Origin: Magallana gigas
Taxonomy: Eukaryota
Reading direction: 5' to 3'
Length of the DNA: 64,000 nucleotides
Assembly: GCF_963853765.1 (NCBI RefSeq)
Contig: NC_088854.1
Coordinates: 19,406,001 to 19,470,000 of the forward strand
Positions 1 to 64,000 of the stretch are shown in pieces. The notes beneath the pieces were generated by a model. The model saw nothing but the letters and a program-made list of their open reading frames with translations, searched no databases and was not told the DNA's origin. Position numbers and translations under genes: made by a program. The stretch's first letter is position 1. Every line of letters begins with the position of its first letter.

Positions 1-122
1 ATTATCGCTCGCCCTCTCGTATCCTTTATCACAGAATGTCCAATGAACAAGAAATTACAGTGGCGTGGGCAATATTGATTAAATAATTTTAGTATATAAA
101 TTTAAAGATTGACACACATTAC

Positions 123-577
123 CATCAGCTAAGCTATCGATGTGTTGGCGAAGCTCAACTTGACTCTCTCTGTAAAAAAAATCAACAACCTGTACATGTA
201 CATGTATATGCAGATCAATAAAAAATTCATATCAATCTTATTTCAAAGCTGTTTCATAATGGTAGATTTGTTCTTTTTTACTATTGTTTAGGGGAAAGTT
301 TAGTGTGGTAAAATCTGGAAGTTTCATTATCAGCTTACACGAAAGACAATGTCTTAGCATTAGCATGATAATAAATACAAAGAAAGATGTTGATGCATGT
401 GTAGCCCCGCCCCCTTTTTAGGTTACATTCAGAATGAATAACAGAACAATGTGAATACCGGACTGTTCGGACTCTGTCATCAATTTCTTCTACAGATGGT
501 TTCAGCAAATCAATTAGACCCTCAGTTAAAGCATCCCTCGTTTTAGTGTCCAAAGGTTTCTCACTCTCGGCAGCCAT
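123..577 (-). CDS. SNAPIN: SNARE-associated protein Snapin (BLOC-1 subunit 7), 5' part; coding exons 577-459 and 169-123, rest lies beyond the left edge
   Basis: GT-AG splicing gives MAAESEKPLDTKTRDALTEGLIDLLKPSVEEIDDRVRTVR-ESQVELRQHIDSLAD. This matches, from recall, the Snapin N-terminal pattern RDLFAEGLLEFLRPAVQQLDSHVHAVRESQVELREQIDNLA. Exon phases are consistent (CG|A). Confidence 0.9.
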
Positions 578-895
578 TATATTTTTTCTCTGTACATCGA
601 TCCCGATCGTTATTTCTATTAATAGGCATGGGAACTTTCATGGTTAATTTTAGATTTTCTAGTTACAATTTTTTTTTTTATTTATAGGAACACTCCCATT
701 AGCAAGTTAATTTTAGAACCCAGTCATTGCTAGGAAAAGATTAAGGGAGTTTCATCAAATGTGCATAGATGAAACAGTAAGGTAAATCTGTTGTACATAT
801 GTGAGAGTATGGGGCTGTTGTTTTTTTGTTTTTTAATCATCAGCAGACCATCATAAAACATTACATGTTTATTTTTTACTCAATCATACCCAATC

Positions 896-898
<3 letters not shown>

Positions 899-943
<45 letters not shown>
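899..943. repeat. (CT)n microsatellite
   Basis: About 22 uninterrupted CT units. Confidence 0.98.
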
Positions 944-945
<2 letters not shown>

Positions 946-1002
946 GTATACATGTATAATTGTAGAGAACTGTAATTCGATCAAATCGATTATATGTATA
1001 TC

Positions 1003-1126
1003 AGTCCGAAATATCTGACGTTTTCCTGGCTTTTTTTACGATTTTGATATTTTACATGCCAGGAAGTAGTAAAATATCAAAATCTTTAATAAAGCAAGGA
1101 AAACGTCAGATATTTAAATTCGGACT
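1003..1126. repeat. Imperfect inverted repeat (fold-back, MITE-like) upstream of the TRAF start codon
   Basis: Left arm agtccgaaatatctgacgttttcctggc...attttgatattttac (1003-1055) pairs with right arm gtaaaatatcaaaatc...aggaaaacgtcagatatttaaattcggact (1069-1126). Confidence 0.85.
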
Positions 1127-1192
1127 CGCAATATTATAGATGTGAATTTAAAAAAACCTGTAGATACACTTCCTCGTTTCAGTTACTCCAAA

Positions 1193-4100
1193 ATGTCGGA
1201 AGTTGGACTGCCAGTGGGAGGATATCCAACTGAGATATTTAAAAAAGGGTTTGATTTAAAAGTTTTGTGCAACGCATGCAATAGAGTTCTACGAGACCCA
1301 GTCCAGAGCTACTGTGGACACAGGTTTTGCAGAGAGTGTATTTCAGCCATAATAAGGTGAGGGTATATATAGTTTGAAAAACCCAAATGTGCCTGATGGC
1401 AGGACCCCCTCTCTCCACTTCCATCCACCCCAAAGATTTAGACCTCCAGAGCATGTGCACACCTAGTCCCTTTCCAAATAACTGAACTAATAGATATATA
1501 TGTAAACCCAACCACCCCATACCCCCCCCCCCCCCCTGCGTATAAAAATGCAGGTTGGGGATAATTTTACATATTAAATCATTTTTTGGGGGTTAATTTT
1601 TAAAGGAATTTCTATACCAAACGGAGATTAAAACTATCCCGGGGGTAGAATTAGGGGTAGGGGTTATGGAGGGGTTCTGTCCACAAATAACCATAACTAT
1701 TAATTGTATGGATACAAAATTAATGTATTTATATTTTGTTATTTTGGATTCAGTTATTATCTTCTATATGTTCATATATTTATTCTTCTTTTGCACTCTT
1801 TAACGATCTATTCAAGTATGAAATTATTTATTCAGCTCTGGTAGCCAGGTTCAATGCAATTCATGTATAGAGGAGGGTGTGGACAATGAAGACTACAGTA
1901 TAATCAGGAAAGAACAGGTATACAACAAACAAACAATGAATATCATTATGTACAGGACTCCCGAATTTCAACTATGATATATATTTATTTTATATATTTT
2001 AAAAAAAATGAACTAAACATAGCTACAATATATGTATAGTATACGAACCGCAAAATTTTTCTCTCTTAAAATAAGTGTTGACAAAAAATTTTGCTGATAA
2101 AATTTAATATAGATTCACATCTTAAAACTATGTAATTTACATTTGTTAACTATGATTAAGAGTTGTTAATCATTCGTTTCACATGCAAATGGTTGTTTTT
2201 AGTGTTAAATATAGTCATAAATAGATAATCACGTTCACTATGGTTTACAGACGTGAAATATAATATATGTATATATTTTCTGTCAGTAAATAACAGTTTA
2301 CAACCGATAAACCTAGCTTATCGACTGTAAAACTATGTTTAGCTCCTTTTTGTGAATTTGGCGCTCCAAATGTCAATTTGATATACGTAGGTCAAAAGTA
2401 AATACGTCATTCAAGAATATCCAAACTGGTCCAAGTAGTGTTCGAAGACAACAAAGAAACAGGCATAATGAATTAGAGTTTATGATATTGATTCTAGATC
2501 CACGGAAAGTTGTGTTTGACGTTGATCCGACAATCTCAAGAACTGGTCCTCTTTTTAATTACAGAAATTATAAAAACGGAATATATTACTATATAAATTG
2601 TCTTTCCAAATTCCCTAAAATAGCAACACCGCTTTTGTTACAGCTTTTCCCTGACAATGCACTACGTAGGGAAATGTTCAGTATGGAATCCAACTGTTCC
2701 AATCTGGGTTGTCCATGGACCGGGAAATTTCGTGATTTCGAGGTATCGTGTCTTTATTCATCAAGTTCAAGCTTAGGTTATTACAGAAAAAAATCGAATT
2801 AATTCCATATCGTTTTTATAATTCCAATAGCTTAAAGCAAAATTGGGTCCAAAGTATGATTGTATTCGATGTTATTTGGAAAGCCCTTTATACATATATC
2901 AAACATGGAATGTATTATTTGTTTTTCACTTCTACTCCTTGTTAAAATTTCATTTGGTATAAATATATATCAACCATTTCATGTTTTGAGATATTGATTA
3001 AGCTTAACTAAGAAATGTACGGTGCTTCAGCTAGGCCATGTCTCATAAGATGAAGAACTACTAACCGAAGTTTTTGAAAGCAAAGAAAATATGCCGCTTA
3101 ATTGTCAAACTGATAAATACCGTATTACATAACAAATAGAAATAATTATCCCGGTGGTGATTACGGGCTACTTGTTGTATTTTTCTACCTTGCAATTCAA
3201 ACATAAATCAAATAACCCAAGACATCAAGAGATCTCTAATTTGCCAATTGTTGAATATGAATTTTAGACGACCAATTAGATTTTAAATTGTAAGATTGAT
3301 GAGTATAAATGTATTTTTAATTGTTGGTCTTTTGTATGAAATAAACCAAAACTGTTACTATTTTCAAGAAACACGTGAAGGACTGTAAGTTCCGTCCTAT
3401 ACCGTGTCCAAACTGTGGGGAATCAGTAGAAGTAAGCAGAGTGAAAAGTCACGCAGAGAAAGACTGTCCCAAGCGACCGGTGACGTGCAAATACTGCTCC
3501 ACAAGTACCAGTCAAGACCAACTGGAGGTAGCTATAGACTAAAAACGGAAGCTGTTTATAAAAATAAGAATTTTAAGGATATTGTAAGAAAAGAGTGAAA
3601 TCTTTATATGACAACTGAAGGGCACTTGCTATAAACGCACCCTAATGAGAAATCGGAAATACACACATAGATATTTTATCATATACTGGTAAAATGATTT
3701 GAATTTTTTGTCATAGTCATAAAAGAATTTAGCAATATTTTATGATACTTTATAAAAAAAAACCTCTAACGCAGTATAGGATAGAGTCATGTAAATAAAT
3801 ATTAACAAAAATGCCAACGAAATCTGTATATATATAGTTTAGAGATTCGATTTTTTAAAATATCTGTTCAAAATCAGTAGGAAATGAAATGAAAATGAAT
3901 TATTGCATCAATAATGTTCCTTAATTTAAAATATTGTTTATTATATCCCTATCTCACAAGTTTCTTTCTATTCGCAGGAACATAACAAAGAATGTCCAAA
4001 ATATCCAATGAATTGCGAGAGCTGCGGCAAAAAGAAAATTCAACGAGACAAGGTAGCCATTAAAGTACATATGTATAGCAAGACAGAAAATAAACGATAG

Positions 4101-5478
4101 GGTATCTCACTGAATCCTAAAACTTTTGAAAAATAACCTGCAATAACACATATATTTTACAAAAATCAATTGTTTACAGTTTCAGGAACATGTAGATTCC
4201 GAGTGTCCAAATAAAAAAGTGAAGTGCATTGCAGGATGTGAAGCGGTAGGTTTGTCGACACATACAAAACTTGTGTTTGTTTATTGAATTCTTATAGTAA
4301 AATTCTTTCAGATAACTTATTATATATGTTATATATATTGACAGTGTTTTCATTAAAATGTAGGTCGAAAGACGTCGATTTATTTCTCACATTGAGGAAA
4401 AGCCTGGCTTTCACATTGAAAAGATGATGGACCAATTGAGAGAACTAACGAACTCTATTACCGGAGAAAAATTGCGGCATTTGGGTGAGGATGTTGAACA
4501 ATTGAAGCAAACAATGTCCCTCAGTAACGGTAGGCAACAAAATGGAGCGAGCGGCACCAACGGGTTGCCTAGCTACGATGAGGCACAATCAGCGGAAGGA
4601 GCTGGAATCAACACTGACGCCAAGAAATTCGCAGCGGTCGAAATCAAAGTGGGGACATTCGAAGGAATCGTAACAACCCTACACCGTGAGATCGAGCGGG
4701 TTCTCAATGTTCTGGATGACCGTCAAAAAGACATGGAAATTATAAAGAGAGACTGCGAAGAAAAAGCAAAGAAAATTGAGGAGCTGGAGAGAAAACTGGC
4801 CTACAGCGAGGTACAAGTGACACAACTGTCCCAAAACGTTCTCTCTAAGGATAATTGTTCCTTCAATGGCGAACTGGTATGGCGTATTGAAAACTGGAGC
4901 GAAGTACGGGCGAAAGCTGTGGCGGGAACAGTTACTAGTTTATTCTCCCCGCCATTTTACACGTCTAAATATGGCTACAAGATGTGTGTCAGGTATGTCT
5001 CGGAAATGATCGATTCAAAAGATCGCATACCTGCTAGAATATCATTAAATTGCAATGTTTCACAGAAACGTTGTTTATTGGTCTTTATCATTATTTTCCC
5101 TCGTTTTGGAATTTTATTCATTGCCATTTTTTCTTTCTTTACCACAGGTTATACCCAAATGGTGATGGCATGGGCAAAAACACACATATTTCCATATTCT
5201 TCGCCATTTTGAGGGGTGACTACGATGCAATTTTGACATGGCCCTTTTCTAAGAGAGTCATCTTTACAGTTTTCGATCAAAGCGGCGGGGCTCCTGTCAG
5301 GGATTCGTTTCGAACAGACCCCAACAGTTCGTCATTCAAACGGCCGACAACAGACATGAACATAGCTAGCGGGTGTCCCCTATTTCTACCGCTGTCCCGT
5401 TTACAAGGAAACGGTGGTTTCGTGAAGGACAATGTTATGTTTATCAAAACGCAGGTGGAAGATGTTCCAGGTCAATGA
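1193..5478 (+). CDS. TRAF: TNF receptor-associated factor, TRAF2/TRAF3-like (RING, five zinc fingers, coiled coil, MATH); exons 1193-1356, 1836-1917, 2644-2742, 3369-3527, 3978-4052, 4180-4245, 4364-4992, 5148-5478; 534 aa
   Basis: All introns are GT-AG and the exons total 1605 nt in one open frame. RING CNAC...CGHRFCREC...CNSC, LFPDNALRRE motif, Cys/His TRAF zinc fingers, and MATH motifs SLFSPPFYTSKYGYKMC, LYPNGDGMG and SSSFKRPTTDMNIASGCPLF. Orthology to TRAF2 versus TRAF3 cannot be resolved by eye. Confidence 0.95.
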
Positions 5479-5524
5479 AGATATTTTCCTTCACCAGGCC
5501 AATGAAGATATTTTCTGTCACCAG
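5467..5524 (+). repeat. 27-bp tandem duplication spanning the TRAF stop codon
   Basis: ccaggtcaatgaagatattttccttca / ccaggccaatgaagatattttctgtca / ccag. Confidence 0.85.
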
Positions 5525-6559
5525 ATAGTGATTGCCTGTTCTCATGTAAAGTATACACTGTAAGAATATTCATAAAATGAATGACAACAGGAGGATACTG
5601 TAGTCGTCCGAAATTCACGTCCATTCTCGCATCAAAGTCGTGGGTTTCCGACAATTGTTTACAAGTGCGCGCTTTGTGTAAGTTACGAGTCCTGTAAGAC
5701 AGAACTCTTAGGTTTGAGAAGGGAATTATTTTCCCCATTTACTTGACTTTAGTGTGCAATGATTTAACTTTTTTTTTTTAATTAGGGGTGGATGGGTAGA
5801 TGGTTACATTTTTGATTAGTCAAACAAAACTGTGGTTTAATTAAAACTGGTTTGGCCCAAGGAATAGAGTGGCATTTGGTGAATATGCATTGAAAAAATA
5901 TTCTTTTGATTTGCAAAATTACAAAAAACAAGAAACGAATCAACAAATGAGTTTAATTTGTAAGCATGTGAGCAAAATATATTGAATCTATAAAGATATT
6001 TATAATCATATTGATGTTTAATAAGTCGAAGCTAAATTATTTTAGCGTCTTTTGTGAAACGATATTGTTACTTCATGTATGCAAAAAATTAAATAACAAT
6101 ATTGAATGTCCATTGTACATTGCAAGTCTATAGCAAATTTTGACATATTGATAAATATTTATGTGAAGTATTTTTTTATGTTTACAATTTTTTTCCGTAT
6201 GTAAATGAAAATGATATCTTTACGTAGATTGATTGAAACATTTTCTTTTTCTTTTTTTTAAGTCTGTGATATGCATTGTTTTATGCCCTAACAGTTCTGC
6301 AACTCTTCAAAAACTTTCTTACAGCATGTATGTACAGTCTTTACAGTATAAAAATGCAATGCCGAAGACATGTATATCTTTATATATATTTTACAGTGAC
6401 TTATAGGTCCAATAGGCCAGATGTTTAGTTATATTTGATTCAAACCATATTAATTTGTTATACAATAACGCATGTAATTATAATAAATGATCTTCTTACT
6501 CTCCATTTAAACAGTTTGAATGAAAAGTTATTTGTAACCCGTGTCCTTGTAATAAATGA

Positions 6560-7120
6560 TTTATTTATGGTTTAAATAGTTTTAATATTTACAACCACAT
6601 TTTTAGCTATTCCTCTATAATTTTCCCCCGGTTCCTTTATGCACAAAAAAGTAACGAATTCATGTAGGATAAAGAACAGAGAAAGAAAATAAGAAGTCAA
6701 AACAAAGAACAAAAAAAACAACCCAAAAAATGGAGAAAAAAATAATAACACAAAAATTGGGATCATAAAAACAATTGAAAATAAGAAAAAATGTAATGAT
6801 AGTGAATATTTTATATGAAGTATATAATAAAAATAAGAGGTATAAGATATTGAGTGCACGTATATTTATACTGAGGTAAAGTTTAGGATGATATAATGCA
6901 AGATTATTAATAACAGGTATTATTTAGAATCTTTTTGTTGACTTGATATATTGTTGAACTGCCTGAAAAATTGAGCAGTTGGTTTTATAGGGAAGTTGTC
7001 TATCCCCGAAAAGTAAAACATGTAATACTTGCTCATGATTGAGATTGTTTAGGTTTATATTATTTTGAATACTGCGAATGAGCAGTGTTCTGTGATTAAT
7101 GTAAGTTAACGTTGGACAAG
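6560..7120 (-). mobile_element. 5'-truncated non-LTR retrotransposon (CR1/L2-like LINE) 3' fragment
   Basis: Minus ORF ends ...HRTLLIRSIQNNINLNNLNHEQVLHVLLFGDRQLPYKTNCSIFQAVQQYIKSTKRF*. This resembles, from recall, the LLFG..L...N..IF.AVQ.YI..TKRF C-terminus of invertebrate CR1/L2-type ORF2. A T-rich 3' UTR-like tract follows. Boundaries are approximate. Confidence 0.6.
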
Positions 7121-9035
7121 CTTCTGTTTTAAGAAACAATTTTGTAAGTTCTCTGATGTTGAGTAAAATAACAACCTGCAAATATGAAGAAACCCCAAAA
7201 GTTATTAACTTTGAATCAGTGCCCCTACCAACATGTATATTAGAATAGCAAGGTAAAAATATCGTAAAGCGGCGAATTCTTTTTGAGATAGGCATAAGCT
7301 TCGGGAGTTGTTTTGACAATAGTCTAATGCGTACACGTAATCATTGCTAAGCTAACCATAAAAAGTAAGTAAAATTTAAATTATTGTTATGTGCATCAGT
7401 ACGTAAGATAGAAGAAACGGCGATTTCCTCTATTGCATATGTATGGAAATTTGAATATGTTGTCATTTCGTAACGTCGGTGGTCTTTTTTAGGTTGCTGA
7501 AAATGAAATAAATTGAATTAATAATAAAAGTAAGCAAAATTTAGATTTTTGTTATGTACATTAGTACGTAAGAATGGAGAAACTGCGATTTCTGTCATTT
7601 CGTGCAGTTGGGAAATTTTTAGGTTGCTGCAATTTTTGTTGATAAACTGGTTATAGAACTGGATCGTATAGATTTCAGTCCTGTCAATTTCTATTGAGAT
7701 ATGAATCACACTTGGCTTTTAAAGATAGATATAGAAGAACATACTCAGTGGAAGTAAATATAAATGTAAAGATATGATCGCAGTTTGAGAAATTTAAAGC
7801 ATACAAGCAAATCGAAATTACATATTCTGAGTATTTTCTTCAGTATTTCCTAGGAAAACTGAGGATTGTTCTAAATTGAAATATATAGTATACTAGTTTA
7901 TTTTTAAATCATCAGGCCAACTGACATTTCCAATTTTATACATGTACAAGTAATGTACAAACCAATAACACGTGTTTTAAATACCTTCGAACACTAGTTG
8001 CATTTACAATTCCATAAACGCACCTGTTGCAAATACAATAACTGTCTAACCATCACTTGCTATTTGCACAACATACATGTAAGTTTCTATATGAGCAACT
8101 ACACCATCTTTCAGTTACAAAATGGATCACGTATTGTTTCATGTTTACTATACACAATTAACATGCCTTAATTTGCTGTGAACAATTAATGTTTTTTATT
8201 GGATTTTTTGTTTGTTTATTTTTTTTTTTGGGGGGGGGGGGTCGGGTCGATTTTTTTCTTTCATTCGAGTAATGCTTGTACATGTATATATGCCAGAAGA
8301 GTAGAAGACGGATTTGAAGCCATTGAAGAATCAAGAGTATGAAACCATGCCAAATATCTTTAAATCTTGTCTTGTAAGCTGTTGGGACCTGTCTTTCGTC
8401 GAAATAAATGAGAATTAAAAAAAACATTTAAAAATTATGTTGATATTTATGTAGATTTTTTCTGCTAACCGGTTAACAAGAAATAATGGCATAAGACGGT
8501 CATTTAGATATAACGTCATTTAGACAACCGGGTTTAATCATTCTGTTGTAAGGTTTTTGTGTTTATGTGGCTCTTGCATATTTCCAGTTGTAAACACTCG
8601 GCGATGATAACGACAAACTAAAATAGTGATTGACTAACTGTTGCCTAAATTTCACAGGTGATAAATTAGTTCTAAGTGAACTAATATTATCTATTAAGCA
8701 AATACATTTGTTACAACGAATGACATTTGCAATATTTATTGAACTATGTTTCATAAGTATGAGATAAGGTTATGATCTTATGTACATTTCACCGATTCAG
8801 TTTGAGTCGGGACATGTATACTAGTACGTACTTTGATATATGATTAATGTGAGGCATTTCGAATTAAAATTATTTTAATTTTTTAATTGACTTGGAATTC
8901 CTTGTATTTTTACTCTCTTAAACTGAAGAGTAAACGTGACATGATTCTTGTTTCTCTCGAGAAACGTGAATTTCTCCTCTTGCTATTCATTCAAAGTTAT
9001 CTCAAAACTTTTAGGCTTTGAATCATCGCAAGAAT

Positions 9036-12000
9036 ATGGCTAGACCAAAAGACAAGTTTCGGAGTCAAACCTTTGGAGATGCATTTCTTGATAAAAGTGA
9101 AAGAGAGCGTTCTCGTCTAAAGTTGACCTTAGCCAAACAGATGCAAAAAGATATTGGAAGGTACATTTGTTTGATAGACAGAGAATAACAAATCTTATGG
9201 TGAATTGTATATTACCATTTGTAGTTTTTGTTAGAAAATACATGTACAATGTTATGGTTCAAACACTTTACCTTTAGAATGTTGGACGAAGAAATACACT
9301 CAGACCTGACAATAGCTGTTGGCAATCGAACAATTCAAGTGCACAGATTTTTCATAAAGACCAGGTAATTTATGATTGATTCTATCACAAAAAAGGTTTT
9401 AGCATTTGATGATGACGTATATTAATTAATATACAGAGGTACAAGAAAAAGAAATGTGAATAATGATTATACATTACACTGAGACTTTAAGTGTATCTCT
9501 ACCTGTTGTTTAACACAAAAAATGTCTATTGAATAAAACCTTCATAGTTGGTTGATCTAAATGTATACCATATTTTATGACCACTGCAAAAATAATGCTT
9601 TTATCACTTATGAATATATTCTTATCAACACTGCATTAGTTTTCTTAATCATTTTATTTATATTTCTTTGGGGGAAAAACAAAGTTCCGAATGTGTTAAT
9701 ATAATAAAAAATTTTAATGAGACATTTTAAAAGAAATAAAATTAGGCAATGTACAATTTCACCTTTTGTAGAAATAGTCATAAAATAAATTGATATTTAC
9801 TGTATAAGTAAGTAATTTATTTTATATTTATTTTATATGTATATATAAATGATTATTATACAATTTTAATAGGACTTTAAGGTTTTACATGTATAATAAT
9901 AAAGGTGATTTAAGCATTAAAAAATAATCAGCATTTACAATATTTTTACCTATTGGGAGTTTTTATACTAAGAAGATGCATATAAATCAGAAAAAAATCC
10001 ACCTAGGTAATCAGAGGATAAAACCAAATATATTCTATCTGTTTCCATATTTTACTTTGTTTACAAGTATTTATTTTTACTTCCAAACATTTATCTTTGA
10101 AAATATATCAATTCTGAAAGTCTTAGTGGTAAAATTATTCAATTTTTAAGAATTTTGCATGAAAAATTTTATTTGAACTTTATTTACCATAATGGCCAAA
10201 CAATCAGGTTTTGCTGAGTACTTGTAAAAAAAATGACAACATGAAAATGATAAAATGCCCCCCCCCCCCCCCAAAAAAAAATGGTTAAAAATGATTAAAA
10301 TTTCCAAAGAATATTCAGCTTTTTAACACATTCATTATTTTCTGGCTCATTTTTGAGAACTTCATTCAATATCTCAAGCTTAATATCATCTGTATGATTT
10401 ATTCAAATAGGTTCATGAACAGGAAAAAAATTATTTATCTACAATACATATACACTTCCTAAAATTAACAATGATCGGTTGATGTGAGTTTTTAAACATT
10501 GCAGAAGTAAAAGAATTTATGAGAGATTTGTGGAATTGGCCAATGCTGAGCCTCAAAGCAAACTACTGACAATGCCATGGTGGCTTGATTATGACACTTT
10601 GATTATACTGTTTCAGTAAGTAAATATGAATATGATTTGAAATTTTAATGTTATTATTCATAATGTATTTTAGAAAAAAAGATCTTCAATTCCTATAAAC
10701 AAAAAATGCATGTACATGTTTTTTTCATTAGAGTTATAGCCCTTAGACTTTGACATACAAGTGTTTTAAAGAAGAACAGTAGATGTATGCATTGAACTGA
10801 TTTCCATTTTTTTGCTCTTTTGCTTTGTATACATGTATATATATATATGACCTACACATGGACATTTGTTGTAATTCACAGATAAAGAATTATTTCATTC
10901 TTTCTGTAGTCAGCTGTACAATGTTAATTCTGTGGATGGAGAGATTGATGAGATAGACATTGCAGCTGGTTACACAATGGTGGACTATCTCCTCTCCCTG
11001 TTGTCTGAGAAGAAGCCAGAGAGTGTGAGGAGAAGAATGATGAGGATCAGAAAGGAAGAAGAGGACATGAATGGGGAGGAGACAACAGACCCATTGGAGG
11101 AGTCAGAAGTCCTCACCAATGGGGTGCAGGATTTGCACAATGAAACTGTCACCAGAGACGAAGAGGTTCAGAACAAAGTGATTCCCCATGTGAATGGTGT
11201 AGAGGAGTGTAATACATTAGCAGAAAAAGTGACATTAGATGGAGAAAATGATATACAAGACAATAGATGTGATAAATACGATTCAGATAACACAGACATT
11301 TTGCAAAAAGTCGGTGAAGAGGACACAAAACTAAGTGATGTTGATGATGTGGTGGAAGAGAATCCCAATCTCTCAGAACTGATCAAAATGTCTTACGACA
11401 TCACCGTCCCGTATAACACCTGCAGTGTTTTAGGGGAGGACCTACTTCGTGGATTTTTACAGGACCTAGATTATGATTGTATTATCACAGTGTCTGATGT
11501 CCATTTCAAAGCTCACAGGTAAAACAAAGACGATATTAAAAAAACACTTCTTTTTGTTGTTATTGAAAATTGGGAATCAAATTCTTTAACAATATTTAGC
11601 TCTATGCATATTGTTTCTTTTTATAAATTTTATATCATTTCGAAAACAAGATATAGAACATTGGAAGTGAATTTTTTTTTTAAGTTTAATTCAATACAAT
11701 GTATTGAAGAATAAACTCTTAAAAGTCAGTGTATGAAGTAAAGGTATAAAACAACCTATGAAATGGGTTACATATATTTTATTAAGAAGAGAGAGGAAGA
11801 ATGTTTTATCTATAACAAAATATTGACTGTGGAGAAGCATTGATTCAATTAGATTTCTATTTTATCATCTTTTCTTCCATAGGTCATTGCTCACTGCCAG
11901 ATCAGCCTACTTTGAAGCTATGTTGTCGGGATCCTGGGTAGAGAGTGATTCTCATGAAATTAAACTTGAAGGGTAAAGCACTTGTAAAATGATTTATTTT

Positions 12001-15000
12001 ATTTCTCATTTAAGAATCAAATTACTTGAATTCAAAAATTAAGAAAGGATTTAGAATTTATTCAAAGTACCACATGTATACTTAAATTTTGCAAAAAAAT
12101 AATACATATACATGTATAACATTATCATGTTTCGCAATAAACCTGTTGTGTCCTATCCAGTTGATATCGTAGTTTTTGGTAATTTTTTAAGAATGGATAC
12201 AGGTATTGGTATGCTAAACATTGTATAAGAATAGTTGTGTTAGGAGAAAAATCATGTTGTTCCTTCACAGTGTTACCCCTGGTGTGATGGAGCAGACTCT
12301 TCTGTACCTGTATGGAGGTGTAACCGACCTGATAGACAGCTGTACGCTCAGTGAGCTAATCATGGTAGCGGATATGTACGGGTTGGACGGCCTCAGGGAT
12401 GTCGTTTTGTATAACCTGCGGAGAGATTATTGCCATTTCTTCCATAAGGTTACCAGTTACTGACATATCTTGTATTATGGGGTAGAGGGATAAGGAAACT
12501 CATGTTCAGTGACATAACTGATGTCATGTCTGCTTGTGCAAGGGAAAACTTCAAAAAAGGAGATAAATTTTGTTATTCAAAAAGTGTTACTTTTGACAGC
12601 TGTTTTGTAATTAAGATTTATCTTGTGAAGCATGAAAGATATGAATATGTGTGGGAAGTTGTGTATGTCTTTATAATTATCAGAAAAAAACTGCTGTCTA
12701 CTTAGAGGACAGTACCCTGAGACAATTTTTTGCATTGACTTTTGTCTAAATACATGAATATTTGAATTACATACATGTATCATATGCGGAAAGATGACTT
12801 CTCAAGACATAATCAATTATATTACCAAGAGAACAAAGTTTTAAGTTATGTACATGTACCTAACCTGTAGAGAGCAAATTCTTAATCAATTAAATACTCT
12901 TTTATACATGTACATAAAGTATATAAGGCACATGAAGGTTTTTAGATGTAGAATAAACTGATCGTTTATTTTCAGCCCTGTTCTGTCTGTGAGGAAGGTG
13001 TACTGATAACCCTCTGTCTGACTGTCACATACAACATGGCAGAAATGCAGGAACGGTGCACAAAATGGATTAACAATCATCGCATCAAGATCTGGAGGAC
13101 AGAGGCATTTGCTCGATTGCCACCAGAGATTATTGAAATTTGTTACAATACAGCAGCATCTAGCATGGTAAACAGCTTGTATTGTATTGAATTGTTGTAT
13201 TGAATCATTTATATTCCTGATGGTGCAATTTTCGTGGTGTTTCAATTTTTTTTTCCTTTTACAAGTACCCCAGTCCCACAAATTGACATATTCTACAAGT
13301 TGATGAGGGACTATAATTGGTATTGTCAAATATCTGCCCCCAATTTTAACCAAATTCTAAACAGAGTCGTATGAAAATCAAATCTTCATAAATCGTTGTA
13401 CAGAGGATGCCTATCACTTTAATCTTGATTTTAGTCATCATTGCTCAGTCGCTGTTTATCTATGACATCACCGGAATGACAGAATTCCCGCCCTTTTGCA
13501 AACAAATGAAAAATTTTTCTTTATATTTTGCATTCGGAAGTATAGAGCGCAGGTCTGCTCAAGTACGATTTTAAGATATGGTTTTCTTTATATGAAAATA
13601 CAAATCATACTAAAAAGAGGTACTTGAGTAAGCCTGCGCTCAATGTTTCCCAGTGGAAAAACCCTCAGAAAACACCTATATTTTGCTACAAAACATCAAT
13701 TTATCAAAATAAGACAATCTTCATGACGTCATTTCTACATCATGACATCACTTTGGAGACAACCTTTTTACACACTGGTTTTCAATATGATTTCAACTAT
13801 CTTCTGCCTTATTTTTAAAGCTTTTTAAAAATCATTAATTTTGGAGGCAAAAAATGCATAATACCACACATAGTCCTTTTATCAATATTCATTAGAATAA
13901 TCCACAAAATAAATAATTCCTATAAACCTTAAAAAAAAAAAAAAAGTAATGTCAATTTTCAAAAACTGGCTCTCACAAATTTAAGTGAATCCACGGTAGA
14001 CAAGGTTAACGTAATAAGTCTTGTTAGATACATTATTTGATTTTAATCCACTATAATCATTATTGTAGGATATTTCTAATGTCATCCGAGTAATGATGGA
14101 TTGTCAGAGAATGAATCGAACCATTCCTCATTTAAAGCACAATGAGACTGTTCTCCACTACATCACTCTGCTGATGGACAGTGCCACGGAATACACCAGT
14201 CAGAACTTCAACCACCTGATCAACAGTCCACATTTCATCAATCTTGACAAGGTAGTCATCTTTCTCATCATTATCTGGTGAATTCAACATACCAGGCCCC
14301 AAGATTAAAATTGAGAACAGAATTAATTCAAAATTTACAACAAACATTACTTTCAAAATAAATTTTTGGTTCTCATGTCTGCTTTCTAAATTTTACAAAC
14401 TTGTAATTTTTCAGAAATTTTTTGTTAAAAAAGGAATCAAAATGCTTGATATCTAAAATTTGACTAGCCAGTTAGTCTGTTCTCAGTTTATGGTACACGT
14501 ACATGAATTACCGATGGTATCGAGGTTTGGTAATGAGTATGACTTGCCAGCAGGGTTTTTTTTTAAATGAAATTTTCAAATTGCAATCAATGAGTTGTTT
14601 TCAATTGCAGGACCTTGCCTTTAAGATTGACTTGCTGGAGGAGCTATTTGAGAGTGTGATAAAGTCTTTATCCATGAAAACAGCATGTCTGGCGTATGTT
14701 AGTTTGACCAAGGTTTACAAAAACGTGACAGAAGGGGGAGAATATTACCTTTGTTATGCTGGTGAGGTAAGGACTACAGATAACAACATTTTTTATTACT
14801 ATATAAGAGTTTTTCAAATATTTTTGTACATGTTTCTGTTCAGGGATAAAATTAAGCTGAAAGTTGACTTTTAATGTATTGTTACATGTACCGGTATATG
14901 TACAGTACAATTTATGTTACTTGTAAAAATAGGCACAGAAACTCTGGACATAGAAATACGTAACTCCTATTTATATTAATTATCTTACAATTTTGTTCAA

Positions 15001-16035
15001 TAAAGTGTGTTCTCTGCTTCTTTTCAGTTCATATATTTTTTATTAAAATTTTTTTTTGCAGAACTGTAATATAGGCGAGAAGTTTATTTCCTCTCTTCTG
15101 AAAATGTCTGAAGCTTTCTTAAAGATGCACATCCACCAAGTGATTAACACTGAGAACTGGGATCTACTTCCTAAGGATTTCCAAACACACCTTCTAGCAA
15201 GTATGTTAAATTCTCTTGAGGGCAGAAAATATTTCTCATTCTTCGATTTTTATAAACATTCGTTACATTCAAAGACTAGTGTTTGGCTCATGGGAATGAG
15301 ATTTGCTTTGTGCATGTACATGTATAAGCTTGCAAATTAAAATCTTTTTTAGCTTCCAATTTTGTATGGGTGGAAGGGTTTTCAAAAAGCAGGAAAGCAC
15401 CTCCAAAACTTACCAGTATGCAAGAGGTAGGAGTCTTTATTCTTTTTTCAGGAGGAACACAGCAAGATTCCATAGATGATGAAAATTTAGTGCATTTTGC
15501 AAAATATTGGGGTTGTTTAGATTCAAAAAAAGTCTAGTACATGTAGTAAATTAAGTTGAAAGATTTTTATAGATAATTTCTTTTACAGAAATCCAGTCCT
15601 CATAGTGAAAAGCAAGGTGCTACCCAGAAATCAGTGACTGACAAGAACTTGGCCACATCATTAACCAGTGTTGGTGGAGACTCTTCCAGGAGACAGGTCA
15701 CGAGACCCCCAAAACCACTCCCTAAAAAAACAAACCAGAAGCTTAGCTCTACAAGCACAAAGGGTGGTCAACTGAAACAAAGACTCAGTCCATGTAGTAG
15801 TGTAGAGAGCATCTCTTCAAGAGGAAGTGTCTCTACTAGAGGGAGTCAGTCCTCTACCAGAGCAAGTCCTACAGAGTTTGGGCCAGTGGTAGGCAATGGC
15901 ATTTTGCTGGCTGATATTCCGTTAGAACCAGTCAATGATGGAGTGGCTCAAAGAGCCATTTTACCACCATCTATACACTCTATAGAACAATTACAACCAA
16001 TTCTTGTATGGGAACAAGTGACTCAAAATAACTAA
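9036..16035 (+). CDS. BTBD8: BTB/POZ domain-containing protein 8-like; exons 9036-9160, 9278-9364, 10505-10615, 10910-11518, 11883-11972, 12271-12448, 12976-13167, 14069-14251, 14611-14766, 15062-15200, 15353-15426, 15589-16035; 796 aa
   Basis: All introns are GT-AG and the exons total 2391 nt in frame. Motifs ERSRLKLTLAKQMQKDIG, EEIHSDLTIAVG, LGEDLL, FKAHRSLLTARSAYFEAMLSGSWVES and [28 protein letters not shown] match the recalled tandem-BTB plus BACK architecture of BTBD8. Confidence 0.92.
13306..13878. mobile_element. Non-autonomous DNA transposon (MITE) in BTBD8 intron 7
   Basis: Degenerate terminal inverted repeats agggactataattggtatt / aataccacacatagtcctt. Confidence 0.45.
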
Positions 16036-17267
16036 AAAAATTATACCATTATTTGGATTTTTACCTTCTACCAGTACTTATGAATATTCAAATATAATAG
16101 GGCATAGTTTTGATGGGTATTATTTTAAGCTACCTGATGATCCATTTAGTAGCTATTTTGATGAGCATTGTTGATCTGTTCACTTACATTCTTTTGAATT
16201 ACATGATCAAACTTAGCTGGACACATTGTCTCAATCCATGAATGAAAGAATCATGCTGTTTTTCAGAACTTTTGTTGAAAATGAAACAATATGATTACCT
16301 CTGAAACAAGAAATCAAGGTAACATTTGGTTGATTATTAACTCTTTTAAATAACAGGGTAAGATTCGAGACTTTCTTGTGATAAACTTATCTTTAGCAGT
16401 TACATGTAAAAGAAACTGTGTGAAATACAGTAGTTGAATTCCTTTAGAAATGAAGCAAATTACTTATTCAAAATTGAAAAAAAGCTTTGTGTTTTAGGTA
16501 TAAAATTGTTAATAATAGCTACCATGGATTTCATGACATACTTGTCTATTTTGAATACACAATAAACTTGTCTGAACACTGCTGTAAAAACTAAATTTCA
16601 TATAATAGAAATTTGCAAGAATGATCTAGTTTTGGATATTGCTCTCTGTGAACCAGCCTTTAGTATTGCAGATAAATGAGTCGCTGTGGACTGGTTGACC
16701 AGTGGTAAATTTCATATTGAAGTTGGTTTACAGTATGGTTAGTGTTGTCACGGTTGTGCAATCTTTACTGTGAACTGCACCGAATTTTGTATGCCATGAA
16801 AATCTGTTTATATATTGTGAAATGTACATTTTATATTGCATTTATCTACAGTTACATTATATCAGGTATGTTTCTTTTCCTAAGTCTTAAAGTCGTCTAT
16901 TGAAGTAAATTGCAGTTTATGGTGATTACTATGATTAAGAAATGTGATTTCTAGTTTATTGATATTTCTCAAATCACAATTTTTTTTATAGCTATGTTTG
17001 TTAAATGATATAAGATTTAGCTATAATTTACAACCGACAGGCACCTGACGTTTTACAGGTGGAAACTACATGTGACAAAATTGTTAATCATAGTTCAGAT
17101 CCTGCCATATGAAAAACTACGCTAGTCAAGGGGCCAACTTTTCTAGGATGAAGTTTGTAAAATTGATGGAACCCACGATCGCATAGCTCTTATACAAGTA
17201 TCCAAGACCTTAGATTTAAACTGTTAAATTTCAGCAACCAATTTCCCAATAAAGCTATGACAAGTGT

Positions 17268-17509
17268 TCTTTTTAAGCAGATTAAAACAAGGACAATGAA
17301 TAAAATGTCTAAAGTAAGTCTACTACAATTGATGTTGTTTGACTTTAAATTGTACATTTATTCGTATGTGAATGCAATTCGGCTTTGGTCTTTTTAAGCA
17401 GATTAAAACAAGGACAATGAATAAAATGTCTAAAGTAAGTCTACTACAATTGATGTTGTTTGACTTTAAATTGTACATTTATTCGTATTTGAATGCAATT
17501 CAGCTTTTT
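17268..17509 (+). repeat. Two near-identical 121-bp tandem copies, each containing an AG...GTAAGT-flanked 33-nt segment
   Basis: Units 17268-17388 and 17389-17509 are identical except at their 3' ends. Confidence 0.95.
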
Positions 17510-17802
17510 TTCTTACAGTTTTTTTTCACCAGAAAGGGTTGCAATTTGAAAAGCTTGTTGATTTGATAAAGCATTTTCATCTAAAATGCAAACACAATTA
17601 TTTCATTTATATGCCTGTATTTGAGCAATACATTGTGTTTGATATAGTACAATTTTATGTATGAATATGTGTATTTCATTGCTCTCAAAAAGAGGCAAGA
17701 ATTCTAGATTTTTTTTAAGAATTCTGTTGATACTTTTGTTTATGAATATCTGTGATATCATTTGTTTTGTTAAATTGTTTGAGGTTATTTTTCCTTTACA
17801 GA

Positions 17803-17956
17803 ATGAAACTTTTACAAGTATTTTTTTTTTCGAAACCTCTTTTATGCAGAATAAAACATATAAATCTGCCATCAGCGTTGTTTCTTAAACCATGCGGTGG
17901 AATTAACCGCATGGTACCGATCATCAGATCAACGCTTAGGCTAGCTATTTTACCAG
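17803..17956 (+). CDS. Candidate first coding exon of small-protein gene C (MKLLQVFFFSKPLLCRIKHINLPSALF...)
   Basis: Follows acceptor ttcctttacag. Aligns without gaps to gene A exon 1 (K.LQV...L..R.....LP.A, 9 of 26 identical). Possible donors are phase 0 at 17913 and phase 1 at 17956. The hydrophobic core is interrupted by K and P, so it is a weak signal peptide. Confidence 0.35.
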
Positions 17957-18623
17957 GTTATAAGGCATTAGACTCTACAGTTTCATTAATAAATCATATA
18001 TTACATAAATGAATAGAGAGCTCTAGACTGGAGGCGCTTCTGTAGTGTGGTCAGTTCCTCTGATCCCCCACCAGGGAACACACATGCGGCCGTCAGTAAA
18101 TTTCCAGTAACTCTGATCTATAATAATCAGGTAATTAATCCTTTTTTTCCTTTTACTTTTAACCTGAATTACCGGTGTGTACGAAAAAAATCCCTGTTGA
18201 GATAATATCACGAATAGTCGTGTTGAAAACCAAGAGAAGTTCAGATGGTAAATATCGTTTTATTTCTTTCGTCAGGTCTGTAAATTTTAAAGGGAAATAT
18301 GAATTATTTTACGAAATATACCTCAAAACTATAACTTATCTCTTGTTTTAATGAACTTTTATAGTATAATACTTTAATTTGATATAAGAATTTTCTTCTG
18401 AAATCTTGATGTGACGGTATATCGTTGAAGTTTTGACCCTTTGAAGCTTATATTGAACTGCATTAAATTGCATTAAAATCAAATTGCAGTAGAATAAGGG
18501 TACTAATTTTGGCTTTCCGTTATTTGTTACAGCGAAAAAGAGCACTACAAAAATCAAACACATTATTTCTAATGAGATTGTGTCCATTAATTAATTGGCG
18601 CTTTATTTATTTTCACATGTTAA

Positions 18624-19137
18624 AGGGACTTGGACACGATTTGAGATCAAATTTGTATTTTTTATTTTTATGTATAAAATGGTTTGCTTGTGCATTTTGA
18701 ATTATTAAACAAAATATAAATGTTAGATGTCAAGTGTCTAGCGAGATACAGACATAAGAATTCATTGCTAAGTAAACAAAGCTCGAGTCTTATATTTGTT
18801 TACAAATAATATAAAGTAAAGAAATTACCATTTATTTGACAAGTGACTTGTGGCAAACAAGATAAACTGATTCAATGTGTTCATAAATAATATTATCAAC
18901 AAAAGAAAGCACTTTTTCATTGAAACTTATACCAATACAACACATATTTAAATAATAACAAGACTCAAGCTTTGTTTACAAAACAAAGAATTTCAAACTC
19001 TGTATCTTGCTTATAACTCAATATTTGATTTTAACATTTTGAGGAAGCAAGAACAATATCCATATTAACCATTCTAGACATTAAAAATGGAAAAATAAAT
19101 TTTGAAAAATTTGAGCTCAAATTGTGTCCAAGTCCCT
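18624..19137. mobile_element. TTAA-flanked (Kolobok-type) non-autonomous DNA transposon
   Basis: TIRs agggacttggacacgatttgag / ctcaaattgtgtccaagtccct; flanks ttaa / ataa. Confidence 0.75.
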
Positions 19138-19165
19138 ATAAGTTATCATATGGATTATTTTTCAG

Positions 19166-20292
19166 GTTCTGAATGTAAAGGATCTCTTAGCAAGTCCCGC
19201 GAGACGGATGACTTATTTGGAGCCCGAGTGTAAGTAGTACTGTTACTAATCCATGCTTGGACCTTACGTCTTACGTCTCAGCTGAAATATAGCCTATATT
19301 TACGAGTGATGCAGGCACGTAGCAGACACTTTTTGGCGTGGGAAAGATTTTATTTGATGTTTATATAAAAATATGAATTAACATGGAGCCCCCCCCCCCA
19401 CTTTTATTGGGCCATATAAAAAACTGATTTGAAAATAAGGAAAGAAACAAAATTGAAGTTATAGGTATACGTCGATACTTTGCCCCCCCCCCCTCCCACA
19501 CAGACACACGCTTTTAAAAACGATACTACGTGCCTTTGATGTAGTACATGTCTTATACAGGTTTTTACAGAAGAAAAACATCAGTGTGATTTACTTTATG
19601 ATCTATAAATATACAACGAGGATACTTTTCTTGAAAGAGGATAAAATGAAATGACGAATACTCGTGTTAAACGGAGGGTATGCTATGGGGGTCAAGACTT
19701 GATTTCGATAATTTTACTGTGATAATTAAATAAATTAGAATTTGAACCCCCGACCCATTCTAGATCCGTGCATGCATACATATTTATCTTTAACAAAACT
19801 AATGCATATAGAATATCGTATTTTAGAAATATTTTAATATTAAAGAAATAGGGATTGAGCAAAACATGGGCGTGATAAAATCATAATAACTATTTTTTTT
19901 TTACATGGGTCTTATAGTTCACCCGTACGTGTACTGTCTGCCACACACGTTTACTTCATTGATCAGTGATTTTTTTTTTTTTGTACATATGCCTTTTTGT
20001 TCACCCGTACATGTACTGTCCGCCACACGCCATTACTCCATTCATTTACATGTATTTTATTTTTCTGTACACAGGCCTTATAGCTCACCCGTACGTGTAC
20101 TGCCCGCCGTACAAGGAAGAGGATGATGCATGGGGACTCCTTTTTCTACTTGGTCTCGTTTTGATACTAGGCGAGAAATTTGCTACTGATGGTACAAATC
20201 TTGTGAACGACATAGCGAAAACCACTGCAACCACACTGATAGGGACCCCTGGTCCAATCAGCATTTTACTACCGCCGATTCTTTTTAATTAA
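19166..20292 (+). CDS. Small-protein gene C, 3' part; exons 19166-19229 and 20075-20292; first exon uncertain
   Basis: Strong splice sites (ttatttttcag, gtaagt, tgtacacag). Read from phase 0: VLNVKDLLASPARRMTYLEPE|C-LIAHPYVYCPPYKEEDDAWGLLFLLGLVLILGEKFATDGTNLVNDIAKTTATTLIGTPGPISILLPPILFN*. The Cys codon is split T|GC, as in genes A and B. Confidence 0.6.
19313..19535. mobile_element. Short MITE-like insertion
   Basis: 10-bp TIR aggcacgtag / ctacgtgcct with poly-C tracts inside; no clean target-site duplication. Confidence 0.4.
19900..20110 (+). repeat. Three degenerate tandem copies (about 80-85 bp period) of the gene C last-exon acceptor region
   Basis: tcacccgtacgtgtactg core at about 19919, 20000 and 20086; copies read LIVHPYVYCLP, LFVHPYMYCPP and LIAHPYVYCPP. 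Confidence 0.85.
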
Positions 20293-20920
20293 AATCAACG
20301 CATGTGTTACAAATTTTTGTTGTTATTTCAGTGAATTTATTAGTGATATTTTGATTTAGCGAGAAGAATTGCTTTATTTTGGATTCTATTGGGTATTTTC
20401 CTACCAGAGAGTGCGCAAGCTTTACGTTATGCGTAGATTTACTAAAGCTGACAGCATAGCATATATTAGCATAATAAAATGATGAGATAATTTTTTTTAA
20501 TTGTCTCGGTAGGATATGCCTCTTCCTCTAAACAAAAGTCAAACGCATATTAATTAACTCTTTCAACAACGACACCGGTATGTCTAGTTTATTGCAGTTT
20601 CATTGATTTTCTCGTGGAATTTTTAGACATGGGAGAACTAACGTGATACTGGCATAAACAGTGGCAGTGGGTTTTGTTACATTGCATCATAAGAACACAT
20701 TTGCATGCACGTCTAGTATTTTATTTGATTCTGAGAGAAACACTCTTGGAAAATACACTGTAGTCCTCCAAGTCATGGTACTGACAAGGCACCGGTGAAT
20801 TCTAGTATTTACGCAGCCGCTGTTTACATTTTTTATGAAGAAGTTTTCAGTTATATTGGTTATCATTTCACAATAAACAGAATGCAGATATGAGTTTTAA
20901 TCCCAAGTCGATACAAAACG

Positions 20921-23556
20921 CTAATTTGGACCTGGCCCGGGACCAGGCCCTGGGTCAGGGCCGGGGTTAGGGCCGGGTATGATGGTGTCCATAATTTCTA
21001 CGATGATTGGTGTGGACGACTGCCAAGGAATACAAAGCAGATAAAATATAAACAGTAACAAGAGTTTTTTTCTGTCTTTGTCGACTCTATCGCACTGTTG
21101 ATAAACGCCATTTACCAAACCTGCAAATATCGAATACATGTGCATATAGTATATATATACTGTGGTGGTCTAGCGGTATTTGAAATAAATAATTGTCAAA
21201 GTTTACTCTTTGCGATTCATCAATAAACATTCTTAAAAACAAAATTTGTACATTACAAGATGCACCAAAAACCGTTTGCATTCGCTTATTGATTCGGACA
21301 CAATGAACAATGTAATGATCAGCAAATACCTTATAAGTTAAGGATAACTTTAATAAGAGTAAAATCATGTCTTAGTTTAATGGAAGGCAAATACTATTTA
21401 ACACAGCAACACACTTTATCGATAATTAACATATAAAACATCAATGTATGAAGAGAACAAAAGCGGTGACATGTCGGCACCTTGGCAAACATCTACTTTA
21501 CACAAGATTTATATCGTCAGTATTTACCTACTGATCATAAATACTACATCTCTAATGCATTGTTCATAATCTATGCATTTATAAGTTCTGTTTCAATTGC
21601 AAACCTATTAATAAATCGATCAAGCGAATGTGTTTGTTAAATTTTTTGGGGGGTAAATATACATGTAAGGTCAAACTGAAGCACTGAAACAACAACGAGT
21701 TTCCTTTATTCTGATACGTACGTTTAACAATACAAATAACGCTACAAATCGACAGTTTTCTGTTAATATCCTTGCACATATTTTTAAGACAATGTAAAAC
21801 GTCATCGGATTCACCGATGGATCAAATCATAGACATTAAATGTTATAAGTCTGTGATTAAATGTAAAATTCACGCGGTCACGCTCTCTATAAAGGGATTA
21901 TTGAAAATTTGTCGGTATTTTACTAAAAATCTTCTCAAAAACCCATTTGGCTAGAAAAACTGAAAGTTTTGTAGAAGCAGGTAGTGTAGTTCATATCATG
22001 GTCCCCAGGACGGGGTGGAGGCACAATGTGGAGGGTTTTTACATCTTAAATAAGAATTTACACAGAATTATTTAAAAATCTTCTCAAAAACTGATTAGCA
22101 TTAGCAAGAAAAGTTGTACTTTTGATCCTAGCTCGGATAGTGTTGATTAAAGTTTATTCACATTATAACCTTGGGGGTTAGGGTGGGGCTACAATTAAGA
22201 GTCGAAAATTTACACAGGAATATTGAGAGAAAAATCTTACAATCTTCCTCAAAAACCATTTGGCCAGAAAATCTGATACTTGTGTTGAAGCATCCCCAAG
22301 TAAAGTAGATTCGACTGTGGGGTGTGGGCACAAGGGGTCGGAAATTTTATATAGAAATAAATATCATCAAAAATACGGTCAAAAATATTTTTCTCTAACA
22401 CTGAAACAACAAAAGGAGCCCAATTTTTTACTTAGGTATATTTGGAGAAATTTTTTAAATCTTTAATTTTATAAACAAGATATCTACTAAGTTGTATATA
22501 GATACTTTGTATTTGATACTCTAAAAACTGTCCAAAGCTATTCTGGTCAGTTACGGCAGAGACATAAATAACAGAGATCGGCAACTCCGCGATTAGCGTG
22601 TTTAGTTGTTGAAAAATGGTATGGGACCAACCTTACTTTGAGAACTACATTTTAGTAAACTGAGATAATGATCTTAAACCAAAAGTATATTGTTTTAATG
22701 AAAAGTGTGCTTAGGTTTTAGACATTTTTGAAACATAAAATAGAAAAAAGAGATTAATATAATTTATAGAAAATATATTGGCCAGTTATAAAACATCGGC
22801 GAAATCTCGGACGACGGGTAGCCAACTGCCCTCTAAAACTCCTCTTTTAATATTGTTTATATGACATAATATAAACTCATGAAAATATAATATTTTGAAT
22901 GTTTATGTAATAGGTTTTAGCTCTTTATATTTCGATAAAATTGTTTATTATTGATTTAAGCTGGGAACACTTTACAATAGAGACAGCGGGATTTCGCGAG
23001 ATTACGATCAGTTGCAAATCTCTGTTATTTATTTCTCTGGTTACGGCTACTGTTGCTCAAGTGAGCAAAGGGGCTTCTGAGCCTCTTTTTTGTTACTGGT
23101 TTTGTTCTGTTTTTGTTGTTGTTGTTTTTTTATTTATATTTTTTTATGGGGGGGTTGGGGTTGGGGTTGGGGGTTGCCTGTTAAGATGAGATATAGGAAT
23201 GGGTGCTGCCCTGACCCCCCCCCCCCCCCAAATTTTCTTCCTAGACCAGATAATTGTTACACTTTAACTATGCAACGTGTTAGATACATGGTACATGTAG
23301 GGAGTCTCTGTTGATTTCTTAACTTACACTGGAAGGTGGCCATTCTTTGAGTGAGTTGGTTTTATTCATACTAAGGTTAATACTGTAAACACTAAACACG
23401 GTACTTACATAAATTGTTCAGATATTCATTCAAAAGTATATTTTCAGCAGAAGCATCAAAGCTTGCTCCGTAGATAGCGCCGGGTAATTGTTGGGAACTT
23501 CTGCGAATGAACAGCGTTCCGAGGATTAATAACACTTGCAGACATTTTTTCGCCAT
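20921..23556 (-). CDS. Small-protein gene A, 115 aa; exons 23556-23409 and 21120-20921
   Basis: MAKKCLQVLLILGTLFIRRSSQQLPGAIYGASFDASAENILLNEYLNNL|C-LVNGVYQQCDRVDKDRKKLLLLFIFYLLCIPWQSSTPIIVEIMDTIIPGPNPGPDPGPGPGPGPN*. Acceptor ctacctttcag lies just before the ATG, donor is gtaagt, last-exon acceptor is atttgcag, phase 1 matches. The Pro-Gly tail uses varied codons. Confidence 0.8.
21900..22420. repeat. Degenerate Cg170/HindIII-like oyster satellite, about 3 units of 150-167 bp
   Basis: Recurrent aaaatcttctcaaaaac, tggc(t/c)agaaaa.ctga, gtagtgtag and gggggttagggtggggctacaa blocks at about 21925, 22074 and 22241 resemble the recalled Crassostrea 166-bp satellite. Confidence 0.6.
22546..23051. 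mobile_element. MITE-like element with about 35-bp imperfect TIRs
   Basis: cagagacataaataacagagatcggcaact pairs with agttgcaaatctctgttatttatttctctg. Confidence 0.5.
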
Positions 23557-23802
23557 TTACCTGAAAGGTAGGAAAACGTATAAATACAGGTTAGTTTTGG
23601 GGGTTATTTTTACAAAATTTAAAACAAAGTGTCCTTTACATGTGATGGATGCAACGAGTTATAGTTAGCATGGTGAATAGTGTGGAATTAAATGGTTCAA
23701 TCCTTTGAATATCAACTATCATAGTCAATGAGCTCTATCATCTCACAAATTGGACTGATTTATGTTACACAGTACATTTAAACATTGAATGCTTATTTTT
23801 GG

Positions 23803-23913
23803 ATGTCGTCGGTCCTGTCACACACCAAGCGGTGCACACAAATTGAATACCGGGCGTTAGCGCTGTATGATAATTTGTATGCACCGCTTGGTGTGTGACA
23901 GGACCGACGACAT
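23803..23913. repeat. Near-perfect hairpin, 42-bp arms and 27-nt loop
   Basis: atgtcgtcggtcctgtcacacaccaagcggtgcacacaaatt versus aatttgtatgcaccgcttggtgtgtgacaggaccgacgacat, one mismatch. Confidence 0.95.
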
Positions 23914-24016
23914 TTGGCTGTTCCATGTATGTTTCATATCCCTGACTAAGAGCGTATAGAATGACTTTACAGCGACAATACAAAGTTATTTCATAAAAAA
24001 CACACATAATTATGGC

Positions 24017-24280
24017 TATAAATATAAACATTGAATGCTAATTTTTGGATGTCGTGGGTCTTGTAACACACCAAGCGGTGCATACAAATTATCATACCGC
24101 GCTAATGCACGGTATTCAATTTGATAAACATGTACTGTATTGGTACATATAAATATAAACATTGAATGCTAATTTTTGGATGTCGTGGGTCTTGTAACAC
24201 ACCAAGCGGTGCATACAAATTATCATACCGCGCTAATGCACGGTATTCAATTTGATAAACATGTACTGTATTGGTACATA
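24017..24280. repeat. Two identical 131-bp tandem units related to the adjacent hairpin
   Basis: Units 24017-24147 and 24148-24278. Confidence 0.95.
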
Positions 24281-25751
24281 TATACTTAACACAACTACTG
24301 AACTACTGAGTTCTCAATGTATATCTTCTTTTAGAGGAGCGTGCTGGGGGGGGGGGGGGGGGTGGTACAGATATATATCTTTAGATGCTGGGTAGGGGAC
24401 CTGTATTGATCACTTGGCCCTGGTGAATACATGTTGGAGAGGGGTCAGTATGAAGCATTGTAGTGAAATAATCACCAGAAAAGCTCTGCAGGTATGAGAC
24501 GCCTCTATACTGAGACGTACTTCCTATCGAAATAAACAATAAAATCAACTCTATAATTATAATATTGTTACCGACCAGTGTAATGTAGCAGAGCGTTAAC
24601 TACAAATCTGTAAGTCAGGAGTTTTAAAATTTTGTAATACATTTTTAAATGGTTAAATGTTGTAAAATTTCAAAATCTTATACCGGTGAAAGTCGTTTGA
24701 TTATAATGTACTTTCATTCACATAAAAATCGACAGGTGTCCCATACCACCTTAATGTCAGGCTCAGAGTAGGGATACGAATTGATCAAACATCGCGATGT
24801 GATGACCACAAAGAAAATTTGCGAATAAAGCATGAAAAATGCCTATATTAAGACGGATAAGATTCTGATAAATAAAGATATCAAAAAACCTTATAATTCT
24901 TTTGAAGTTCATACAAAACAATGTATATTAAACATAACAACGATTTAAAACCCTTATATATAGATGAGTTCGATACTTGGGATATTGATGATTAAATGTT
25001 GATGATTTAAACTGGTGTATGCGTATCAATCCCCCAAAATGTCATTTTTTTAGAACTTTGATTCTTTTTTATAAAGTGGTTCTGTGCTAGATAATTTTGC
25101 CATTGTCTACTAGAGGTCCGATAGAAAACAAATCGATTTTGATCGACAAAAACGTGGAGTGATGACCCAGTATACATTAAAAGTGTCATTTTGCATCACA
25201 AGAAATTAACAATTTAGAAAAAAAAATATGAGTCCGTTAATTCGTGGCTAAAGTCGCATATAGCATTTAAATAACACATATCTATCCTCGTGACTGAACT
25301 TAGTAGTTTGAGCCCAAGACATATGGAAACCTTTTAGAACTAGGCTATTTAGGTTGAGGGTTCGATACCAACAAAATTTTGGAAAATAACTTTTTCTTAT
25401 CCTTTGTTAACTTATACATCTACATGTATATTTAAACTGAATATAGTTAGAAATTGAGCTTTTGCCCACATGTATTATATTTTGCTTTTAAAAAATGCGT
25501 TTTCTTGCCTTCATTAAGCTAAACGCCATTCTTCGTTTATTAATGCCGTTATTGCACCAGTTTATTCTATATTTAATATTATATGCTTTTGTATGATTTG
25601 AAGACTATTTCAATCTCCTTAAAACAAGAGCTCTGTATAAATTTATCCTGTCTCCCTGCCCTACCCATGATAAAAATATGTTGCATCGGAACATATCATA
25701 TCTTGCAAAATAAACGTCTAACTGGTATTAGTATGTTAAACTAGCCCTAAA

Positions 25752-26642
25752 AGGGGCATAGTCACGATTTTGGTGAAAGATTATTTTTCGGGTTTTAATG
25801 TTTACAATGCTTCAGTAAGGAATTTTTTAAGGCAACCAAAATTTTATTGTCATTCGTTAGTTATAGGCGATATACAGAGCTACGAAATTCACGTGACAGA
25901 CAACATATAAGGAGACGGTCAATTTGCACCTTAAAATATTTTTTTAAAGAGTTATCTCCCCTTGATAAAAAACAGAAAAATTTAAATTCCTCAAAATATC
26001 TGCGGTAAATGAATCATTTTATTTCATATTTTAATAAAGAGAAAGTTTATGTTGAGTTAAATGCAAAATTCAAGGTGTAATTAGTTGGACCAAAATAAAA
26101 ATTTTGAAAATTCCTCTGGTGGAGTATTTTTATTTGATAACACCTTCAAAATGATATCATGATTAAGAATATCGGACCACTCATTTCATAGGTACAAAAT
26201 GATGTCGTTATACATCGAATACCTTAAGTGTCCTTTCCTATATATTTAGTAATGCTGTATATTTTATTTGATAAAATTAAATATATCTGAAAGGACATAA
26301 GTAAACAAAGATTTTGTTTACATTATGAACGTTGAAGTAAAAATTCCAGTTTTAGACCTAAAATGAATGTGTTAAACGTTAAGAACTGTTTATTTATGCT
26401 TAAAATGAATAAGAACATAGACAAATCAGCTTGAATAAGATTTTTATTGGTATATTGAACCCATGTAAACAAAAAAAGGGCGCGAGCCTTGTTTACATGA
26501 CAAAGAATTGTGAGCCCTTTACATGTATCTTGCTTTTAACTCTACGACTGACTTTCCAATTCTATTTGGTCATTACAAATGCATTCCTAAAGTAAATAAT
26601 AAAAAAAAGAAAGAATTTGACTAAATTCGTGACCATGCCCCT
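25752..26642. mobile_element. TTAA-type (Kolobok-like) non-autonomous DNA transposon
   Basis: TIRs aggggcatagtcacgattttggt / actaaattcgtgaccatgcccct; right flank ttaa. The right arm is the reverse complement of the related copy at 30930. Confidence 0.75.
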
Positions 26643-27195
26643 TTAAAGCAATAGATTTTTTTGTGAAAATGCAATCTCTTACTAAAAAAACATTTATTAA
26701 TTATCTTCTATCAATGTTATTCAGAATAATAATACTCTTCTATCAAAGTTATTCAGAGGCCCAAACTGAAGCAAAATTACATTATTTTCGCTCTGTTAAA
26801 TAATTGGTTTGTTATATTTTTTCCTTTGAGGATAATTTTCAGCTCATATTATAAAACACAATACTTGTAATGGCTTTATCAAGTCATAAATTACCTTTTG
26901 TCGTTTTAAACAATGCATACATTCATTTTCCGTTTACATTAATCTTAATCCAGTTTTGAACACAATATGAATATCCACGGTCTATCTTGCTTAATTGCTA
27001 ATGAGAGAATTTCTTGCGGATATGGATATAAATGACATAAAGCGAATACCGCCAAACCTGTATAGGTAATAGTGCGGTAAGATTGAGACAGGGAAACACG
27101 CGTGTATCGTGTACGCTTATGTCAGTTACCAGTACCCGACGTAATACAACTGTAGGAGAAACATTTTTTATCAATGTGTGTGTTTCTACATGTAT

Positions 27196-27198
<3 letters not shown>

Positions 27199-27240
<42 letters not shown>
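27199..27240. repeat. (AG)n microsatellite
   Basis: 21 AG units. Confidence 0.98.
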
Positions 27241-27242
<2 letters not shown>

Positions 27243-28085
27243 CGCTTCATGTTTCCTTTTCAAATTGGAATCCAAATTGTTCAACTTATGAAGGGCCTAA
27301 ATACTCTTTGATTGAGGAACTTACATGCATTACTACAGTAACTGATTCTTTAAAGACACTTTAGTTGACAATGTCCCACACACTTTGAAAAGAAAATCAA
27401 AGTTTGTTTTGGGGACTAAGATATATCACAGACTGATCAACGTTCTTTTACTTTTTCTCTGACGAATTAACTCTCCTTTCTAACAATGATATGATTTTAA
27501 GTCTAAGAAGTTGGTTTATGTTCTGACACTTACAGATTTTGCATCATACAAATGGAAATATATTTTGTTTGGTCAGTTCCATTTTCTTAGGATATGATTT
27601 GTTGGCGTACTTTATTTATGACCAAGCTGTCCCTTATTTTATTTTTTGTAGGTAACTCGAATGTGAACATTTATTCAAAATGCATATTACCGGTGTATCT
27701 TTGGAAAAGAAATATGAGGAACCTTCTTCCTGCAGTGATTTTGAGCGGTATACTTGTGTTTAGAATGCACCTTTATTTGTCCTCTCTTTGTCCCCAATGA
27801 CGGCAGATCAACTTTGCAATTTTTAGAAGAAGACAAAACAACTAACCGTACTGTCCACTAACTCAAAATGAAGTTTAAAAATTTATTGTTATGAATATCA
27901 GTGACAAACATGTTGATGTACCTTATAACGAACTTTGCAAAGACAAAAAATACAGGTCCGTCGATTTGGGCCCATTTAACTTTGAAAATTGCTTTCAAGT
28001 GCGTTGCCACACTTAAATATCATCTCTGGAACATGCATGAGCTTAGTGAATATTGTGTAAAGACGCTTAACTTTTTCCATAAACA

Positions 28086-28215
28086 NNNNNNNNNNNNNNN
28101 NNNNNNNNNNNNNNNNNNNNNNNNNNNNNNNNNNNNNNNNNNNNNNNNNNNNNNNNNNNNNNNNNNNNNNNNNNNNNNNNNNNNNNNNNNNNNNNNNNNN
28201 NNNNNNNNNNNNNNN
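28086..28215. other. Assembly gap (130 N)
   Basis: Run of n characters. Confidence 1.
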
Positions 28216-28652
28216 GCTCTTCATTGCCCGACACTTTAATAATCCATGTTGGTATTTCAAATTCAATTGCAATGGGAATATAAAACAAGATTACTAGACG
28301 TAGTGTATTCCGTATTGCTTGTTCATTTTCTATATTAATATAAAACTAATGAGATAATTTTGTATTGCAACCTCGCTCCGGTGTTATGAAAACTTCAAAG
28401 TATCATACAAATTTCGATGAAAATACTGCACGGTGTTTTCGACGTTCTTGAAAGTTTTGCATGCATTTAAAAGATGAAAACTCTTATCCTTCATGATTAT
28501 TTACTTTATTAAAACCAAATGTAACATTTATTTTCTGACAGTATACTGTTTTTGGCTTTTTGCATTATATATTAACTTATTAAATCAATAAATAAGACTA
28601 GATGAAAACAAAGGTGATATGGCGATTGAACAGCTAGGGTGGTGGTGATAGG

Positions 28653-28982
28653 TTAACCAGCGGGGGTGGGGGGAACAGGGGTCGTGGTTGGTGGCGCGGG
28701 CGTGGTGGGATCCGGAGGGTCGGGGGTCAATCCATTTATTAATTCCACCATGATTTTGCTCATTGGAAGCAGTAGAAGTAAGAACAGCAGTAGTTTCCGG
28801 TCCTTTCTAGTTTTTGGTTGACATAGTGGGATCGCATCTATTCCAAGGAAAATATAAACTTCGCCATCGTACGCCGTGCCTGTGAAAAATATTAAAAGTT
28901 TACAGATACGAATACGATTTAGTGACGCTTGGGACAAGGGGTATGCTTTATTGACTACTGCCAAATCAAGTAACACCCTAAC

Positions 28983-29026
<44 letters not shown>

Positions 29027-29187
29027 GACTTACACAATGTATTAAGATACTCCTCAATAAGTGCACTCTGGAAAAAACTGTTGTTATCAAGATAAAGATT
29101 CTGGTTGGAGGTTGGGACCGGAAGTTGCGCTTTTCCAAAAATCACAAGAAACCCCCAAATCACGAACAGAATACGCACAGGTTTCAT
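28653..29187 (-). CDS. Small-protein gene B, 126 aa; exons 29187-29034 and 28879-28653
   Basis: MKPVRILFVIWGFLVIFGKAQLPVPTSNQNLYLDNNSFFQSALIEEYLNTL|C-TAYDGEVYIFLGIDAIPLCQPKTRKDRKLLLFLLLLLPMSKIMVELINGLTPDPPDPTTPAPPTTTPVPPTPAG*. The 154-nt intron runs gtaagt...tttttcacag in phase 1. The N-terminus looks like a signal peptide ending GKA-Q. Confidence 0.85.
28988..29022. repeat. (GA)n microsatellite inside the gene B intron
   Basis: About 17 units. Confidence 0.98.
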
Positions 29188-30929
29188 ACCGAGTGCTGAA
29201 AGCGGAATTTTAATTTATCCTGTTAAGAGAATGATGACAAATCAATCCATTCAAAGTTTTACATACATGCATTTAAAATTTGTTTTACATTTCAATTTAC
29301 AGGCATACATAAAATATAGAACGATGGTATATTTTTCAATAAATGTGATTTATCATGGAATTTAAAAGCTAAACTGTAAGTTACCTTGTAACGTTAAATC
29401 AAAACATTTGAGGTGGCGTTTTAATCCTTGGAAATTTATCCCTAGACATTTTTCTCTCGTAGAGCGATAACACTAAGCCTTGGGGTTGCTTGAAGGTGAG
29501 AAACAGAGCAAAACCATGTCCTGTTATGCTACTAATGTGGCTAGCATAAGATGTGACAGCTTGCCCTAGGCGAATCTCTGTTATGTGATTTTATCGATGT
29601 TAGATTCTTGGCAACAGTCGATAATTTGTAATTAATATGTAGAACTTGATTGTTTAAAAATAGTTTCGAATAAGATCTCATATGTTGAAAAAATTGTTTG
29701 TTAAATTTCACATTTGGGAGTTGATTCTCTTTGTAATCAGTTAGTACTACATTTGGATAAAAAGTTCACAACAAAAGGTAGAACTTCTTTGAAGAATGGG
29801 ATGGTGCTGATTGTTGGAAAAGTCGATTGTTAGGAATTGACTGCATATAAAATCTGTATAATAATTATTATAGTCGACGTATTCATATATTGGGGAAAAC
29901 TGTATGATTCCGTTAACTTCGCCTTTGTTTTTTTTTACTTGGGATTTTAGCTTTCTCTCACCATAGGTCGTGCTACACAAGCTTCGTTGATTTGTATAAA
30001 ACTATCGATGAATCGGGTGCGTGCTGAAACTGCCTTTTTATTTCAAAAGATTCAAACATCTGTTAAACTAGATCATGTGATCAGATTTTAATTTGTACAT
30101 TAAATAATTTTTGTACATGAAATAAAAAAATTTAAATTCTAAGATTGAAATTGAATTACTTATAATCATATTTATAGATAAAAAAGTAAATACTTCAGTT
30201 CTAAATAATTTTTGCCTATCGTTTAGGTTTGTACACGAATGTTGTACATCAGGCGCTGACAGGGGTGTAAGCAAAGTTTGTGTAGCACTACCTCTAGTGA
30301 GAGAATGGAATTTTCGAAATTTTTAAAAGAAAATGAAAATAAGGTGTGTTTAAAGAAAAAAACTTTTTTTCTCGATTTTTTTCTCACAAATAGCCTGTAA
30401 TACTAAATTTTTTCTAATTTATGGTAAATTTAAGTTTGTTTTTATTCTGAAACCTTTTCTGAAGGGGTTAGAGAGAGATCCTACTTTGGGTTCAAAGTTC
30501 ATCATAAAAATACATCTCTCAAATGTCTAGTACTCTTCTCTTGTAGTTGCACAACCAAGGAAATATACATGAGTATTAAAAAAAATCAAATTTAAGTAAT
30601 GCCCATACCCTTTGTTTTATTTTTTTTTTATATATATAAAAAATCTTCCAAAAAATCAATTGTCCTGTAAAATCCAAACTTTTACTTACCGGTTTATAAA
30701 ATAATGTTTCAACCATGACGCATGCACAAACCCGGAGGTCAGATCGAGTTAGCTCAAAGATTAAAATTACATTTGAAAAATCCTCTAACTTTACAAAACA
30801 AACACAAAACAAAAATATAGACGTTGGAACTTTTTAAATTATTGTTGAAACAAACTAATGTATAGATGTCCCAAGGTCTTCCCCTATGACCATGTTAATG
30901 ATAAATTGAAAAAATAACTTAAATGTTAA

Positions 30930-31250
30930 AGGGGCATGGTCACGATTTTGGTCAAATTTTGTTTTTATGTTTTTATTATTTACAATGCTTTAGAATTGCA
31001 TTTCTAACGATCAAATAAAATTTGAGAGTCATTCGTAGAGTCAAGTTATAAGCAAGATACAGGGCTCACAATTCTTTGTCATGTAAACAAGGCTCGTGCC
31101 CTGTTTATGTTTACATAGGTTCAATATACCAGTAAAAAAAAATTCAGCATATTTGTCTATCTTTTTCCTAACGTTTAAAACATTCGTTTAAGGTTTAAAA
31201 CTGAAATTATTACTCCAACGTTCAAAATGTAAACAAACGCTTTGTTCACA
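30930..31250 (+). mobile_element. Truncated TTAA-flanked (Kolobok-type) MITE, left arm only
   Basis: ttaa|aggggcatggtcacgattttggtcaaa... with internal gtcatgtaaacaaggctcgtgccc shared with the 25752-26642 element; no right TIR found. Confidence 0.7.
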
Positions 31251-31622
31251 CGATATTGCTATCTTTGGAAGTCAAAAAGAGAATAGGGATGAAAAAAGGA
31301 TCGATTTATACATAAAAACATTCAAAAGAAATAATTTTTCTGAAGAAATCATGATTGGTCTTTTTGTTGTAAATTTAGTCAGTATGAAGTCTGAAAATAT
31401 AACCTGTCAAAGTGGATTTTTTATTTACCCTTTTCCCTGATTTGCTCTATTGTGTTTATTATTTGTTGTCGTGAATTTGGTTCTTAATAATTCCCAGGAC
31501 AAACTTGGCCCTTGTTGGTCATTGTGAGCTATGGGGTTCGTGGGCCTTTTTTTCTGACTAAGAGAGACAACTCTTCTGGAGATTGAATCTCGACAGCGAC
31601 GAGAAATTACGAGAATTACAAA

Positions 31623-34600
31623 ATGGCTAGCAGAAGTCCAGGAGGATTGGAGTGGTCGATCAGCATTAAACCGTTGCTGATCGCCCCCAGTGCCTCGTTA
31701 GACGTAGAAATTCTTCCAAAGTTTTGTAAATCTATCACTCTAAGGTATGGAATAGAAAATCTTTACGTAACTCTTTAAATTTAGCAATTGTTTACGATTC
31801 TTTTTGACGAATGATGTAGTTTCCCGATGGAAAAAAAATAACTTGTAGAGAAATAAATATTTTGGGATTGATTTATTTAATAAACACTGATCACAAGATG
31901 AGTACATGTCACTCTTCCTATAGTCACGAGATTGTTATAATAGCGTTTCTGCGTAACACATCAATCTTTCATGAGTACATTTGTTTATAAATCATAAGAT
32001 CCTATATAAACTGGAAATTATTTCATGTAAATAGCACTTGATTGCATTCAATCTTAACGCACTTATTAGACATATTAAATGAAGAAAAGTATTCCTAAAG
32101 TTGATAAGCATCTATCTCTTATGGGTGCACATGTATTAGAAGTAGCATTTATTGATAAAGAAAGTGAAAGTTGTTAATTCTCTAAAATAAAGATTATTAC
32201 TGATAGCGTTTTTCATAAAATTTTAACCACTATTTTTTGTGTTATTCAAGTGAAAATGACATTCTTGGCCATGGAGATCAATATGAGCAATTCTACTCCT
32301 CCTTTGTTGCCCTCGCTTCACATCACCTGAGTTCTTGTGCAGGAACAGGTAAACTTGATAAATAAAATTACGAAAAATAATGAATTGATAAAAAGATACT
32401 GGATACAACCACTGAACCTTTTATCAATTTATTTTGGAAAATTTCATTTTGACTTTGTGTTTGTTGTGTATTTTTGTGACACAGTTTTAATTAAAAAGTA
32501 GCAGGTTCCTTCTTGAGTGATGTATCCAGTGCCTGTAGAGTTTTACTGAAATATCTACTGAACAGACTGCAGCATCACAACGATGGGTGTGCACTCTCAC
32601 AGGTACTGTCTACACCTACATAAACTGCTGTTTATGAACATGTATATTGTATATAATTGTGTTAACCTTTTTTTCCAGTCTTATAATCAGTACATCCTCT
32701 TTGGGTTTGCTTGACTCTAAAATGTTTTTCTTTTTCGTGTATTTAGAAAATCTTGATGATGTTGATCAAAGCCTTATGCACAGGAACATGCAGTCTAGGA
32801 AAAGCAGATGTGTTGACATTTTGTGCCATGTTGAGATCCTCTAATGCACCCTTGACTATAAAAGAAGTAGACACAGGTAGAGACTTATATCTAACAATTA
32901 ATACTTTGTAATCATCATTGTCATTTGGGACCAATGTTTGTGGCTTTCATGGGTAATCCTTGCTCACAAATTTACGTCCCCATAAACTTATATACAGCAA
33001 AACCCGGTTATAACGAAGTCACTGGGACCTAAGAAATTACTTTGTTATATCCGTAATTCATTATAACCGTATAAGAAATTTATTAAATTTACATAGCTGG
33101 GGATCCAAGATGACTTCGCTATATCCGTGAATTTGCAATATCCGTGTTCGTACTAAACGAGTTTTGCTGTACTATAATTATTTGTTTTATATTTATTAAA
33201 ATTATCCTGATTACACTACCAACGAAATTATATCCCCATGAATCAGGAAAATTTTGGCTACCTAAGAACATTGACCCCGAGGAATTAAAATGATTCCACA
33301 GTAAAGTCCAATCTACTTCCATGTTGATAAGTTTTAGTTTTAGTCTTGATGCAATAATTTAAACTGTGCATCACAGGGATATTTTTGAGAATCTTCAATG
33401 CATATACAAAGGTACATGTATAGGACAGATGGCTTACGAATAAAAATTGTTGTTTGTACAGAAGAAGAACAAGTTCAAAGGGAACAAGTGCGACCCAGAC
33501 TTGACACAGGAACAGATATATTTGACCAGCTGACATCAGTCTTTGGAGAGCTTAGTGTTGGTACACCCAACAAACTTGATCCAACCCAAGAGACAGTTTT
33601 ATCCGGAGATATTAATGTACAGTGTGGTGGAACATCATCAGAAGAAATCAAATTAGCTTTTGCTAAGAGGAATGTAGCTAACCTTCTTCAGCTGGATGGA
33701 TCCAATATCCTTGTTGATGTTTGCACAAATTTGACATTTTTGGAGAAGTACTCACAGAGATGTAAGGATGCTCTCAACGGAGCTACTTTTGTGATGCCCT
33801 GTACATTGTCTGATGCCCTTACCACAAGGAACAGGTAGGGCTTGATTAGATTGAAAGCCTTCACCTTAATTGACAGTGAACAACTTAAAAAATTTAAAAT
33901 TAGAATAATTGAAGCCACCGCTGTGTTAAAGAGAAATTTGAAGTTTGCAAAATCTTTTTTAACATAAGTTAGGTAATAATAAGTGTGGAGAAAATCAAAC
34001 TGTAAATAGTATTCCTATACCAAATTGATAAATCTCAAACTCCATTAATTTACAACAGCTACCAATTCCTTCTAAATGAGATCTCTATCATTTGGAGAGC
34101 CTTCTCTCTGCCTGTGCTGGAGCCATTGACCCCACAGAGACTGGAGAAGATTATCTCTATCACACTGACCTGTCTGTATACATCAGTGACGGTGGCCATG
34201 TCTAACACGGTCATTAGTCTGACCAACCCCCAACCTACCAAACCCACTACCACCAAGGATGAAGAAATCGACAATTATGGAAACTGCATTGTTCAAAAAT
34301 CTGTAAGTAAATGTGCAAGAACAGTGTTTGATTATTTATTTTTTTAATTTGATTGAATTTTAAATTACATGTACTTCTCCTTTCTTTTCCAGCTGGAAAT
34401 ATTCAATGCCATTTCACATGCTATAAAGAATTCAACTAGAGCAGGAGGAAATGTAAGTCACAATTTGGAAAGCTGGTTCAATTTAGAGGCTCCTTTAGTG
34501 GCAAATTTTTACTTTCTCTTTCCTCTCTCCAGGTGACCCAGAATCTGAACTGCCTGTCAGCCTGGCTGATACTGAATGGAATCCAGCAAGTGTTGGCTCT

Positions 34601-61600: not shown

Positions 61601-64000
61601 AATGGATACCTGTCGCTTCGGAAGCTGGTGGTACAGAGAACTAAGCTGATAGACGACTCCCAGGACAAGCTTCTGGAACTGCTGGAGGAACTCACCACAG
61701 GTAACTGACATGTGCTTCACGGCTTTGTTTACATGTGTCACCTTGAAATAGTGTTATAAGGGATGTAGTTATGTGATGATATATAAGGAATACATAATGT
61801 TTAGAATTGTGTTAAAAAATCATATGTGGTTCTACATGTATGTTCTACAATAAACAGTTTTGAAACATTATTGATACTTGGGGCTTATTTTTCCGTGCAT
61901 ATACAAACATTTTGTGTATGTTTCAGGCACTGAATCAGAGACTAAGGAGTTCATGCAGGTGTGTGTCCAGACCGTCAACAAGTACCCAGGTGATGACTAC
62001 AGATCTCCAGTCTTCATCTTTGAGAGGCTGTGCAGCATCATTTTCCCTGTAAGTATGAACCCCAAAAATTATTTCAATAGTTAAGATATATGTTTCAATG
62101 GATGATGGATTCATTCTATGGAATCTATATTATTTTCAGGAGGAGAATGATGTAGGGGAGTTTTTGATGATTCTTGAGAAGGACCCTCAACAGGAGGACT
62201 TCCTGCAGGGGAGAATGCTGGGTAATCCTTACAGCTCCAACGAACCAGGACTAGGACCTCTGATGAGGGATGTCAAAAACAAAATCTGTCAAGGTACAGT
62301 GTATTCTGAGAAAACAGCATTTGTCTTAACATACATGTATTTTTTTATACTTACCTACTTCATGTATATCTTTATTTCACAGATTGTGAGTTGGTTGCTT
62401 TGCTGGAAGATGACACAGGAATGGAAGTAAGAAACTACTCATTGAATGCCTTTTAGTATAAAGATCAGAATACTGATTGATATTTTGTTATGGGTCTGAA
62501 GTCAAAAGGGAGGGGATGATGATTTTCACAACAAAAATTGATTTTTAAGTTTTCAGATGAAATTGTATTGTGAATGTATTGTGAAACTTTTATTGCAGCT
62601 GTTAGTGAATAAGAAAATTATAAGCTTGGACTTGCCAGTGAATGAGGTCTACAAGAAGATCTGGGCTCCAGAGCACGGGGAGGGTGAACCTATGCCCATC
62701 ATCTACAGGATGAGGGGACTGTTAGGAGACGCTACTGAAGACATGGTCAACTCACTGGAATCCAACTCAGGTACTGGCCATCAATGTAAATCTTCATGTA
62801 CATATGTGTTGTTTATTTATCTATGTTTATATATCAGTATGCCTTTTTGCTATCATCCATTATGAAATTACTTCTACAGAGGAAGACGTTGATAAGGAAG
62901 AAGTCTACAAAATGGCTTCTGTGTTAGCGGAAGGGGATGGCCTCAAAGTCATGTTAACAAGGTAAATCATGTTCTAATGACAATTTAAAGCAAGGTCAAT
63001 CCAAGTAATTGAAATTTAAACAAAAATGCAAAAATTCATTGTTTTATAACTGTATGGTCCTTAATCTCTGTTCCCTCCTTAGATTGGCCACCATTAAGGA
63101 CCTAGTCTTGGGCAGACAGTTGATGACAGTGCTACTGAAGCTGTTTGGCTTCGTGGTCAATGTGAAGGCTTGTAGACAGGAGCTGATAAAGACAGAGATG
63201 AACACTGTTAACGTGATGCTGGGGGCCCTGAACCTGGCCCTGTGGGCGGAGCAGGAGAGTGGTACCAGCACCAAGGGCCAGACCATCACTGAGCAGATCC
63301 TACACATCATGGAGGTCATTCTGTTGGAGGCCAGCAGTCAGGACCCAGAGATCTACACTGTAAGATACAACAGAGTCAGGCCCCAAAACATGGACCAGCT
63401 CACTTTTAATCTTAGTCTCACTTTTACAAAAGAAAATAATTTCATGGAAAAACAAGACTCTGATTAAAAGACAAAAAGCCTTTCAAAATGTTATGGCTTC
63501 AAGGCCAGTACAAACAATAATTTCATTAGAATTTTAATGTGTTAAACATTAGTTGTGTGTATTGTTTTTTAAGCAACAAAAGATAAACAAGAATTTTATG
63601 TGGTGTAGCATGTTGTAATTCACTTGAATCTATTTGACAGAATTTCTCCAAGTTGTGTGGCAACAAGGATCAGTTGTTGATGTTGCTAGACAGGATTAAC
63701 AGTCCTTTTGTGAGATCCAATCCCAGTGTCCTACAGGGATTAATGAGGCTGATCCCGTTCTTGGCGTTTGGAGAGGAGGATAAAATGTTGGTCCTTCTGA
63801 ACCACTTCAAGCCTTATCTGGACTTCACCAAGTAAGTCATTCAGAACAGTTTTCTTTCATGTAACTAATGAGATAAACTTGTCACATCCATCCCACCCTT
63901 GATGTGTAGATGTCAGAAATGTTCACTGTAAATCTATATTTGTTAATCCTGAATTGTGGTTTCCTTTAGATTTGATTTGGAACATACTCAAGATGAGACA
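31623..64000 (+). CDS. UBR4: E3 ubiquitin-protein ligase UBR4 (p600), many short exons, 3'-partial
   Basis: First coding exon 31623-31744 reads [22 protein letters not shown]. Later exons give [25 protein letters not shown] and [11 protein letters not shown] box at 43341-43780 ([58 protein letters not shown]). Propeller region [34 protein letters not shown]. Cys-rich region [29 protein letters not shown] and [25 protein letters not shown]. Late exons [22 protein letters not shown] and [18 protein letters not shown]. The splice sites checked were GT-AG. The C-terminal several hundred residues lie beyond the window. Confidence 0.98.
32902..33303. mobile_element. TA-flanked MITE (32902-33303) containing a second TA-flanked MITE (32995-33169)
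   Basis: Inner: ta|cagcaaaacccggttataacgaa...ttcgtactaaacgagttttgctg|ta. Outer: degenerate tactttgtaatcat... / ...aattaaaatgattccacagta. Confidence 0.65.
37777..37993. mobile_element. TA-flanked Tc1/mariner-type MITE in a UBR4 intron
   Basis: ta|ctgtaaaccaacttttatttgcg ... cgggaataaaaattggtttagtg|ta. Confidence 0.65.
39816..39890 (-). mobile_element. Retroposon 3' tail fragment, copy 1
   Basis: About 70 nt nearly identical to 51196-51280; on the minus strand it ends in aataaa followed by tgaat-like repeats. Confidence 0.5.
40376..41173. mobile_element. 798-bp Mutator-like (MULE) non-autonomous element with 9-bp target-site duplication
   Basis: TSD gatatttac at 40367-40375 and 41174-41182. 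Long TIRs tagctgcaataatgtagccctctcc / ggagagggctacattattgcagcta, plus inner pair tccataggatctccgtaatggtgcaa / ttgcaccattacggagatcctatgga. Confidence 0.9.
44144..44240 (+). repeat. Three copies of a 32-bp minisatellite starting at a UBR4 donor GT
   Basis: gtacactaacagagccaatag(c/t)atcagcctaa x3. Confidence 0.97.
44268..45190. mobile_element. Helentron-associated (HINE/Pearl-like) element with stem-loop, (GTCC/GTCT)n tract and about 5.5 tandem 146-bp units
   Basis: Stem-loop tatacccccgcaaacgaagtttgggggggtata at 44272-44305; microsatellite at 44320-44384; units start at 44391, 44536, 44684, 44830, 44975 and 45121, each with a tgaccttga...caaggtca palindrome. Confidence 0.85.
51196..51280 (-). 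mobile_element. Retroposon 3' tail fragment, copy 2
   Basis: tttattgacatcaccatgttggcatacagtcaaaatgaaatcaaatgacagacaaaaga, shared with 39816-39890. Confidence 0.5.
56998..57200. mobile_element. TA-flanked MITE in a UBR4 intron
   Basis: tactgtttacagggatattt ... aaatatttccctgtatacagta. Confidence 0.6.
58579..58634. repeat. (TC)n microsatellite
   Basis: About 28 units. Confidence 0.98.

What the first reader, a model, noticed from the sequence alone, without database searches (positions are those of the whole stretch)
17803..29187. Hidden cluster of paralogous small secreted or membrane-associated proteins between BTBD8 and UBR4
Seen in sequence: genes A (23556-20921, minus, 115 aa), B (29187-28653, minus, 126 aa) and C (3' part 19166-20292, plus) share one design. 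Each has YLxxx followed by a Cys whose codon is split T|GT or T|GC by a phase-1 intron (EYLNNL|C, EYLNTL|C, TYLEPE|C). A second Cys follows; A and C are both C-L-x4-Y-x2-C, and B has a longer loop. Next come a charged linker (KDRK in both A and B), a 10-15 residue Leu-rich segment containing LLF, an I(I/M)VE(I/L) motif in A and B, and a Pro/Thr-rich tail. A and B begin with signal-peptide-like sequence followed by QLP. The motifs shared by A and B use different synonymous codons (AAA GAC AGA AAA versus AAG GAC CGG AAA; ATC GTA GAA versus ATG GTG GAA), and the PGP tail of A is codon-varied. Inference: this is an old, protein-constrained, lineage-specific family. It could be a precursor cleaved at the basic site into a disulfide-looped peptide and a hydrophobic/Pro-rich peptide, or a short membrane-anchored protein. 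I do not recognise it as any named oyster antimicrobial or shell protein.
Basis: partly seen in the sequence, partly recalled or inferred. Interest (0 to 1): 0.78.

Follow-up and report, generated by a model that had tools for sequence, protein, structure and literature searches.

The report
Oyster-specific small protein gene cluster
Between BTBD8 and UBR4 the Pacific oyster has three real, spliced genes for very small proteins; two of them (A and B) are ancient duplicates found only in Crassostrea and Magallana oysters, their function is unknown, and the third (C) is not shown to be related.

Summary
A (115 aa), B (126 aa) and the 3' part of C translate as stated, with GT..AG introns that split a Cys codon in phase 1. 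The N gap (28086-28215) lies between A and B and touches no exon.

Spliced transcript contigs confirm A's junction in three studies and both C junctions in two. They add a 5'UTR exon to A and a non-coding first exon to C. B's junction was not tested with reads.

The organism is Magallana gigas. A is already in UniProt as a truncated uncharacterised protein. Crassostrea virginica has the same three genes in the same order between UBR4 and BTBD8, and its A orthologue is annotated as uncharacterised.

A and B do not match by BLASTP. The C. virginica A orthologue bridges them, and profile comparison gives 95.6% probability (E 1.3e-8), above every shuffle control. C is not supported as a member (4%). 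It is a strongly constrained 80-aa protein with one hydrophobic segment and no signal peptide.

No Pfam, PDB, Atlas or literature match, and no other copy in the genome.

Most likely A and B are small proteins with a cleaved signal peptide, anchored in the membrane by one pass. That function is inferred, not shown.

Modest interest: a new orphan family of an ordinary kind.

The parts
26895..26959 (-). Gene A, 5'UTR exon. It extends further 5', to about 27010 in run X9. Donor AAAAG|GTAATT.
   Evidence: Transcript contig L015 maps here. Loose ends behind 23562 in X1 and X9 match this stretch.
23409..23560 (-). Gene A, first coding exon. ATG at 23556. It encodes the signal peptide, the QQLP start of the mature protein and the NILLNEYLNNL helix, and ends with the T of the split Cys codon.
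   Evidence: A spliced joint 21120/23409 is seen in contigs of X1, X5 and X9.
20649..21120 (-). Gene A, last exon. CDS 21120-20921, stop included. It encodes the Cys loop, the basic cluster, the Leu-rich segment, IIVEIMD and the PGP tail. The 3'UTR runs down to at least 20649.
   Evidence: P0004, a 115-aa product of a public transcript contig, differs from this model at 2 residues.
29034..29187 (-). Gene B, exon 1. It encodes the signal peptide, the QLP start, an NNS sequon and EEYLNTL, and ends with the T of the split Cys codon.
   Evidence: The C. virginica orthologous exon (L023:7150-7309) is 53% identical, E 2.5e-16, with the same T|GT split. No read evidence was obtained here.
28653..28879 (-). 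Gene B, exon 2. It encodes an 18-residue Cys loop, RKDRK, the poly-Leu segment, IMVELI and a Pro/Thr tail, then the stop.
   Evidence: Open and 80% identical in a related oyster (P0001). 53% identical in C. virginica, E 6.5e-21.
18044..18130 (+). Gene C, first exon, non-coding. It has no in-frame ATG, and a related species carries frame-breaking indels here.
   Evidence: Joint 18130/19166 in contigs of X1 and X9..
19166..19229 (+). Gene C, exon a. The probable start codon is at 19208 (MTYLEPE + T of the split Cys codon).
   Evidence: Joints. MTYLEPE is kept in the related species, where two of its seven codons differ only synonymously.
20075..20309 (+). Gene C, last exon. CDS to 20292, stop included. 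It encodes LIAHPYVYC, an acidic stretch, a 15-residue hydrophobic segment and the invariant FATDGTNL.ND.AKTTAT motif.
   Evidence: dN/dS 0.07 against the related species. 57% identical in C. virginica, E 8e-24.
28086..28215 (.). Assembly gap (N) in the intergenic DNA between A and B. Not part of any gene model.
   Evidence: The flanks lie in the same order on single contigs of a relative. The gap was not filled.
19893..20108 (+). Tandem repeat of 82-84 bp, 2.6 copies. It duplicates C's last 3' splice site and the HPYVYC-coding start of exon b. Only the last copy has the AG acceptor.

Best explanation
The interval between BTBD8 and UBR4 holds three real, spliced, protein-coding micro-genes, conserved in order and orientation between Magallana gigas and Crassostrea virginica.

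A and B are paralogues from a tandem duplication older than the split of those two genera. I found the family only in these oysters.

Each of A and B encodes, in order:
- a cleavable signal peptide;
- a mature N-terminus starting with Gln (a possible pyroglutamate);
- a 25-30-residue variable segment;
- a helix ending in EY(L/I/F)NxL-Cys;
- one disulfide loop, 18 residues ancestrally and cut to 8 in the Magallana A gene;
- a basic cluster;
- a Leu-rich hydrophobic helix with an invariant Pro;
- an acidic I-x-V-E-I-x-D stretch;
- a tail of PxP repeats.

Inferred mechanism, about 45% within this statement: the signal peptide takes the N-terminal part across the ER membrane, and the Leu-rich segment then stops transfer. 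The products would be type I single-pass membrane proteins of about 95-105 residues, with a tiny disulfide-looped ectodomain and a short acidic, Pro-rich cytosolic tail that could dock partner proteins.

C is a separate 80-aa protein under strong constraint, with one hydrophobic segment and no signal peptide. It is at most a very remote relative.

Shown here: the gene structures, the splicing of A and C, the A/B homology, the synteny and the selective constraint. Inferred: signal-peptide cleavage, the disulfide, the membrane topology and any function.
For: Gene models and splice sites.

Splicing: spliced contigs support A in three studies and C in two. An independent 957-nt transcript contig encodes a 115-aa A.

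Orthologues: the C. virginica A orthologue XP_022328488.1 matches at E 4e-19. The syntenic C. virginica locus carries genes of 122, 128 and 118 aa between UBR4 and BTBD8. My reconstruction of the A orthologue equals P0055 exactly, and my B orthologue model has the 122 aa of the called gene. The phase-1 split of the Cys codon is kept in both A and B.

A/B homology: hhalign gives 95.6%, E 1.3e-8, score 44.7. Column shuffles give 10.0+-2.2 (whole alignment), 22.3+-4.3 (within 10-column windows) and 25.1+-6.1 (within 6-column windows). None of the 40 shuffles in each set reaches the real score.

Constraint: against C. virginica only the protein sequences of A and B are alignable, not their DNA. 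dN/dS against a nearer species is 0.34 for A and 0.07 for C.

Membrane reading: the best 19-residue Kyte-Doolittle window scores 1.61 (A), 2.33 (B) and 1.88 (C. virginica A), against the usual threshold of 1.6. The AlphaFold2 model places helices on the signal peptide, on NILLNEYLNNL, on the Leu-rich segment and on IIVEIMD, and leaves the tail disordered.

Flanking genes are confirmed.
Against:
- dN/dS for B exon 2 against the nearer species is 0.71, which is weak constraint over 69 codons.
- The basic cluster lies on the N-terminal side of the hydrophobic segment. For a type I protein that is the luminal side, against the positive-inside rule.
- The hydrophobic core is only 8-15 residues. The C. 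virginica B segment contains K, K and D and scores 1.31, below 1.6.
- B's Thr/Pro tail looks like an extracellular O-glycosylated stalk.
- The AlphaFold2 model has low confidence (pLDDT 48.9).
- I had no SignalP or DeepTMHMM. The signal peptide is judged from its charged start, hydrophobic core and small residues before the cut.
Confidence: 0.6

Rival explanations
1. A and B are secreted prohormone-like precursors. After the signal peptide is removed, a convertase cuts at the basic cluster. That would release a disulfide-looped peptide of about 40-55 residues with an N-terminal pyroGlu, plus a hydrophobic, Pro-rich C-terminal peptide.
For: The signal peptide is followed by a conserved Gln. There is one conserved Cys pair. 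At least one dibasic pair (KR, RK or KK) lies within 9 residues after the second Cys in all five sequences.
Against: The site is not conserved in sequence or position: KDRKK or KERKK, DKRKR, RKDRK, RKNLK, EKRDNKYLK. No Gly for amidation precedes it. The part after the cluster holds most of the invariant columns. A Leu-rich stretch that scores as membrane-spanning in A, B and the C. virginica A orthologue would more likely stop transfer in the membrane than be secreted.
Confidence: 0.15
2. A and B are fully secreted, uncleaved small proteins, for example mucus or matrix components. The Leu-rich helix would be buried or bound to lipid, and the Pro/Thr tail would be O-glycosylated outside the cell.
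For: B's TTPAPPTTTP tail resembles mucin. The hydrophobic segment of the C. virginica B orthologue is too short and too charged to span a membrane (KD 1.31). The basic cluster stands before, not after, the hydrophobic segment. The proteins evolve fast: about 50% identity between the two genera.
Against: The Leu-rich segments of A, of B in M. gigas and of the C. virginica A orthologue reach membrane-spanning hydropathy. A's tail has no Ser/Thr cluster.
Confidence: 0.2
3. One reading: A, B and C are one paralogous family sharing a single ancestral design.
For: The three genes are adjacent, and all three are conserved in C. virginica. In M. gigas all three have a phase-1 intron splitting a Cys codon after YLxxx. 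Cys, hydrophobic segment and Pro-containing tail come in the same order. There are weak cross hits to the C. virginica C tail (E 0.03 and 0.28, with composition correction off). hhalign scores lie 2-3 sd above shuffles.
Against: hhalign probability is 4%. The A/B profile does not find C in the genome, and the C profile does not find A or B. C has no signal peptide, and its flank before the hydrophobic segment is acidic, not basic. The shared C-L-x4-Y-x2-C arises from a derived deletion in A. C's upstream exons are not conserved in C. virginica. The selective regimes differ greatly (dN/dS 0.07 against 0.34-0.71).
Confidence: 0.3
4. The open frames are chance features of non-coding transcripts or decaying pseudogenes.
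For: The open frames are short. B has no read evidence and a dN/dS of 0.71. Raw polyA RNA reads of run X21 do not cover any of the exons.
Against: Frames, splice sites and intron phase are intact in two genera whose flanking DNA no longer aligns. dN/dS is 0.34 for A and 0.07 for C. In C. virginica the A orthologue has NCBI accessions, and genes of 122 and 118 aa are called at the B and C positions.
Confidence: 0.03

Closest known systems
Crassostrea virginica uncharacterized proteins LOC111127560 and LOC111127533 (XP_022328488.1, XP_022328454.1; 128 aa)
   Same: Orthologues of gene A: 45% identity, E 4e-19. They share the two-exon structure, the T|GT split of the Cys codon and the position between UBR4 and BTBD8.
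   Different: They keep the 18-residue Cys loop that Magallana A has shortened to 8.
Magallana gigas A0A8W8KUS6_MAGGI (UniProt, uncharacterized, 102 aa)
   Same: This is gene A itself, 98% identical over the shared part.
   Different: The database model starts at an internal Met and lacks the first 13 residues of the signal peptide. Transcript contigs support the 115-aa form.
FXYD ion-transport regulators (Pfam PF02038, ATP1G1_PLM_MAT8)
   Same: Applies to gene C only. Both are very small single-pass proteins with a short aromatic and acidic N-terminal part (HPYVYC against PFxYD, the latter from memory) and Gly residues spaced along the hydrophobic segment.
   Different: The score is 11.8 bits against a cut-off of 26.9, and it covers the hydrophobic segment alone. 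None of C's orthologues matches. C is not a member.
Neuropeptide and prohormone precursors
   Same: A signal peptide, Gln at the mature N-terminus, one disulfide loop and dibasic residues after it.
   Different: There is no conserved KR/RR site, no amidation Gly and no repeated peptides, and a membrane-grade hydrophobic segment follows the basic cluster.
Small single-pass proteins with Cys-containing ectodomains and Pro-rich cytosolic tails, such as WBP1 and VOPP1 (recalled from memory)
   Same: The overall layout: signal peptide, short Cys-bearing ectodomain, one hydrophobic segment and a Pro-rich tail.
   Different: No Pfam family of any kind matches A, B or their orthologues at E up to 10, apart from a signal-peptide-only hit to DUF1459 below its cut-off. 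There are no PPxY motifs.

Membership tests
A/B family (defined here: M. gigas A and B plus their C. virginica orthologues) | Significant sequence relationship between the A-type and B-type proteins. | tested here: met
   hhalign 95.6%, E 1.3e-8, 63 columns. The score of 44.7 exceeds all 120 column shuffles, including those within 6-column windows. Pairwise BLASTP alone fails.
A/B family (defined here) | Two coding exons, with a phase-1 intron splitting the first Cys codon directly after EY(L/I/F)NxL. | tested here: met
   M. gigas A and B. C. virginica A and B.
A/B family (defined here) | Gene C belongs to it. | tested here: not met
   hhalign 4%. Genome profile searches do not find C with the A/B profile, nor A or B with the C profile. 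Only a weak excess over shuffles.
FXYD (PF02038), considered for gene C | Pfam score at or above the gathering cut-off of 26.9 bits, including the FXYD motif. | tested here: not met
   11.8 bits, E 0.16, hydrophobic segment only. The C. virginica and related-species orthologues give no hit.
DUF1459 (PF07312), considered for gene A | Pfam score at or above the cut-off of 23 bits. | tested here: not met
   13.6-16.1 bits over residues 1-37, which is the signal peptide. The C. virginica orthologues give no hit.
Type I single-pass membrane proteins (a class, not a family) | A cleavable N-terminal signal peptide. | tested here: inconclusive
   A and B and their orthologues have a charged start, a 12-14-residue hydrophobic core and small residues before a conserved Gln. 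No SignalP-type tool was available.
Type I single-pass membrane proteins (a class, not a family) | A hydrophobic segment able to span the membrane (19-residue Kyte-Doolittle mean above 1.6). | tested here: inconclusive
   A 1.61, B 2.33, C. virginica A 1.88, but C. virginica B 1.31.
Type I single-pass membrane proteins (a class, not a family) | Positive charges on the cytosolic (C-terminal) flank of the segment. | tested here: not met
   The basic cluster stands before the segment, and the C-terminal flank is polar and acidic.
Prohormone / neuropeptide precursor | Conserved dibasic (KR/RR) processing sites flanking the peptide. | tested here: not met
   Basic residues are always present, but the site varies in sequence and position among the five sequences.
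Prohormone / neuropeptide precursor | The processed peptide is detected. | not testable with these tools
   This needs peptidomics.

The most novel reading that the evidence does not exclude
A and B are precursors of a previously unseen class of oyster signalling or defence peptides. Each would be a pyroGlu-capped, single-disulfide loop peptide released at the basic cluster. The loop shortened from 18 to 8 residues in the Magallana A gene, which would change its activity. Gene C, next door, would encode a co-evolving membrane partner.
Probability: 0.1. Interest if true: 0.6.

Novelty: new member of a known kind. Interest (0 to 1): 0.27.

Why it matters
Oyster genomes hold thousands of uncharacterised lineage-specific genes, and few have been checked this closely.

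- **What is new.** A and B form a genuine protein family seen so far only in these oysters. It has no Pfam, PDB or literature counterpart, has been held in one micro-syntenic slot since before the split of Magallana and Crassostrea, and is transcribed (shown for A).
- **Annotation.** The work gives a corrected full-length model for A, where UniProt's is N-terminally truncated. It gives a model for B, for which I found no M. gigas protein record. It also sets the true start and exon structure of C.
- **Follow-up.** The products are small enough for direct synthesis, tagging and topology tests.

This remains an ordinary kind of discovery. No mechanism is shown, and nothing here would surprise a specialist.

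Tried and rejected
- **Pairwise BLASTP** of the exon translations of A, B and C found nothing significant. Paralogy could only be tested after orthologues were found.
- **Own-genome searches** with single exons and with profiles found no further copies. The weak hits (E 0.02-5) are Pro-rich or Leu-rich chance matches.
- **Pfam**, **ESM Atlas** and **PDB sequences** (best hit OadG, E 0.98) gave nothing usable.
- **Paper searches** by accession numbers and by run ids returned no papers.
- **Two strong-looking phmmer hits** are artefacts. P0050 (2350 aa, 41 stretches) and P0053 (982 aa) are translations of tandem repeats in which one weak motif match is added up many times. P0054 matches only the PGPGP low-complexity tail.
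- **AlphaFold2 on A** with the family alignment gave pLDDT 48.9. That is too low for a fold search, so I ran none.
- **Raw polyA RNA reads of X21** (about 1% of the run sampled) do not cover the A or C exons. This is uninformative about silence.
- **The first 379 nt of transcript contig L015** map 8.7 Mb away on the same chromosome. I treat this as a chimeric assembly, not an exon.
- **The upstream exons of the 118-aa C. virginica C gene** could not be resolved. Four three-exon models fit the stated length, and none resembles M. gigas exon a.
The spliced contigs instead start at 18044 and 18058.
- **Joined models of B and C were sent to no search tool**. They were searched exon by exon, by reference. 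For A I used the stored public protein P0004.
- **Earlier findings of this scan** returned only this same finding.

Full report
**1. The observation**

- A: 23556-23409 + 21120-20921, minus strand, 115 aa.
- B: 29187-29034 + 28879-28653, minus strand, 126 aa.
- C, 3' part: 19166-19229 + 20075-20292, plus strand.

All three introns have a GTAAGT donor and a CAG acceptor, and each splits a Cys codon in phase 1 (T|GT or T|GC) right after EYLNNL, EYLNTL or TYLEPE. The listed motifs and the synonymous-codon differences are present.

The program's warning about the N gap (28086-28215) is settled. The gap lies in the DNA between A and B, 438 nt beyond B's stop codon, so no exon or frame depends on it. 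Both flanks align in the same order to single contigs of a related oyster. There the corresponding interval is short, which leaves no room for another gene.

**2. Transcription**

Reads were laid on 17800-23700, which covers C and A. Runs X1, X5 and X9 are transcriptome-sized sets of Logan contigs from three studies.

- Gene A: the joint 21120/23409 is seen in all three runs.
- Gene C: the joints 18130/19166 and 19229/20075 are seen in X1 and X9.
- Raw polyA reads of X21, of which about 1% was sampled, do not touch these exons.

Two additions follow.

- A has a 5'UTR exon at about 26895-26959 or beyond. This rests on the loose ends and on the independent transcript contig L015. The first coding exon starts at 23560. 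The first 379 nt of L015 map 8.7 Mb away and are a chimeric join.
- C has a first exon at 18044-18130 or longer. It contains no in-frame ATG, and a related species carries frame-breaking indels there. In that species MTYLEPE in exon a is kept, and two of its seven codons differ only synonymously.

C therefore most likely starts at 19208 and encodes 80 aa without a signal peptide. The stretch at 17803, where the finding begins, has no read depth. B was not covered by reads.

**3. Identity and relatives**

Searches were made exon by exon, by reference. The joined models of B and C were sent to no search tool.

- **Gene A.** The open frame around A's last exon finds UniProt A0A8W8KUS6_MAGGI, an 'uncharacterized protein' of Magallana gigas (102 aa), which is an N-terminally truncated model of A. 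The same cluster holds P0004, a 115-aa product of a public transcript contig that differs from the window's A at two residues. This also identifies the organism.
- **phmmer of P0004** against 1.84 billion representative proteins gives one real family of hits: C. virginica XP_022328488.1 and XP_022328454.1 (128 aa, uncharacterised), plus genomic read-through frames of the same genes. The two top-scoring long proteins are tandem-repeat translations and are artefacts.
- **Gene B.** Exon 2 finds only an 80%-identical open frame in a related oyster.
- **Gene C.** The last exon finds only genomic frames of M. gigas and of that relative.
- **Elsewhere.** Pfam, the ESM Atlas, PDB sequences and the paper library give nothing.

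**4. Synteny**

The C. virginica locus L023 reads: a 5184-aa gene (UBR4 by position), then a 122-aa gene, a 128-aa gene and a 118-aa gene, then BTBD8 (Pfam BTB and BACK_BTBD8). This is the mirror image of the window.

In the window, UBR4 is confirmed by Pfam from 33398 onward. BTBD8 is confirmed by exons at 12218-16032 that lie in the same order as those of the C. virginica gene.

tblastn assigns B to the 122-aa gene (exon 1 E 2.5e-16, exon 2 E 6.5e-21), A to the 128-aa gene, and C's last exon to the 118-aa gene (E 8e-24). My reconstruction of the A orthologue equals P0055 exactly. The B orthologue gives 122 aa, as annotated. Both keep the T|GT Cys codon split by a phase-1 intron.

At the DNA level, only three kinds of sequence between 16 and 33 kb still align between the two genera: UBR4 exons, C's last exon, and one 104-nt element. 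A and B are therefore kept as proteins while their DNA has diverged past alignment.

**5. Are A, B and C paralogues?**

Pairwise BLASTP says nothing, and neither A nor B finds the other in the genome. The C. virginica A orthologue is an intermediate. It has A's N-terminus, hydrophobic segment and tail, but B's 18-residue Cys loop (DVYLYEGLERIKLC against EVYIFLGIDAIPLC).

Profile against profile, for the parts encoded by exon 2, gives 95.6% probability, E 1.3e-8, over 63 columns. I tested how much of that score comes from shared composition by shuffling the alignment columns:

| Control | Score |
|---|---|
| Real alignment | 44.7 |
| Shuffled across the whole alignment | 10.0 +- 2.2 |
| Shuffled within 10-column windows | 22.3 +- 4.3 |
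| Shuffled within 6-column windows | 25.1 +- 6.1 |

None of the 40 shuffles in each set reaches the real score. About half the score is shared architecture, and the rest is position-specific. A and B are homologous, and the duplication predates the split of the two genera.

C is different.
- hhalign gives 4%.
- The excess over shuffles is only 2-3 sd.
- The genome profile searches do not cross-detect A/B and C.
- C's flank before the hydrophobic segment is acidic, not basic.
- C has no signal peptide.
- The C-L-x4-Y-x2-C motif it shares with A comes from a deletion that A acquired in the Magallana lineage.

I put C's membership at about 0.3.

**6. Constraint and variation**

Against the nearer relative (a species sampled in Logan runs SRR148649xx-SRR148651xx, not identified here), Nei-Gojobori estimates are as follows.

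| Exon | dN/dS | Codons |
|---|---|---|
| A, last exon | 0.34 | 64 |
| B, exon 2 | 0.71 | 69 |
| C, last exon | 0.07 | 70 |

C is under strong purifying selection. Its FATDGTNL.ND.AKTTAT motif is invariant as far as C. virginica. A and B evolve fast.

- A is KERKK in the other A sequences retrieved, including the most often seen ones.
- A common allele of A has two extra residues (VL) in the hydrophobic segment.
- C's LLF is LLL in the other C sequences retrieved.

**7. What the proteins probably are**

The columns conserved across A and B in the species compared are:
- the signal-peptide core;
- a Gln at the predicted mature N-terminus;
- E-Y-x-N-x-L-Cys at the exon end;
- V/I-Y and L-Cys in the loop;
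- a basic cluster;
- two Leu pairs and an invariant Pro in the hydrophobic segment;
- an Ile in the acidic stretch that follows;
- Pro at alternate positions in the tail.

Kyte-Doolittle means over 19 residues reach the usual membrane threshold in A (1.61), B (2.33) and C. virginica A (1.88), but not in C. virginica B (1.31). AlphaFold2 gives only low-confidence helices over these same segments and a disordered tail (pLDDT 48.9). I therefore ran no fold search.

My best reading is a type I single-pass micro-protein with a tiny disulfide-looped ectodomain and an acidic, PxP-rich cytosolic tail, at about 45%. Three things count against it: the basic cluster on the wrong side of the segment, the short hydrophobic core, and B's mucin-like tail. 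The alternatives are a fully secreted protein (0.2) and a precursor cleaved at the basic cluster (0.15). The second is weakened because the site is not conserved and the part after it is the best-conserved region.

**8. Comparison and verdict**

There is no known family to file A and B under. The nearest records are their own uncharacterised orthologues. FXYD (for C) and DUF1459 (for A) fail their Pfam cut-offs, and the orthologues do not match them at all.

The finding is real and largely as described, with these corrections:
- the family is A plus B;
- C is a conserved neighbour of a different kind, or a very remote relative;
- A is already in the databases;
- the precursor idea is the less likely mechanism.

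It is a new orphan family of an ordinary kind, and of modest interest.

Noticed in passing
window 18620-19141: A MITE-like element with 35-nt terminal inverted repeats sits in C's first intron and ends 25 nt before the acceptor of exon a. Its ends are very abundant in RNA contigs and reads: depth reaches 1251 at 18633, with many loose ends at 18620 and 18651.
   Followed up: partly
window 22557-23039: A second MITE-like element, with 30-nt inverted ends, lies in A's intron. A depth peak and loose ends sit at 22557.
   Followed up: partly
window 23803-23913 and 24017-24282: A near-perfect 42-nt hairpin lies just upstream of A's first coding exon. Beside it is an exact 131-bp tandem duplication that carries arms complementary to the hairpin.
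   Followed up: no
window 19893-20108: An 82-84-bp tandem repeat (2.6 copies) duplicates the 3' splice region and the HPYVYC-coding start of C's last exon. The copies inside the intron still read as HPYMYCPPH-like frames but lack the AG acceptor. The related species also has extra copies.
   Followed up: partly
window 17725-17828: This is the only non-coding stretch in 16-33 kb that still aligns to C. virginica (79% over 104 nt, L023:16055-16156). It lies just upstream of an AATAAA at about 17850. It is probably the conserved end of the BTBD8 3'UTR.
   Followed up: no
window 20921-21120 (gene A), public sequences P0002, P0007, P0008: There is a common in-frame two-residue (VL) insertion allele in A's hydrophobic segment, seen on 83 contigs against 112 without it. 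There is also a D/E polymorphism in the basic cluster. Whether both alleles belong to M. gigas or one to a sister species was not checked.
   Followed up: no
window 4424-5209 (+): An open frame with matches to TRAF-type MATH and TRAF_BIRC3-binding domains. It is an exon of a TRAF-like gene upstream of BTBD8.
   Followed up: no
window 27199-27240 and 28988-29022: Two (AG)n microsatellites. The second lies inside B's intron and seems to be where every contig of the related species breaks, which hid that species' B exon 1.
   Followed up: no
C. virginica proteins P0051 and P0055: Two NCBI loci (LOC111127560 and LOC111127533) encode near-identical 128-aa A orthologues. The newer assembly shows only one copy within the 20-kb locus L023, so one locus may be a haplotig.
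   Followed up: no
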